Shown here piece by piece: positions 1 to 64,000 of a stretch of DNA of 64,000 bases; within the stretch, counting starts at the first letter, position 1, and each line of letters starts with the position of its first letter. The stretch lies in assembly GCA_963676395.1 (NCBI GenBank), contig OY781066.1, positions 1,536,001-1,600,000 on the forward strand. The letters run 5' to 3'. The translations under genes and the position numbers were made by a program. The notes beneath the pieces were generated by a model. The model worked only from the letters and a program-made list of their open reading frames with translations. It was not told the DNA's origin and made no database searches. This stretch comes from a bacterium. Lineage in GTDB: Bacteria > Fidelibacterota > Fidelibacteria > Fidelibacterales > Fidelibacteraceae.

Positions 1-430
1 ATACTTCCGGGGTGTCTACAATAGCGGTATCTCTCTGATTGATCTTTAGCGTACCTAAGATAGTTTTTGTCAACGTGACCATGGCGGTATCATCACTGGT
101 ATATTCAATATCTTTTACTACATTGACCGAATCAATGCTTTGACGAACCATCATACGGACTTTTCTACGATTTCTTCCCTGTCCATTACCATTACCACCC
201 GGACCGGGTGCAGCTTTTGCAAATGATTCGGGAATTTCAATTTCAATTTCTTCTTCAATTGCAGCTTCGATATCTGTGTCAGCAAGGATTTCAGCTTCAA
301 TTAATTCTGCGAGATCAACATTATCAGTTGTTTCACCACCAAAATTCCATTCGCCTCCAAAGTCTCCCAAATTACAGGACGAGAGAGCTAGAAGCGCCAT
401 GACCATCAGGCCAATAGTTAATTTTTTCAT
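1..430 (-). CDS. Putative lipoprotein, partial (runs off the window start)
   Basis: Read by hand on the minus strand from ATG 430: MKKLTIGLMVMALLALSSC-NLGDFGGEWNF..., open to position 1. Has a lipobox LSSC and a purine-rich RBS (GAAAGGGAAAAC). Not in the ORF track because it is truncated. Confidence 0.8.
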   Translation of the reverse strand, partial: MKKLTIGLMVMALLALSSCNLGDFGGEWNFGGETTDNVDLAELIEAEILADTDIEAAIEEEIEIEIPESFAKAAPGPGGNGNGQGRNRRKVRMMVRQSIDSVNVVKDIEYTSDDTAMVTLTKTILGTLKINQRDTAIVDTPEV

Positions 431-469
431 GTTTTCCCTTTCGGTTTTGATTAACTCTTTTTCTCCAAC

Positions 470-500
470 TATAAGACACAGCATAAAGGGAAAAGGTTAA
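470..500 (-). promoter_or_regulatory. ECF-sigma-type promoter for the lipoprotein gene
   Basis: Minus strand reads TAACC-N17-GTCTTATA about 40 nt upstream of ATG 430, matching the general ECF AAC/GTC promoter pattern. Confidence 0.5.
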
Positions 501-649
501 GAGTTATACAAAATATTTTCTATTCGAATATAGCAATAATTGCATAAGGTGACAAAATAATTGTGCTAAGTGCAGTAAAATTAAGTGTTTCTTAATAAAA
601 ACATAAAGAAGTAGAGAGTAAGGAGAAAAGAGTAAGAGTGTGAATTAAT

Positions 650-697
650 GAGATGTCTCCGTTACTCCGCCAACTGGCGGATTCGGTCGAAATGACA
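650..697. repeat. REP-like palindromic element
   Basis: GAGATGTCTCCGTTAC-TCCGCCA-AC-TGGCGGA-TTCGGTCGAAATGACA: a GC-rich perfect hairpin in an AT-rich spacer, with a purine-rich run on the left (608-640) and a pyrimidine-rich run on the right (708-726). Confidence 0.45.
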
Positions 698-751
698 TTA
701 TTTTGGCTTCTCACTTTTACTTTTTTAACGATTCAACCTTGATTTTTACAT

Positions 752-783
752 AAAAAAAGGGCTCAAAATATTGAGCCCCTTCA
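752..783 (-). terminator. Intrinsic terminator after hflC
   Basis: GGGCTCA-aaatat-TGAGCCC hairpin with an A7 tract on the left (U-tract on the minus strand). Confidence 0.85.
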
Positions 784-806
784 TTTATATCATTAATCAA
801 TGTTGA

Positions 807-1751
807 TTAATTTGGCGTTACTTCTTTCAAGTATTTGTAAAAGTCACTATCGGTTGAAAGAATTAAGCTCGTACTGGAATCAAGTGCCTTTTCGTATGTT
901 TCCATGGTTTTCATGAAAGCGTAGAATTCGCGAGATGCGGCATTCCTGTTATAGGCATCATTGTAGATCTTAGCGGCTGTAGCATCGGCTTTACCCATGA
1001 TCTCCTGTGCCGTACGTTTGGCTTCGGACTGGATACGTTTGAGTTCGCGTTGCTTTTCACCTGAAATACGGGATGCTTCACCTTGGCCTTCTGAACGATA
1101 TTTATCGGCAATTCGCTTACGCTCTGTGATCATACGTTCAAAGACGGTCTTTTGAACTTCTTTCACATAGTTGATGCGCTTGATCTTGAAATCCAGGATC
1201 TCAATGCCTAAGTCACCAACGCGACCGGCGGAGGCATGTAGGATTTCATCGGCGATCTTTTCACGACCATTCTTGATATCAACAAGAATACCTATATCCA
1301 TATCCATGGTGGGATCAGCCAGAGGCTTGCGATTTGAAGTTCTAACAACCTCGATCAGATCATGTTTTGCAAAGGTGGTGCGTGTTTCACCGTCAACGAT
1401 ATCATCAATACGGGACATGGCACCGCGTTCGTCACGTAGACGCTTGTAGAACAAAAGCGGATCGGTTATGCGCCATCTGGCATAGGTATCTACCCAGATA
1501 TAACGTTTATCTTTGGTTGTTACCTGGTTTGAGTCACCGCGCCATTCAAGGAAACGCTTGTCAAAAGTATGAACCGTTTCAAAGAAAGGCAGTTTAAGGT
1601 GTAAACCGGGGTTGGTGATAGTACGCACAGGTTTACCGAAACGCGTAACAATGGCCTGTTCTGGTTCATTCATAACGAATAAACCGCTTCCTACAACAAT
1701 GAGTAGCAAGAAGACCACAACAGCAAGAATAATTGATGTACTTCTTTTCAT
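807..1751 (-). CDS. hflC: FtsH protease modulator HflC
   Basis: N-terminal TM, SPFH domain (RFGKPV, PGLHLKLPF, WRITDPLLFY), ERKRIA..RSEG coiled coil and FYAFMKTMETY; directly downstream of hflK. Confidence 0.95.
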   Translation of the reverse strand: MKRSTSIILAVVVFLLLIVVGSGLFVMNEPEQAIVTRFGKPVRTITNPGLHLKLPFFETVHTFDKRFLEWRGDSNQVTTKDKRYIWVDTYARWRITDPLLFYKRLRDERGAMSRIDDIVDGETRTTFAKHDLIEVVRTSNRKPLADPTMDMDIGILVDIKNGREKIADEILHASAGRVGDLGIEILDFKIKRINYVKEVQKTVFERMITERKRIADKYRSEGQGEASRISGEKQRELKRIQSEAKRTAQEIMGKADATAAKIYNDAYNRNAASREFYAFMKTMETYEKALDSSTSLILSTDSDFYKYLKEVTPN

Positions 1752-1761
1752 CTTGGCCTCC

Positions 1762-2715
1762 TTATTTGTTGTCCAGGTTTAGCAACGGTAAAACACCGGA
1801 GCTTTGTTCATCGATAACGAATTTTTTCTCCATCTTAGGTAGAACCTTGCTCATTGTTTCAAGATAGATACGCTGGCGAGTGATCTCTGGAGCTTTTTCG
1901 TATTCTTTTAGCACAGCAACAAAACGGGCAACGTCACCTTTGGCGCCGTTTACACGTTCGGATGCGTAACCTTCGGCATTTTGGATTGTCTGCTGAGCCT
2001 GACCTTTTGCTTTCGGGATAACCTTATTGTATTCCGAACGGGCCTGATTGATCAGCTTTTCTTTATCCTGCTGTGCCTGGTTTACTTCGTTGAACGATGC
2101 TTTCACCGCATCGGGTGGGTTCACATTCTGAAGAACGACTTGTTTAATACGAATACCGTTCTCGTACTGTTCACACAGTTCTTGTAAACCGGCTTCGACT
2201 TCTTGAGTGATCTCTTGTCGCCCAACCGTGAGTACTTCATTCAAAGTACGGTCACCAACCACTTTGCGCATGGTTGCTTCGCTCATATCACGTAATGTTG
2301 CTGTGGAATTACGTACTTTGAAAAGAAATTTGTATGGATCCTCAATACGAAATTGAATAATCCATTCAACTACGACCACATTAAGGTCGCCGGTGAGCAT
2401 CACCGATTCTGAGTTATAGTTTCTTGAGTACTGTGAAGTGACTCCGGCTTTTAATGTACGAAAACCGAATTCTTCTTTTAGCTGCCTTTCTACGGCAACC
2501 TGGTAGACCTTATCGATCACGGGGATTTTCAGGTGAAGTCCCGGTTCGGTGGTCTTGGTGTATTTGCCAAAGCGCAAAATAACACCAACATTTTCTGCCT
2601 GCACAACGTAAAAACCGCTCAAGATTCCAATCAAAACGATCAGAACGATCACGATATTGACAATGCGCTTAGCGTTGAGTGTCACACTGCGTCTGACATC
2701 ATCAGCATTTGCCAT
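1762..2715 (-). CDS. hflK: FtsH protease modulator HflK
   Basis: SPFH domain with MLTGDLNVV, VNPPDAVKASFNEV and APEITRQRIYLETM motifs; paired with hflC. Confidence 0.95.
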   Translation of the reverse strand: MANADDVRRSVTLNAKRIVNIVIVLIVLIGILSGFYVVQAENVGVILRFGKYTKTTEPGLHLKIPVIDKVYQVAVERQLKEEFGFRTLKAGVTSQYSRNYNSESVMLTGDLNVVVVEWIIQFRIEDPYKFLFKVRNSTATLRDMSEATMRKVVGDRTLNEVLTVGRQEITQEVEAGLQELCEQYENGIRIKQVVLQNVNPPDAVKASFNEVNQAQQDKEKLINQARSEYNKVIPKAKGQAQQTIQNAEGYASERVNGAKGDVARFVAVLKEYEKAPEITRQRIYLETMSKVLPKMEKKFVIDEQSSGVLPLLNLDNK

Positions 2716-2827
2716 GATTTCCTCCGTTAATTTCCTGTTTGGCTGAATGTAAAAAATTATTTATCAATTTGATAATAATTTCGTAATTTTCCATGCAGTA
2801 AACAATCCTAATCTCTAAGGAGTTCCC

Positions 2828-5800
2828 GTGAATCCGCTTAAAACAGCTCTCGACTGTCAACGCTCCGTGTTTATCCAAGCCTGTGCAGGTGCAGGAAAGA
2901 CCTTTGCTCTTACCAAGCGATATGCCAATATTCTCGATTCTTTTTCTCAAGAATGCTTAAACGGCAAGAAAACCGGGTTATTGGGACCTAAAAATATTCT
3001 TGTGATCACATTTACCAAGAAAGCTGCGGGTGAAATGAAAGAGCGTATTCTTAGGGATGTGAATATACTGTTGTCCGGACATGAATTGAAAGACATGAAA
3101 GATCAGGGTTTTGATTTTTGTCCCAATCTCAGGAAAACGGACAATGAGGCTCTGGATAAATATAAAAAAGATCTGCAGGAGAATTTTTCGCAAAATGCCA
3201 TATCCACCATTGATTCCTTTTGCGCAGGTGTTCTGAGAGAGTTTGCCTATAAATTGGGGATTGATCCACAGTTTCTTTCTCAGGATGATCATGACACCAA
3301 AAAACTTTTAAATGAAAATCTGGAAATTTGGATCGCTCAAAAACTTAAAGATGCTCCCGATAGCTTTGATATCTTACTTGAGGATCTGGCTTTTTATCAA
3401 ATCAAGGATATCTTAAAAGGTATGATTGCTTCCAGGGAGATACTGGATGAGTATCTGGAAGATTTTGAAACAAAAAATGAAGATCAAATTTGGCAAGATT
3501 GGTTAAGACGATATACTTCTGATGTAGATACAATGACAATGGAGGTTAGGCTTCGAAGTTTATGGAATGAAGCTCAGGATAAATGTAAAGACAAGGGAGA
3601 TAATTTATATCAATTACTTGAGAAATTGGTAAATAGGACAGAACAACTAAAAGTTTATATAGACCCCAACGAGTATAAAAGCGCATTTATCAGTGAAGTG
3701 TTGAATAGAAAAGGTGATCTTTTAACCTTAAAGAATGGTAAGCTAGTATACAAAGTGAGTATGCCGGGAACTGCTAAAAACTGGAATGACAATTTTAAAA
3801 AAGATGCGCAAGAATGGTTTGATCATGTTAAAGACACGATCATTATTGATGATGTTTTAGGGACCCCAAGCCCTCAGGACAAAAAGATCATTCCGATTCT
3901 TAAAGATATTATTGCCAAATTCAGGGAGTTCGACGACTTTTTTAGAAACATTCGATTGGATCGTGATCTGCTTGATTTTTCGGATGTGATCATTTTAACT
4001 CATAAACTTTTAAGTGAACATGCGGATGTCCGTAGCATTCTTGCTAAACGTTATCAGCACATTCTTTTGGATGAGTTCCAAGATACCAATCCCTTGCGTT
4101 GGCAGATCATTGAAATGATCGTAAATGAGAATCCCAATATTAAATTATTTGTTGTGGGTGATCGCAAGCAATCGATTTACCGTTTTAATAATGCCGATGT
4201 TACCGTGATGGACACTGCCGAAAAAATGGTGGTTGAAAAATTGAAGGGCTTAAAGGTTGAGTTTAATGATAACTACCGTTCCTCTGAACAATTTATCAAT
4301 GAAGCGGTGAATCCTTTAATGAGTATGATCCTCAAATCCGTAGGAGAAGATAAAGAAGCCTACGAGGCTGATTTTGCCGCTACCGTTTCACCGATAAACA
4401 AACAAGGTATTTCACCTGCTCTTGAGACGATCTGGTGTCAAACAGGTAAAGACGAAGAGGAATATATTCCCGCTCACCACTGTGCTTATCAGGTCGAGCG
4501 CTTATTAAAAAAACATAAGAATAGTGAGATAGATCCCGGTGATGACAAACCGCTTGTTGCGGTGCTTTTACGTCGATATACCAAACTATCCGACTACATC
4601 CAGGCTTTTGGTAAACGCGGCATTCCCGTATCTATTCTAGGTGGAAAGGATTTTTATAAATCACCTGCTTTGAAGGATATTTTTCATTTAATATCTGTTT
4701 TGGATAATCCTTGGGATGATTTGGCGCTGATTGGACTTTTACGCTCTCCGTTTTTTAGTCTACCGGATCCCATTATTCATAAATTAGCCGGAAGAAAGCA
4801 TAATGTTTTTGATGCCATGGGTACTATCTCTGAACTGCAATCGGCATATCGTGAGATATTAACATGGAGAGAACAGAGTCAAACATTGGCTTTGGATACA
4901 TTGATCGCGAAGATCCTGGATGACAAAGATCGAGAACTTGGCTATGTTTCCGAACTGTTACCCGAGCAACAACTGGCGAATTTGGATAAAACCATCAATA
5001 TTATTCGTGGACTACAGCGAAGCGGCTCCACATTAAGAGAGATCAGGGAGTTTTTACATTACCAGATATTTACGGATGCCGATGAAGCGCAGGCCGCATA
5101 CCCCGCTAAAGCACGCGTGCATATTTTAACCGTGCATAAGGCTAAAGGACTGGAATATCCTATTGTACTTATTCCTGAGATGAATCAAAAGGGAAGAGGT
5201 GAGACCAATACATTACGTTATGGTCGTTATGAGGGTAATCACGAGATATCGCTGTCTTTGGGTGATGACGAAAAGCCCGGTCTCCTTATGCGTTTGAAAG
5301 ATATTATCAAGAAAGAAGAAGAGGCCGAGGATAAACGACTTTTTTATGTGGCAGTGACACGCGCCATTTATAAAGCGGTTTTGTTGGGTGAAGGAGAAAA
5401 AGCGACCAGGAATACTTGGTGGGCCAAATACGTTTTAGGAGTTGAGCAAGCCGATAAGGTTGATGAAACGTTGATGGAGACAGATTCTTGGGATGAAAAT
5501 ATTACTCAAGTTAGAAAAGAACAGGTTCTGAATATTTTAAATGTAGATACTCCGGGAAACTTGGATTGGAAAGAAAAAGAACAATTTGAAGAGCCCGGAA
5601 AATATCTTTATCGTTCTCCACATGACTTGATGGGGCAAAAAGAGGATTTTGATTTTTTCAAGATAAAAGGCGGACTTGGAACCGTACCGGGGAAGATATT
5701 TCACTATTGTATGGAGCAATTGTGGCTGGATGGAAAAGTAAATGCTCAAGAGATTACGCAGTATATAAAAAGTGAATATCCGGAATTTCCACATAAAGAC

Positions 5801-8617
5801 TTACTTGCTAAAGTCCAGCCTTGGTTAGACAATATTATGGCGAGTGAACTTAGTAATGTTATACTTGATCCTACCATCGAAAAGTATCCCGAGCTCAAGA
5901 TCAAGGGCTGGTTGGGTAATGATAAAGACATTGTTCAGATCAATGGTGTGATCGATCTTTTGTATAAAAAAGGTAACGAGTGGGTTATTTTGGATTATAA
6001 GACCGATGCCGACAGTAAGCGACTTCGGGATTATAAAAAACAGCTGCAAACTTACCAATGGATGGTTAAACAAGCGTATAGCATTGAAGCCAAAGCAAAG
6101 ATCTACTTTGTTGCAAAAAATGAACTTGTTGATGTTGCATGGGATGATAATTATTTTGATAATCTGTCCTTAGGTTTAGAACTGTCAGCTCAATTGCCGC
6201 CCGCTAAAGCTATTCTTGGGAAAATTCAAAACGAGATTAAAGACGGTCCCCAATTAATGCTCTGTGCCTCGGGACAGCACGAAGAGCAGGTATATTTGGG
6301 ACTTGTGAAAACGGGGTTAATGCGACCGGATATCAAAGTAAGTACACTGAATAAATTTCTGCATGAAGACGCTGAAAACGGGATGTCGCAAGATCATTTA
6401 CGACTGATGATCCGTCATGAAAATCCTGGCATGAAGGACGGTACGGCCGACCACTTGGCTAAGGCATTGCGCAACGAAGAACTGGCAAAGGGAAGTATAA
6501 AACAAGAATTTAGAAAGCTGTATCATGATATCACACAGCAATCGGATTACCGTCCGGCAGATCTGGTTTATCGACAGGCAAGCGCAAAGGGACAGCGCAT
6601 TATGTTACTGGATATACATGCGCAGACTGAAATAGAAGAAGCGCTGATCGCCCGACTGAAAAACGAGGCGGATCTTGTAGAAATAAGCTTGATCGAAGAA
6701 AAAGAGGCTGAACAAAATATACTTATTGAAGCATTTTCGCCAAGGGAAGAAGTCATGGCATGTGCACAGCATATCAATGAACATTGTGCTCCGGACGAGC
6801 AAGTAATGATCGCTGTGGCATCTATGGAAAAATATGCACCTCACTTGCAAAGGCAGTTACCACAGTTTGGTTTGCAAGCTCGTTTTATCGGTGATCGTTC
6901 GATGTTTGAACTACCATGCACCACCCTGTTGATGAATTATCTTGAGCTGTTTAGGAAACCGCTTCCCGAATGGGCGGATCTTGCATCGGTGTTGTTACAT
7001 CCACTAATGAAACCGGGATTATCTTTATGGTTGTATGACCAAAAAACCAGAAGAGAACCTTTGAACGAGCCGGCATTGCCTTATGAAGCTGTAGAATTAT
7101 GCGAAAAGGGCAAAGCTAAGGATTTTGATGAGCTGATCGAAAAAGTTGGAAAATTTATAAAAGAGATCAAAGACTCAAATGATCCGGACCAGAGTAAAGC
7201 CTGTGATAAATTTATGGAGCTATTGGAAACGGTACTTGCTGATGTACGCAGAGTCAATTCAAAAGCCGGCATAAATGATTTAATACACGAAATGAATCTA
7301 CGGATCAAAAAGATAGGTTTACCCCGTCGCGATCAATGGAACGGGATTCCGGTCGTGGGCTTGTTGGACAGTTTAGGCACTCGCGTAGATAAACTTTATA
7401 TTCTCGGCATGGTAGAGGGAGATATTCCTCGACAGGAAGGCGAGAATCCATTTTTTATACAGAACAAAAATTACACCCTGGAACTGAATCGGTATTTCAT
7501 GAAAGAATGGAAGAAACTGGGCGATTCGGTGATCTTTTGCACCTCTACGCACGCCGAAGACGGCAGCGAGCAGGCGCGTTCCTCTTTTCTTGAAGGAATG
7601 AATTTACAAACGATCACCTTGGCACCCATGGGGCGCAGAACACAACTTCTTGCCTATGCGAGAAAGCACATCGCCGGACAGCAAGCTGAGATGATCGCTC
7701 GGCACCATGAAATACTGGAAAAACGAAAAGCGGAATTTTCGGGTGATATTGCGAAAATTGAGCATGCATTTGATATCAGCGTTACCCAAGTAGATACTTT
7801 GCTGAAATGCCCGATGAGATTTTATTTTGAGACCGTATTGAAATGCAAAGAATTAGATCAGGATGAGAAATTATATTGGGGCAGTAAAAAGGGTAATGTC
7901 ATCCATAACAGTTATGAAGCTTTTATAAAAGCGAAAGGTTATGAGTTAGATGAAGATGCCGCACTTGAGTTAATGCGCAAGTGTTTGGATGATGCTTTAG
8001 ATAAAGAAGGCATTGATAAAGATGATCCACAGCAGATGGACCGCTTTCGATATTATATCAAGGATCTGCATACCGGATCGGATAATAATTGTCTGGCAAA
8101 AAATCTCAAAACCATCAGAGAAAAATATTCAACATACACTCAATTTGAATATGAAAAGGATTTTAAAAATATCAAACTTGAGCATCCCGATCTAGATATC
8201 GCTTTGCGTGGTCGTATTGATAAGATCATGTTGAGCAACGAAGATAAACAATTAATAGCGTCTGATTTTAAAACGGGTACCATAAAGCCGGCGCTGTTAT
8301 CTAAATGGATGTTATCACAGCTCTATCTTTATCTGAAATATTGCGCTCAGGAATACCCCGACTATGAATTGAAAGCCATGTATGAGTTACTTAAAGCACC
8401 CAAGGATACAAAAATGTTGGAATACACCTTAAGTGAGACAGAGTTCAGACAGGGAAGGCAAAGTTTTATCATCCAAGAATTCGAGGAACATCTGTCCGCT
8501 TTATTTTCTCAGATAGGCGCAGGAAAATATTATATTACAGAGAAACCTTTTAAGGATGCCTGTGAGTATTGTGGATATGAAGGGCTTTGCAGGAAGAATA
8601 CTAGATTGAAAGTCTAA
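2828..8617 (+). CDS. addA: AddA-AddB fusion helicase-nuclease (SF1A UvrD helicase + RecB-type nuclease + AddB-like scaffold + Fe-S PD-(D/E)xK nuclease)
   Basis: Helicase motifs: ACAGAGKT (Walker A), ITFTKKAAGEM, LDEFQD, VGDRKQSIYRF, NYRS, TVHKAKGLE, RLFYVAVTRA. Nuclease 1: GVIDLL..ILDYKT..QLQTY. AddB-like part: SPREEV, LYILGMVEGDIP. Nuclease 2: KCPMRFY..GRIDKI..SDFKTG..QLYLY..CEYCGYEGLC. Confidence 0.88.
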   Translation: MNPLKTALDCQRSVFIQACAGAGKTFALTKRYANILDSFSQECLNGKKTGLLGPKNILVITFTKKAAGEMKERILRDVNILLSGHELKDMKDQGFDFCPNLRKTDNEALDKYKKDLQENFSQNAISTIDSFCAGVLREFAYKLGIDPQFLSQDDHDTKKLLNENLEIWIAQKLKDAPDSFDILLEDLAFYQIKDILKGMIASREILDEYLEDFETKNEDQIWQDWLRRYTSDVDTMTMEVRLRSLWNEAQDKCKDKGDNLYQLLEKLVNRTEQLKVYIDPNEYKSAFISEVLNRKGDLLTLKNGKLVYKVSMPGTAKNWNDNFKKDAQEWFDHVKDTIIIDDVLGTPSPQDKKIIPILKDIIAKFREFDDFFRNIRLDRDLLDFSDVIILTHKLLSEHADVRSILAKRYQHILLDEFQDTNPLRWQIIEMIVNENPNIKLFVVGDRKQSIYRFNNADVTVMDTAEKMVVEKLKGLKVEFNDNYRSSEQFINEAVNPLMSMILKSVGEDKEAYEADFAATVSPINKQGISPALETIWCQTGKDEEEYIPAHHCAYQVERLLKKHKNSEIDPGDDKPLVAVLLRRYTKLSDYIQAFGKRGIPVSILGGKDFYKSPALKDIFHLISVLDNPWDDLALIGLLRSPFFSLPDPIIHKLAGRKHNVFDAMGTISELQSAYREILTWREQSQTLALDTLIAKILDDKDRELGYVSELLPEQQLANLDKTINIIRGLQRSGSTLREIREFLHYQIFTDADEAQAAYPAKARVHILTVHKAKGLEYPIVLIPEMNQKGRGETNTLRYGRYEGNHEISLSLGDDEKPGLLMRLKDIIKKEEEAEDKRLFYVAVTRAIYKAVLLGEGEKATRNTWWAKYVLGVEQADKVDETLMETDSWDENITQVRKEQVLNILNVDTPGNLDWKEKEQFEEPGKYLYRSPHDLMGQKEDFDFFKIKGGLGTVPGKIFHYCMEQLWLDGKVNAQEITQYIKSEYPEFPHKDLLAKVQPWLDNIMASELSNVILDPTIEKYPELKIKGWLGNDKDIVQINGVIDLLYKKGNEWVILDYKTDADSKRLRDYKKQLQTYQWMVKQAYSIEAKAKIYFVAKNELVDVAWDDNYFDNLSLGLELSAQLPPAKAILGKIQNEIKDGPQLMLCASGQHEEQVYLGLVKTGLMRPDIKVSTLNKFLHEDAENGMSQDHLRLMIRHENPGMKDGTADHLAKALRNEELAKGSIKQEFRKLYHDITQQSDYRPADLVYRQASAKGQRIMLLDIHAQTEIEEALIARLKNEADLVEISLIEEKEAEQNILIEAFSPREEVMACAQHINEHCAPDEQVMIAVASMEKYAPHLQRQLPQFGLQARFIGDRSMFELPCTTLLMNYLELFRKPLPEWADLASVLLHPLMKPGLSLWLYDQKTRREPLNEPALPYEAVELCEKGKAKDFDELIEKVGKFIKEIKDSNDPDQSKACDKFMELLETVLADVRRVNSKAGINDLIHEMNLRIKKIGLPRRDQWNGIPVVGLLDSLGTRVDKLYILGMVEGDIPRQEGENPFFIQNKNYTLELNRYFMKEWKKLGDSVIFCTSTHAEDGSEQARSSFLEGMNLQTITLAPMGRRTQLLAYARKHIAGQQAEMIARHHEILEKRKAEFSGDIAKIEHAFDISVTQVDTLLKCPMRFYFETVLKCKELDQDEKLYWGSKKGNVIHNSYEAFIKAKGYELDEDAALELMRKCLDDALDKEGIDKDDPQQMDRFRYYIKDLHTGSDNNCLAKNLKTIREKYSTYTQFEYEKDFKNIKLEHPDLDIALRGRIDKIMLSNEDKQLIASDFKTGTIKPALLSKWMLSQLYLYLKYCAQEYPDYELKAMYELLKAPKDTKMLEYTLSETEFRQGRQSFIIQEFEEHLSALFSQIGAGKYYITEKPFKDACEYCGYEGLCRKNTRLKV

Positions 8618-8705
8618 AAATACTGTTAATCAAAAGTATCGAATGGTTGTGCTCACACATTGCAAGAATTAACCAAATGATTAAGATATAACCTTGGAGA
8701 TATAC

Positions 8706-9032
8706 ATGAACGAATTTTTATTAAACGAACTCAAACGAGCTAGAGAAGAAGGCAAGCTAAAGGAAGTCACGATTGATAATATCAAAAAATGGGTACGCCG
8801 TACCCGTTTAAAACAATTGGTATTTATCTTTTTCGAATCTGTTATTCTTTTGGGATTTGGTATCGGTAATTTAACGAATAATCCTGTGAAATCATTTTCT
8901 TTCGCATTGGGTGTTCTTTGTCTGGTGATCTGGCCTTTTCTTGCCATCAATATTCATAGGTATTTGAGGAGGTTGGAATACAAAGAAGAGGATTTAGAAG
9001 AAATAGTAAGACGGTTAACAGAGGAGAGTTAA
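8706..9032 (+). CDS. Hypothetical two-TM membrane protein
   Basis: GGAG RBS before ATG 8706; two hydrophobic helices; no family recognised. Confidence 0.65.
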   Translation: MNEFLLNELKRAREEGKLKEVTIDNIKKWVRRTRLKQLVFIFFESVILLGFGIGNLTNNPVKSFSFALGVLCLVIWPFLAINIHRYLRRLEYKEEDLEEIVRRLTEES

Positions 9033-9068
9033 CAGTTTACAACGAAAATCTAATATTGTGGGGACGCA

Positions 9069-9403
9069 GATGAGAAAAAGCCTCATCTTTTTTTACAAAG
9101 AATTATCAAATGCTCATCTTTCTTGAAAAAGAGTACAAGGAATATGAAATAGCAAAACAATTATTGAAGTCCGGTACCGGTATTGGAGCAAATGTCACGG
9201 AAGGTGAGTATGCCCAAAGCCCAAAAAACTCTCTCTCTAAAATGAATATTGCTTTAAAAGAGGCAGCAGAAACGGAATTTTGGATCAAACAGTTAAGAGA
9301 TTCTAATTGGTATGGCGACCATTGGGAATCACTATTGAAGGACTGCATTGAGATAAGAAAAATTCTTATCTCAATTGTTAAAACCACCAGAAATAATCTA
9401 TAA
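9069..9403 (+). pseudogene. Four-helix-bundle protein (23S rRNA IVS / S23 family), probably frameshifted near the 5' end
   Basis: Family motif KQLLKSGTGIGANVTEG..AQS..SKMNIALKEAAETEFW is in ORF 9110-9403. The expected N-terminal helix (..LFLQRIIK) lies in a different frame and joins at about 9108 only if one A is added. Confidence 0.7.
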
Positions 9404-9460
9404 TACTTGACTTAAAGTATTATCTCATGAAACTTGTACGTTGTTAACTATACGTTGAGC

Positions 9461-11791
9461 CTATTTCATCAGGATCAGCTTTTGTACCTTACTTTCACCT
9501 CCAACGCTTAAATTGGCAAAATAGATTCCCGAAGGATAATTTGCGGCATTCCAGTTAATGGCATAGGAACCTGCCGAATAATGGTCATTGGCCAAAGTTG
9601 TAATTTGTTGGCCGTTTATATTAAAGATATTTAATTTAACTTCGGCATCATAAGGTATGGTGAATTCCAAAGTCGTACTGGGGTTGAAAGGATTGGGATA
9701 TGCAGATCTCAAATGAAAATCAGTCGGAAAATCACCAAAGATATCTTCAACAGAAACTTCGTTTGCGGATTCAAAGAAATCAATAATCCTTGCCATAAAG
9801 TCGATTCGTTTATCTTCACCTTGGATTGTTTCGAAAGGAAAGCCAAGACAGATAACTTTACCTGTATCCGAAGACGTGCCAAAAGGACCGACATAGCCGA
9901 TTCCTGCATAAACGCCACTTGAATACTGTACAATAAATTTACCGCCACCGTTTGCCCGGATTTTGTCGGGATAATCTTCAGGATACAAAGCAGAGCTACC
10001 GCCATAGGAGAATGATAATCCTTCAAAACGTGTATTTTCGCGCCCTGTTACAGTGTAATCATTTGAATCATCACCGACATAAATAGCTTTAAAATAATTA
10101 TTATAAAAACTGATGTCAGCCGAAGAACCCTTGTTTCCAATATCATAACCGATCTCTGAACCACTGACAAAGAAATGTCCACCTTGTTCCAAATATGCTT
10201 TTACTTTGTTTTGTTCAACACTGCTGAATGTTTCATCGCTGACACTTTCATCACCGGAAAACCAGATCACGTGTTCATAATCGTTTAACAGAACATCCTC
10301 ATCGATGATTGCTTGATTGTCGCATGTCGTGTAACCCCAACCTTCGGGCAAAGCATCGGCATAGTAGCCTGAAATATAATGATAAGCTAAGTTCCAACCT
10401 TGATCATTGGATACACGATCGTAACCGTCGACAATGAGGACAACTTTATCTTGAGTACTTCGTTTTACAAAATAGGTATCTGAGGGATCGCCTTCATTAC
10501 CATTGTAATAGGGGATGAGTTTAACGGAACGCTGACAGATACAATCAATGCCATATAATTTGATCGTTAAAGAGTCAGCAGGATAAATAAATTCGTTACC
10601 ACCGTTTGAACCACCGTCGAATTGTTCGACCAATTTTACAGAATCGATATTATTTTTATAGTTCCAGTTAAGATCCCAACTGCCATCGGAATTGGGAAGA
10701 ATTGAGTGAATTCTTGGTTGACCGGGCAGATCATCTATAACTCTGACCGCTGCATTTGCAACCGCTTGGCGAGTGGACGATACACTTGCATTATCATCCG
10801 GGTATACACGATTTGTTAATAAAACCACAAATAGATCACGAGTTGGATCCATAAATGCGGATGTACCGGTGTAGCCGGTGTGACCGAAATTTAAATCGGA
10901 CATTAATGATCCGGCTGAGCTACCATTAATTCCCCACCCATAAGCTCGGCTGCCGGCAGTCGATTGCAAGGTTGTAAATGGGACAACGGTTGTAGAATCT
11001 ACATATTTTCGTCCATCAACCGTTCCATGTCCTAACATGAGTTGACAAAATTTAGCCAAATCACCACTGGTTGAGAACAGGCCTGCATTACCCGAATATC
11101 CATTCAAACCAGCTGCCAACGGATCATGAACCGAACCTTGAAGCGAGCGAGTTGTCGGCAAACAACGATCATGTAAAGAATCTTCCGGGCAGAACATTGA
11201 GTTTACAAGTCCCATCGGATCTGTGTAAATTTCTTTATAAAATTCCCACATCATCATACCGGTTGCCTCTTCAACAACGCGCATATTCATGATGAAATTT
11301 AAACATGAATAGGTATAGGTACCTATCGAATTGCTTTGAGAAATATTATAGATATTGTTTAATGTTGCCGAACGAGTGGAAGCCGGACTTGTATAGGCAG
11401 GCAAACCACTGGTATGCATTAATAAATGCTTAACTTTGATTGAACCTTTACCGTTATTATCAAATGCTGGAACATAGTCCTTAACATAATCTTCAGGAGA
11501 AACCAGTCCCGAATCAATACATTTCATCATACACATTGAAGTGGCAAAAACTTTTGTCAAAGAAGCCAGGTCAAATATAGAGAGTGTATCTACCACAGTG
11601 GAAGATGCGTCATAAGTGAATTGTCCATAAGCTTTGTTATATAGGATTGAATCTGATGTGCCAATGGATACACATGCTCCGGGAAATACATGGTTATCAA
11701 TGGCGGCCTGCACAACTTCGTCGACTTCTTTAAATTTACTGGCAGCAAAGATAATATTTACGGTTAGTAAAAAGATCATTATTCGTTTCAT
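9461..11791 (-). CDS. Secreted beta-lactamase-fold serine hydrolase (AmiE/YbbE-like) with accessory domain and T9SS-like C-terminal tail
   Basis: Signal peptide; FDLASLTK (SxxK), HTSGLP, VHDP..GNAGLFST, FGHTGYTG, LLTNRVYP; C-terminal AYPNPFNP...KLILMK; GAGG RBS before ATG 11791. Confidence 0.85.
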   Translation of the reverse strand: MKRIMIFLLTVNIIFAASKFKEVDEVVQAAIDNHVFPGACVSIGTSDSILYNKAYGQFTYDASSTVVDTLSIFDLASLTKVFATSMCMMKCIDSGLVSPEDYVKDYVPAFDNNGKGSIKVKHLLMHTSGLPAYTSPASTRSATLNNIYNISQSNSIGTYTYSCLNFIMNMRVVEEATGMMMWEFYKEIYTDPMGLVNSMFCPEDSLHDRCLPTTRSLQGSVHDPLAAGLNGYSGNAGLFSTSGDLAKFCQLMLGHGTVDGRKYVDSTTVVPFTTLQSTAGSRAYGWGINGSSAGSLMSDLNFGHTGYTGTSAFMDPTRDLFVVLLTNRVYPDDNASVSSTRQAVANAAVRVIDDLPGQPRIHSILPNSDGSWDLNWNYKNNIDSVKLVEQFDGGSNGGNEFIYPADSLTIKLYGIDCICQRSVKLIPYYNGNEGDPSDTYFVKRSTQDKVVLIVDGYDRVSNDQGWNLAYHYISGYYADALPEGWGYTTCDNQAIIDEDVLLNDYEHVIWFSGDESVSDETFSSVEQNKVKAYLEQGGHFFVSGSEIGYDIGNKGSSADISFYNNYFKAIYVGDDSNDYTVTGRENTRFEGLSFSYGGSSALYPEDYPDKIRANGGGKFIVQYSSGVYAGIGYVGPFGTSSDTGKVICLGFPFETIQGEDKRIDFMARIIDFFESANEVSVEDIFGDFPTDFHLRSAYPNPFNPSTTLEFTIPYDAEVKLNIFNINGQQITTLANDHYSAGSYAINWNAANYPSGIYFANLSVGGESKVQKLILMK

Positions 11792-11985
11792 GGTAAGCCT
11801 CATCTAGTTATTTATTCATGGAATAATAAAAATATTTATCGCTAGAAACAAGAAAGGAATTCTAAAGTAATTAGCATGGTGCAAAAAACTATTCTATCAT
11901 GAGTTTATTTAAGGATATCTGTTTCTTATCGATGATGGTTTGTAAGTTGAAGAATATATCAATAGATGTTTCTGCCTGCCAGCTA

Positions 11986-12780
11986 CTATTTTGTACCTTC
12001 TATCTTCTGGCTTTTGGCTTCTGATTTTTCGGGATTCTCCGCGACAAAGATCTTTTCGATACCCAAATTTAGATCTTTTTCATATTTGAGTAATTCGACA
12101 CTGCGCTTGACGATGTCTTCCTCATAAAGAACCAACGATAAATAGAGTAAAAAGATCGTGGTGGTTGCAATAAACCAAATTTCAAAGATACCCGACATAC
12201 CAAACACCAAAATGGAAAGAAAAGAGCCACCAACAATCGTGTATTGCCATATTCTATTGATTTTGCGAAGTCGAGGGTTGCCTTGACTAATATAGCGTAC
12301 AAAGGGAAATAGTCCCAACACCAACAAAAGACCGTAGTTTACAGACGTCAAAACGTGAACGAAATGCCAGAAGGGGAAGAGGTCTTTTAACGCCGGGATA
12401 ATAGCAGTTAGAACAAGGGTAATAGATGCATAAATAATTAAGGTAAATGAGATCTTTTGCTCATATTTTTCAAGTTTGAATAAGGAGACGGCAGCGGTTT
12501 GAATAGAAAAACCCGCGATAACAGCCCAAATAATGAATATCTCGCGGTAAGTAAAAAAATTTCCGATATTACTCAGAGTATATTTGAAGGGATTTTCTAA
12601 GGTACCGTAGATAGCTGTAACAATTAGGGTTAATAACAACACGCTCATCACAAATATTCTTGTCCTTCGTTGTTTATATAGATCTGAAATATCCTGTTTG
12701 TGTTTTGACTGAAATTCAGGATCGACCACACCATCGGGAAGAATGTTTGTATCACTCTTTTTTTGAATTTTTCTTGGCAT
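11986..12780 (-). CDS. Hypothetical multi-pass membrane protein (DUF998-like)
   Basis: About 6 hydrophobic segments with TLSNIG and WHFVH motifs; GGAGG/AAGGA RBS before ATG 12780. Confidence 0.7.
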   Translation of the reverse strand: MPRKIQKKSDTNILPDGVVDPEFQSKHKQDISDLYKQRRTRIFVMSVLLLTLIVTAIYGTLENPFKYTLSNIGNFFTYREIFIIWAVIAGFSIQTAAVSLFKLEKYEQKISFTLIIYASITLVLTAIIPALKDLFPFWHFVHVLTSVNYGLLLVLGLFPFVRYISQGNPRLRKINRIWQYTIVGGSFLSILVFGMSGIFEIWFIATTTIFLLYLSLVLYEEDIVKRSVELLKYEKDLNLGIEKIFVAENPEKSEAKSQKIEGTK

Positions 12781-12947
12781 TTTCCTTAATCCTCCCATTA
12801 TACAGATACAAATAAAGATAAATCAACAGAGTTTCCAATCCAAGACAAAATCATTACACATGGTTTCCGGATAATAGGCAGACTTTGATGAATGATTTTA
12901 TTTTTTATGTGGAAACCCTATATTTATGGTATAATTCAGGAGCCTTC

Positions 12948-14630
12948 ATGCAAGTCAACGGTCAGCATTATCGTACAATATTCTTAGATGAAAACAATGA
13001 AAAAATCAAGATCATAAATCAACGATCATTACCTCATGAATTTAATATTGTTGAAATTAGCACCTGTGATGAAATGTGCGAAGTGATCAGGAATATGACC
13101 CTTCGGGGAGCCGGTCTCATTGGTGCGGCTACGGGTTATGGAATGTATCTTGCAGCCTTGGAAGCAGAAGACAAAAACTTCGATGAAGATATTCATAAAG
13201 CTGCCGAGAAATTAAAGCAGACTCGTCCTACTGCCGTGAATCTTGCTTGGGCGGTTGAGCGGCAGTTAAAAGCTTTCTTGGGAAAAATATCTGTGAAAGA
13301 AAAACGTAAGTTAGCTTTGCAAACGGCTATAGCAATTGCAAACGAAGATGCAGAAGCCTGCAAAAGGATAGGAGAATATGGTGTTGAGATCATTCGAGAG
13401 ATTGCAGCAAAAAAAGAGGGTCCGGTGAATATTTTAACTCATTGCAATGCCGGATGGCTGGCATTTGTTGATCACGGCACGGCTTTGTCACCCATATATA
13501 AAGCACAAGCCGAAGGCATTGATGTGCATGTGTGGGTAGATGAAACACGTCCACGAAATCAGGGAGCATCCCTTACAAGTTGGGAACTTGCTCAACAAGG
13601 AGTAGCACACACACTTATCACCGATAATGCCGGAGGACATTTAATGCAAAAGGGCATGGTAGATATGGTGATTACCGGAGCTGATCGTGTCGCTGCTAAC
13701 GGGGATGTAGCAAATAAAATTGGGACATATCTCAAAGCTTTGGCTGCGAAGGATAATGGCATTCCTTTTTATGTCGCCTTACCAAGTAGCACTTTTGATC
13801 TAAATATAAAAAACGGAGTACGTGATATTCCAATTGAAGAGCGGGACGCAAATGAAGTAAAATATGTTTCAGGCAAGAATGCCAATGCGCAGGTAGAAAA
13901 AGTATTGATCTGTCTCGAAAATACTTCTGTTGGTAATTGGGGCTTTGATGTGACCCCTGCGAGGTTGATCACAAAATTAATTTGTGAAAAAGGTATCTGC
14001 GATGCTAATAAAGAGGATATAACAAGACTATTGCCCGATGAAGGTTACATAAAGTTCAAGGCTGAAAAACGTTGCGAAGACTTGCCGGAGTTTCAGGGAT
14101 TTGCATTATTGAATTTAGCACGAACAAAGCTACATGATATGAAATTGATTGGCATGTATAGCAACGGGATCGGCTATGGGAATATCAGTTTGAGGGTGGG
14201 AAAAGACTTTTTGATCTCCGGCTCTGCAACGGGAAATATTCATGAGCTTCCGCTTGATAAATATGCCTTGGTATCTAAGGTTGATATTGCTCGAAACACA
14301 GTTTATTATTCAGGCAAGACGACAGCCTCCTCGGAATCCATGAGTCATGCCATGATATATCAAACGCTTCCTAATGTAAAGTGTGTGATCCATGTTCATC
14401 ATGCAGAGTTACATCAATTCATGAAACGAGAAGATTATGATGCCACAGCTCCGGATGTGAGCTATGGTACTCCCGAATTTGCTGAAAGTATCATCTCTTT
14501 ATTGAGAAACAAGAAAGAATCTCATGGAGTTTTTGTTACACCCGGACACGAAGAGGGTGTATTTGTTTATGGCGAGAGCGTGGATGAGGCGATGGAAGCA
14601 TGTTTGAATATTTATACTGCAATTTCGTAA
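12948..14630 (+). CDS. mtnA: Methylthioribose-1-phosphate isomerase fused to a class II aldolase/adducin domain
   Basis: MtnA motifs: LRGAGLIG, TRPTAVNL, THCNAG, DETRPRNQG, GADRVAANGDVANKIGT, FDVTP. Aldolase motifs: DEGYIKF, GYGNISLR, SSESMSHAMIY, VIHVH, GHEEG. AGGAG RBS before ATG 12948. Confidence 0.9.
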   Translation: MQVNGQHYRTIFLDENNEKIKIINQRSLPHEFNIVEISTCDEMCEVIRNMTLRGAGLIGAATGYGMYLAALEAEDKNFDEDIHKAAEKLKQTRPTAVNLAWAVERQLKAFLGKISVKEKRKLALQTAIAIANEDAEACKRIGEYGVEIIREIAAKKEGPVNILTHCNAGWLAFVDHGTALSPIYKAQAEGIDVHVWVDETRPRNQGASLTSWELAQQGVAHTLITDNAGGHLMQKGMVDMVITGADRVAANGDVANKIGTYLKALAAKDNGIPFYVALPSSTFDLNIKNGVRDIPIEERDANEVKYVSGKNANAQVEKVLICLENTSVGNWGFDVTPARLITKLICEKGICDANKEDITRLLPDEGYIKFKAEKRCEDLPEFQGFALLNLARTKLHDMKLIGMYSNGIGYGNISLRVGKDFLISGSATGNIHELPLDKYALVSKVDIARNTVYYSGKTTASSESMSHAMIYQTLPNVKCVIHVHHAELHQFMKREDYDATAPDVSYGTPEFAESIISLLRNKKESHGVFVTPGHEEGVFVYGESVDEAMEACLNIYTAIS

Positions 14631-14656
14631 TAACAGTACATCTATTGTTCTAAATT

Positions 14657-14682
14657 AAAAGGGGCGACTAAAGAATCGCCCG
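14657..14682 (-). terminator. Intrinsic terminator between convergent genes
   Basis: GGGCGA-ctaaagaa-TCGCCC hairpin with AAAA on the left. Confidence 0.75.
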
Positions 14683-14704
14683 CACATTAACATTATTTCA
14701 AATT

Positions 14705-15454
14705 TTATTCTAAAGATTTTTCCGCTTTCTTTTTCTTAATTCCATCACTGATCGCATAGGGTAGGTAAGCCAGTACAAAAAGTACCAAAGCTACGCCACA
14801 TAGTGAAAGCAGATACCAGGGCCATGGACCTAAAAGGTCGATGAGAGAGCCACCCAGTGGGGGATGTTTTAGGAACATGTAATTCATGTCAGGATGCAGA
14901 AAATTCAATGGAAAAATCACCGCTGCAAGTATAAGCGTTCTTATAAAAACACGCGGGATAGAATTCCAATATGGACGCATTTTTAAAATAATAACGGCAT
15001 ATAATAAACCAAGTATTTCAATGGTGTGTGCCGTAAAAAAGGTGATAGCTATTGGATGTGGGAACATATATTTTAGATCTGGAGTGAGTAGAGACTGAGT
15101 TGCTCCACACAAAGCCCAGAAGTACGCTAACTCCAATGCCCATTGTTTTCTTGTTATCAGTAGAATACCTACCATGATCATGCCAAAGTTACAAAGATGC
15201 AATGGTAAACTTGCAGCCAGACTATGTCCTAAGATCAATTTCATGGTTGGGATCTCCATGAATAAATGCACAATGGCAACAATACCTAGGATGCGACCGG
15301 TTTTATTAGCTTGTTGTTCATTCAGTTTTTTCTTACTGTAGATCAAGAAAGCAGCTGATACAATTAAAATGATACTCAAATAGATCAGATGATCTGTGCC
15401 GAACATTGGGATGGTTTTTTCATAGCGTAATTGCTCGAGATTTTCTCTCCACAT
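14705..15454 (-). CDS. YwaF-like / TIGR02206-type integral membrane protein
   Basis: LPLHLC, ATQSLLTPD, FFTAH, NYMFL and GPWPWY motifs; AGGAGG RBS before ATG 15454. Confidence 0.85.
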   Translation of the reverse strand: MWRENLEQLRYEKTIPMFGTDHLIYLSIILIVSAAFLIYSKKKLNEQQANKTGRILGIVAIVHLFMEIPTMKLILGHSLAASLPLHLCNFGMIMVGILLITRKQWALELAYFWALCGATQSLLTPDLKYMFPHPIAITFFTAHTIEILGLLYAVIILKMRPYWNSIPRVFIRTLILAAVIFPLNFLHPDMNYMFLKHPPLGGSLIDLLGPWPWYLLSLCGVALVLFVLAYLPYAISDGIKKKKAEKSLE

Positions 15455-15564
15455 GGTGTTCCCTCCTAATTTGTGGCGAGTAACTAGACGTTGTTGACTA
15501 GTTCTCATTTATTTTCTAATTGAAATCCTGTGTTATTCCAATCAGATATATTCGTACAATCGTA

Positions 15565-16593
15565 CTAGGTACTTATACCTTCGTAAGCATTGAATTCATA
15601 TTCCCGAAACAGCTCTATATCATTCAAAGGGCGATTGGGAATATCCAAACCGAACACTTCGCAAATATTCAAATGTGTTATTCGATCAATGAGTTCTTGA
15701 GATGCACCTTTGTTTTGCAGTTTTCTCAGCAGATTTGCTAAGATAGGAAAACCCGGGATGCCCGATGCATAAGGTGCCCCAAGTTTTTCAGATCTTAAGT
15801 GCGGTGCGTGATCTGTTTCTATCCAATTAATTCGCTCTTCCAGTAACATTTTTATAAGCCTGTCTCTGGATGCTTTTGATCGTAGAGGTGGGTTCATTTT
15901 CAGGAGTAAGCCATCATGCTTATCCATCATGTGATCATATAGTAATAAGTGGTGGGGTGTTACTCCGCAAGTCAATGAGAATTTAACATGTTCTCTTGCT
16001 TTTTCAAGGAGTTCTACGCTTTCGGGTAATGAAATATGCGCAATATGAAGGATACCTCTATACCCCGCACGAGTAGCCAAAGTGATCATTTTTGAGATGG
16101 AGTTGATCTCTGCGATTGGTGGTCTGGCTTCGCAATGTGAGATAGGTCGTTCAGGATTCCATAGCTCCGGAATAAAATCCGATTCTTCTTCGCAATGGAT
16201 GGCTAAAACACCACGATAATCTGCTTCAGCTAGAGTTTTAAATACTAATTTTTGTGATGCGATATCCGGAATGGATAAGTTACCTGTAGATTTGCCGGCA
16301 AAAAGTTTGAGCCCAACGACTTGATCGAATTCCTGCGTGCAAGCAATCGCTTCGGCAATTTGCTCGGGATCTTTGCTAAGACCACAATACAGACCATAAA
16401 AAACCGGCGAATTTGCCCTATCGGCACATTCCAATCGACGTAACACATGTCCTCGTCTCATGATTGGCGGTGAGGTATTGGGCATATCAAAAACACCGGA
16501 AATACCAATGCGTTCGGCCACGGATAAACCATGTCGAATAGTTTCTTTATGTTGCAGTTCTCCGTCGCGGAGATGTACGTGGGGGTCAATCAT
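15565..16593 (-). CDS. pyrC: Dihydroorotase (amidohydrolase superfamily)
   Basis: IDPHVHLRD, DMPNTSP, HCE, HIAHIS, TPHHL, KMNPPLR, ETDHAPH. Confidence 0.85.
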   Translation of the reverse strand: MIDPHVHLRDGELQHKETIRHGLSVAERIGISGVFDMPNTSPPIMRRGHVLRRLECADRANSPVFYGLYCGLSKDPEQIAEAIACTQEFDQVVGLKLFAGKSTGNLSIPDIASQKLVFKTLAEADYRGVLAIHCEEESDFIPELWNPERPISHCEARPPIAEINSISKMITLATRAGYRGILHIAHISLPESVELLEKAREHVKFSLTCGVTPHHLLLYDHMMDKHDGLLLKMNPPLRSKASRDRLIKMLLEERINWIETDHAPHLRSEKLGAPYASGIPGFPILANLLRKLQNKGASQELIDRITHLNICEVFGLDIPNRPLNDIELFREYEFNAYEGIST

Positions 16594-16641
16594 GTCGGTA
16601 AGCTATAATCGGCAATCCGTAATCTTTTAATGGGTTACTTC

Positions 16642-17712
16642 CTACTTCTTTATTTCTACTGTCCAACCGTATTTATCTTCGAGTTTACCGTATTGAATGC
16701 CTAGAAGTTTATCATACATTTTTTGAGCAAAGGGACCGACTTCTTCATTGTTAATGATGATATCTTTACCTTCGTCATAACCGATACGACCAACAGGAGC
16801 GATCGTAGCAGCAGTGCCGGTGCCAAAGCAGTCTTGTAGTTTTCCGGTTTCAGATGCTTCAATGATCTCTTCCAAAGCGATTCGACGTTCTTCGACTTTC
16901 CAACCCAATTCTTTGGCAAGATGAAGCACGGACTTACGAGTAATTCCTGCAAGAATAGTGCCTTGCTCAAGTGTAGGTGTGACAAGCGTATCATCGATAA
17001 CAAACATCATGTTCATTGTACCGACTTCGTCGACATATTTATGATCTCTGTAATCAAGCCACATGATCTGTTTATAACCTTTTTTCTGAGCATCTTTAGC
17101 GGCATAGAGTGACTGAGCGTAGTTGGCGGCAGCCTTTACATGACCTGTACCACCCAAGGCAGCACGGGTGAATTTTTGCGTTGCATAAATGCTTAACGTT
17201 TTCAAATTCTTGCCATAATAAGCATCCACTGGAGTCATGATCACCGCATAACGATATGTGTCGGAGATCTTTACACCCAAGGCGGGATCCGTGGCAAAAA
17301 TATAGGGACGGATATATAGTGATGAACCCATATGAGAAGGTGTAAAGGCTTGGTCAAGTTCAACGACTTGTATAAGGTCTTCTAAAGTCTTGGCTTCATC
17401 AGGCATTTGGGGGATAGCCATACGTTCTGCGGACATGTTCAAACGACTTATATTATCTTTGGGACGGAAAAGACGGACGATGCCATCTACACCCCGAAAG
17501 GCTTTCATACCTTCGAATATGCTTTGACCGTAATGCAGAGTAATATTAGCCGGAGAAAGAGAAAAGTTCGCATAAGGAACTATCTCGGTTTCTTGCCATG
17601 CGCCGTTGTTGTAATCTTTGATCAACATGTGGTCAGTGTAGTATTTTCCGAAGGTCAGGTTTTGAAAATCTATCTCGGGAAGCTTGCTGACTTTTGCTTT
17701 CGTTACTTTCAT
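16642..17712 (-). CDS. ilvE: Branched-chain amino acid aminotransferase
   Basis: LHYGQSIFEGMKAF, SLYIRPY, KAAANYA, EVGTMN, ILAGITR, GTGTAA. Confidence 0.95.
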   Translation of the reverse strand: MKVTKAKVSKLPEIDFQNLTFGKYYTDHMLIKDYNNGAWQETEIVPYANFSLSPANITLHYGQSIFEGMKAFRGVDGIVRLFRPKDNISRLNMSAERMAIPQMPDEAKTLEDLIQVVELDQAFTPSHMGSSLYIRPYIFATDPALGVKISDTYRYAVIMTPVDAYYGKNLKTLSIYATQKFTRAALGGTGHVKAAANYAQSLYAAKDAQKKGYKQIMWLDYRDHKYVDEVGTMNMMFVIDDTLVTPTLEQGTILAGITRKSVLHLAKELGWKVEERRIALEEIIEASETGKLQDCFGTGTAATIAPVGRIGYDEGKDIIINNEEVGPFAQKMYDKLLGIQYGKLEDKYGWTVEIKK

Positions 17713-17822
17713 GTTACACCTCATATTTGCTTTTTCAGCAAAGTGATCAATTTATTGTAAAATCTTCCTCAGTAGGAGACAATTTAGATTAACTGTTCTC
17801 GATCTTTAATGACTTGGATTAT

Positions 17823-18449
17823 TTACTTAAAGTCGAAGTTGTAGATGCTTTGGAAAACATCTTCACAGTACTTTGGATCCGTCAGGAAATCTTTTCCATC
17901 CGTATGTATGACCAAAACAGGAATCTCCTTGCTCTCAATCAATTCTCCGATCCAACGATCGTAGTAAATATTCAATAAATGTAAATATTCAAGATCAATG
18001 CTCTGCTCATAATCGCGACCGCGTTTTTTAATACGAGAAATGAGTGAATCCGTAGAAGCTTGCAGGTAAACGATTAGATCCGGGGGACGTAGATAGGATG
18101 TCATTTCACCAAAAAGTTCCTGGTAGTTTTCCCAGTCGCGATCATCCATGTTTTTCATATCATGGATAGAACGCGCAAAGATCTTGGCATCTTCATAGAT
18201 GGTACGATCCTGAACAATGGTATTGCTTAGGTTCTGGATCTGTTTTTGTACCTGAAATCGTTTTGATAGAAAATAGATCTGCAGGTTAAAACTCCAGCGT
18301 AGCATATCGCCGTAAAAATCTTTTAAATAGGGGTTGTCGACCACAACTTCATAGTGCGGATCCCAGCCAAATCGTTTGCAAAGCAGATTTGTAAATGTTG
18401 TTTTTCCTACGCCGATATTTCCGGCAATTCCAATAAATCGATGTTTCAT
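17823..18449 (-). CDS. Deoxynucleoside kinase (dCK/dGK family)
   Basis: AGNIGVGKTT P-loop, NPYLKDFY, LQIYFL, DRTIYED, RIKKRGRDYE. Confidence 0.92.
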   Translation of the reverse strand: MKHRFIGIAGNIGVGKTTFTNLLCKRFGWDPHYEVVVDNPYLKDFYGDMLRWSFNLQIYFLSKRFQVQKQIQNLSNTIVQDRTIYEDAKIFARSIHDMKNMDDRDWENYQELFGEMTSYLRPPDLIVYLQASTDSLISRIKKRGRDYEQSIDLEYLHLLNIYYDRWIGELIESKEIPVLVIHTDGKDFLTDPKYCEDVFQSIYNFDFK

Positions 18450-18614
18450 ATAAATTATCAAGAGTTAACCGACTAATGTAGGAAAAATTTATTAAAGGAA
18501 AAAGTAAAAAGGAAAAGGGAAGAAGTTAAGTGTCAATTTTTAAGGCATAAGTCGAAGACTCTTTAAAGTCTTAGTATAGTGGGGTGAAGATGAGGGAAAT
18601 GAAAAGTATAAAAG

Positions 18615-18630
18615 TGTGACCTGGACCACA
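18615..18630. promoter_or_regulatory. CRP/FNR-family-like palindromic site
   Basis: TGTGA-cctgga-CCACA, one mismatch to TGTGA-N6-TCACA, upstream of the deoxynucleoside kinase gene. Confidence 0.3.
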
Positions 18631-18730
18631 CCTTTATATTTGCAGCAAAATGCGCTCAAATTATTTCATATATTTTAGAAATGATATGAGAAATAATCCT
18701 TTGAACCGGAAGGGAAATTAATTAAAAATA

Positions 18731-18760
18731 ACAAAACCGCCGATTTTTATCGACGGTTTC
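18731..18760 (-). terminator. Intrinsic terminator after the GltS-family transporter
   Basis: Minus strand AAACCGTCGAT-AAAA-ATCGGCGGTTT followed by TGTTATTTTT. Confidence 0.75.
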
Positions 18761-18782
18761 AAATATCTTATGTTTTATATGG

Positions 18783-20219
18783 TTATTTGGGGTTTGTCTC
18801 TTGTTTTTTGAACTTAAAGGTTCCCGTTAACCACCAAATTAAGAAAAGAACAACCGTATAGGCTGATAAGATCCCCAGTGTTACCCACCACCCCTTAATG
18901 ATATTATCAGCATAGAACATAGTTGGAAAATTCATGATAATAAGCATAGGTAGAGCAGGACCAATGGTAATAGCCGAACCAACAATATTATCTTCGGCAA
19001 TAGATGTTTTAAAATGAGGGTCCATGACGCGGATAAGTGTTAATGATGAATTAATGGTTCCGGTCATTTCGGCGAAGACCGAGACAAAGCGCTCAAAATG
19101 GTAATCTTTATAAGCCCGGAAGGATGTCCAATAAACCAAAGCCATGGTTCCAATACCACCTAATACGGAGATCAGTAATACCGACAACCAATACTGTGAT
19201 AAAACGGGGATAGAGATAGCTGCGATAGCCGCTACGACGAGATAATCTATCGCGACACCCGAAATACGGTTCATTAGCCCTTCGTCGATCATATAGCTTT
19301 TATTGATCTTATCGAGGAACCAACGAGTCAGGAATGAAAGTAAGATCGCTACGATAAAGTGAAATGACCATAAGGTGTTTGCCAGATCTCCCGGTAAAAT
19401 ACCGGCCAATAATTTTGTAACCCAATATGTTGCAAGGTATACAAGGCCAACCATCGCTAATTGAAAAGACATTGAGTCAATGGCTTCCTGTGCCATGGTC
19501 AGTTTACCGGCATTAGTTTTTTCGTGATGGTCAAGGTGGATGATACCTGTACGAACATCATGAGATACCTCATCCATGCTTTTGATCGTAGTCAAACGAC
19601 GTTTCCTGATACCGTAACGAATCAAGCCGATACCTCCGAAGAAAGCAAAAAGGTAACCGATGGCCGCAAAAGTCAATCCAATTTGTCCACCACCGGGGAA
19701 GCCATATTGTTCCCAACCATGACCAATAGAGTAAGCCAGTCCGGGTCCCATGCCGTATCCCATGGTCAGCAAAACACCGATACCGGGGAATAGCTCAGGT
19801 CGGATCGTATAGATCAATGCAAAGGCAATAAATAGACCGATAGTTGCTTGAGTCATATAACTCAAAATAGAGATCATGGCTTTTGAATACGCATTTTTTC
19901 CCGTTTTGCCGCGACCTTTGCGTAACCCCATAACAACGAATGTGATCGCAAGCAGGTGATAAACATAAATACCCAAACGTGCGCTATCCAAGGGGATAAC
20001 GGCAAAACCCGGTAGCCCAACAGCTCTCCAAATACCCCCTAGGATCTGAGGCCCCAGGATCAAGGCAAGAAAACCGCCGATAATATTATTGGGAATGAGA
20101 AATTTTCTAAACAAAGGAACATAACGTCTTAGTAAAGTTCCTATAACAAGAAACAGACTGAGATATGCCAAATCCAGTACAACTTCTTTAAAATCGAGTG
20201 CAAAATTCCAAGGTGTCAT
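18783..20219 (-). CDS. gltS: Sodium:glutamate symporter family (GltS-like) transporter
   Basis: IPNNIIGG, GYGMGPG, GLTFAAIG, MTGT..LIRVMDP; about 12 TM helices; GGAGG RBS. Confidence 0.75.
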   Translation of the reverse strand: MTPWNFALDFKEVVLDLAYLSLFLVIGTLLRRYVPLFRKFLIPNNIIGGFLALILGPQILGGIWRAVGLPGFAVIPLDSARLGIYVYHLLAITFVVMGLRKGRGKTGKNAYSKAMISILSYMTQATIGLFIAFALIYTIRPELFPGIGVLLTMGYGMGPGLAYSIGHGWEQYGFPGGGQIGLTFAAIGYLFAFFGGIGLIRYGIRKRRLTTIKSMDEVSHDVRTGIIHLDHHEKTNAGKLTMAQEAIDSMSFQLAMVGLVYLATYWVTKLLAGILPGDLANTLWSFHFIVAILLSFLTRWFLDKINKSYMIDEGLMNRISGVAIDYLVVAAIAAISIPVLSQYWLSVLLISVLGGIGTMALVYWTSFRAYKDYHFERFVSVFAEMTGTINSSLTLIRVMDPHFKTSIAEDNIVGSAITIGPALPMLIIMNFPTMFYADNIIKGWWVTLGILSAYTVVLFLIWWLTGTFKFKKQETNPK

Positions 20220-20412
20220 TTAATTTCCTCCTGTGATAAATGACCTGATTATTACTGTGCGACAAAATATATGGGTTTAAAGTAAAAATGTAAAAGTAAA
20301 AAGTAAATGATGCCGTTAAGCAATATTAGAGCTTTTGTTGACTCGTTTGGCAAGGATTTCCCTTTTATTCATCACAATTTCCCCCTAAATTTCCCACTAA
20401 TTAGGAGGTGAA

Positions 20413-21243
20413 ATGAAAAAGAACGTTAAAAATATTGTCAATACGCCTTGGCGGAAAACGGCAACAGCTCTATATAAAAGATCAGTTGATGGACGTGTAT
20501 ACGGTACTTTTGAAGTCCCAATGGATGCCGTTGTAGAATATATTAAAAAGAAGAAAGAAGAAGGTATTCGTATAACGATCACCCAAATTGCCATTGCAGC
20601 TTTGGGTAGAGCAATCGCATTGGATATTCCCGATGTTAATGTTTATGTTAAGCGAGGTAACATTATCGCTAGAGATGATGTGAGTATATATACCACTGTT
20701 ATTAAAGCGGAAAGCAAAGAGATGAGCGGGATCGTTATCGAAGATCTTGAAGATAAAACGATCTTTGATATTAAAAAAGATATGGATGAAAGAGTTGCCA
20801 AATCAAAAAAAAGCTCCCACGAAGAAGGTGTTGGAAATTCCAAAAATGTTTTAGCCTCTATACCATGGCCACTTAGGAACCTTGTTTTAAATATTGTTCG
20901 TTGGTGGCATGTTGAAATGGGTAAGGATTTAAAAGCTTTTAAGCTTACTAAAAAAAGTTTTGGTTCTGTTATGGTTACAAATATCGGTCATCATGATCTT
21001 CAGTTTGGTTTCCCGGCATTAACTCCCATTGCCAATATTCCCGCTGTTATTGCACTTGGAAGAGTACAAGATAAACCCGTTGTTCGTGATGGTAAGATCG
21101 TGATTGGTAAAGTTATGCCGGTAACGGCAACACTTGATCACCGTATTTTTGATGGTTCACAGGGTGGTGTTTTAGCATCAGCCGTTAATCAATATTTGGC
21201 AGATCCCAAATGTCTTGAAACGGCACCTAGAGAAATGATGTAA
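20413..21243 (+). CDS. Stand-alone 2-oxoacid dehydrogenase E2 (acyltransferase) catalytic domain, no lipoyl domain
   Basis: VTNIG, DKPVVRDGKIV and TLDHRIFDG catalytic motif; AGGAGG RBS. Confidence 0.85.
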   Translation: MKKNVKNIVNTPWRKTATALYKRSVDGRVYGTFEVPMDAVVEYIKKKKEEGIRITITQIAIAALGRAIALDIPDVNVYVKRGNIIARDDVSIYTTVIKAESKEMSGIVIEDLEDKTIFDIKKDMDERVAKSKKSSHEEGVGNSKNVLASIPWPLRNLVLNIVRWWHVEMGKDLKAFKLTKKSFGSVMVTNIGHHDLQFGFPALTPIANIPAVIALGRVQDKPVVRDGKIVIGKVMPVTATLDHRIFDGSQGGVLASAVNQYLADPKCLETAPREMM

Positions 21244-21279
21244 AAACAATAGATTATTTAGTTTGAAAATGAAATGATA

Positions 21280-21305
21280 TAAGGGGCGGCCATGGCTGTC
21301 CCTTA
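21280..21305. terminator. Hairpin/terminator between convergent genes
   Basis: AAGGGGCGGC-CATG-GCTGTCCCTT stem with G-U pairs. Confidence 0.6.
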
Positions 21306-21310
21306 CATAT

Positions 21311-21700
21311 TTATGTGTTAATTATACTTTTTTCGCTTATAGCTTGAATTACATTAACCAGCAATAAAGCCAATAAAATCCCAACAATATCAGCGACCCA
21401 ATCTGTTATGTCAGAGGTTCTTCCGGGGGAGTATTGTTGAAACCATTCAGATGTGCATGCGTGCAGAAGCGTCATAACAAAAGCTAAAAGTTTATAATAT
21501 TTGGGTGATCCATCAATTTGTTTAAAAGCCAGGATCATAAGAAGCATAAGTAAAAAATATGAGCCAAAATGCCAGACTTTATCAATAGAAAAGATTTTAT
21601 GGGATGGGAAAGCATCTGAAGGCAAGAGTAAGAAAACCATTAAGATGGTTGAAAACACCAGTGTTAGGGTGCCAAAAAATAGAAATCTTCCTGTCTTCAT
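21311..21700 (-). CDS. VanZ-family membrane protein
   Basis: DKVWHFGSY and SEWFQQYSPGRTSDITDWVADIVG motifs. Confidence 0.9.
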   Translation of the reverse strand: MKTGRFLFFGTLTLVFSTILMVFLLLPSDAFPSHKIFSIDKVWHFGSYFLLMLLMILAFKQIDGSPKYYKLLAFVMTLLHACTSEWFQQYSPGRTSDITDWVADIVGILLALLLVNVIQAISEKSIINT

Positions 21701-23244
21701 TCAAGAACCTCGTCAGTTTTCAATAATATAGGTATTTTTTTAAGAATATCCGAAGCTATCATTGAGCGGTTTCCGAAAGACTCGGCCGCTGCTTGACCGG
21801 CTGTGCCATGGTAGTATGCTGCGAGTAAAACAGCCTCTTCGGGTTTGTGCCCCTGAGCGATAAAAGATGCCATTAAGCCGGCAAGCAGATCACCGCTTCC
21901 TGCGGTGGCCATGCCGGGTGCACCGGTCGGGTGGATGAACACCCGCCCGGAAGGCAGCGCTGTGAGGCTGGTACTTCCTTTGAGGTGAACAATACATCCG
22001 GTTTCAAGCGCATATTCCAACGCGTGCTGAATGGGATCTTCTAATATTTTTTCTGTTGATAAATTTGTTAGGCGGGCAAATTCTCCCGTGTGCGGAGTGA
22101 GAATGATCCCGGAAGAGTTTTTCTTTAAATCCTCTTTTGAAACAAAAAATAATGCGTCGGCATCCAGCACAAGGGGGATATTGATTTTCTCTACCAGCGC
22201 GCGAACCAATTCTCCTGTAGCAGGCATGCGGTTCAGGCCCGGACCCAGTACCATCGCTCCACTTTTTTTCTGTAGGCCCAATATCCCGTCAAGGTCTTCC
22301 GGGATGAGATTATCGGGATTTTTTCCTTCACTGACGATGGCTTCAATAAAGTGTTTTAGGAGTATGGCTTTAACCTTGCCGGGTACATAAGCTTTTAACA
22401 TGCCTGCACCGCCTCGCAGTGCTGCCAGTGACGCCAGCGTCACCGCACCCGGCATGGCGGCCGAGCCGCCTACGCAAAGGACTTGTCCTGCGGAAAACTT
22501 ATGTCCGGTAATCTTTACCGGTTTTAATATTTCTTGGATCAAGTCATGATCGCATAAATATATTTCCGGTTCTGCGAGAGCTAGAGATTCTTGGGGATAG
22601 TCCAGTTCGATCCATTTGGTTTTTCCGCTATATGCTTTTGCTTCTTGTAAAAAATTACCGGATTTATAAAAACCCATTGCCAGGGTTTCATTGGCTTTGA
22701 TCGCAGGTCCTAAGAGTTTTCCGCTATTTCCGCTGATACCGGATGGGATATCCACGGCAATCACATATTGGTCATGTTGATTATCTTTCATGACTGTTAA
22801 GATATCTTTGAATCTACCTTCAATTGGGCGGTCAAGCCCGGTGCCGAAAATTGCATCGATCCAGCAACTATGATCAGATAATTTTGTCCGAAGTTCACAG
22901 GCTTCATTGATAAATTCCGGAGTAATATTATTTTCTACTAATTGATTATAAAAGTATTTTGCATCACCCTTAATCTCTTCAGCCTTCGCGAAGCAGAAAA
23001 GATCAATTTTATCGTAACCCGATGCTTTTAATTCAAGAGCCGCAACATATCCGTCTCCACCGTTATTACCTTTTCCACAGAATATCTGAATATGCTTCAG
23101 ATCATGTTTCTTGCAAGCAATTATGGTTGCATCAGCCACAGCTTTTCCGGCACGATGCATAAGATCGGTACCACTGATAGCTTTTACAATGATCGCATCA
23201 TGATCGATAATCTGTGCTGAGGTGGCGGTGACGATTTTTTTCAT
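21697..23244 (-). CDS. nnr: Bifunctional NAD(P)H-hydrate epimerase/dehydratase (NnrE-NnrD)
   Basis: CGKGNNGGDG, DAIFGTG, AVDIPSG; GPGL, LDADAL, LTPHTGEF, MATAGSGDLLAG. Confidence 0.95.
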   Translation of the reverse strand: MKKIVTATSAQIIDHDAIIVKAISGTDLMHRAGKAVADATIIACKKHDLKHIQIFCGKGNNGGDGYVAALELKASGYDKIDLFCFAKAEEIKGDAKYFYNQLVENNITPEFINEACELRTKLSDHSCWIDAIFGTGLDRPIEGRFKDILTVMKDNQHDQYVIAVDIPSGISGNSGKLLGPAIKANETLAMGFYKSGNFLQEAKAYSGKTKWIELDYPQESLALAEPEIYLCDHDLIQEILKPVKITGHKFSAGQVLCVGGSAAMPGAVTLASLAALRGGAGMLKAYVPGKVKAILLKHFIEAIVSEGKNPDNLIPEDLDGILGLQKKSGAMVLGPGLNRMPATGELVRALVEKINIPLVLDADALFFVSKEDLKKNSSGIILTPHTGEFARLTNLSTEKILEDPIQHALEYALETGCIVHLKGSTSLTALPSGRVFIHPTGAPGMATAGSGDLLAGLMASFIAQGHKPEEAVLLAAYYHGTAGQAAAESFGNRSMIASDILKKIPILLKTDEVLE

Positions 23245-23927
23245 TCTTGTGCCCCTAATTCATCGACAAAGCCCAGGATATCTCCAAATGAGCTAGCCTC
23301 AAAATCCCCACCGTGATTTTGGGTTTCAAGAATATCTCCGTATCGGGCAAATACGGTTTTCATGCCGATGTTTTTTGCTCCAATCATGTCTCGCTCCGCC
23401 CAATCTCCAACCATAATACTTTCTTCGGGATTTACATTTAGCTTGTCTAAAGCAAGACGAAATGGTTTAGGAGAAGGTTTGAATTCACCGGTATCCGAAT
23501 GGGTTACAACCACATCGAAAAGATGATGAAAGTTAAGTTTATATAATCGCAACCAAGCTTCTCGACCGGGAGCGTCTGAGACGACGGCTAATTTAACCCC
23601 TCGTTTTATCAGGGCGATCAAGGTAGCGTAAACACCGGGATAAGGAACAAGTGCCGCTTCGCGAGCAATCTTATAAGCTGTAATGGCTGCTGCGAGATAT
23701 TTATAATTTAGTTCACCGGTGATCTCTTCTATTACATCGTTGAATACTGTTTGATATTCCCACCCTTTGTCTTCGTAGATCTCAAAAATGCGATTATATA
23801 CAAAGTTTTCGTCGGCTTCTAAACCGGCTTCGAGCATGCCTTTTACCGCTCCCCGAATGGCTTCTTTTTTTAATCTGGAAAAGTCAACCAGCGTGTTGTC
23901 TAAGTCGAATATTACTGCTTTTATCAT
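23241..23927 (-). CDS. HAD-superfamily hydrolase, subfamily IA
   Basis: FDLDNTL, KPSPKPF, VGDWAERDMIGA. Confidence 0.92.
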   Translation of the reverse strand: MIKAVIFDLDNTLVDFSRLKKEAIRGAVKGMLEAGLEADENFVYNRIFEIYEDKGWEYQTVFNDVIEEITGELNYKYLAAAITAYKIAREAALVPYPGVYATLIALIKRGVKLAVVSDAPGREAWLRLYKLNFHHLFDVVVTHSDTGEFKPSPKPFRLALDKLNVNPEESIMVGDWAERDMIGAKNIGMKTVFARYGDILETQNHGGDFEASSFGDILGFVDELGAQE

Positions 23928-24551
23928 CTTAAAATATACAGAAGCCTTTTACAAGAGACAAACTCTAAGAGACAAAATTCAATATCTAATCATCAATAAG
24001 TGGATCGTGCTAAATAAAATATTTTATGCTTCTATGAGAGGTAAAAAAATCTTCACATGCGTAAAAAAATCCTTATATTGTCATTAAGATAGAAAAAACA
24101 GGAGAAGCTATTGAAAAATCCTGTATTAAATAAACGTATCATTACACTTAATCCTAAAAAAATATTTTATGTTAAATAATGTTCAATCATATAGTTGATG
24201 TGTTTTGTCACAAAAAATTAAAATAGTAGGGGTTTGCGATAAAAAAAACAATATGCTTATTATTTGCCCGGACAACTTCTAAAGTACGATCATTGACAGA
24301 AAACAGTAACACAGAGGTACAAATTGTTATAGCCTCACGATATTATTATGGTTATGATGGTCTTAGTAAAGATCTATATCAATTCATATGCCGGTTTAAA
24401 AAAGCAGACGCTATAGAGTGGGATTGGTTAAATCGGTTTTGCTAAAACAATTGATCATTTGATTGTGATTGATGTAATAAAAATTAAAATATTCATAGAA
24501 TGTGATATATTTATAAGATAATTAAAAGTAACAATAAAAAGGAGATATAAC

Positions 24552-25016
24552 ATGAAAACAAAATACTTAATTGCAGTGATTGTCATTTTAATGATGTCGG
24601 TATCAGCATATGCACATTGTGAAGTACCTTGCGGTATATATGGTGATAAGGCTCGTGTAGATCTTATTCGTGAACATGTCACGACGATTGAGAAATCCAT
24701 GGATATGATCGAAAAACTTTCGGCTGAAGAAAGTATCAATTATAACCAGTTGGTACGCTGGATCAATAATAAAGAAGAACACGCAATTAAAATACAGGAT
24801 ATTGTCACTCAATATTTTATGTTTCAAAGAGTAAAACCCGTAAATGAAGGTAACAAGAAGGCGCAAAAGAAATACAGTGCCGAATTGGAGGCCTTGCATA
24901 GAATTGCGGTGTCGGCAATGAAAGCAAAGCAAGGAACGGATAAGAGTCATACTCAAAGAATATTAACAAATCTTCATGAATTTGAGCATCTTTATTTTGA
25001 GGAACATGAACATTAG
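24552..25016 (+). CDS. sodN: Nickel superoxide dismutase with Sec signal peptide
   Basis: Ni-hook HCEVPCGIY immediately follows the signal peptide ...VSAYA; NQLVRWINNKEEHA; AGGAG RBS. Confidence 0.92.
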   Translation: MKTKYLIAVIVILMMSVSAYAHCEVPCGIYGDKARVDLIREHVTTIEKSMDMIEKLSAEESINYNQLVRWINNKEEHAIKIQDIVTQYFMFQRVKPVNEGNKKAQKKYSAELEALHRIAVSAMKAKQGTDKSHTQRILTNLHEFEHLYFEEHEH

Positions 25017-25030
25017 AATAAAACATTAAC

Positions 25031-25066
25031 AAAGTAAAAAAGGCTCCTATTGGAGCCTTTTACTTT
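25031..25066. terminator. Bidirectional intrinsic terminator
   Basis: AAAAAAGGCTCC-tatt-GGAGCCTTTT between convergent sodN and the TPR gene. Confidence 0.88.
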
Positions 25067-25078
25067 ATGTCAATCTTT

Positions 25079-26416
25079 TTAGAAAGAGATATCTTTACCT
25101 TGGATTAAACGTTCGCGTTCTTGGTTGATAATTCCACGCCAATTATCATCAGAACGACCTATATTGAAAGCGTTAAGGGCATTTTGTTTGTCACCCAGTT
25201 TTGCATATGCAACGCCCAGTTCAAACCAACCGCCGCCGAAATCACTTCTTGCAGTTGTTACTTCGCGAGCAGTATCTAAAGCTTTTCTGTAATCACCTGA
25301 GCGGTTGTATGCAAAGGCCAGGCGATAATTAGTAAAATATTTCTTAGAAGGATTCGAAATCAATTTGGCTGCTTCAGCCAGTTGAACGATAGCTTCCGTA
25401 TAGCGTTCTTGGTTATTCAATAATTCACCGTAGCTCTCACGAGCTGCCGCTGATTTAGGCGAATAAAGAATCGCTTTTTTTAAATTATTTTCAGCTTTAT
25501 CCAATTGGTTTAAGGCAAGATAAACCTGACCAATTGTGGTATATGATTTAGCGTATGACGGTTTGAGCTCGATTGCTTTTAATAGTGCCTCTTCAGCTTT
25601 TTCGTATTGTTTTAAACGACGATATGTTGAACCGAGGTTATACCACGCCGAGTTAGATGTTGGATTGTATTTAGCCGCTTTTTCCATGTTTTCAGCTGCA
25701 GCGTAGTAATCACCTTGTTTTAAATTAATATAACCCAGTAAACCATAAGCAGAGCCGAATTCCGAGTTAATACGAAGCGAGGTGCGAGTTTTACGTTCGG
25801 CGGTTATAATATCATTCATACGAAGTGCGTCTTGAGCTTCTTTTAATATTTTTCCGGCAAGTATGTTCTTAGCTTTTGAATATTTTTCAACTGTAGGAGC
25901 AAGAATGCTTGCTTTGTCAAAATTATCACGAGCGGCATCATAATCGTTTTCCTGGATTGCAATAAAACCTAAACGATAGTAGAGCTCGGCAACCGAAGGG
26001 TTGGCAACGATCAGTTCATTGTATATTCTTTTAGCGGTTTCATAATTCTGGGCATCCACTTCACGTTGAGCATCCATTACCTGAGTGACCATATCGCGCA
26101 ATTCATTGAATTTATCGCGATAACTTTGTTCTGAAGGGTTAAAGTCGATCGCTTCGCGAACGAGTACTTGAGCTTCTGATAGATTACCGTACATCAATTC
26201 AATTTGATGATAAGCAAAAAGTGCCGGAGCAAAGGTGGAATCTTGTGCCAATACCTCATCAAGAAGAGCTTGAGCTGAAGCGGCATCGAATTCAGTTAAG
26301 AGTTGTGTTGCTGCATCTACTTTTGCTTGATAAGTTTCTTTGTCCGCATCTTGAGCATACAGTGAAAATGCAGAGATAAGGCAAAGGGTCAATATCAAAA
26401 CTTTCTTAAGGTTCAT
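25079..26416 (-). CDS. Exported tetratricopeptide-repeat protein
   Basis: Signal peptide plus multiple TPRs (AWYNLGSTY..KAIELKP, AELYYRLG, GWFELGVAY). Confidence 0.88.
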   Translation of the reverse strand: MNLKKVLILTLCLISAFSLYAQDADKETYQAKVDAATQLLTEFDAASAQALLDEVLAQDSTFAPALFAYHQIELMYGNLSEAQVLVREAIDFNPSEQSYRDKFNELRDMVTQVMDAQREVDAQNYETAKRIYNELIVANPSVAELYYRLGFIAIQENDYDAARDNFDKASILAPTVEKYSKAKNILAGKILKEAQDALRMNDIITAERKTRTSLRINSEFGSAYGLLGYINLKQGDYYAAAENMEKAAKYNPTSNSAWYNLGSTYRRLKQYEKAEEALLKAIELKPSYAKSYTTIGQVYLALNQLDKAENNLKKAILYSPKSAAARESYGELLNNQERYTEAIVQLAEAAKLISNPSKKYFTNYRLAFAYNRSGDYRKALDTAREVTTARSDFGGGWFELGVAYAKLGDKQNALNAFNIGRSDDNWRGIINQERERLIQGKDISF

Positions 26417-26459
26417 ATCGTTTCCTTTCATGTTGGTGTTTAGTTACACCCGACTAGAG

Positions 26460-26544
26460 TGCCCAGGGCGGGACTTGAACCCGCACAACTGTAACAGTTA
26501 CATGGCCCTCAACCATGCGCGTCTGCCAATTCCGCCACCTGGGC
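26460..26544 (-). tRNA. tRNA-Leu (anticodon GAG), CCA not encoded
   Basis: GCCCAGGTGGCGGAATTGGCAGACGCG-CATGG-TTGAGGG-CCATG-long variable arm-GCGGGTTCAAGTCCCGC-CCTGGGC-A; in the classic position after secG. Confidence 0.97.
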
Positions 26545-26553
26545 AAAAACATG

Positions 26554-26584
26554 CAAATATATGCATGCTATAAATTAAATCAAA
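26554..26584 (-). promoter_or_regulatory. Promoter for tRNA-Leu (Bacteroidota-type -33/-7)
   Basis: Minus strand TTTG-N19-TATATTTG ends 9 nt before the tRNA 5' end. Confidence 0.6.
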
Positions 26585-26591
26585 ATAATTT

Positions 26592-26948
26592 CTATTCGCC
26601 TTCGGGTTCTACTGGAGCTGTGGGTTGTTCAACTTCCACGTTGCTTGGCATAGGCAATCCTGATGCTTGCGTAGCAACTTGTTTGCCGGCTTGTTTCTGA
26701 ACGACAGAGGTAGTATTAACGTTGTTGTTACGAACAACATGCAAGTTGATCGCCATGATAAGTACAAAAAAACCAACACCGGCCCACTGTGTGAACTTTG
26801 ATAAAAAAGTAGCCGCTGAACGACCGCCAAGTACCGATGAAGCACCTGTTACAGCTGCCATGCCGTCACCTTTTGATGATTGCATAAGCACAGATAGAAT
26901 CAAAAGAATCGATACGATGATCAATAAAATTACGAGTAAGGTATACAT
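26592..26948 (-). CDS. secG: Preprotein translocase subunit SecG
   Basis: VLMQSSKGDG..GGRSAATFLSKFT; tpiA-secG-tRNA-Leu synteny. Confidence 0.95.
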   Translation of the reverse strand: MYTLLVILLIIVSILLILSVLMQSSKGDGMAAVTGASSVLGGRSAATFLSKFTQWAGVGFFVLIMAINLHVVRNNNVNTTSVVQKQAGKQVATQASGLPMPSNVEVEQPTAPVEPEGE

Positions 26949-26959
26949 TCTATTTTCCT

Positions 26960-27727
26960 TTATTTGCTGAGTTTATCGCCGGTTTCGATCATTGAGAAGA
27001 AATCATCAACTTTCAAACTGGCTCCGCCAATTAACAAGCCGTCAATGTCATTCTCAGAGAGTAAGGTTTCTGCGTTTGCCGGTTTAGCTGAGCCACCGTA
27101 AAGGATTTGAACTTTTTCAGCTGTTTCGGCATCACATCTTTCTTCGAGCACCTTGCGAATAAAACGATGAACATCTTGCGCTTGTTCCGGACTTGCTGTT
27201 AAACCTGTACCGATAGCCCAAACGGGTTCGTAGGCAAGAACGAGTTTTAGAACTTCTTCGTTGCTTAAGTCCGCCAAGGCGCCCAAAACCTGTGTTTTAA
27301 CAACATCTTCAGTGATGTTGCCTTCACGTTGGTCTTTGGTCTCACCGATACAAACAACGGGAGTTAAACCGTTCTTTAGAGCTTGTTTCGTCTTAAGGTT
27401 AACACCTTCATCCGTTTCGCCATAGTATTGGCGGCGTTCTGAATGGCCTAGAAGTACATGTGAGCATTTAGCGTCTAAAAGCATTTCGGCAGATGTTTCG
27501 CCGGTGTAAGCACCGCGATCGGCATCACTCATGTTTTGAGCAGCTACATGAACCGGGGTGTCGCCCAAGATAGAGACCATTGCAGGGATGGATGTGGCAG
27601 AAGGAGCCAAAAGAATTTCAACTTTGTGACCTTCAAGACCTTTAGCTTTGAACGCACGGCAGAACTCTTCCGTTTGAGTTGCTGTGTGGTTCATTTTCCA
27701 GTTTCCGGCAATAAATAATTTACGCAT
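26960..27727 (-). CDS. tpiA: Triosephosphate isomerase
   Basis: AGNWKMN, GHSERR, AYEPVWAIGTG, YGGS, IGGASL. Confidence 0.98.
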   Translation of the reverse strand: MRKLFIAGNWKMNHTATQTEEFCRAFKAKGLEGHKVEILLAPSATSIPAMVSILGDTPVHVAAQNMSDADRGAYTGETSAEMLLDAKCSHVLLGHSERRQYYGETDEGVNLKTKQALKNGLTPVVCIGETKDQREGNITEDVVKTQVLGALADLSNEEVLKLVLAYEPVWAIGTGLTASPEQAQDVHRFIRKVLEERCDAETAEKVQILYGGSAKPANAETLLSENDIDGLLIGGASLKVDDFFSMIETGDKLSK

Positions 27728-27751
27728 TTATTTTTTCCTTTTATAAAGAGC

Positions 27752-28975
27752 TTATTTACAGTTGCAGTTAGGACAGCATTTTTCAGCGATCTCCGCCACT
27801 GCGGGAAGCGTTAAACCTGAGATTAATTCCAAAGAAGCACCGCCACCTGTTGAAACGTGTGAGATACGATCAGAAAAACCCAGTTTTTTAACCGCAGCTG
27901 CTGAATCACCACCACCGACCAGTGAGATAGCACCTTTGTCAGTTGCATCGGCAACGGCTGAACATACGGCTTCGGTACCTTTGGCAAAGTTTGGCATTTC
28001 AAAAACACCCATAGGGCCGTTCCAAAGAACGGTTTTACTATTTGCGATTACATCTGAAAATAACTTAACGGTACGGGGACCGATATCCAAGCCGATTTGA
28101 TCATTTGGCATTGCATCAACATCTACAATTGTTGAAAGGGCTTCATTTTTAAATTCGCCGGCACATACAACATCAACGGGGAGAAGGAAGTTTACCTTTG
28201 ATTCTTTAACGGCTTCAAGAATTTCTTTTGCCAATTCGACCTTGTCTTCTTCGAGAAGTGAGTTGCCGATCTCGTAACCCATAGCTTTGTAAAAGGTAAA
28301 AATCATACCACCACCAACGATCAGGTTATCAACTTTATCCATCAGGTGACGAATGGTATCGATTTTCCCTGAAATCTTTGCACCACCAAGAATAGCCGTG
28401 TAGGGACGTACGGGATCTTCAAGTTTATCTTTTAAGTAGACAAGTTCTTTTTCGAGCAGTAGGCCTGAGACAGGCTTTTCAAAATGTTTTGCAACACCGA
28501 CGGTTGAAGCATGTGCGCGGTGAGATGTGCCAAAAGCATCGTTAACATAAGCATCACCAAACGAAGCGATCTTAGCTGCGAAATCATCGTGGTTTTTCTT
28601 TTCTGCTTTATAAAAACGAAGATTTTCAAGTAGCAGAACTTCACCGGGCTTCAGTGTGGCTGCCATTTCGGCGGCTTCGTCTCCGACGCAGTCAGGAGCG
28701 AATTTTACATCGATATCTAAAAGTTCACCTAGTCTTTTTTGAACGGGCTTTAGTGAGAAAGCTTCTTCGTAGCCTTCACCTTTGGGACGACCCAAATGGC
28801 TCATGGCAATCACTGAACCGCCATCATTCAATACCTTCTTTATTGTAGGCAGTGAAGAGACGATTCGGAAATCATTTGTGATGTTTCCATTTGCATCTAC
28901 AGGAACATTAAAATCCACACGGATCAAGACCCGTTGGTTTGAAAAGTTGACATCGTTTACAGTCAATCGTGACAT
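27752..28975 (-). CDS. pgk: Phosphoglycerate kinase
   Basis: RVDFNVP, SHLGRP, LLENLRF, NDAFGTSHRAHAS, WNGPMGVFE, HVSTGGGASLE. Confidence 0.98.
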   Translation of the reverse strand: MSRLTVNDVNFSNQRVLIRVDFNVPVDANGNITNDFRIVSSLPTIKKVLNDGGSVIAMSHLGRPKGEGYEEAFSLKPVQKRLGELLDIDVKFAPDCVGDEAAEMAATLKPGEVLLLENLRFYKAEKKNHDDFAAKIASFGDAYVNDAFGTSHRAHASTVGVAKHFEKPVSGLLLEKELVYLKDKLEDPVRPYTAILGGAKISGKIDTIRHLMDKVDNLIVGGGMIFTFYKAMGYEIGNSLLEEDKVELAKEILEAVKESKVNFLLPVDVVCAGEFKNEALSTIVDVDAMPNDQIGLDIGPRTVKLFSDVIANSKTVLWNGPMGVFEMPNFAKGTEAVCSAVADATDKGAISLVGGGDSAAAVKKLGFSDRISHVSTGGGASLELISGLTLPAVAEIAEKCCPNCNCK

Positions 28976-29312
28976 TATAAATCCTCCAGTTTGCTTTAGC
29001 TTGCAAATATACTACATATTTATAAAAAAGGAAGTGTTTTTTCAATTGAGACTTGAGTATTGAAGATGAAAATGTGTTTAATTATGTTGAATAGAGAGCT
29101 GAATATATGATGATATTTCTATGGTTGAAAATGTAGGACTTTCGTTTTTCCGTATAAATTTGCATTTAAATTTGCTGTTTTCATTCATCTTTCGGTTTTC
29201 AATTCTTCATAATCTTATTTCTTGGAATTTGTCTCTTGTCTCTTGTGTAAATACTGTTTACATTACTGAGTTAATTTTCGAATATGAATCATATTATCAT
29301 AGAAGGACTATT

Positions 29313-29843
29313 ATGGAATTCAAACATCAGATGATCGGCTCAACTCTGCTGTTCAAATATCACGATCCCGTATTCAACGAAGTGGGGATCATTCACTATA
29401 AGCGCAATCTTGCAACCTTGCTTGGAAAGCATGATGTGAAGGATATTATTCTTGATATTGAAAAGACCAAGATCGTTGATAACAATGGTTTGTCGGCTAT
29501 TATGTTTGCTCGCCGTTATACTGCTGCGCAAGGCTATAAATGTTATCTTGCCATGCCTCGTCCCAAATTATTATCTTTGTTAAAGACGGCAAAATTCACC
29601 AATTTTTTTGAAATATTCCCCCGGAAAGATGAATATCAAGTGTTTTTAAAGGGACTGGTAGAGCAGGCCGATAAAGAAAAAGCCGAAAGAGATGCCGAAA
29701 AAGCCAAAAAGGCAGAAGAAGCTCGCAAGAAAAAAGAAGAAAATAGAAAAAAATCTACTGAAGACGGTGGCAATCCAAATAATGGCAATGGAAATGGGGA
29801 AAACAAACCTCGTAAAAGAATTATCAAGAAAAAAGCCGATTAA
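29313..29843 (+). CDS. STAS-domain (anti-sigma-antagonist-like) protein with charged C-terminal tail
   Basis: AAGGA RBS before ATG 29313; IILDIEKTKIVDNNGLSAI and LLKTAKFTNFFEIF resemble SpoIIAA/RsbV, but DSSG appears as DNNG; K/E-rich tail. Confidence 0.7.
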   Translation: MEFKHQMIGSTLLFKYHDPVFNEVGIIHYKRNLATLLGKHDVKDIILDIEKTKIVDNNGLSAIMFARRYTAAQGYKCYLAMPRPKLLSLLKTAKFTNFFEIFPRKDEYQVFLKGLVEQADKEKAERDAEKAKKAEEARKKKEENRKKSTEDGGNPNNGNGNGENKPRKRIIKKKAD

Positions 29844-29897
29844 TTGTAGTTGGCCGATGCCCGGCAAACGGTCATCGGGGTAAACGATAGAAATATA

Positions 29898-29930
29898 AGA
29901 AGGGCTGAGATGTTCAGCCCTTTTATTGTT
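29898..29930 (+). terminator. Intrinsic terminator
   Basis: AAGGGCTGA-gatgt-TCAGCCCTT followed by TTATTGTTTT. Confidence 0.85.
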
Positions 29931-29946
29931 TTATTCAATATATTAT

Positions 29947-29979
29947 CTGACTACTGACTACTGACTACTGACTACTGAC
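29947..29979. repeat. Heptamer tandem repeat (CTGACTA)x4.7
   Basis: ctgacta ctgacta ctgacta ctgacta ctgac; overlaps the stop codon of the 29972-30652 gene. Confidence 0.95.
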
Positions 29980-30652
29980 CTCTAACTTCTAAGATTTGCT
30001 GAGTACATTTTTTGCAACTTATTTTGCCTAAATTCTTAATGTCTTTAGCAAATTCTTCAAAAAACCATTCAAATTCTTCAATGACGCCGTGATCTCGACT
30101 GATTGCGGCTCGTTGGTTGTAAGAATGGGTTTTGCCGTCCCAGTCGACGATTGGGCCGTTTTCGAGGTAGATGGCGCAACCAAAACCGACGAATTCTTTT
30201 TGAGCTTCATGGAATTTTTCTTTGACATGGTTAAAGTAGGTCTTGTCCAGCTGAACACCATCCACGACTAGCCATTGTCCGTTAAAAAATACTTCAACCC
30301 AGGCAGAAATAAGATGATTCGGGAGCATGTTAAATTTTAGGGGAGGGATAATGCCGCTATACATTTCCTTTTTTACGGTAAAAGCGTGGAAGCGGCAAAG
30401 AATACCGCAGGCATCCAGAAGAGTTTTGAATAATATGCTTTTATTGAGGGCATTTGCGTGTCCGATTTCAATGACTTGAGAGGCCGAAAGTAGAGCTTTT
30501 TTAGAAAACCCAAACACGATCTCATTTTGAACATAGTCAAAAATATGACCGATCTTATTCTTTTCCCCAAAGCGTTTCCAACCTTTTTCTTTTATTAAGG
30601 TTTGTATTATCGGGTTGTCTTTGTCAAATATTATATTTGGGTCTTGTAGCAA
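29972..30652 (-). CDS. Transglutaminase-like domain protein, probably catalytically inactive
   Basis: IFDYVQNEIVFGF, ASQVI, LLDACGILCRFHAF, WVEVFFNGQW. The catalytic Cys and His positions appear substituted (GHANALNK, ISAWVEV). Confidence 0.75.
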   Translation of the reverse strand: MLQDPNIIFDKDNPIIQTLIKEKGWKRFGEKNKIGHIFDYVQNEIVFGFSKKALLSASQVIEIGHANALNKSILFKTLLDACGILCRFHAFTVKKEMYSGIIPPLKFNMLPNHLISAWVEVFFNGQWLVVDGVQLDKTYFNHVKEKFHEAQKEFVGFGCAIYLENGPIVDWDGKTHSYNQRAAISRDHGVIEEFEWFFEEFAKDIKNLGKISCKKCTQQILEVRGQ

Positions 30653-30903
30653 AATATCACCTTGTTCGTTACTCCTCTAAATATACAGATTGCCTAAGTA
30701 AGAAAAAAACAATAAATGGAATAAGCGCACATTCGATTAATTGGGCAATTTAAGAGAAGTGAATTGCGAATATTATCTATTTGTTGATCGGTATTATTGG
30801 TAACTGAGGATGGCGATTTTGATTTTAGGATATGCTTTGATGTAAGAATATCAGCTTATTTTTTTAAGCAGTTCAATTTTAATTTTAATACGTATTTTCC
30901 TTT

Positions 30904-30931
30904 TTGAAAAATCGACTAAAAAACTTATAAT
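30904..30931 (+). promoter_or_regulatory. Sigma70-type promoter for the DUF721-gyrB-gyrA operon
   Basis: TTGAAA-N16-TATAAT about 95 nt upstream of ATG 31025. Confidence 0.6.
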
Positions 30932-31024
30932 ATGCGCTTGAAAAGCCTGAAAATCGCCCCCATTTTCTAAGTAATAAAGTATATAATATTAGCTTAGTAG
31001 TGTTATTAATGTTATATTATAAGC

Positions 31025-31300
31025 ATGAAAAAGATCAACTCGGCTGTAGATAATTTGGTTGCTCGTATTATCGGCAGAAATGCCATGAGAGAGCATGAAG
31101 CATTCAGGAGTTGGAACGCCCTTGTCGGTGAACATGTGGCCCGGAATTCGGTGCCTGTTAGAGTAGAAAACGGTGTGTTGTACGTCAGTGCGAAAAACTC
31201 GGTCTGGCGTCAGGAATTGAGTATGCAGAAGCCGCAGATATTGAATAAGATCGAGGAGAGATTTGGCAAGGGTGTGATCAGAGATATTCGTATTCAATAA
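31025..31300 (+). CDS. DUF721 / DciA-like protein
   Basis: WNALVGEHVA..GVLYVSAKNSVWRQELSM..IRDIRI; directly upstream of gyrB, as is typical. Confidence 0.85.
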   Translation: MKKINSAVDNLVARIIGRNAMREHEAFRSWNALVGEHVARNSVPVRVENGVLYVSAKNSVWRQELSMQKPQILNKIEERFGKGVIRDIRIQ

Positions 31301-33259
<1,959 letters not shown>

Positions 33260-33299
33260 ACATTTCGTCTTTGACGGATAAAGATAAAGTGAGGAAAAA

Positions 33300-35744
33300 T
33301 TGGCTAACGAAAAAATTATTCCGATAAATATTGAAGAAGAATTGAGGAGTTGTTATCTCGACTATTCTATGTCGGTGATCGTTTCTCGTGCGCTCCCGGA
33401 TATTCGTGACGGCTTAAAACCTGTTCACCGTCGTATTTTGTATGGCATGTATGAATTGGGGATGCAGCACAATAAACCCTATAAAAAATCTGCTCGTATT
33501 GTCGGTGATGTTTTAGGTAAATATCACCCCCATGGCGATGGCTCGGTTTATAATGCGATGGCTCGTTTGGCGCAGAATTTTGCCATGAGATATCTTATTG
33601 TGGATGGACAAGGAAACTTTGGTTCCATCGATGGTGATTCTCCGGCTGCTATGCGTTATACCGAAGCACGTATGTCGAAACTGGCAGATGAAATTTTGGA
33701 AGATATCGACAAAGAAACTGTCGATTTTACAAAGAATTTTGATGATTCATTGGATGAACCCACTGTTCTCCCATCACGAATTCCATATTTGCTGATTAAT
33801 GGTGCAACCGGTATTGCTGTTGGTATGGCAACAAACATTCCACCGCATAACCTGAATGAAGTTTGTAATGCGGTGTGTGCAACGGTTGAAAATCCTGATA
33901 TCACGACTCAAGAGCTTATGCAATATGTAACTGGACCTGATTTTCCTACCGGTGCTTTGGCATTTGGAGCTCAGGGATTGTTTTCTGCGTATGACACCGG
34001 ACATGGTAAGATTACGCTACGTGCCCGTGCGAATGTGGAACAGGTGCGAAATAATCGCGAACAGATTGTTTTTACCGAGATCCCCTATCAGATCAATAAA
34101 AGCAATTTGATTGAAAGAATTGCCCAGTTGGTTCAGAGTAAAGTATTGGAAGGTATTTCTGATCTTCGTGACGAATCAGACAAAGAAGGTATTCGTGTTG
34201 TTGTAGAATTAAAGCGAGATTTTGAACCTCAAGTGGTTTTAAATAATCTATATAAACATACTCAGCTTCAGGGGACTTTCGGTATTAATATGCTGGCCCT
34301 TGTTGATGGTCAACCAAAAGTACTACCACTCAAGAGGATGCTTGAGCTTTTTATTGATTACCGACATGAGATCATTGTTCGTCGTACTCAGTACGAATTG
34401 AAAAAAGCCGAAGCGCGTGCGCATATCTTGGAAGGTTTCAAGATCGCATTGGATAATATCGATGAAGTGATTGAATTGATCAAAAGTTCTGCCAGCGCCT
34501 CTGCAGCCAAGAAGAATTTAATGAACCGTTTCTCTTTTTCAGAGATCCAGGCTCAAGCCATTCTTGATATGAAGTTGCAGAAGTTAACCGGATTGGAACG
34601 TGAAAAGATCATCCAGGAATATAAAGAAGTCCTCAAGCTGATTGAACGTTTGAAATATATTTTAGATAATCGTGAAGAGCGTATGAATATTCTTGTGAGA
34701 GAAACTCGTGAGATTCAGGAAAAATACGGTGATGAACGTCGCACAGAGATTGTTGCCGATGCCGGAGATTTTTCTGTTGAAGATATGATAGCCGATGAAG
34801 AAATGGCCATTACGATCACTCATAATGGCTTTATCAAACGAACACCTGTAAACGTTTATCATGCACAACGTCGTGGTGGTGTCGGTAAAAAAGGTGCCGG
34901 TACTAAAGATGACGATTTTGTTGAGAATCTCTTTATTGCGTCTACTCACGATACCTTGATGTTCTTTACCGATTTTGGTAAAGTTTATTGGTTGAAAGTT
35001 CACGAATTACCTCAAGCGGGACGTGCAACTCGAGGTCGCGCCATTGTAAACTTACTTGAAGCCGAAAAAGGCGAAAAAGTAAGAGCCTTTTTGAATGTAC
35101 GTGATTTCTCCGAAGACAAGAATGTTGTGATTGCCACCAAACAGGGTACTATCAAGAAAACTCAACTTGATGCTTATTCTCGTCCCCGTCGTACCGGTAT
35201 TATTGCCATTAATCTCAATGATGGTGATGATATTGTCGGCGTAGATATGACAAATGGTGAACAGGATATTATTCTTGGAACACGAAAAGGTAAAGCAATT
35301 CGATTTAACGAATCACATGTTCGCGCCATGGGTCGCTCGGCTACCGGTGTACGCGGTGTTACCCTGGATGGTGCCGATGATGCCGTTGTCGATATGGTTG
35401 TGGTAAAACGTGAAGGTGCAACTGTTCTTGCCGTAAGCGATAAAGGTTATGGCAAACGTTCCGATATTATGGATTACCGTATTACCAATCGCGGTGGTAA
35501 AGGTGTGATCACCATTAAAACCACCGATAAGGTTGGCCAGATGGTTGCGTTGAAAGAAGTTGTAGATAGTGATGACCTGATGATCATTACTACCAGTGGA
35601 ATGCTGATTCGTCAGCACATTGATAAGATCAACACACTTTCAAGAAACACACAGGGTGTACGCTTGATTAATCTTCACAATGATGATCAGATTTCAGCGA
35701 TACGCTATGTGATGGAAAGTGACGACGAAGAAAAAGAAGAATAG
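33300..35744 (+). CDS. gyrA: DNA gyrase subunit A
   Basis: [22 protein letters not shown], GyrA-box QRRGGVG, C-terminal beta-pinwheel repeats. Confidence 0.98.
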
Positions 35745-35749
35745 ATAAG

Positions 35750-35805
35750 GATTAAGATTGAGCAGAACTGAGTTTTTAGCACTGAGCGCTGTCTCAATCT
35801 TAATC
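35750..35805. repeat. Intergenic inverted repeat built from hexamer units
   Basis: GATTAAGATTGAG (35750-35762) and CTCAATCTTAATC (35793-35805) form a perfect 13-bp inverted repeat with a 30-nt interior. Confidence 0.85.
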
Positions 35806-35816
35806 TCATTACTTAC

Positions 35817-36479
35817 ATGATCAAAGATAAACTCGAAGCTGTTAGACAAGATGTTTTACGTTATTCACCTTATCCTGATAAGGTTCGAATTATTGCAGTG
35901 AGCAAGAAGCAACCCATAGAAAAGATGCTTAAAGCTGCTGAAGCCGGAATGACGGACTTAGGTGAAAACCGTATCCAGGATGCCTGTGATAAATTTCAAT
36001 TGGAAAGTTTTCCTGGAGTAGAACGACATTTCATCGGATATCTGCAATCAAACAAAGTAAATAAATGCTTGCAGAATTTTGATTGGCTTCATAGTTTGCA
36101 AACAGAGAAACTTGCTAAGCTAATTGCAAAAAGTGATCAGAACTTGAAATGCCTTATTGAGGTAAATATTTCGGGTGAAGAAAGTAAATCCGGGATCGCT
36201 CTGGAGAGCTTGAACGACTTTGTAAAAAAGCTTAGACTTATAGATGGTCTTGAAGTGCGCGGATTAATGGGAATGGCCGCTTTCAGCTTAAATGAAGTGG
36301 AGATTCGTAATTCTTTTGCTTTATTGAAAAGTTTAGCCGAAGAAGTAACGGCACTTAGCACGGACATGATCTCTTTTGAGGAATTATCAATGGGAATGAC
36401 CAATGATTATCGTATTGCTCTTGAAGAGGGATCAACTATGATTCGTGTTGGAACCGGCATATTCGGACCAAGGAGTTAA
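35817..36479 (+). CDS. yggS: Pyridoxal phosphate homeostasis protein (YggS/PLPBP)
   Basis: IAVSKK, GENRIQD, HFIGYLQSNK, LSMGMTNDY, MIRVGTGIFG. Confidence 0.95.
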   Translation: MIKDKLEAVRQDVLRYSPYPDKVRIIAVSKKQPIEKMLKAAEAGMTDLGENRIQDACDKFQLESFPGVERHFIGYLQSNKVNKCLQNFDWLHSLQTEKLAKLIAKSDQNLKCLIEVNISGEESKSGIALESLNDFVKKLRLIDGLEVRGLMGMAAFSLNEVEIRNSFALLKSLAEEVTALSTDMISFEELSMGMTNDYRIALEEGSTMIRVGTGIFGPRS

Positions 36480-36480
36480 T

Positions 36481-36945
36481 ATGGAATGGATAGATTTTTC
36501 TGACTTAAAAGTAAACGTCGATAAGAGCCCTTGGCCTTTTCGGTCAAAACCTGAGCATTTAAGCCAAGAAGAAACGGCAGCTTGTTCCGATACACTTTTA
36601 TTGACAATGAAAAGTGATGCTTTAAAGGAAGGTGAAGTAAAAGCTGTGAAAGATCAGATTAATCTTTCAGGTTATAATCCCTTACGTGGAGCAAATAATA
36701 AAGAACTGGGGGTTCGTTTCCCGGATATGTCTCATCCCTATGAGATCCCGGCAGGAATGGCTGATATTGATGTTATTCTTGTAAGAGCCGGGCAAAGGGA
36801 AGATCATCCTTTGAATGTCCCCGAGGCAGAGGCAATTGTTTATCAAACGATACTTGCAAAGCATCAATGCAAAACAGTGTATGCTCTGATATATGGATCC
36901 GGTGTGGATGCAGAAACATTAATAAATATTTTTCATGGAGAATGA
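36481..36945 (+). CDS. Short, degenerate purine-nucleoside-phosphorylase-like protein
   Basis: AGGAG RBS before ATG 36481. Retains DQINLSGYNPLRGANNKELGVRFPDMSHPY (a trimeric PNP signature) but is only 154 aa and lacks the GRxHxYEG, YET and VGMST motifs. Confidence 0.65.
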   Translation: MEWIDFSDLKVNVDKSPWPFRSKPEHLSQEETAACSDTLLLTMKSDALKEGEVKAVKDQINLSGYNPLRGANNKELGVRFPDMSHPYEIPAGMADIDVILVRAGQREDHPLNVPEAEAIVYQTILAKHQCKTVYALIYGSGVDAETLINIFHGE

Positions 36946-36946
36946 T

Positions 36947-37408
36947 ATGCATAAGAATTCAATGAACAAGGTGGTTTTGGTTGGTAGATTAGGACAAGAT
37001 CCTGAACAGCGCGCAACTCCCAGCGGTACTGCGGTTGTTAATTTTTCAGTAGCAACCAATGAAACTCGTAAAGATCAATCGGGTCAGTATGTTGATAGTA
37101 CGGAATGGCATCGTTGTGTATCTTTTGGTAAACAGGCTGAATTCATAGGTCGCTATTTTACCAAGGGTCGTCTTGTTTATATTGACGGTCGTTTAAGAAC
37201 CCGTAAATGGCAGGACAATAATAACGCAACACACTATACAACCGAAGTTATGTGTGATACGGCGATGTTGCTTGATCGCGGACAGCAGTCCGAAGGTGGT
37301 GCTGGAGGTGTTTATGCTTCTCCTCAAGCAAGTCGTTCGACAGCAGCTCCCGCAGCGGCACCAGCTGAACCCATGATGCCGGATAATGAAGAAGAATTGC
37401 CTTTTTAA
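36947..37408 (+). CDS. ssb: Single-stranded DNA-binding protein
   Basis: NKVVLVGRLGQDPE, TEWHR, GRLRTRKW, acidic tail EEELPF. Confidence 0.97.
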   Translation: MHKNSMNKVVLVGRLGQDPEQRATPSGTAVVNFSVATNETRKDQSGQYVDSTEWHRCVSFGKQAEFIGRYFTKGRLVYIDGRLRTRKWQDNNNATHYTTEVMCDTAMLLDRGQQSEGGAGGVYASPQASRSTAAPAAAPAEPMMPDNEEELPF

Positions 37409-37417
37409 GGAAAGAAT

Positions 37418-38110
37418 ATGTCCGAACGAGAATTTGAAAATACTGGTTTCATCGAAGAAGAAAAAGGGTCAGCGATCGTGTTGTGCCCTGTTTGCGGTCA
37501 ACCTGTGAATAATCATCCTGCAGAAGAATTATTTACGGTTGATATTGTTGAGAGCGATTTCAGGATCAGAACGTTGGATGATGATGTCTTAGATACCTGG
37601 TTGGTGTTTTGTCATCATTGTCTTTATGTTACGCATGATTTCACTCATATTCCGGATGATCTTGCGCAATTAAAAGACGTGATCGAATCAAAAACTTATA
37701 AAGAACGTTTTGTAGATACCAATCCTACAACAATGGAACTCTTTGAACATTATTTGTATATGTTGCAACAAGTCAAAGCATCTCCCATGGTTTTTGCCGA
37801 TACTTATTTACGTATGTCATGGTTGGCCGATGATGATTCCAATGAAGAGTTGGCGAATGATTATAGAGAAAAAGCTATCATTAATTATGGAAGGTCACTT
37901 TTGCTAGCTGATTTGAATGATAAAGATACCTCAATGTTGTACTATTATATTGCGGAACTGAGTCGACGTAAAGGTGAATTTGATCGGGCAAAAAAGGCAC
38001 TGATGAAATTAGATACACAAATTCCCATGATCAAAAATTTGTTTAATATGCAATCTGTTTTGATCAGAGATAAAAAAAAGAACGCCGTCGCAATGCCACG
38101 GGAGGAATAG
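37418..38110 (+). CDS. DUF2225-like zinc-finger/TPR protein
   Basis: CPVC...CHHC, YLRMSWL, YYIAELSRRKGEFDRA. Confidence 0.75.
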   Translation: MSEREFENTGFIEEEKGSAIVLCPVCGQPVNNHPAEELFTVDIVESDFRIRTLDDDVLDTWLVFCHHCLYVTHDFTHIPDDLAQLKDVIESKTYKERFVDTNPTTMELFEHYLYMLQQVKASPMVFADTYLRMSWLADDDSNEELANDYREKAIINYGRSLLLADLNDKDTSMLYYYIAELSRRKGEFDRAKKALMKLDTQIPMIKNLFNMQSVLIRDKKKNAVAMPREE

Positions 38111-38113
38111 CTT

Positions 38114-38974
38114 ATGATGATCAATTATCCGGAATTTGAAGCGATGTTATATGAGCAAGAGGCAGGGGCAACCACGATCTTGTTTAAATACATTCATATT
38201 ATTAAACGCTATTTTTCTGAAAATAGTGATTTGAGCCCCAATGAACAGTTGGAAAAATTAAATTTTATTTATAATGAAACACGAGCGGCTCATCCGCTTA
38301 TTGCTATTTTTCCCAACATGCAAGAGGTGATAACCAGAGAGATCCAGTCCGGGAAAAGTATTCCCGATATCATTGAGCATTATGGGGGCATTATTAAGAG
38401 AAACAATGAAAAGACTATTGAAACAGCCGTTAAGAATTTTATTAAGGACGGTTCAAAGATCTTTACTTTTTCACATTCCTCATTGGTTCGAAAAGCCATT
38501 ATGAACGCCGCTCAAAGTGGAAAACGTTTTGAAGTGGTTGCTACCGAAGCACGTCCTGTGGGAGAAGGTTTGTCATTGGCTAAATTCTTGGGTCGAGCAG
38601 GCATTCCGGTTTCTTTATATACCGATGCCGCTATGGAATTGGCGATTTCTCGTTGTGATCTGGTTCTAGTGGGGACTGACTGGTATTGGCACCGTGGATT
38701 TATTAATAAGATCGGTACCCACTCGGCATTGCGTATTGCCGATGAGCGTGAAAAAGAATTTTATGTATTAACAGATAGCTCAAAATTCATGAAAACGCCA
38801 CCCTCGGATTGGTCACGTGACCAACATCCATCATCACAGATCTTAATGGAAACCATTGAGAATGTTGTGGTTCATAATCCGTATTTTGAATCGATCTGGT
38901 ACAAGGGTGTAAGCAATATTGTTGTTGATGGTGAAGTTAAAAGCTTTAACGAAAAAAATGAGCTCATCATGTAA
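38114..38974 (+). CDS. eIF-2B alpha/beta/delta-like (IF-2B family) protein
   Basis: TFSHSS, TEARPVGEG, YTDAA, VLVGTD, NKIGT, NPYFE; lacks the THC catalytic Cys seen in MtnA and R15P isomerases. Confidence 0.8.
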   Translation: MMINYPEFEAMLYEQEAGATTILFKYIHIIKRYFSENSDLSPNEQLEKLNFIYNETRAAHPLIAIFPNMQEVITREIQSGKSIPDIIEHYGGIIKRNNEKTIETAVKNFIKDGSKIFTFSHSSLVRKAIMNAAQSGKRFEVVATEARPVGEGLSLAKFLGRAGIPVSLYTDAAMELAISRCDLVLVGTDWYWHRGFINKIGTHSALRIADEREKEFYVLTDSSKFMKTPPSDWSRDQHPSSQILMETIENVVVHNPYFESIWYKGVSNIVVDGEVKSFNEKNELIM

Positions 38975-38985
38975 AGAGGTCTATT

Positions 38986-39783
38986 ATGTCCCGGTTTACT
39001 TACAAAATAGCACTATGGATGTTCTTTGTCAGTCTGATCGCATATCTGATAATCATTTTGGGAGTATTTGTAAGAACCGATGCTCTAGCCGGGATGTCTC
39101 AGGGACAACAATATTTCACTATGATCTTCCTGGAATTGTTGTTGTTTGTACCACTTTGGATCTTTATTAAGGTTAATGGCGAAAAAACTCGACGGATCTT
39201 TCGTTTTAGGAAGGTCCGGAAAATGCATATTTTTAAATTACTGCTCATTTCTTTTGGACTTTTTCTAACGCTTTTATCAATTGAATATATCGTTCATAAT
39301 TTAGGTTACGAGATACCAAAATTAGATCAGAATATTTTATTGACCAACAGTGGGAATTTATTTTTGTTGTTTGTTCTAAGTGCTGTTGTTACACCTATTG
39401 TAGAAGAAGCTGTATTTCGTGGTTTTATTTTTAGGGTTATGTTGGATAGAGGTTATTCACCAACTATGATCATTGGTGTTTCATCATTATTATTTTCACT
39501 GGCCCATTTAAACTCTTCGGCATTTTTAAAGATATTCGCGGCAGGATTAATTTTAGGCTTTGTCGCTTATTACTTTCATTCTATCATTCCAAGTATTATA
39601 ATTCACAGTATTTTTAATATACTTGCACTTGTTGAAATCAATACACCGCAGATAAGAGAATGGTTTATGACTTATTCCACTGTGTTTTCTGTTCTCCTCC
39701 TGGGGACGGGTACTTTGTTATTGATCGCAGGTATTTTAGGAATAAAGAATACGGTTCATATTAAACGCAAACGAAAAGAATAG
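38986..39783 (+). CDS. CPBP (Abi/CAAX) family intramembrane metalloprotease
   Basis: PIVEEAVFRG, FSLAH, IIIHSIFN. Confidence 0.92.
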   Translation: MSRFTYKIALWMFFVSLIAYLIIILGVFVRTDALAGMSQGQQYFTMIFLELLLFVPLWIFIKVNGEKTRRIFRFRKVRKMHIFKLLLISFGLFLTLLSIEYIVHNLGYEIPKLDQNILLTNSGNLFLLFVLSAVVTPIVEEAVFRGFIFRVMLDRGYSPTMIIGVSSLLFSLAHLNSSAFLKIFAAGLILGFVAYYFHSIIPSIIIHSIFNILALVEINTPQIREWFMTYSTVFSVLLLGTGTLLLIAGILGIKNTVHIKRKRKE

Positions 39784-39795
39784 GAGGAATAGCTT

Positions 39796-41187
39796 ATGAG
39801 AAATAATGAAGTTATTCTACTCGTTGACACCTACAGAAAATTACATCGCCGTGGCGCTAAAGTAAATTTGATTAATATAATCGATAAAACTCATCCGGCC
39901 GACCTTGCCATGTTATTTCGATCGTTTACGCAACATGAACGTTTATATTTCTTTTCTTTGATCAAGACAGAAGCTCAAAAAGCTGAAGTATTATCTGAAC
40001 TTGATGATAATTTTATTATTGAGGTCTTACGTGCTTTAACACGACACGATATAATTAATATATTTCGTGAAATGGATTATGATGATGAAACGGCTATCAT
40101 TCGTATGCTACCTGAAGAAGATCAGCAAGAATTGTTGAATTTGATGAAAGACGATGAATCACGCGAAGTAGAAGCTTTGATGGAATATGATGAAGATACG
40201 GCCGGTGGTATCATGAACCCGGAAGTGTTTCACTTGCATGAAGAAATGACGGTAGCCAAAGCAACCGAAGAGATACAAAAAAGCGTTGATACCGAAATGG
40301 TTTTTTATATTTATGTAACAGATGATCGTTCTCATTTGATTGGTGTGGTTTCTTTGAGGCAATTGATCTTGACAGATCCGAGCAAAGCCTTGAGTGAGAT
40401 CATGGTTGAAGATGTAGTGTCTATTCGCCCCGAAACCGATCAAGAAGAAGTGGCTCGACTTGCATCACGTTACAATTTTGTAGCTGTCCCGGTTGTTGAT
40501 GATGAAAACAAGTTGATCGGTGTGGTAACTGTAGATGATATTATTGATGTTCTTCGTGAAGAAGCTACGGAAGATCTTTTACAAATGGCCGGTTTGGGTA
40601 AGGATTCCGATATTATTATGAAATCTGCCGGAGAAACCATTAAGCAGCGTTTTCCTTGGTTACTTGCAACATATATCGGTGGCTTGATCTCTGCACTTGT
40701 TATTGGTTTATTTCAGGTGACATTATCGAATTTTGTGATCCTGACGTCATTTATTCCCATTATTGCAGGTATGGGTGGTAATATCGGGACGCAGAGTTCT
40801 ACCATTATTACACGTGGCTTGTTAACGGGTCGAGTGAATCCGGATACTACATGGAAGATTGTTGCAAAAGAATTAAGGGTTGGAATAACTCTGGGATTTG
40901 CCTATGGTATTGTCCTGGGTGGTATTGCCTTTTTAATGACCTATGTTATACATACTAATGGTTATGATTATTCATTAACAAACTGTATCGAATTAAGTAT
41001 TGCTATTGCAATCGGAATTGTGGTTGCAATGACATTGGCAACCTTTACGGGTACGGTGGCTCCCATACTGTTTAACTCTATGAAAATCGATCCGGCTATT
41101 GCAACCGGCCCCTTGGTTACAACAACAATCGATATTCTTGGCATTTTGATTTATCTGTCTATCGCAACGGGTTTGGTACATTTATAA
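39796..41187 (+). CDS. mgtE: Magnesium transporter MgtE
   Basis: HPADLA, TAGGIM, CBS pair, RFPWL, GMGGNIGTQS, DPAIATGPLVTT..D. Confidence 0.96.
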   Translation: MRNNEVILLVDTYRKLHRRGAKVNLINIIDKTHPADLAMLFRSFTQHERLYFFSLIKTEAQKAEVLSELDDNFIIEVLRALTRHDIINIFREMDYDDETAIIRMLPEEDQQELLNLMKDDESREVEALMEYDEDTAGGIMNPEVFHLHEEMTVAKATEEIQKSVDTEMVFYIYVTDDRSHLIGVVSLRQLILTDPSKALSEIMVEDVVSIRPETDQEEVARLASRYNFVAVPVVDDENKLIGVVTVDDIIDVLREEATEDLLQMAGLGKDSDIIMKSAGETIKQRFPWLLATYIGGLISALVIGLFQVTLSNFVILTSFIPIIAGMGGNIGTQSSTIITRGLLTGRVNPDTTWKIVAKELRVGITLGFAYGIVLGGIAFLMTYVIHTNGYDYSLTNCIELSIAIAIGIVVAMTLATFTGTVAPILFNSMKIDPAIATGPLVTTTIDILGILIYLSIATGLVHL

Positions 41188-41188
41188 A

Positions 41189-41899
41189 ATGAAAAAAGTT
41201 ATTTTTATCCTCCAGCTGGTCTGCATGTTCGGATCACTCTTGGCTACTACTGACACTTTATTTTTTGATGTAAGCATCTTGGGTGTAAGATGCGCCAAGG
41301 TGGAATTGATAGAAAATATTCTTGATGACGATAGAGTGGAAATCGTTTATCATGCTTATACTGTACCGCCGTTCTTAAAATTATCCCCGACAGATAATTG
41401 GTATTATTACTATACAAACAGGGAATATTCTCATCTTGATTCCTTAAGAAAGATCATTAAAGATAAGGATGTCAGACAAAATTATTCTGAGATCATGTCA
41501 AATGAAACAGTGATCTATAATAATGATCATGTTCAAAAACATAATAAGCCACTTCACCATATTTTGACGTCTTTGGCCTTTTTTGAACATCATCCAGAGG
41601 CGATACAAAGTGGCTATGATCTTGCATTTGATATCAGTGATGAAGGAGATTTTTATCATCAGGAAATCAAGGTTAAATATAATGAGCGAAAAGCACAAGA
41701 TGAGATCTATTTTAGCTTTAAGCATATCGGTGGGAAAGAATATATCAAGGAAACGGATGTTTTCAATTGGATGATCTGTGCCGGTAATGGTACGCGTATG
41801 TTGGCATACTCCCGTCGTGATGGTAAGATCATTGAAGGTGCATTTTCATTGGGATGGGGCGGTTTGCATTTGAGAGCGAAGAGAATAATTAAGCCTTGA
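41189..41899 (+). CDS. Hypothetical exported protein
   Basis: Signal peptide; starts 1 nt after the mgtE stop; no family securely recognised. Confidence 0.7.
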   Translation: MKKVIFILQLVCMFGSLLATTDTLFFDVSILGVRCAKVELIENILDDDRVEIVYHAYTVPPFLKLSPTDNWYYYYTNREYSHLDSLRKIIKDKDVRQNYSEIMSNETVIYNNDHVQKHNKPLHHILTSLAFFEHHPEAIQSGYDLAFDISDEGDFYHQEIKVKYNERKAQDEIYFSFKHIGGKEYIKETDVFNWMICAGNGTRMLAYSRRDGKIIEGAFSLGWGGLHLRAKRIIKP

Positions 41900-42174
41900 G
41901 TGGGAGAAACCGAGTACTGAGAAGTTTAGATATTATACTTGTCTTTAAGCCGAGAATGCATATCATAGAGTATACTTGGAAAAGCACAGAATCCGTAAAC
42001 AGATCATAAATATTCTAAGAATTATTAGCTTTGTCAGACAATGGTATAGAGGAAGTACCATATTTTTTGCAATTGGCACGAACAAATGTAAAAATGTCGA
42101 TTCATCTTAATTCGTAATTTTCAATTCGCAATTATTTTTTTATATTCACTTAACAAATAATTAATTGGAGTTTT

Positions 42175-43242
42175 ATGAAGTGGATCGTATCTATACTTTT
42201 CTTGTTCTCCTTTGCGTGTTCGCAATCTTTACATGTAAGCGGACAAAGCATAAACAGGACTTATCAATTGGCTGAAATTCAAAGACTGGAATTTGCAAAT
42301 CTTGATTCTTTATCTCATGCATCATTAAGTATTCATACTGTTAATGGAATTAAACAGATCCGATTGGCAAATATTGATTCTCTTAATCTCACAGAGGATA
42401 AGAAACTAAAAATTTATATCGAGTCCGGGGAAAACGAATTTAGATTGGCTGATATAGATCATGTGAATGTAACGCCATTGACATTTCCGGATAGGCATGA
42501 CGATGCACCAAGCGGATCTGAATTTATGAATTCTATTCTTGGTAAAAGTTTTAATGAACGCGAACCTCTTATCTTGGCAGAATTTCTTGCCGGTAATATT
42601 CCGGACATATCCAGGGAATTTATAACCTTAACCTCGGTTTTTAATGATGCAAACGGGGTGCCCCATACTGTGGAGTATGATGTGATGAGCGATTATCTCT
42701 CTGTTGGAACCAACGAAGATTATTGCCGGGTGCCGATGGGACCCTCGACGGCTCAGGCCATCGCTGATGCGTATGGGTGTATTTTGACTACCACAAAGCT
42801 TTGTGATGACATCTGGCACCATGCTACGGTAAAATTAAGTCCTATTCCTTATGCACCTGTTGGTGATAATAACTCGCAAGTGTATAAATTCATTGAGCAT
42901 AATCATGATATCAATGCGGCAAGACATGCCGAAAGTGGGGAGATATCCGAACTTATCGCCGGGATAAAAAAAGATGTTGTGATCTGCAATGCCATTAATT
43001 CTAAGCCGGGTTATGTGTGTATTTACGGTTGGCACTATACCAGTGGTTCACCCATTCAACCTTTATACACCGGACATGTTGATTGGTATGTTGATTATAG
43101 TCATGGAATACGACTTGTGAATGAGTATGTGCGAGTTGACGGTGTTAGTATGTCTGCCCATGATATATTAAAGGACCCGGTCTTGTATAAATTACTCAGT
43201 AAAGAAAACACGCCTATGCAATTAAGTTCATATCGTAAGTAG
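42175..43242 (+). CDS. Uncharacterised exported protein
   Basis: GGAG RBS and signal peptide; three N-terminal 'LAxIxxL' repeats; conserved-looking C-terminal domain (AGIKKDVV, IYGWH, IQP, YVDYSHGIRL). Confidence 0.75.
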   Translation: MKWIVSILFLFSFACSQSLHVSGQSINRTYQLAEIQRLEFANLDSLSHASLSIHTVNGIKQIRLANIDSLNLTEDKKLKIYIESGENEFRLADIDHVNVTPLTFPDRHDDAPSGSEFMNSILGKSFNEREPLILAEFLAGNIPDISREFITLTSVFNDANGVPHTVEYDVMSDYLSVGTNEDYCRVPMGPSTAQAIADAYGCILTTTKLCDDIWHHATVKLSPIPYAPVGDNNSQVYKFIEHNHDINAARHAESGEISELIAGIKKDVVICNAINSKPGYVCIYGWHYTSGSPIQPLYTGHVDWYVDYSHGIRLVNEYVRVDGVSMSAHDILKDPVLYKLLSKENTPMQLSSYRK

Positions 43243-43249
43243 GTGCATC

Positions 43250-44929
43250 ATGAAAAAAATATTAGCATACTTACTTTTAATGTTGTCTTTCTCAACACTC
43301 TATGCTTTGGAGCTGGTTGTCGTACCTCTTTCGGGAATTAATGATACATTGGAATTTGAGCAGGATATGAGTTTTTATTTTTCGGATCCCAATGCTGAAG
43401 TCACGCAATTGGTACAACCCAAAAATGCTGCCGTAAATGTATCTGTTTCTCCGCTATTTGTATGGCGACTTGTTGAGGGAAAGAGTTATGAGTTATTGTT
43501 ATCGCAAAGCGAAAGCTTTAGCGACACCTTGTTTCATGTTTCGGGATTGGATACCAATGCTTTTCGATATCAAGGGTCACTCTTGCAAAGCAGTAAATAC
43601 TATTGGAAAGTTCGTCTTTCGGGTGAAGAGTCCTGGACATTACCCAGATATTTCAAAACATATGCTCCCCCTGTTCCCCGGAAAATCGAATCCTGGGCGG
43701 TTCAGGGGAATAATTCCGGTATAGAACTTATCATTCAGGATGAAATGATCGTAGACTCCTTTATGGTTTTACTATTCACAGATGCTTTAGATCTTTACGA
43801 CACGCTTTATATTGATTCTTCTTATGCATCCTTAGATGAATTACAAGAAAACGCATATTTTATTAAGGTCGCCGGAATGAATTCCAGTGGTACAAGTCCA
43901 CTTTCTGAGATGTTGTTTGCTACGATTTCCAATGATGCTCAAACGGTGTTGATCGTTCAGGGATTTGAACGACAAACAACTGGAAATGATGGTGATCATA
44001 TTCTTCGTCACGCACAAGCATTGAACCGGTTGGCCATGTCTGTAGCATCAGCGACTAATGATGCCATAAATTGTAATTTTAAAGTTTTACCCGATTGGGA
44101 AATGATAGATTATATACTGGGGGAGGAAAGTACTGTAGATGAAACTATTTCGACTTCTGAGATAGCACTTTTTAAAGATTATTTGCAAAAAGGTGGTAAA
44201 TTATTTGTATCGGGAGCTGAACTTGCCTGGGATCTGGATCATAAAGGGACGTCCGCAGAAAAAGCATTTTGTCATGATTTTCTTCATCTTGCATACTATC
44301 AAGATGCGCCGGGTGGTCAGTCTTCGACAAATTATCACGTTCGCGGCATAGGAGATACAGTCTTTTCAGCCTTAGGAAATTTCTCTTTTGATAATGGAAC
44401 ACATGGATCATATAACGTAAAATATGCGGATGTGTTTACTCCCAAGAATGGTGCACAAAAGGTTTTTGAATATCCCGGTTTTGCCGGAGCGGCCGGTGTG
44501 GTATATGAGGGGTATTTTCCTGAGGGACTTGAATCCGGGAAAATTATGGTTTTAGGGTTCCCTTTTGAAACGGTGTATCCCGAGTCGAAACGACTTGAAC
44601 TGATGCATAGCTTTGTTGAGTTTTCTCAGCATGGTTTGGCCGTGTTGAAAAATGATATACCCGTAGAACATAAGCTACTTCCCAATTATCCAAACCCCTT
44701 TAATCCAAAGACAGCTATTACTTATCAGTTGTCAGCAATTAGTGATGTTGAAATTATAGTGTATGATATGAATGGCAGAAAGGTCAGTTCCTTGGTAAAT
44801 AGATCTCAAATAGCCGGCAGTTACCGGGTAATTTGGGATGCCTCACACTTAAGCTCCGGAATATATTTTACTGTGATGAAGGTGGATGGAAAAATTATTG
44901 AAACTCAAAAGTTGACCTTGATGAAGTGA
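43250..44929 (+). CDS. Secreted protein with FN3-like domains, a GFPFE-type domain and a T9SS-like C-terminal tail
   Basis: Signal peptide; YYWKVR; LGEESTVDET..YLQKGGKLFVSGAELAWD..GFPFE; NYPNPFNP..KLTLMK. Confidence 0.82.
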   Translation: MKKILAYLLLMLSFSTLYALELVVVPLSGINDTLEFEQDMSFYFSDPNAEVTQLVQPKNAAVNVSVSPLFVWRLVEGKSYELLLSQSESFSDTLFHVSGLDTNAFRYQGSLLQSSKYYWKVRLSGEESWTLPRYFKTYAPPVPRKIESWAVQGNNSGIELIIQDEMIVDSFMVLLFTDALDLYDTLYIDSSYASLDELQENAYFIKVAGMNSSGTSPLSEMLFATISNDAQTVLIVQGFERQTTGNDGDHILRHAQALNRLAMSVASATNDAINCNFKVLPDWEMIDYILGEESTVDETISTSEIALFKDYLQKGGKLFVSGAELAWDLDHKGTSAEKAFCHDFLHLAYYQDAPGGQSSTNYHVRGIGDTVFSALGNFSFDNGTHGSYNVKYADVFTPKNGAQKVFEYPGFAGAAGVVYEGYFPEGLESGKIMVLGFPFETVYPESKRLELMHSFVEFSQHGLAVLKNDIPVEHKLLPNYPNPFNPKTAITYQLSAISDVEIIVYDMNGRKVSSLVNRSQIAGSYRVIWDASHLSSGIYFTVMKVDGKIIETQKLTLMK

Positions 44930-44979
44930 TTGGTCTAATGAAATTTTGTGTAAGAAGTCGACGGTAGAGTTAGATCAAG

Positions 44980-45073
44980 CCTAGGATTTAATATTTATTT
45001 TGTTTTCGCGCTTCAGCGATTTAAGCTTTTCGCTTAATTAATAACACGCCTATTTGGGAGCCAAAATCCTAAA
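44980..45073. repeat. Decayed MITE/REP-like palindromic element
   Basis: Terminal inverted repeats TAGGATTT (44982-44989) and AAATCCTA (45064-45071) enclose the hairpins CGCT-TC-AGCG and TTAAGC-TTTTC-GCTTAA; lies between convergent genes. Confidence 0.5.
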
Positions 45074-45075
45074 TA

Positions 45076-46734
45076 TTATTCAAAATTCTCAACCTTTAAC
45101 TCATTAATAACATGTTGTAATGAATCTAGGGCGTCTTTGGGCAGTTTATCTCTGCTACCTTTAAATGAGTCACGGGAACGTATAAATTCAAGACGTTCTT
45201 TAAAACGTTTTATAAAGGCTTCTTTGTAGTATTTATTGTCCAATGAGGTCTCAAAGCCTTCTATATTCATGATTTTTATATCGTCAAATGGTCCCCAGTT
45301 AACAAAGTTTTCTTTATCTTCAATGATGGTTTCAATAATTTCCAGAGTGTGTTTAGGTTCAACTTTCTTGCCCATAAAATAGCCGGTATTAAGGACATAA
45401 CATTTTACGCCATCTTGTATAAGTTTTTTAAAGCGATTATAATCCATAGCCAGCGGGTAGGTGCGGAATGGATTGGCATAAGGTTCTACGACCAGAGCAT
45501 CGGGATTTACGCCGGGAGCCAGGCGCTCTGCAGAGGTTCGTTTAGTAGCCAACGTGGCACCCATTGCAGCGCCCAGGGAGGCACCTTCAAGTTGGATCAC
45601 CGGTGGGATAGTTGGGTCTTTCATGAGCCAAAAGATCGCATTGATTGGTTCATCTATCCGGTCAACCCGGTTTTCGGTCCATAGTTTTGATTTTACCGCC
45701 CGCCCGTTTCCGTTACGAAGATCTTCGGTTACCGGATATAGTTTTCCATCATCGTATTTAACCGCTCCATTATTCTGTAGCGTTAGGATGTATTTATTAT
45801 CCTCACAATCCATGGGATAATCCTGAGTTTTATCAAAATAGGCCGGTTCCATGGCGATGGAGTATTTTTCATCTGCATTGATTATAAATGCATCATCATG
45901 CAGAACCGTTACATCATATTTATCGTGATGTTTTGCATGAGTAATGGTGGATTTTCCTGAGCCTGAAAGTCCAAATACGGCAACCGTATAAGCGCCATCA
46001 TCCAAATTATATCGTTTAAGGCCACCATGGCAGGAAGCATAACCATTGCGTGCCGCCGTACCCCAACCCAAAGTAAGTGTACCCTTTTTAAGTTCTCCAA
46101 AATAGCGCATACCCAATAGGGCGGCACAGTTATAATCACTATCAAAAAAGGTTAATCCCAGTGGATGATCCTCATGTTTCCAATCGGGGTCGGCAAAAAT
46201 ATATATATCACCTTCGGGAAGTTTACGAGAGTTTTCGTATTGCTTTATCATGTTTTCACTGAGATATTGAAAATTCAGCATCCACGAAAGTAGCAGGTTT
46301 TCATAATTCTCAGGAATCAGCAGGTGAGCTTTAACCATAAAATCACGGTCTAATCCAACGAGTGCTTCTGCATGATACATTTTGCGATAACGAGTGTCAT
46401 AAATCGCATCCCGGATCTTTGCGGAATAATCATTGATCTCTACACCGGGTTCTCCCAAAATTCGGCGTGCAGCAGCGCAGCGACCGTAGACGGCTCCATC
46501 ATTAAAAAGGAGGACATTCGCATCGTTTGGCAAGCCTTGTTCTTGAGGTTTATAGATGGGCATGCCTGTTAGCTCAAGGGTGCCGGGTGAAGTCTTGGCC
46601 AAAGAGTAGGCTTCGGAAACCGTTTTTACCGGAACAATATTGTTGGAGTAAAAAGCCGTTTGTATAGTGGTTCGTATCTTTGAAGTGATCGATTTAAACT
46701 CTTTGTTATTCGTATAATGCCCGATCGTAGCCAT
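45076..46734 (-). CDS. pckA: Phosphoenolpyruvate carboxykinase (ATP), divergent type
   Basis: YFGELKKG, SCHGG, FGLSGSGKST, LHDD, NGR, ANPF; AGGAG RBS. Confidence 0.85.
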   Translation of the reverse strand: MATIGHYTNNKEFKSITSKIRTTIQTAFYSNNIVPVKTVSEAYSLAKTSPGTLELTGMPIYKPQEQGLPNDANVLLFNDGAVYGRCAAARRILGEPGVEINDYSAKIRDAIYDTRYRKMYHAEALVGLDRDFMVKAHLLIPENYENLLLSWMLNFQYLSENMIKQYENSRKLPEGDIYIFADPDWKHEDHPLGLTFFDSDYNCAALLGMRYFGELKKGTLTLGWGTAARNGYASCHGGLKRYNLDDGAYTVAVFGLSGSGKSTITHAKHHDKYDVTVLHDDAFIINADEKYSIAMEPAYFDKTQDYPMDCEDNKYILTLQNNGAVKYDDGKLYPVTEDLRNGNGRAVKSKLWTENRVDRIDEPINAIFWLMKDPTIPPVIQLEGASLGAAMGATLATKRTSAERLAPGVNPDALVVEPYANPFRTYPLAMDYNRFKKLIQDGVKCYVLNTGYFMGKKVEPKHTLEIIETIIEDKENFVNWGPFDDIKIMNIEGFETSLDNKYYKEAFIKRFKERLEFIRSRDSFKGSRDKLPKDALDSLQHVINELKVENFE

Positions 46735-46749
46735 GACACGCTCCTTTTT

Positions 46750-48048
46750 CTATGCTTTTAGCATTTTACATGCTTCATATACATTTTCGAACAGTTGTTC
46801 GAGTTTCCTTATACCTACTGCGGAATATGCCAGTCGTAAAACACCACGAATGTAAATGGTCCCGGTATCGAATTTATCGATCAAGAGTTGACGGACTTTA
46901 TCGCCATCTAATCCTTCAACAAGGTCAACACACATAAAGTAGCCTGAATTATAGGGGAGGGGGCTAAAGTATTCGCTGTAACGCTCTTTATTTATTGCAA
47001 GAATGCTTTTGACTTTTTCGTAACGCGCGCGTAAAAGTTCAAAGTTTTCTTTTTTTTCTGTAGAATAGTTTGGGTGGCGGAAAGCTTCAAGTAGCAGCGA
47101 TTGAGAAATGTGCGGTGAGGACGAAACCGACGAGCGTATGCCTCCGGCAACACGGTCCTCAAGGTTTTTATATACTTCAGGTGATAAGCCTTTGCCGCCA
47201 AAGGTGATAAAACCGGTACGAAAACCCCAAACATAGTCCTCTTTTGTAGCACCGTCAACTTTGATGGCCAGCACATTTTCATGTAGGTCTGTTAAATGTG
47301 CAAATGCAGATTGAGTGTCTACATCATCTTCGTACACTAAACCAAAATAAGCATCATCGCAAATGACTAACACACGGTTTCCGATCTGAGCAGATGTTAG
47401 AACTAATGCTTTGATCTTTTGCATTTCTTTTTTTGTAGGTGTGTAACCTGTGGGATTGTTCGGAAAATTCAGTGCCAATATCTTTTTACCGGGTTTACCT
47501 TTTAGAAGCTTTTCCTCAAGAGCTTTTAAATTTATACCGCCATCTTTGTAAAATGGAAAGGTATCAAAATTTACATCACAGCGTTCTTTCATGAGCATAT
47601 TGTAGTTGCCCCAATACTTGTCGGCTACGATCACTGTATCTCCGGGATTCAAAAAGAGCATGGATACAATGCTGAGTCCATGTGATAAAGCCACGGTCAC
47701 TACAGGTAATGACGTTAGTTTTCCTTCAAGTGAGGGGTTTTTTTTCACCTGCATCACTTTCCATAGTTCGCGAAGCTCGGTGAGACCGGAATTGGGAGCG
47801 TATGGAAATATTTTTGAGGGCTCGAGTTTAACTAATTCTTCCAGAGAAGAAAGATGTACGGGGCTGGTATCATCTTTAAGCGCAATTCCGATAGTCGCAT
47901 TGATGGCGGTTCCTTTGGCTTGCATACTTTGGGAAAGGATCCCGGTTTTAGGAAAATAAGATTCCCGTCCTTTTCGGGATAGGAAATCATAAATAATGGG
48001 AGCTTCTTTCTTTAGCGCTTCATTCAGTTCAACTGCAAGTGGGTTCAT
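46750..48048 (-). CDS. Class I/II PLP-dependent aminotransferase (aspartate-aminotransferase-like)
   Basis: NATIG, NFPNNPTGY, CDDAYFG, DGATKEDYVWGFRTG, LRLAYS. Confidence 0.88.
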   Translation of the reverse strand: MNPLAVELNEALKKEAPIIYDFLSRKGRESYFPKTGILSQSMQAKGTAINATIGIALKDDTSPVHLSSLEELVKLEPSKIFPYAPNSGLTELRELWKVMQVKKNPSLEGKLTSLPVVTVALSHGLSIVSMLFLNPGDTVIVADKYWGNYNMLMKERCDVNFDTFPFYKDGGINLKALEEKLLKGKPGKKILALNFPNNPTGYTPTKKEMQKIKALVLTSAQIGNRVLVICDDAYFGLVYEDDVDTQSAFAHLTDLHENVLAIKVDGATKEDYVWGFRTGFITFGGKGLSPEVYKNLEDRVAGGIRSSVSSSPHISQSLLLEAFRHPNYSTEKKENFELLRARYEKVKSILAINKERYSEYFSPLPYNSGYFMCVDLVEGLDGDKVRQLLIDKFDTGTIYIRGVLRLAYSAVGIRKLEQLFENVYEACKMLKA

Positions 48049-48251
48049 GTTTGTCCTTAATAATATTTTCAGCAAATGTTTAAAATCGAAAGATAAATAT
48101 AGGGAGGAATTCTGAGAAAGTAAATATAATTGAGAATTGAGAGTTGAGGTGAGCGTTTGTTTTGTGCTTTACGCAGGAACCTTCACTCGCTGTGTGCATC
48201 CATGTAAATTCGTATTTGTCTAGATAAATTACTGTTTAATTTTCTTAAAAA

Positions 48252-48267
48252 TGTGATGCCTGACACA
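48252..48267. promoter_or_regulatory. CRP/FNR-family-like palindromic site
   Basis: aaaaaTGTGA-tgcctg-ACACActttt in the divergent aminotransferase/asparaginase spacer. Confidence 0.35.
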
Positions 48268-48332
48268 CTTTTATTTCCATGCTTGAAAGCTTATAATGCA
48301 TTGCTTATTTTCTTGAAAATATGGGGATGAAA

Positions 48333-48416
48333 ATGAGCAAAGATAAACTCATTACTAAGCATGGCGGTTTCACCGAAAGAATGTATAGCATTCGGTTAAA
48401 AAGAAAAAACAAATAA
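48333..48416 (+). pseudogene. Internally deleted relic of a four-helix-bundle-suffix-domain gene
   Basis: 27-aa ORF MSKDKLITKHGG-FTERMYSIRLKRKNK joins the family's N-terminal (I.KHGGY) and C-terminal (EGGFTERxY) motifs at the shared GG. Family motifs are recalled from memory. Confidence 0.6.
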
Positions 48417-48714
48417 TTCACCATGTTTTTAGCTTGCTGCTTTTTATTTAATTTATTCCGCAAACGCTGTGTATGTTCAAATTTGTCCGTGTTTATCATT
48501 GTATCCTATCAATCTGTCCATCTTTAAATCGTTAGTATTTACAACTCATCATTAAAGAATTGTAATGTACACTGTAAAAATTTATTAAAATCTCTCTTAA
48601 GCATTACTTTTCCCCTTTAAACCTCAAAACTTTACGCGCATGTAATTTATTCTTGATTGCATAATTGATTTATTCGTATACTATTTTTGCAAGAAAAATG
48701 GAGTATGAAAGCGC

Positions 48715-49218
48715 ATGAAAGAGATCACGTTTATCACGACCGGTGGTACCATAGAAAAGACCTATAATGAGCATAATGGAGATCTGTCCAATCGTCAATC
48801 CATTTTAAATAAGATATTAATGACCCTTCGTTTGCCCAATCTTAAAATTTCCCAGCGAAATGTTATTTTCAAAGATTCATTGGATATGACCGATGTTGAC
48901 CGTGAAATTGTATTGGATATGACAAAACAAGCCATGAGTAACTCTGATGCGATTATTATACTTCATGGGACAGATACACTGGAGAAAACCGGGTGCTTGC
49001 TATATAATCAAATCAAACATCCAACATGTCCCATAATTTTTACCGGTGCAATGCGTCCTTACGAATTTCGTGACAGCGATGCCGCCCAAAATGTCACCGA
49101 AGCTTTGCTTGCCGCCACGATGGTTGAGCCGGGTATATATGTTGCCATGCATAATAAGGTTTTATCTTTTCCCGGTGTGAAAAAAGATAGAGAGAAGCTG
49201 ACCTTTGTTAATCATTGA
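48715..49218 (+). CDS. Short asparaginase (N-terminal catalytic domain only)
   Basis: TTGGTI, DSLDM, HGTDT, FTGAMRP, SDAAQN. Confidence 0.88.
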   Translation: MKEITFITTGGTIEKTYNEHNGDLSNRQSILNKILMTLRLPNLKISQRNVIFKDSLDMTDVDREIVLDMTKQAMSNSDAIIILHGTDTLEKTGCLLYNQIKHPTCPIIFTGAMRPYEFRDSDAAQNVTEALLAATMVEPGIYVAMHNKVLSFPGVKKDREKLTFVNH

Positions 49219-49325
49219 GACTTTTATATTCGTATCGTTTTAATCTTAAACCTTGTAGAGTTCCCTTTATTGACAAGCAATCGAAGATTTGATTGCGGAT
49301 GTCTTGATGCAACTTTTTGACCCCC

Positions 49326-49361
49326 AAAAAAAAGGACCTCGAAATTAATCAAGGCCCTTTG
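49326..49361 (-). terminator. Intrinsic terminator for the lamin-tail protein gene
   Basis: Minus strand AAAGGGCCTTGA-TTAATT-TCGAGGTCCTTT followed by a further T-tract. Confidence 0.8.
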
Positions 49362-49402
49362 TATTTTCGATTTACGCTCAACATCTTACGATGTTTTACT
49401 GT

Positions 49403-51763
49403 TTATTTAACGAACGCGATCTTCTGTACATCAACGACATCTTCAACCATAATTTTAACTAGGTAAAGACCTGTCGTCATATTGTTGGCAGTAATTTTAA
49501 GTTCATGAGAGCCAGCGTTCATCGTGCCGTTGGCCAATGTTGCAATTTCACGACCTGTTAATGTGTAAACTTTAGCGTTTACAACAGCTTCGCGTGAAAG
49601 TTCTACAGGAACAACCGCTGTAGGATTGAAAGGATTCGGATAGGCAGCACCGATCACGAAATCAGCTTCGACAACATCGTTGGCAAGTGTCACGGTAACA
49701 GCTTTGTCAGCGTATTTTGTTTCTTCGTTTGCGTAATCAACATCAGCTAGAACATAGGTGTAAGCAACACCGGGAACAACGCTTGCATCAGTATAAACAT
49801 AGTTGTTTGTTTCTGATGTTGTACCGGCACCTTCTACAGTGGCCAATACCTCGTTATTACGGTAGATCACAAAGTTAGCATTGTTAGTTTCAGAAGCAGT
49901 TTCCCATGCTAGTTCAATCACACCGGCTTTTGCTTTGGCTGTGAAAGCGGCAAGCTCTACAGCAAGAGGTTGTTCAATGTCATGTGTACCAGGAGTAGCA
50001 TTGCTAATCGCATTCATGTTCCAGTCAGAAGCTGTATTGCCTTCACCTGTCCTCCAAGCTCTTTGACCGCTTGATAATTGTTGATTTGTATATTCATTGT
50101 CAGCTATTGGATCAATATTAGTACCTGTTGCATCTTCGAATAGATATTGTTCGTCACCATTAATTTGGGGACATGCATTCTCTGAATTCACAAAAACAAC
50201 ATTCGCAGCTAAGGAAACTGACCATTCAGTTTCAAAAGCAGCTTGATCCATATTACGTGCTACAATTAAGAAACCCTTGGCAGGAATTGAGGTTGACGCA
50301 GGTATTGTGAAACTTTGAGTTGAACCAATTTGTCTTAAAACATAACTTGAAACATTTACAGCTGAGTTTGTTGAGTTGTAAATTTCAACGTATTCTCCAG
50401 CATAGTTGGCTGCGTCAGCATATTCGCTGATATAAACTCCACTACCTGTAGGCAATGCATCTGTTGTCTCTGAAACAGAGGGCACAACACCATCTGTTTT
50501 GTAATCAATGGCTTCGCCTGAGTTATTATATGGATAGATCTTGAATGTATATGCCGTTTCGGGGTCTAATCCTGTTACTGTAGCTGAAGTGCCACTAACA
50601 TTTTGAACGCTGTCAGCATTCACGATATCAATTTCATCAACAGGAATGTCACCCGTTGCTGTAACAATATAGCCATCTGCATCAGGTGTATTAGGGTCTG
50701 TCCATGATAAGGTAACTGATGTAGATGTTTTTGAGTCGGCAGAAAAATCAGTAATATGAGATGCGGGTTCAGTTTTCCACACATTACCATTTAAAGTAGT
50801 GTTTTTTGTAACTGCACCAGTAGAAGTTGCTGAGATAGTTTCTACATCATAACTGCCAGCACTTAATCCGGCCTTTAATCTTGTATAGATTGTTGTGGCA
50901 GCAATTGAGCCACTTAACTGTGTTAAAGTAATAGGATTAGTTGCAATAAAAGAACCACCGGTTCCTGTAGAAATCTCATAATTTGTGGGAGGAGTAACAG
51001 TAATGTTTGCGGTTAGGTCAGAGCCAGAAACAGTATAAGATTGTTCATACGATGGACCTGAACCCTCAACATATGAAAAACCTGATAATGACGTTTCACT
51101 CACAGTAATTACAGGAGAAGAACCAGCAGCAGTTGTGATAACGATATTATCAAGATAGATACTTTCATCGGTAGCGGTTAGTCCATTAAACTGAAGTTTA
51201 ATTACTAGACTTGTCCCTGAAATTGAAACATTATCTTTTGTAAATGTTTCAAAAGTAGTTCCATCTACTTTATTTTCAGGATCTGAATTCGCTGGTAATT
51301 CTTGTCCGATATCACCATTACCATCAAAGTCTAGATCAAGAGCAGCCGGATCATTGTATTGTTCACCAGTATTTTGAACCCACATAAGATTTTGATCAGC
51401 CCCTCCATCAACAGAGTATGTAATTAACAGTTCATCATTATCGTCCCAATCATTTGCATTTTTCGTAAAAAAATCAATGGAGAAAGAGAATGTTGATTGT
51501 GAGGAAATATCAATTGGTGAGAGGGTAATATTGGGATTTACTAGTGAAATATCTTCGCAAGCCCAATAAAAAGTCGCGTTGCCTCCATAAGAAGTATTCA
51601 CTCGGTTAAACACATCTGTTGTACCAGAACCCTCTGTAGCAGATGCAGTATAACCACTGTTTTCCGTTTCAAAATCAATGGTTGTTGTTGCACCCATCGC
51701 AACAACACTGATCAGTAGCGTAAGTAGTAAGGCAGATGTTAAAAGTTTAGCAATTTTTGTCAT
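49403..51763 (-). CDS. Secreted lamin-tail-domain/FN3 protein with T9SS-like C-terminal tail
   Basis: Signal peptide; FN3 (TGLDPETAYTFKIYPYN); LTD (ISEY..EYVEIYN..TPG); PLAVELAAF linker; AYPNPFNP tail. Confidence 0.85.
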   Translation of the reverse strand: MTKIAKLLTSALLLTLLISVVAMGATTTIDFETENSGYTASATEGSGTTDVFNRVNTSYGGNATFYWACEDISLVNPNITLSPIDISSQSTFSFSIDFFTKNANDWDDNDELLITYSVDGGADQNLMWVQNTGEQYNDPAALDLDFDGNGDIGQELPANSDPENKVDGTTFETFTKDNVSISGTSLVIKLQFNGLTATDESIYLDNIVITTAAGSSPVITVSETSLSGFSYVEGSGPSYEQSYTVSGSDLTANITVTPPTNYEISTGTGGSFIATNPITLTQLSGSIAATTIYTRLKAGLSAGSYDVETISATSTGAVTKNTTLNGNVWKTEPASHITDFSADSKTSTSVTLSWTDPNTPDADGYIVTATGDIPVDEIDIVNADSVQNVSGTSATVTGLDPETAYTFKIYPYNNSGEAIDYKTDGVVPSVSETTDALPTGSGVYISEYADAANYAGEYVEIYNSTNSAVNVSSYVLRQIGSTQSFTIPASTSIPAKGFLIVARNMDQAAFETEWSVSLAANVVFVNSENACPQINGDEQYLFEDATGTNIDPIADNEYTNQQLSSGQRAWRTGEGNTASDWNMNAISNATPGTHDIEQPLAVELAAFTAKAKAGVIELAWETASETNNANFVIYRNNEVLATVEGAGTTSETNNYVYTDASVVPGVAYTYVLADVDYANEETKYADKAVTVTLANDVVEADFVIGAAYPNPFNPTAVVPVELSREAVVNAKVYTLTGREIATLANGTMNAGSHELKITANNMTTGLYLVKIMVEDVVDVQKIAFVK

Positions 51764-51825
51764 TTGAAATTCCCCTTATATTTTCGTTATTATGAATAGC
51801 TCTATTTTAGCTATTTTAACTTCTA

Positions 51826-51898
51826 AATATAAGATGGATAGGACTGTATTTCAAGAATAATTAAGAATAAATTAAGGAGTTCTTAAGGAATACTTAAA
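51826..51898 (-). promoter_or_regulatory. Promoter with upstream 11-bp-periodic direct repeats (OmpR/PhoB-type operator)
   Basis: Minus strand TTGAAA(51854-51849)-N17-TATATT(51831-51826). On the plus strand, TTAAG at 51861, 51872 and 51883, and TTAAA at 51894. Confidence 0.6.
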
Positions 51899-52191
51899 TT
51901 GTTTATTGTAGGTTAATATGTTATTTTGTGTTCTGATTTTTTCAATATTAAATGAACATAATTTTATGATATCTTTGTAAGTTATTCTTGATAATATTTA
52001 CTATGGTAAAACAGTCGATGCGTGAAAGCTAAAGAGTTAAAATAGGTCAACTCTAGCATTCTCAATGATTAATATCTTGACATCAATTATTCATTGAATT
52101 AAACTATAAATAGTATAGAATTAATAATAAGAATTTGGTATTATTGCGTTGAAATCTGTTATATTGTGTCTGAAAGGGAAAGAAGAAAATA

Positions 52192-52446
52192 ATGGATCCC
52201 ATTAATCTGCTTATTGCAGCTGTATCTATTTTTACTATTGGTACGATGATCACTTTTGTTCATTGTGTTTTTAGAGCCGAAAGAAAAATAAATTTCCTGC
52301 ATTTTATATTTAATATTAGCCAGTATTTTCAAAAACATAAACAAATATTACATGCTAAAGGCAAGAAAGCTTTGATACCTAAATTTTGGTATATTATTTC
52401 CTGGATATCTTTGTCTGTTTTTGTATTTGCCGTGATGGCGGTATAA
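52192..52446 (+). CDS. Small hypothetical membrane protein
   Basis: 84 aa, two hydrophobic helices, purine-rich RBS. Confidence 0.55.
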   Translation: MDPINLLIAAVSIFTIGTMITFVHCVFRAERKINFLHFIFNISQYFQKHKQILHAKGKKALIPKFWYIISWISLSVFVFAVMAV

Positions 52447-52626
52447 CAAAGTATTGCGCCTGTACCTTGAATAATTATTTTTTATGATTTTTAAAGAAGC
52501 ATAATATTCCGGATATTGAGGCTTAGAGATAAGGGCAAGAAATTACTTAACGACACATAAAATATGTTTATAATAGCGATTTATATCACATTTTTAAACG
52601 GTGATGCGGGCTTAATTAAAATTTGT

Positions 52627-53619
52627 TTACATCAATACCACTGCTAAACCCACAAAGTAAAAATCATCGATATTTCGTAGTTGGCCGTGGGGGTTGATAC
52701 CGTGGTAGAGTCTTAAATAAGCACCGACTTTCCGTTGGCTTTTACTTTGATATTCCCAGCCGAAATAGGCATTTATATTCCAACGGCGAGCTTCGGGATC
52801 ATTCGCAAAGTAACCATATTTTACACGGTTTCTAAGCTCAATGGCATTGATTTGATGAAATAATTCGCTGGCACCTAATCCTTGAGTTCTACGCCAATTG
52901 ACTTGTAGCCAATACGAGAAGACATCCTTGCCGGGTAGCAAATCTTGTCCCTGCGTTTCGAGAAGATTATATTGGTAATAACCATCTTTAGCAAACCAAA
53001 CACGTTGTATGCCAATCCTTGCAGATAGCAGATTTCCTTTTAGCGTGTCGGGATCATTGATGGTCAATGCGACTTTCCAGGCTTCGTAGGAGACATTAAC
53101 TCGATAAAAATCCGGGTTAAGATTTATGCCTTCCATGACGAATTCATCCCCCAAATGTGTGCTTTCATGATACATTGGAACAATAATAAGCCCGAGATTC
53201 CTGATGCCTAAGCTTTCTATAGAAGGATGATAAATAACAGACCTGAGTTCCGAACCCAGCCAATAATCCGTGTTGATCACCATTCTTGTTGTGGGTTCAA
53301 GACTATCTAAAATAATATTAAAGGATCCTGTTATTAGTAACGTACTTTTTATGTGACCTTTTTGTAATTTTTTATAATATGACAAGAAGGGGATGTCAGT
53401 ACCGACACGACCCTCGGATACGGGACGTTTGTGATAGTCGGGTTTATGGTATAATTCCCCAAGGTCATTGATAAAGCCTTCTTCAAATTTGATCACAGAT
53501 GAATACATGTCAGATACAAAAGGTTTTCCAAAACGTTCCGGTGTGAAGAACTTATACTCGACGGCAAACAGTGAGCCGGCTAGAAGTATAAGCATGCAGA
53601 TTTTATAAAGCTTTTTCAT
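52627..53619 (-). CDS. DUF1207-like outer-membrane beta-barrel protein
   Basis: Signal peptide; INTDY, YHESTHLGDEF, RVNVSYE, YHGINPHGQ; amphipathic strands. Confidence 0.6.
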   Translation of the reverse strand: MKKLYKICMLILLAGSLFAVEYKFFTPERFGKPFVSDMYSSVIKFEEGFINDLGELYHKPDYHKRPVSEGRVGTDIPFLSYYKKLQKGHIKSTLLITGSFNIILDSLEPTTRMVINTDYWLGSELRSVIYHPSIESLGIRNLGLIIVPMYHESTHLGDEFVMEGINLNPDFYRVNVSYEAWKVALTINDPDTLKGNLLSARIGIQRVWFAKDGYYQYNLLETQGQDLLPGKDVFSYWLQVNWRRTQGLGASELFHQINAIELRNRVKYGYFANDPEARRWNINAYFGWEYQSKSQRKVGAYLRLYHGINPHGQLRNIDDFYFVGLAVVLM

Positions 53620-54247
53620 GAGTTTTTCTTTTTTTATTGTGATTGATCGTGATGAAGATCAGTCCAAGACAGGAAAATGTGATAAGGATCAATAGAATAA
53701 TGAGTAAATAAGTACCAATCCCCAATGTTTTATAATTTAAAAAGAAATAGCGACTCCGGTAGAAAAAATTCAGTTCAATGATTGAAAAGAAATAATAAAT
53801 AAGGGGATAAATAAGCCAGGAAAAAGCATATTTCCAGCGGTAAACTCCTGTTTGAACACTACGAAGAGTATCAATGGTGAGTAAAACTGCGGTGAGACCA
53901 TGATTAACATACAGTACGATCTTGTTTAAACCTTGTGCTTCGACGCGATTTGTCAGGAGCGCAAGAAAAACCAGTGATGTGGTCATGATATACAGTAATA
54001 CCGCACCGCGAAACCATGGATGAACACCATTGTCACCTTTGCCTTTGAGTTGTGTGATAATGAGCCAAAAAAATAACAAACAGGCCATGATCCCGGATTG
54101 AACAGTGTAATAGCCCAACATATCTAAGGCAGGGTTTATCGTGCTGTCACCAAGCGGATGGGCAAAACGATATGTTATGCCAAAAAGGGCAATTGACAGT
54201 GAGATGATCCTGAAAATCAGAAGTTTTATATTGAGTTTAGATCTCAT
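53603..54247 (-). CDS. Pr6Pr / FAR-17a-AIG1-like membrane protein
   Basis: GYYTVQS, RGAVLLY, VNH, WLIYPLIY, YFFLN. Confidence 0.75.
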   Translation of the reverse strand: MRSKLNIKLLIFRIISLSIALFGITYRFAHPLGDSTINPALDMLGYYTVQSGIMACLLFFWLIITQLKGKGDNGVHPWFRGAVLLYIMTTSLVFLALLTNRVEAQGLNKIVLYVNHGLTAVLLTIDTLRSVQTGVYRWKYAFSWLIYPLIYYFFSIIELNFFYRSRYFFLNYKTLGIGTYLLIILLILITFSCLGLIFITINHNKKRKTHEKAL

Positions 54248-54884
54248 CTTCTGGTTCAATGGTATCTTTTGTTCGATTAATAAAAATTATCAACAAGGAT
54301 AAGGCAATAAATACAAGCCCCAAAAGAATAATGGCAATGGGGTAAAGTCTAACATTTTGTTCATTTATGGCAATAAAACGATATCGATCAAAATACAGAG
54401 TATAGGATTCGACAATGATAAAGATAAGATAATAAAAGGGGAATATCATCCAATATAGTAATAGATCATATTTATATGTGTTTTGGGGGATGCTTATATA
54501 ATTATCTGCCAACAGAAAGATTGGAAAAGAAATATGAGCAAAATAATAAATAACTTTTTGCAAACCGTAAATATCAAAATCTTGATGAAAAAACACAACG
54601 AATACCAAGGCTGAAACTCCGGAGTAAACCAGAGTAGCCCCTCTGAAATTATTGTTGGGTGCCCATTTGGGATTTCCGCTTAACTGGGCGATACTTAAGA
54701 AAAGGAAAATGATCGTAGTCATAAGCATTGATACGACAGAAAAATATCCCAATATCTTGAGTATATTAATATAATTCAGTTCATATAAGGGATTTATGAA
54801 CAGAATATATATCATGCAAAATATAGTAATCAAAGATACTATGATACGATAAGTAAGAATTTTCTTTTCTAGTTCCTTTGTCAT
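54237..54884 (-). CDS. Pr6Pr-like membrane protein (tandem paralog)
   Basis: GYFSVVS, FRGATLVY, FAHISFP, WMIFPFYY; colinear with its neighbour. Confidence 0.7.
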   Translation of the reverse strand: MTKELEKKILTYRIIVSLITIFCMIYILFINPLYELNYINILKILGYFSVVSMLMTTIIFLFLSIAQLSGNPKWAPNNNFRGATLVYSGVSALVFVVFFHQDFDIYGLQKVIYYFAHISFPIFLLADNYISIPQNTYKYDLLLYWMIFPFYYLIFIIVESYTLYFDRYRFIAINEQNVRLYPIAIILLGLVFIALSLLIIFINRTKDTIEPEDEI

Positions 54885-55038
54885 AGTCTAAAATAGAAAT
54901 GTTTTGTAGAGGAACAAAGCATAAAGTGACCTATGGAAAACATTTGAGTGATCGAATAAGGGAATGATTGAATGGCGAATATTGATAAAGGACACAGAAC
55001 GGTGTTTTATAATTTGGATTTGAGAATTGAGAGGATAT

Positions 55039-55065
55039 AAAAAAGGGCGACTAAAGAGCCGCCCG
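55039..55065 (-). terminator. Intrinsic terminator ending the 5'-nucleotidase operon
   Basis: Minus strand GGGCGGCT-CTTT-AGTCGCCC followed by T6. Confidence 0.85.
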
Positions 55066-55085
55066 TAAATTATCTGAGATAATGA

Positions 55086-56720
55086 TTATTTAATAATTGT
55101 CCATCGTTGATCAATTTGGGTTGTTGGCCCAAACTCCAGGATATAGTCACGCAATGCTTCGCGCATCATGCGTCCGGTATTAATTCGTTTCTCAACCGGG
55201 ATAGTCGTTAAGCGATCATAGCCCGAGTTTCCTTCGGCAAGATAATCGGATACGGCGATCTTGTAAATGGCTTTTGGATCAAATTCTTTACCTTGTATCT
55301 TTTTAATGGTAGCGCGTTCACGGTCGGGATTGCGTTTATCAATAACAACCTCAATACCTGAAGCAAGCATGCCGCGAGAATTACCCTTTACGCGATCTTC
55401 GATTAGCTCGTCCAGTTCGGCACCTGTCATTTGAAATACAACAATGCGGTTTCCAAAAGGCAAGAATCGGAAAAGAGCCTCGTAGGTTAAAGGACCGGCT
55501 TCAAGGTCGGAACGCAGTCCACCGTAATTGGAGAAAGCCACATCGGCATCTCCGGCCCAGGCAACTGCATCACAAAGCAGGTTACCCAAAATTGATTGAC
55601 CTTCGTTTGCGCGACGCAGAGGTGAGGGCAAGACGGTCAAAACTTGGTCAAAGCCTTCTTCGGCAACAGCTTTGCGGGCTTCGATCATGGCATCTACATC
55701 TTCATCGATCCAGAATTCATCTTCCAGTAGTGTAACAAAGGAAGATCCATCCACCTCAAAATCATAACCGGCGAGGGTTTTAGTTTTTTTATGGATGTAA
55801 AAATTCACCATACCCAAGTTTGTTCCGTTACCGTAGTTCTGAAAGATCAGAGTATGGTTAATGGGATCTTCGTAGGGTTCGGTAAAACCTTTGTGAACGT
55901 GGCCTGTGAACATGACATCGATACCGGGAACCGATACGGCAATTTCCATAGCGGGAGCACCCATTTTGTTTTCATCCGGCCATTCGCCACGCAGGAGCTC
56001 TTCATGAAGTTTTGCGGCTTCTTCATCGCGATTGTAAGGAGTCCAGGAGTGCGTAGATAAAATAATTACATCCGCACCTTCTTCCTTCATAATGGGAATC
56101 CATTTCTTGGCTGTTGTGATCTCGGGTAAAAAGGTAATACCTTCCAAGTGCTCCGGAAAGCTCATAGCCGGTGTTACGGAAGTACCGATACCCAAAATAC
56201 CCACTTTTATACCGTAGATATCTTTAATGATATACGGTTTTAAAAAATCGGCAATTTCACCGGTCTCGGAATTGACGATATTGGCACCAAGGAAAGGAAA
56301 ATTTGCTTCCTTAGCACGTTTGCGTAGTTCCGTGTGACTCTTGTCAAAGTCGTGATTTCCGGCTGTTAAAAGGTCGTATCCAATCGCATTCATGAATTCC
56401 ACAACCGCAGCGCCTGCAGTTTTTGAACCGACGGGTGTTCCTGAAAAGAAATCACCTTCATCGATAAGCAGCGTGCCAAAACCTTCGGCTTCCGCTTGAG
56501 CACGAATGGTTTTTACAATGCGTGCAATCGCTGGAGCTGACCCGATCTTTGGCGGAAACTGTGGATTCATAAAGGTTGCTTCGGTGCGGGGAATACCACC
56601 ATGCACATCATTGGTGAACATCACCATAATGCGCTGGTACTCAGAGGCAGGGTATTTTTCCGCAAAGAGCGCGCCGATCAGCAGAGTGAAAACGACGATC
56701 TTCTTTATTGTATTCAGCAT
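55086..56720 (-). CDS. Exported bifunctional metallophosphatase / 5'-nucleotidase (UshA-like)
   Basis: Signal peptide; TNDVHG, DEGD, GNHDFD, GHVH; C-terminal domain with NYGGLR, LPFGN, DYLAEG..GY. Confidence 0.93.
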   Translation of the reverse strand: MLNTIKKIVVFTLLIGALFAEKYPASEYQRIMVMFTNDVHGGIPRTEATFMNPQFPPKIGSAPAIARIVKTIRAQAEAEGFGTLLIDEGDFFSGTPVGSKTAGAAVVEFMNAIGYDLLTAGNHDFDKSHTELRKRAKEANFPFLGANIVNSETGEIADFLKPYIIKDIYGIKVGILGIGTSVTPAMSFPEHLEGITFLPEITTAKKWIPIMKEEGADVIILSTHSWTPYNRDEEAAKLHEELLRGEWPDENKMGAPAMEIAVSVPGIDVMFTGHVHKGFTEPYEDPINHTLIFQNYGNGTNLGMVNFYIHKKTKTLAGYDFEVDGSSFVTLLEDEFWIDEDVDAMIEARKAVAEEGFDQVLTVLPSPLRRANEGQSILGNLLCDAVAWAGDADVAFSNYGGLRSDLEAGPLTYEALFRFLPFGNRIVVFQMTGAELDELIEDRVKGNSRGMLASGIEVVIDKRNPDRERATIKKIQGKEFDPKAIYKIAVSDYLAEGNSGYDRLTTIPVEKRINTGRMMREALRDYILEFGPTTQIDQRWTIIK

Positions 56721-56759
56721 AATGTGCCTTTTACTTTTTCGTTATAACATTCTTCTTTA

Positions 56760-58088
56760 TCAGAAGCTGTACGATAATGAAACATTCGCCCTTAAACCTT
56801 GTTCCTTGACTTTGTCAAGCGAGGTTCTAACTTCTCCTTCAACAGGGAAAAGATCTTTGTAATAGTACATGTTCTGATAAATAGCCAGGCCTAGATCCAG
56901 TGTTAAGTTATCATTGGACCAGCCTGAACCCAAGTTAATGGTCATGCGGTTCATGTCATTGTGCATGGGGTTTTCTTCATATGAAAATCCGAAACGAAGA
57001 GGAACACCGGTAAAGAATTCATGTTCAACACCGGCACGAAGTGCCCATGATGCCGAGAATTCAGGAGAATACAGGTTCACAAGTGAGTCTGCAGAATCAA
57101 AGTAACCGATGGCGTATGATTTCCAGTCGGTAATATCAAATTGTGCGAACAGAACCGTACGTAATTCGTTTTCGGGAATATATTTAACAGAGAATGAATA
57201 TACATTGGGACGATCAATGATCACATCATAAGAAGTGTCGGCAGAAACATTGTAGGCGGGAAGCATAAGTGAGCTATCCATACCGGCAACGAGATTTGAA
57301 CCTTCCAATGTATAAATACCGGCCAGGTTGGCGTGAAGACCCAATTGAAGTCTATCGTTTACCTGTGCGCTAATACCTAAGTTAATATTCGTACCATCAC
57401 CATTCATGGGATTGACTGTTACAAAGGTAGTATCCTTTGATGAAAGCTTAGGATCGTTCATAATGGGAACAACACCAAAAGCCTCTGTCAGTCCGGCTGA
57501 AAAATAATGTGTATAACCGTAACCTATAGCCAAGCGTTTGCCGATATCATGTGCTATGGCTACATTGAATCCATGGTTGATACCTGAGATATCAATGAGG
57601 TGCAAACCGGCCAAAGGATCACGGTTGTAGGCGCCGCTTCCCAAGTCACTGCGAATTTCTTCACGATACTGATAATTAAAGTTTTCCAGCGTATACCAGC
57701 CGGCCGTTAATGAGAAACCTTTTTGTGAGTAATACATGGCAAGGTCGCCTTCAAAGCGTTGAAAACGGTTTGAGACATAGTCATTTTCGGCAAGGTAATC
57801 GCCGAAGCTATCCTGAACGGGGAAAGAACGGCGTTCGATAAATGACTCTGTATTCAAATTAGCATAGATGCCAAAAGCATCATCTTTAGAATAGAGAGTC
57901 GCCGGGTTGTTTAAACCTGCTACGGGGTGCAACCCCAAAGCAAGTGCATTACCACCAACTGCCAATGAACGAGCGGATTGTTTGTTAAAGTTCTCCATAC
58001 CCATATATTTAAAATAGGCCTGGCCGAACGCGAATCCCACGCTTAGACAGATGATCAATAATAATGTTAAAAGGTGTTTGCGAGTCAT
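56760..58088 (-). CDS. Outer-membrane beta-barrel (FadL/PorV-like)
   Basis: Signal peptide; plug motif SARSLAVGG...NNPATL; amphipathic strands; C-terminal SYSF. Confidence 0.75.
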   Translation of the reverse strand: MTRKHLLTLLLIICLSVGFAFGQAYFKYMGMENFNKQSARSLAVGGNALALGLHPVAGLNNPATLYSKDDAFGIYANLNTESFIERRSFPVQDSFGDYLAENDYVSNRFQRFEGDLAMYYSQKGFSLTAGWYTLENFNYQYREEIRSDLGSGAYNRDPLAGLHLIDISGINHGFNVAIAHDIGKRLAIGYGYTHYFSAGLTEAFGVVPIMNDPKLSSKDTTFVTVNPMNGDGTNINLGISAQVNDRLQLGLHANLAGIYTLEGSNLVAGMDSSLMLPAYNVSADTSYDVIIDRPNVYSFSVKYIPENELRTVLFAQFDITDWKSYAIGYFDSADSLVNLYSPEFSASWALRAGVEHEFFTGVPLRFGFSYEENPMHNDMNRMTINLGSGWSNDNLTLDLGLAIYQNMYYYKDLFPVEGEVRTSLDKVKEQGLRANVSLSYSF

Positions 58089-58108
58089 ACTCTTTTCCTT
58101 TTTATAAT

Positions 58109-60568
58109 TTAAAAGCGGTAATCCAGTTGGAGCCTGAAATCATTCTTGCTCATATTATAATTAAAGTTGCTCAACTGGAGCTGCGAACCGTCATCCAGTT
58201 CTATATAAGCTTCAACGATATTATCCTGTGTGAGACGGGTATCCACGGTGTACTTGAAGCGTAGGGACAGGTTGTCTGTAATACGTGAGTACAAGGTGAT
58301 CCAACCACGGAAAGCATCTACGGGAGAATCGGTCACGCGGAAATCCGTATCCTCAAAGTTCCAGATAAAGCCATTGTAGACCATGGCGGAGCCAATGATC
58401 TTCAGGCGATCGTTAAAGTTATGTGTAAATCCCATGCGGATACCTTTTGACGGGGATCCTGCATTTCCAACAAAGGAGCTGCCACCACTGGTGGTATAAA
58501 CCAACCGGGCTCTCGGTGAGAATTCCGTGTAACCGTAGATCAAGTCAAAATGCAACTTGTTAAAACGTGACAAACGGAATTCGTTGGTTAGGATAGTCTC
58601 GTAAGAGCGGTATACATTTGATGTAAAGAAGTTTTCACCGTAACGGCTTTGCCATTTTTGACGTAGTCGCACACGATAGTTGAATACCGGACGGTATTCC
58701 ATTCTTGCTACCAAACGATTGTATTTTGCACGGTCTGCAGCGCGCTCCCAGATATCGTGTTCAACGGTCGCTATTAGCGAGCGAGAAAGCTGATAACGGA
58801 AGGAATAATATAAACCTTCTTCGGATTGCGGTTGCGAAGATCCCGAATAGAGGAAGCCGTAAGCATCATCATTCAGGTAGTAAATATCTTCGTAGATCGT
58901 GGTTTTATAACGGGCATAGTTCGAAAATGAGCGCTGGTAGGGATTATCGAAGGCTAGATCATAATTCCTGTATAGCGCAAGAAAGTTTAAGTTCTCGAAT
59001 TGCCAGTACATATTCACGGTCCATGCAAAAGCATCTTCGGAGATATTGAATATCTTGCCGTCTTTATCAAGAATACCCAGTTCTCCCTGAAATACAACAT
59101 TCTTAAGAGAATAGGAAAAATCCATTCCCATCACACGGCGATAGGCTTTGGCTTTGCTCCACAAACCGGATCGAGCGTTCGATTCGTAGGTGGCTGCAAT
59201 TTCGGCATCTGCCGAGTTTCCTATTTGGTTGAGGTATTTTGACATGTTTGCGATAATGACCTCGGGTTGGAAATCCAACTGACGGTCATAAAGACTTTCG
59301 TAGAAAGTAAAGCCCAGGTGACCATTGGGGATAGGCTTAATACGAATGTTAGAACCGTAAAGCAGTTCGTGAACATTGTTCATAAGTCCCAATGACACAT
59401 TGCCGCCCAAACCATTGTCCAATCTCGGTTCCATACGAATGAAGGTCGAGAATGAAGAGTCAGGATTCAGGATAGCATCACGGGTATTGTATCCAACGAA
59501 AGGTGTAATAAACAAAGGACCTGCCTGATATTCAAAGGTAAAACCGTTTTGTGAGTAGGCACGGGCACGAGAGGCATCACCGTTAATACCGATAAGTCGC
59601 TTACGCCAGCCGTAACCGGATTTTCGCGGTGCGAAATAATCCACGGTTTCCATTACCACACCTTGTCCGAAAGATGCAATGTAGTTACCGGCAATAATCT
59701 TATTGATCTTGCCGAACTTGCCTAAATCAATATTACGTGCGGAAACATAAGCTTTTACCTGTGGAATTTTCGAGCTGTCTCCAAAGGTGGGAATGTTTTC
59801 GCTAAGCGATTGAGTATAAGCAAGCCCTAGTGAGTATTTTTGACCATAATTCAAGTGGAACTTATAATATTGATCCAAAGGATACTTATCGTAAACCGTT
59901 TGATCCAGAAGTGATCCACCGTCATCAGGTGTTATCTGAGCGGCAAAGTCTTTAATGGTAGCTGTTGCGTAACCGTTAAATTTTTCTTTATCGTCAGACG
60001 AGTATTTTACGTAATCGGATATATTTCTGTATCCGTAATATGAAATGCCGTTTAGTCCGCGCAGGTCACGGGAGGTTTTGATCTCGTTTCCATCTTTGAT
60101 ATGTTTCATCACGGCTGCAGCATCAATAGGAGAAACTGCAGGGAGGTTAACAAGATCGAAATAGTGCATCCCGTTCACATCCCGGGGATTTGTAAAAAGA
60201 TCAATCCAGGATTCGACCAGGCCTTCGGAGGCTCCTTCATCATTCATCATATTCTCAAGCTTATAGTATCGATCTTCTATCTTGCTTGAGGTTTCGTCGA
60301 TATTAATTTTAGGGAAGATGGCGACTTCTTGTTTTAAGACAAGAAATTCTTCATAGCTGATCCCTTTGATATCTTTGATCTGATAAATGGATGTAAATTC
60401 ACCATGGTAAAGGAGATATTCTTCCAAAAGAAGAATGGTATTCTCCGATACCGGGAGATCTTTCAGAGCATCCGCGGAGGCATTGTTGATGTCAAGCTTT
60501 GCTGTTGCCGACAGCATTGCGGGCAGCAGAAAAGCGATCAAACATAATATGTGAAAAGTTTTTTTCAT
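58109..60568 (-). CDS. Outer-membrane barrel protein with N-terminal ComEA-type helix-hairpin-helix domains
   Basis: Signal peptide; LDINNASADALKDLP..GEFTSIYQIKDIKGI and DVN..DLVNLPAV..DLRGLNGI; GNYIASFGQGVV; C-terminal QLDYRF. Confidence 0.8.
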   Translation of the reverse strand: MKKTFHILCLIAFLLPAMLSATAKLDINNASADALKDLPVSENTILLLEEYLLYHGEFTSIYQIKDIKGISYEEFLVLKQEVAIFPKINIDETSSKIEDRYYKLENMMNDEGASEGLVESWIDLFTNPRDVNGMHYFDLVNLPAVSPIDAAAVMKHIKDGNEIKTSRDLRGLNGISYYGYRNISDYVKYSSDDKEKFNGYATATIKDFAAQITPDDGGSLLDQTVYDKYPLDQYYKFHLNYGQKYSLGLAYTQSLSENIPTFGDSSKIPQVKAYVSARNIDLGKFGKINKIIAGNYIASFGQGVVMETVDYFAPRKSGYGWRKRLIGINGDASRARAYSQNGFTFEYQAGPLFITPFVGYNTRDAILNPDSSFSTFIRMEPRLDNGLGGNVSLGLMNNVHELLYGSNIRIKPIPNGHLGFTFYESLYDRQLDFQPEVIIANMSKYLNQIGNSADAEIAATYESNARSGLWSKAKAYRRVMGMDFSYSLKNVVFQGELGILDKDGKIFNISEDAFAWTVNMYWQFENLNFLALYRNYDLAFDNPYQRSFSNYARYKTTIYEDIYYLNDDAYGFLYSGSSQPQSEEGLYYSFRYQLSRSLIATVEHDIWERAADRAKYNRLVARMEYRPVFNYRVRLRQKWQSRYGENFFTSNVYRSYETILTNEFRLSRFNKLHFDLIYGYTEFSPRARLVYTTSGGSSFVGNAGSPSKGIRMGFTHNFNDRLKIIGSAMVYNGFIWNFEDTDFRVTDSPVDAFRGWITLYSRITDNLSLRFKYTVDTRLTQDNIVEAYIELDDGSQLQLSNFNYNMSKNDFRLQLDYRF

Positions 60569-60583
60569 GCGTTTGCCAATGCT

Positions 60584-61486
60584 TTATGGTTTGTAGATCT
60601 CCACTGTGAAAAAGTGCGTTCCGTTCAGTACCGGGTGGCTGACGTAGGCATAATCTATTCTAAAAATAGATTGTTTTACACCAAAGCCAAAGGTCAACTG
60701 TGAGGGATAAGTAGATACGCCGGCACGAACGTTGAACCATTCGCTGATGGCATAATCCAGTCCCATACGGTACTGAGCATCAAGTCCCTGGACTTTTTCC
60801 ACTTCAAAGGAGGTGGTTAATCCATAGTAGGGCATGTAACCCAAGCCGGCCACGAATTTACGAGGCGCCATGGCTTCGGTTTCCGAAGAACCCAATTTGG
60901 GAGCATTGATGTTTTTAATGGCAATGCCCATCCAGGCACGATCTCTTAATGACGCTTGCAGACCCAAGTCAACACCAAGACCGGCAACCGAACCGAGGTC
61001 GATACCATCGGAGCCGTCACCGCTTTGTCCGGCAGATTGTCCGTAATCCACTAGCAGCAAGTTAAGAGAATAACCGGCGCTGAAAGATGAGCGCAGATCT
61101 TTGATAAGATGGAAAGCATGGGTTACACCCACGGCGTTTTCCGAGCTGAGAATGTTGTCACCGTTTTTGGTGCGAAGCATATCTCCGTGCAGGGAAACAC
61201 TTCCATATTTTTCGTTGATCGGAAGCGTTGCGGTGAACATGGCAAGTGAAGCAAAGCCATATGAACCCGGGTTGGTATAGGCAAAACCACCGCCGATATT
61301 ATCAACGAATGCCAAGCCGGCCGGGTTGTATGAATGTGCCCACATACTCTGGTTCACAGCCACCTGAGCACCACCGCTTGCCGCACCCGCAGCCGCTCCG
61401 GGCCATGAGTCGGTAAACACTTGTGCTGAAAGGCTGGCGATCAACATAATAGATATAAGTAATCGTTTCATAAGCATGTATCTCAT
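60584..61486 (-). CDS. PorV/PorP-SprF-like outer-membrane barrel (T9SS cargo-adaptor-like)
   Basis: About 300 aa with signal peptide; YNPAGLA, DLGLQ, KNINAP, DYAYVSHPVLNGTH; start overlaps the upstream stop (TAATG). Confidence 0.72.
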   Translation of the reverse strand: MRYMLMKRLLISIMLIASLSAQVFTDSWPGAAAGAASGGAQVAVNQSMWAHSYNPAGLAFVDNIGGGFAYTNPGSYGFASLAMFTATLPINEKYGSVSLHGDMLRTKNGDNILSSENAVGVTHAFHLIKDLRSSFSAGYSLNLLLVDYGQSAGQSGDGSDGIDLGSVAGLGVDLGLQASLRDRAWMGIAIKNINAPKLGSSETEAMAPRKFVAGLGYMPYYGLTTSFEVEKVQGLDAQYRMGLDYAISEWFNVRAGVSTYPSQLTFGFGVKQSIFRIDYAYVSHPVLNGTHFFTVEIYKP

Positions 61487-63450
61487 TAGTTTTTAATGGC
61501 GATGACCACGGGTTGAGCCAAACGTGTGACTTTACCGGTGGAGCGTTCAATAACTTCCATATGCATCAGGTAAGTACCGGGAGCAAGACTGCGATTGAGT
61601 TCGTCTCGACCGTTCCAGTTTTTCTCCAGTGACCAACTTACACCGTGATATTCATCGGTGAGCGTGGTGATATAACGACCTGCAGCATCATATACACGAA
61701 TGATCACACGGGCTTCATCGGGATATTCGTATGTGTATTGAATGGTTTCGCCAAGTTGAGGTACAAAGGGATAAGGTGCAACGTTCAAGGAAACATTGCC
61801 TGCGCCCGGTTCACCATCGGTCCATGCGACAATATCCGAAGCATAAGCCGGCGTCATCTGTGCCGAATTGCTGTAGAACCCAACAATACCTGTAACTTCT
61901 ACGGCGTTTCCGCTTTGAAGAAGTGAATCGGCTGTTGCATCCGAGAGGAGATTTGTCGAATCCCAAATGCGCAGGGTCAATGACTGGTTCCCATCGTCGA
62001 TCGTGATATTAGAACCGCCGCCAATACCGTCTGCACGGTCGGTGACCTGTCCCTTAACCGTAACTAATGTACCTTCGAGTTCCATAAAGTTATTATTCAA
62101 TGCAGCGTTGCTCAATTCGGCGATAGCGGGAAGATCCGTTGTGCCTTTTGCAACTGCCGTTACATCTTTAATCTGTTTGGAATCGTTATATTGTGAAAGC
62201 GTACCTGTTACTTCAACGATAGTACCGCGTGCAAAGCCGCTCATAGCTGAGCCAAACACATAAATTCCGCGACCGGAATCATCTTGAATGTAAGAAGCAT
62301 AGGTGTTGATAAGTCCCATTTCAACCGTTACAACGGCTGTAACCGTTACGGTTGTTTCTTCTAAAGTGTCAAAGTTGTTACGCAGGTAAGCAATGGATTG
62401 AGTTTCAACAAAAGCCTCAATGCTTTTTGAGGAAGCTAAGGTCGAGTCTTTAAGCCCCAATGTGTTTTCTGCACGAACATAGTAGGTAAAAGTACCCGTT
62501 GCTCCGAGAGGGGCAATGCTGAGTGCGTAGCTGTTTGCTTCGTCACCGGCGGGCATATCTACGATCTCGGTCGTTCCGTCAAAAGTATAAACACATTCAA
62601 CCGAAGATAAACCTTGAACATCAACAACCGTGGCTGAGATATGCAGGGTATCGTTTTCATTGGGTGACGTGGGGTCAAAAACAACATTACTGAGAACCGG
62701 ACGTGATGAAGCCAACGTTGTTACCTGCCAGGTTGTACCCAGATTTTCAGAGGTTTCATCGTTGCCGGTGATACCATTACCGCCGGATGTGGTTTCTGAC
62801 CCTTCGCTTTCATCAATACGTGCCAGCTTTTCACCGTCTATATGCACGGGCAAGGAAGCCTGGCTTGTAACCGGTGTATCGTTTAGGTAAGTGGCCACAC
62901 CGCTTTTATTAACGCCATGTGAGGTATTACCCCAAAGTAAGTAATCAACGTCCTGAACCGTTGCCGCCGAACCGTCCCATGTGAACAGGACAAGGGTCTC
63001 AGCAGTGTTATCCAGTTTTGCGTTAGGTGAAGCCCCGATGGTTTTTACGCCATCAACGGCATAACGCATGGTGTCGTTACCGCTACCTTTAAGGTAAAGA
63101 TCCGGGAGTTCACCGTATTCGCTTTGATAGTCCGAATCACGGCCTAGTCCCAATGTGATGCTTTCGCCGGCTGCCAAAGACATAGCAGGGAAGCGGGCGA
63201 TAAAATCGGATCCGCTGCCTGACCAATAATCGGCGCCATCGGCGAGTTTGTAATAGTATTTTCCGTTTGTCGTATCGGTTGCATCGGTAATATAGTAATT
63301 ATCAAGAGAAATGGCCGAAGCGGTCGGATTCTTGATTTTTACATATTCGCCGGTGGAAGGCTGGAGCACCACTTCAGTGAAGATAAGGTGCCCCTGAGCC
63401 ATTGCCAATATCGGCAAAAGGAAGAGGATGAATAGATTGCGTAGTTTCAT
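61486..63450 (-). CDS. Secreted lamin-tail-domain + OB-fold protein with FlgD-Ig / type-B-like C-terminal sorting domain
   Basis: Signal peptide; FTEV..GEYVKIKNP (LTD); YIQDDSGRGIYV and IDDG..LRIW (OB folds of the type found in extracellular nucleases); RVYDAAGR..WNGRD..PGTY tail. Confidence 0.8.
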   Translation of the reverse strand: MKLRNLFILFLLPILAMAQGHLIFTEVVLQPSTGEYVKIKNPTASAISLDNYYITDATDTTNGKYYYKLADGADYWSGSGSDFIARFPAMSLAAGESITLGLGRDSDYQSEYGELPDLYLKGSGNDTMRYAVDGVKTIGASPNAKLDNTAETLVLFTWDGSAATVQDVDYLLWGNTSHGVNKSGVATYLNDTPVTSQASLPVHIDGEKLARIDESEGSETTSGGNGITGNDETSENLGTTWQVTTLASSRPVLSNVVFDPTSPNENDTLHISATVVDVQGLSSVECVYTFDGTTEIVDMPAGDEANSYALSIAPLGATGTFTYYVRAENTLGLKDSTLASSKSIEAFVETQSIAYLRNNFDTLEETTVTVTAVVTVEMGLINTYASYIQDDSGRGIYVFGSAMSGFARGTIVEVTGTLSQYNDSKQIKDVTAVAKGTTDLPAIAELSNAALNNNFMELEGTLVTVKGQVTDRADGIGGGSNITIDDGNQSLTLRIWDSTNLLSDATADSLLQSGNAVEVTGIVGFYSNSAQMTPAYASDIVAWTDGEPGAGNVSLNVAPYPFVPQLGETIQYTYEYPDEARVIIRVYDAAGRYITTLTDEYHGVSWSLEKNWNGRDELNRSLAPGTYLMHMEVIERSTGKVTRLAQPVVIAIKN

Positions 63451-63461
63451 AGTCACTCTTC

Positions 63462-64000
63462 TTATTTAATGAGAACAACTTTCTGAGTTGCGACATTGTT
63501 GTCAGCATTCAAGCGAATAAAATAAACACCTGATGTGAAGTTTGACGCATTCCAGACGTATTTATAAACACCGGCTTGAGCGTAACCCGATGAAAGGACA
63601 CTCATGTTCTGACCGGCGATATTGTAAACCGAGATCTCATAATCGGATGCTTCCGTTAATGAGAATTCAATGGTTGTTGAAGGGTTAAAGGGGTTAGGGT
63701 ATGCTTTGTTAATTGCAAAGCTTTCGGGGGTACAGTCTTCGCAAATGCTTACATCATCTGTAATGTCATCGCTGTAACCAACGAGTAATTGATGTTCGCT
63801 TGAGTATTTGCTGCCTACACCTGTGATGGCATATTCTGTACCAATGGTGTAAGTTGAAGGATCAATTCCGGTGGTTGGCCATACTTTAACAATGGCTGAG
63901 TCAGTTCCCGAGGTTAAGATCATATTCTTGGAGGATGAGAAATCTTGAACTTCGGAAAGTGTACCGGTAACGGTAACCAATGTACCTTCGTAATTATCGT
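63462..64000 (-). CDS. Secreted OB-fold protein with T9SS-like C-terminal tail, partial (5' end outside the window)
   Basis: Frame open to the window end (..DNYEGTLVTVTGT..); OB-fold-like repeat; AYPNPFNP...KVVLIK. Confidence 0.85.
   Translation of the reverse strand, partial: DNYEGTLVTVTGTLSEVQDFSSSKNMILTSGTDSAIVKVWPTTGIDPSTYTIGTEYAITGVGSKYSSEHQLLVGYSDDITDDVSICEDCTPESFAINKAYPNPFNPSTTIEFSLTEASDYEISVYNIAGQNMSVLSSGYAQAGVYKYVWNASNFTSGVYFIRLNADNNVATQKVVLIK

Follow-up and report, generated by a model that had tools for sequence, protein, structure and literature searches.

Six adjacent genes in a genome of the Fidelibacteraceae form one conserved operon, and we propose, with a probability of roughly 55%, that it encodes a T9SS-linked, TonB-independent outer-membrane machine that captures extracellular nucleic acid, imports it to the periplasm and salvages its nucleotides. 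The genes are located at the end of the window, by which we mean the whole stretch of 64,000 nucleotides that was analysed; the host is an uncultured-type marine bacterium. The combination of DNA-binding folds, a barrel fused to helix-hairpin-helix (HhH) modules and a nucleotide-cleaving enzyme suggests that environmental DNA is probably bound and taken up by means of this operon, along a route that has probably not been studied previously. The original prediction of a DNA utilisation locus stands with regard to the conserved operon, the barrel with ComEA-type modules, the OB cargo and the nucleotidase, but not with regard to type B cargo logic or a general independence of pili.

The six co-oriented ORFs are on the minus strand and extend from beyond the window end down to position 55045. 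The first gene, g1, is represented in the window by its 3' part (63462..64000), with the full gene reaching window-equivalent position 65999 (L003:462-2999). It is followed by g2 (61486..63456; 656 aa), a second T9SS-type cargo protein, g3 (60584..61486; 300 aa), a PorV/PorQ-like small outer-membrane barrel, g4 (58109..60568; 819 aa), which contains HhH modules and a barrel, g5 (56760..58088; 442 aa), a FadL/TodX-like outer-membrane barrel with a C-terminal Phe, and g6 (55086..56720; 544 aa), an UshA-like 5'-nucleotidase. The intergenic distances from g1 to g6, calculated from the ORF coordinates, are 5, -1, 15, 20 and 39 nt, where the -1 gap corresponds to a TAATG overlap of g2 and g3 at 61486. 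A single intrinsic-terminator-like hairpin (55045..55064, minus strand; 8 pairs, 6 GC, T run) ends the operon directly 3' of g6. On the 5' side of g1, a promoter-like site and a GT2 gene of divergent orientation were identified. The coordinates and the hairpin thus bear out the tight spacing, the overlap and the single terminator described originally, as profile searches and structure models do for the domain assignments along the gene series.

The gene order was kept in 80 loci from genomes and 79 from metagenomes, which indicates that the arrangement is more than chance. Within the genome set (Marinimicrobia/Fidelibacterota), g3 was found directly upstream of g4 in all 62 loci with room for it, g5 and g6 then followed in 50 of 51 loci, and LTD/OB cargo was located upstream in 46/46. 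The corresponding numbers for the distant metagenome relatives were 50/56 loci for g3 directly upstream of g4 and 33/43 for the cargo, while g5 and g6 were both present in 33 of 44 loci, both absent in 9 and represented by a single gene in 2, with the 5'-nucleotidase kept in 34 of the 44. When both sets were summed (n = 95 loci), g5 and g6 occurred together in 83 loci, neither in 9 and one alone in 3; the presence or absence of g5 is largely coupled to that of g6. Distant relatives whose names refer to Edwardsbacteria, WOR-3, TA06 and Gemmatimonadota also retain most of the order. The homologs thus co-occur and cluster in related genomes, as was predicted, and g6 is retained with the other genes. 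The entire operon is present on contig L038 of a UBA2242 genome; DNA-fed enrichments yielded a MAG of this Marinimicrobia class, according to a previous report (PMC8630151).

The complete g1 protein, retrieved past the window end, is 845 aa long and consists of a signal peptide, an LTD, a PKD, a second LTD, an OB-like region and a type A T9SS C-terminal domain, with profile scores of 59.1 bits for LTD, 55 bits for a K319L-like PKD and 46.1 bits for Por_Secre_tail. Its tail (TIGR04183, 52.5 bits) is of a type common to about 75 other ORFs of the source genome. The upstream part of this gene had been suggested as a possible location for an endonuclease, EEP or thermonuclease domain, but no nuclease domain was found in the full 845 aa.

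The structure model of g2 (pLDDT 87.5) contains an LTD (residues 20-245; 62722-63399), an Ig domain (residues 253-350; 62407-62700), two tandem OB folds (residues 355-546; 61819-62394) and a special C-terminal sandwich (residues 556-656; 61489-61791), all encoded on the minus strand. Profile scores were 38.3 bits for the LTD and 34.3 bits for OB (tRNA_anti-codon), and among the 29 members of the g2 family the LTD was identified in 29 and the OB in 23. The best Foldseek match was the p204 HIN-dsDNA complex (5z7d, E 1.5e-8), and the matches also include PorZ (5m11), PorU (6za2) and adhesin repeats. Structural comparisons gave Z 12.5 for the second OB fold against the AsnRS/AspRS OB, and Z 11.3 and 11.2 for g2 against IFI16 HIN and p202 HIN2 (the latter over 166 residues, rmsd 6.4). 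As modelled, the OB folds of g2 are of the nucleic-acid type, in line with what was predicted for the cargo. DUF5689 is weak in the g2 family (22.3 bits against a cut-off of 28.6; E <= 0.001 in just 2 of 29 members) and was not found in a six-frame search of the source genome. True DUF5689 was identified in the cargo of the distant loci, where 4 of the 13 proteins scanned scored above the Pfam cut-off (48.5, 54.2, 43.4 and 28.9 bits) and 3 others marginally below it. From the predicted folds and the homology in the distant loci, we infer that g1 and g2 may bind DNA at the cell surface. The tail of g2 is divergent, FlgD_ig-like and occurs once in the source genome; with this tail on g2 and a type A tail on g1, the type B cargo/PorP logic that had been invoked is not applicable.

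The small barrel g3 is related to the PorV/PorQ family (NF033709, 52 bits, below the cut-off of 90). Complex models of g3 with the g2 tail scored 0.86, 0.86 and 0.88, as compared to 0.00 for the best control with unrelated partners. Among solved complexes, 116 of 157 attained this mark, and among mismatched pairs 2 of 215. At least 96% of the contacts agreed between runs, the partner pLDDT was at least 87, and the interface involves invariant residues of both families. The models support g3 as the proposed dock of the C-terminal sandwich of g2, although the passing score may mirror a resemblance to solved PorV-cargo complexes rather than the g3/g2 pair itself.

The g4 protein starts with a signal peptide, followed by HhH module 1 (residues 23-88; 60305-60502), HhH module 2 (residues 125-190; 59999-60196) and a barrel of about 24 strands with a C-terminal Phe (residues 197-819; 58112-59980; all minus strand). 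In the structure model (pLDDT 79, pTM 0.74), short turns are located at the N-terminal side and long loops at the opposite side, a pattern that places the HhH modules at the periplasmic end. The HHH_3 score of 22.1 bits falls short of the cut-off (27 bits), and Pfam gave no match for module 2 alone. The family profile matched the ComEA structures 8dfk (E 9.1e-7) and 8dss (E 3.5e-6), as well as the HhH pair of EEPD1, a protein with a nuclease domain (E 4.6e-14), in agreement with the prediction of a barrel with two ComEA-type modules. Judged from its hhalign alignment to module 1 (97.1% probability, E 6.5e-11), module 2 is a diverged duplicate. The first hairpin of both modules is without the usual Gly-x-Gly (LP-VS, VSPIDA), and DNA binding may therefore have been lost. 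Strands 16-17 of the barrel are basic, with conserved Arg/Lys stripes in the modelled lumen; R609, R618, K638, Q640, R642, R686 and R688 are invariant in the family. Comparison with solved structures produced a flat list of barrels (Z 10-14) with no specific relative, no Pfam family was found for the barrel, and searches of g4 for Plug and TonB_dep_Rec gave no match.

The degenerate hairpins, the adhesin-like arrays of LTD, Ig, PKD and OB domains, the adhesin repeats among the Foldseek matches and the modelled docking of the g2 tail would all be compatible with a surface module that tethers the cell to extracellular DNA of particles or biofilm matrix without import, in which g3, g4 and g5 serve as anchors and the HhH modules have another periplasmic partner. 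We consider this improbable, as it leaves the 24-strand barrel with its conserved basic lumen strands, the periplasmic 5'-nucleotidase and the Nuc-type nucleases of distant loci (see below) unexplained.

The second small barrel, g5, had a Toluene_X score of 25.1 bits, below the cut-off of 29.7. Given the similarity of g3 and g5 to PorV/PorQ/PorP and FadL/BamG barrels, and given that the source genome encodes SprA along with the many type A tails, g3, g4 and g5 might be general T9SS or outer-membrane assembly parts that are adjacent to the cargo and the nucleotidase by chance. This is very improbable: a search of 60 near-complete genomes from the phylum located g4 in just 32 and not in the other 28, which also argues against a generic T9SS core component, g3, g4 and g5 each occur once in the source genome, as does the g2 tail, the association with OB/LTD cargo and nucleotidase is retained across phyla, and the control complexes scored 0.00.

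For g6, both Metallophos (46.3 bits) and 5_nucleotid_C (109.1 bits) were above cut-off, the UshA model gave 186.7 bits (cut-off 600), and DxH, GD, GNHD and GHxH motifs are present in the translation. The protein has a signal peptide and is without a T9SS tail, suggesting that it is probably periplasmic. The enzyme family is clear, while the source of its substrate is predicted. Cleavage of UDP-sugars and NAD is a further activity of UshA-type enzymes, to judge from the names of related NCBIfam models, the basic lumen strands of g4 would suit any polyanion, and a second cargo-barrel locus in the source genome contains a glycerophosphodiester phosphodiesterase. The substrate might thus be another phosphorylated or anionic compound (RNA, nucleotides, polyphosphate, teichoic-acid-like polymers or nucleotide sugars), with g4 as an anion-selective channel. 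We regard this as distinctly unlikely, given that the ComEA-type modules, the HIN-like OB pairs, DUF5689 and the Nuc-type nucleases indicate nucleic acid, whether DNA or RNA.

Searches for nuclease genes were negative for the operon and for all 80 Marinimicrobia loci. Elsewhere, the source genome encodes two endonuclease I proteins with T9SS tails, as well as three EEP proteins with signal peptides. A signal-peptide PLD/Nuc-type gene was identified 3' of g5 in 14 of the 79 distant loci (PLDc_2, 93.8 and 89.7 bits; HxK motif visible). Some loci have genes for ABC importers or a DHH/DHHA1 gene next to them. The source genome also encodes ComEC, DprA and a canonical ComEA of 123 aa. Secretins were found neither in this genome nor in the 13 members of its genus that were searched. 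At the level of the phylum, 222 of 301 genomes have a secretin, and many of these contain g4. The suggested independence of pili thus holds for the source genus and not for the phylum, and g4 is no general substitute for a pilus secretin. The competence genes and the missing secretin would fit natural transformation as the main function, with g4 as the entry of transforming DNA towards ComEA/ComEC and the nucleotidase just clearing the degraded strand; in Riemerella, the related system with DUF5689 proteins serves transformation (PMC8459023). This explanation is unlikely, considering that secretins occur in most genomes of the phylum that encode g4, the retained 5'-nucleotidase, the Nuc-type nucleases and ABC importers of distant loci, which suggest catabolism, and that no competence genes were found within or adjoining the operon.

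In the proposed capture and salvage of nucleic acid, the type IX system would export g1 and g2, and their LTD, Ig and tandem OB domains (HIN/DUF5689-like) would bind DNA at the surface. The g2 protein would stay cell-bound through docking of its C-terminal sandwich, which is strongly conserved, to g3 as a dedicated barrel, in a fashion comparable to PorZ, which sits on PorQ. The DNA, or pieces of it produced by the two secreted endonuclease I enzymes, would cross the g4 barrel, and the two periplasmic ComEA-type modules may hold the entered DNA and block back-sliding, thereby acting as a binding ratchet. The periplasmic strand would either be passed to the canonical ComEA/ComEC/DprA route or be degraded, in which case g6 would dephosphorylate the resulting 5'-nucleotides to nucleosides and phosphate for uptake, with g5 possibly serving as a channel for small products.

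We compared the operon to known systems. The T9SS attachment pairs of Porphyromonas gingivalis are PorV-PorU and PorQ-PorZ, and here, too, a T9SS cargo C-terminal domain is predicted to stay on a dedicated small FadL-like barrel. The differences are that g3 is below the PorV/PorQ family cut-off (52 versus 90 bits), that the g2 cargo is an OB/LTD protein and no sortase or sortase partner, and that the pair is tied to the large HhH barrel g4. The LTD and OB-like parts of g1 and g2 are also similar to the N-terminal part of the extracellular endonucleases ExeM/NucH (NF033681, profile positions ~29-130; 27.3 bits, and 26.4 and 21.8 bits in a second search), but these scores are far below the cut-off of 300 and the catalytic EEP domain is missing in both proteins.

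In Vibrio, Neisseria and Thermus, ComEA works together with PilQ, the secretin of the competence pilus, as summarised previously (PMC8459023). The ComEA-type modules of g4 are likewise periplasmic to an outer-membrane conduit, which suggests that incoming DNA is retained by binding. In contrast to ComEA/PilQ, the operon is without secretin and pilus genes, the modules and a monomer-type 24-strand barrel are parts of one polypeptide, the first hairpins of the modules are without the usual glycines, and the source genome has a separate canonical ComEA besides g4.

A close parallel is the Bacteroidales DNA-utilisation locus ddbABCDEF, published in 2025 in PNAS, which includes a TonB-dependent transporter (PMC12478041). 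It is related to the natural-transformation genes RA0C_RS04915/04920/02645 of Riemerella anatipestifer, where transformation requires DUF5689 proteins; DdbD and RA0C_RS04920 are both DUF5689 proteins, and experiments link them to DNA uptake in Bacteroidota (PMC12478041; PMC8459023). The present gene set had been considered undescribed as one system: a DNA-utilisation locus has been published, but it has the TonB-dependent transporter and a different gene set. Shared features are a DUF5689/OB-type (HIN-like) surface protein adjoining an outer-membrane barrel, an HhH protein in the uptake route (in Riemerella), a PUL-like logic without SusD and, in distant relatives of the operon, DUF5689 cargo above the cut-off and a nuclease in the cluster. 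The systems differ in that g4 is no TonB-dependent receptor and has its HhH modules fused to the barrel rather than on a separate protein, that the binders have T9SS tails and a PorV-like dock instead of lipoprotein anchors, that the operon contains a 5'-nucleotidase and a FadL-like barrel and no nuclease, and that the hosts belong to other phyla. As compared to ddbABCDEF, the operon would represent a TonB-independent route through an HhH-fused barrel.

We estimate a slightly better than even chance (a probability of roughly 0.55) that the operon at the end of the window, originally predicted to be a locus for the capture and utilization of extracellular DNA, encodes an import-and-salvage system for DNA. 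The genome under study (G000, Fidelibacterota, also known as Marinimicrobia) is a single contig of 2,335,625 bases, 95% complete and with a GC content of 38%. The operon genes, here referred to as g1 to g6, are all located on the minus strand. The gene for the first cargo protein, g1, extends from 63462 past the window end, and sequence fetched beyond the window gave a full protein of 845 aa, while the other open reading frames were called at 61486-63456 (g2, the second cargo protein), 60584-61486 (g3, a PorV/PorQ-like barrel), 58109-60568 (g4, a barrel of 819 aa with helix-hairpin-helix, HhH, modules), 56760-58088 (g5, a FadL-like barrel) and 55086-56720 (g6, a nucleotidase). The intergenic gaps from g1 to g6 are 5, -1, 15, 20 and 39 nt, and a good terminator-like hairpin lies directly 3' of g6 (55064-55045, minus strand). 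The operon consists of six genes, since the sequence upstream of g1 contains a glycosyltransferase gene in divergent orientation, along with a hairpin and a promoter-like site. Its GC content is 43-50%, as compared to 33-39% for the flanks. Further downstream, at a distance of 3.3 kb, a gene on the minus strand (49403-51763) codes for a 786-aa protein with fn3 and LTD domains, a T9SS tail and a weak match to the N-domain of purple acid phosphatases, and this may be another surface protein related to phosphoesters. It is separated from the operon by three minus-strand genes of low GC content (52627-54884, 33-34%), one of which codes for a DUF1207 protein of 330 aa, while the other two overlap and code for proteins of approximately 215 aa without an assigned family.

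The gene order is conserved in the 80 Marinimicrobia loci and, for the most part, in 79 more distant metagenome loci. A scan of one genome per species yielded 278 stretches that encode a relative of g4, of which the best 80 were analyzed. In these 80 loci, the distance between the end of g3 and the g4 start is at most 400 nt in all 62 loci with room for it, a tolerance that was used because over-long upstream calls of the g4 frame overlap g3. Likewise, g5 and g6 follow g4 in 50 of 51 loci, the exception being one (L009) in which the g5 call merely overlaps g4, and LTD/OB cargo is encoded upstream in 46 of 46. The 79 metagenome loci surrounding distant g4 relatives were searched with profiles built from the Marinimicrobia proteins. 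Here, g3 adjoins g4 in 50 of 56 loci and cargo is present in 33 of 43. Of 44 loci, 33 have both g5 and g6, 9 have neither and 2 have only one of the two. The counts from both sets thus identify cargo, g3 and g4 as a constant core, and g5 and g6 as a pair that is usually attached to it. In one distant locus, g5 and g6 are separated by an inserted restriction-modification cassette, which comprises two N6/N4 methylases and a BsaWI-like endonuclease (L164:14534-17575).

Among the phylum genomes that are at least 90% complete, g4 was identified in 32 of 60 (E <= 1e-20); a looser tally of 225 of 301 genomes counts, besides full-length matches, small ComEA-like reading frames that match in the HhH part only. 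No g4 gene was found in the 27 genomes of one family with genome sizes of about 1 Mb. The g4 family has 164 members at E <= 1e-30 among 1.84 billion cluster representatives. Ten distant representatives were looked up, and the named ones belong to Edwardsbacteria, WOR-3, TA06, Gemmatimonadota and one metagenome-assembled genome labeled Elusimicrobiota; names from Calditrichota are also found among the homologs. Three contigs labeled Winogradskyella sp., Lentisphaeria and FCB group (L077, L051, L079) at first suggested spread beyond the phylum. These fall in the same places as genomes G040 and G193 and the near-complete phylum sample, and since their genomes belong to the same GTDB phylum as the window, the labels show no spread to the Bacteroidota. 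Another contig (L066, from genome G302), which is assigned to the Flavobacteriales by its public-record label alone, holds g4.

The AlphaFold model of g4, built on an alignment of 30 sequences (pLDDT 79, pTM 0.74), has helical modules at residues 23-88 and 125-190, followed by 24 long strands, and the C-terminal residue is a phenylalanine. In this model, the turns on the N-terminal side are 2-5 residues long, while the opposite loops contain up to 47 residues. In general barrel topology, short turns on the side of the N-terminal modules and long loops opposite are the usual sign of a periplasmic location, and we therefore predict that the modules are periplasmic. With 22.1 bits against HHH_3 (PF12836) and 17.8 bits against TIGR01259, the single g4 sequence scores below the respective cut-offs of 27 and 152. 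The family profile matches the ComEA structures 8dfk (E 9.1e-7) and 8dss (E 3.5e-6) as well as the double HhH of EEPD1 (E 4.6e-14), and many g4 homologs carry a precomputed PF12836 match. Module 2 alone gave zero matches in Pfam, and it aligns to module 1 with a probability of 97.1% in a profile-profile comparison. As a note of caution, the first hairpin of both modules, as read from the sequence, is devoid of the Gly-x-Gly motif by which ComEA contacts DNA. The most conserved parts of g4 are loops 3 and 7 and strands 13-17, with alternating Arg/Lys residues, several of them invariant, in strands 16 and 17. The barrel part has no match in Pfam or NCBIfam. In structural searches with Foldseek and VIA-align, unrelated barrels came out at similar scores (TM about 0.3, Z from 13.8 down to 10.1); ushers, MtrB, TonB receptors and porins were all tied, and hence no structural family can be named for g4.

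Of the two cargo proteins, g1 starts with a signal peptide, followed by two LTDs with a PKD domain between them, weak OB matches and a type A T9SS sorting domain that scores above the cut-off (TIGR04183, 52.5 bits, cut-off 23; PF18962, 46.1-50.5 bits). It had been asked whether the gene truncated by the window carries a nuclease domain; the full 845-aa protein contains none. The g1 tail is of the ordinary type that is shared by about 75 reading frames in G000. The g2 tail is unique within this genome and strongly conserved in the g2 family; it matches neither TIGR04183 nor PF18962 but only the PorU model, in its tail region (21.6 bits). In the g2 model (pLDDT 87.5), an LTD and an Ig domain precede two OB folds, and a sandwich forms the C-terminal part. 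When searched as a whole with Foldseek, this model matches the p204 HIN-dsDNA complex best (E 1.5e-8), at a low TM score as expected for a multidomain chain. In VIA-align comparisons, the second OB fold resembles the anticodon-binding OB folds of tRNA synthetases (Z 12.5) and HIN domains (Z 11.1-11.3), and the alignment to p202 HIN2 extends over the OB pair (Z 11.2 and rmsd 6.4 for 166 residues).

The neighboring barrel, g3, scores 52 bits against the PorV/PorQ family model NF033709, which is below the cut-off of 90, and its neighbors in the Atlas are PorV/PorQ or DUF5723 clusters of the Fidelibacterota. Predictions of the complex between g3 and residues 545-656 of g2 scored 0.86, 0.86 and 0.88, as compared to 0.00 for the best of three controls, and passed a mark that 116 of 157 solved complexes and 2 of 215 mismatched pairs attain. 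The pass indicates likeness, not binding, as the predictor may have learned this mode from solved PorV-cargo complexes. Contacts agree to at least 96% between the runs, with a partner pLDDT of at least 87. The predicted interface is formed by an invariant Gly/Ser-rich loop in g3 (residues 148-162) and in g2 by the invariant residues P561, E570, R587, D590, G593, G627 and P649 along with residues beside the invariant Y629. The putative docking of the g2 tail on g3 is supported at the level of the models only.

The third barrel, g5, has a FadL/TodX score (PF03349, 25.1 bits) below the cut-off of 29.7, and Toluene_X is annotated in 70% and 28% of the members of the closest Atlas clusters. That g5 would serve as a dock for the second cargo was rejected, as it persists in loci with a single cargo gene and tracks g6 instead. 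In g6, both Metallophos, with 46.3 bits, and 5_nucleotid_C, with 109.1 bits, exceed their cut-offs (21.5 and 23.6, respectively), and the metal-binding motifs DxH, GD, GNHD and GHxH are readable in the translation. The protein has a signal peptide and no T9SS tail, and it is not a UshA equivalog (186.7 bits, cut-off 600).

The single-PLD/HKD gene of the distant loci encodes what we take to be a nuclease of the Nuc type. It was identified in 14 of the 79 loci, right after g5 and before a g6-like gene (L115:13507-14052, L123:8896-9465 and 12 further metagenome loci), and codes for a protein of about 185 aa with a signal peptide and a single PLD/HKD motif. The g6-like gene that follows it is short (about 290-307 aa), has lost the metallophosphatase motifs and has no Pfam match. 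A search of the 80 Marinimicrobia loci with PLD queries recovered no nuclease gene. ABC importer genes adjoin some of the distant loci, and a gene for a DHH/DHHA1 phosphoesterase lies next to one.

We also compared the operon to loci for DNA uptake in the Bacteroidota. According to a transposon mutant study of Riemerella anatipestifer, the DUF5689 protein RA0C_RS04920, the barrel RA0C_RS04915 encoded beside it and the HhH protein RA0C_RS02645 are essential for natural transformation, which also needs ComEC, ComF, DprA and RecA (PMC8459023). In Bacteroides thetaiotaomicron, the depletion of exogenous DNA requires ddbABCDEF, which codes for the TonB-dependent transporter DdbC and three nucleases, and also for DdbD, a DUF5689 protein that resembles the p202 HIN domain (PMC12478041). 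The match of g2 to DUF5689 (PF18942) is weak (22.3 bits, cut-off 28.6), with 2 of 29 family members at E <= 0.001. In the distant loci, 4 of 13 cargo proteins encoded just upstream of g3 and g4 match the model over its full length with scores above the cut-off (48.5, 54.2, 43.4 and 28.9 bits); a further three fall just under it.

Elsewhere, G000 encodes SprA, ComEC, DprA, a separate membrane-anchored ComEA of 123 aa, 15 TonB-receptor plugs and three small EEP proteins with signal peptides. Two endonuclease I proteins of 1035 and 595 aa, with signal peptides, fn3 domains and T9SS tails (G000:C1:1734567-1737674 and 1885070-1886857, plus strand), are probably the DNases that this organism secretes. 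A search of G000 for secretins gave no match. The suggestion that the system operates independently of a pilus holds for the genus, in which secretins were found in none of 13 genomes, and secretins were likewise not detected in two families (f10, 0 of 27 genomes; f24, 0 of 12). It does not extend to the phylum, since secretins are present in 222 of 301 genomes, many of which also have g4, and outside the groups just named most genomes have one to several. A replacement of secretins by g4 throughout the phylum was therefore rejected, and the system is no general replacement for the pilus secretin.

In the proposed import-and-salvage mechanism, the OB-fold cargo would capture DNA at the surface, with one cargo held on a dedicated small barrel. 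The DNA would then enter through g4, the periplasmic modules of which would retain it as it comes in, and g6 would dephosphorylate nucleotides. The analysis shows the operon structure, its conservation, the folds and family matches of the proteins and the gene inventory of G000, from which DNA as the substrate, its passage through g4, the ratchet and the functions of g3 and g5 are inferred. A more far-reaching and rather unlikely reading is that g4 represents a new class of outer-membrane DNA translocon, with 24 strands and a built-in ComEA-type ratchet and with neither pilus secretin nor TonB, that is fed by T9SS-exported OB-fold binders on a PorQ-like dock and supplies ComEC (genes) and the nucleotidase (food) in several phyla of the FCB group. 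If so, this would be the first T9SS cargo-barrel pair to serve as an importer's substrate-binding arm.

In sea water and sediments, where the almost uncultured Marinimicrobia are abundant, extracellular DNA constitutes a large pool of P, N and C. To our knowledge, the crossing of the outer membrane by DNA is known in detail only for pilus secretins, and a TonB-dependent route has been proposed in the Bacteroidota. A conserved operon with a barrel-fused ComEA-type receptor would represent a third route, tie the type IX secretion system to nutrient import and provide a metagenome marker gene for DNA scavengers. The parts are open to study, with HhH and OB fragments for binding and the barrel for bilayers. 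A description of this gene set was not found in the literature searched, which covered few subscription journals. The concept of a DNA-utilization locus with a DUF5689-type binder is already in print for the Bacteroidota. New are the transporter family without a Pfam model or TonB parts and with ComEA-type modules fused on, the T9SS tails with a PorV-like dock, and the constant nucleotidase.

The operon was also compared with other known systems. A PUL is defined by an adjacent SusC-like TonB-dependent transporter and SusD-like lipoprotein, whereas neither was matched in g1 to g6 or in the flanking genes scanned, as the original prediction of a locus lacking SusCD had stated. The ushers FimD and PapC combine a 24-strand barrel with an internal plug and periplasmic usher domains. 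They align to g4 over 363-370 residues (Z 13.2 and 12.9, rmsd 4.5-4.8), tied with porins and TonB receptors, and g4 has no usher match in Pfam. DdbC has a domain of the carboxypeptidase-regulatory-like type, a plug and a barrel, whereas g3, g4 and g5 have no match to Plug, TonB_dep_Rec or CarboxypepD_reg, and the ddb locus carries nucleases, whereas a domain scan identified none in g1 to g6 and their flanks. A layout that recalls DdbCD is found in a second cargo-barrel locus outside the window (L181, G000:C1:2089520-2101901, minus strand), which encodes a TonB-dependent receptor with a carboxypeptidase-regulatory-like domain, two T9SS-tailed proteins (one of 716 aa and one of 883 aa that has an OB-like N terminus), a lipoprotein, an NHL lipoprotein, a GDPD phosphodiesterase and a 319-aa UPF0164/PorV-like barrel. 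Finally, ComEA, which binds double-stranded DNA without sequence preference, is a small free or membrane-anchored periplasmic protein, whereas the modules of g4 make up the N-terminal 190 residues of an 819-aa barrel.
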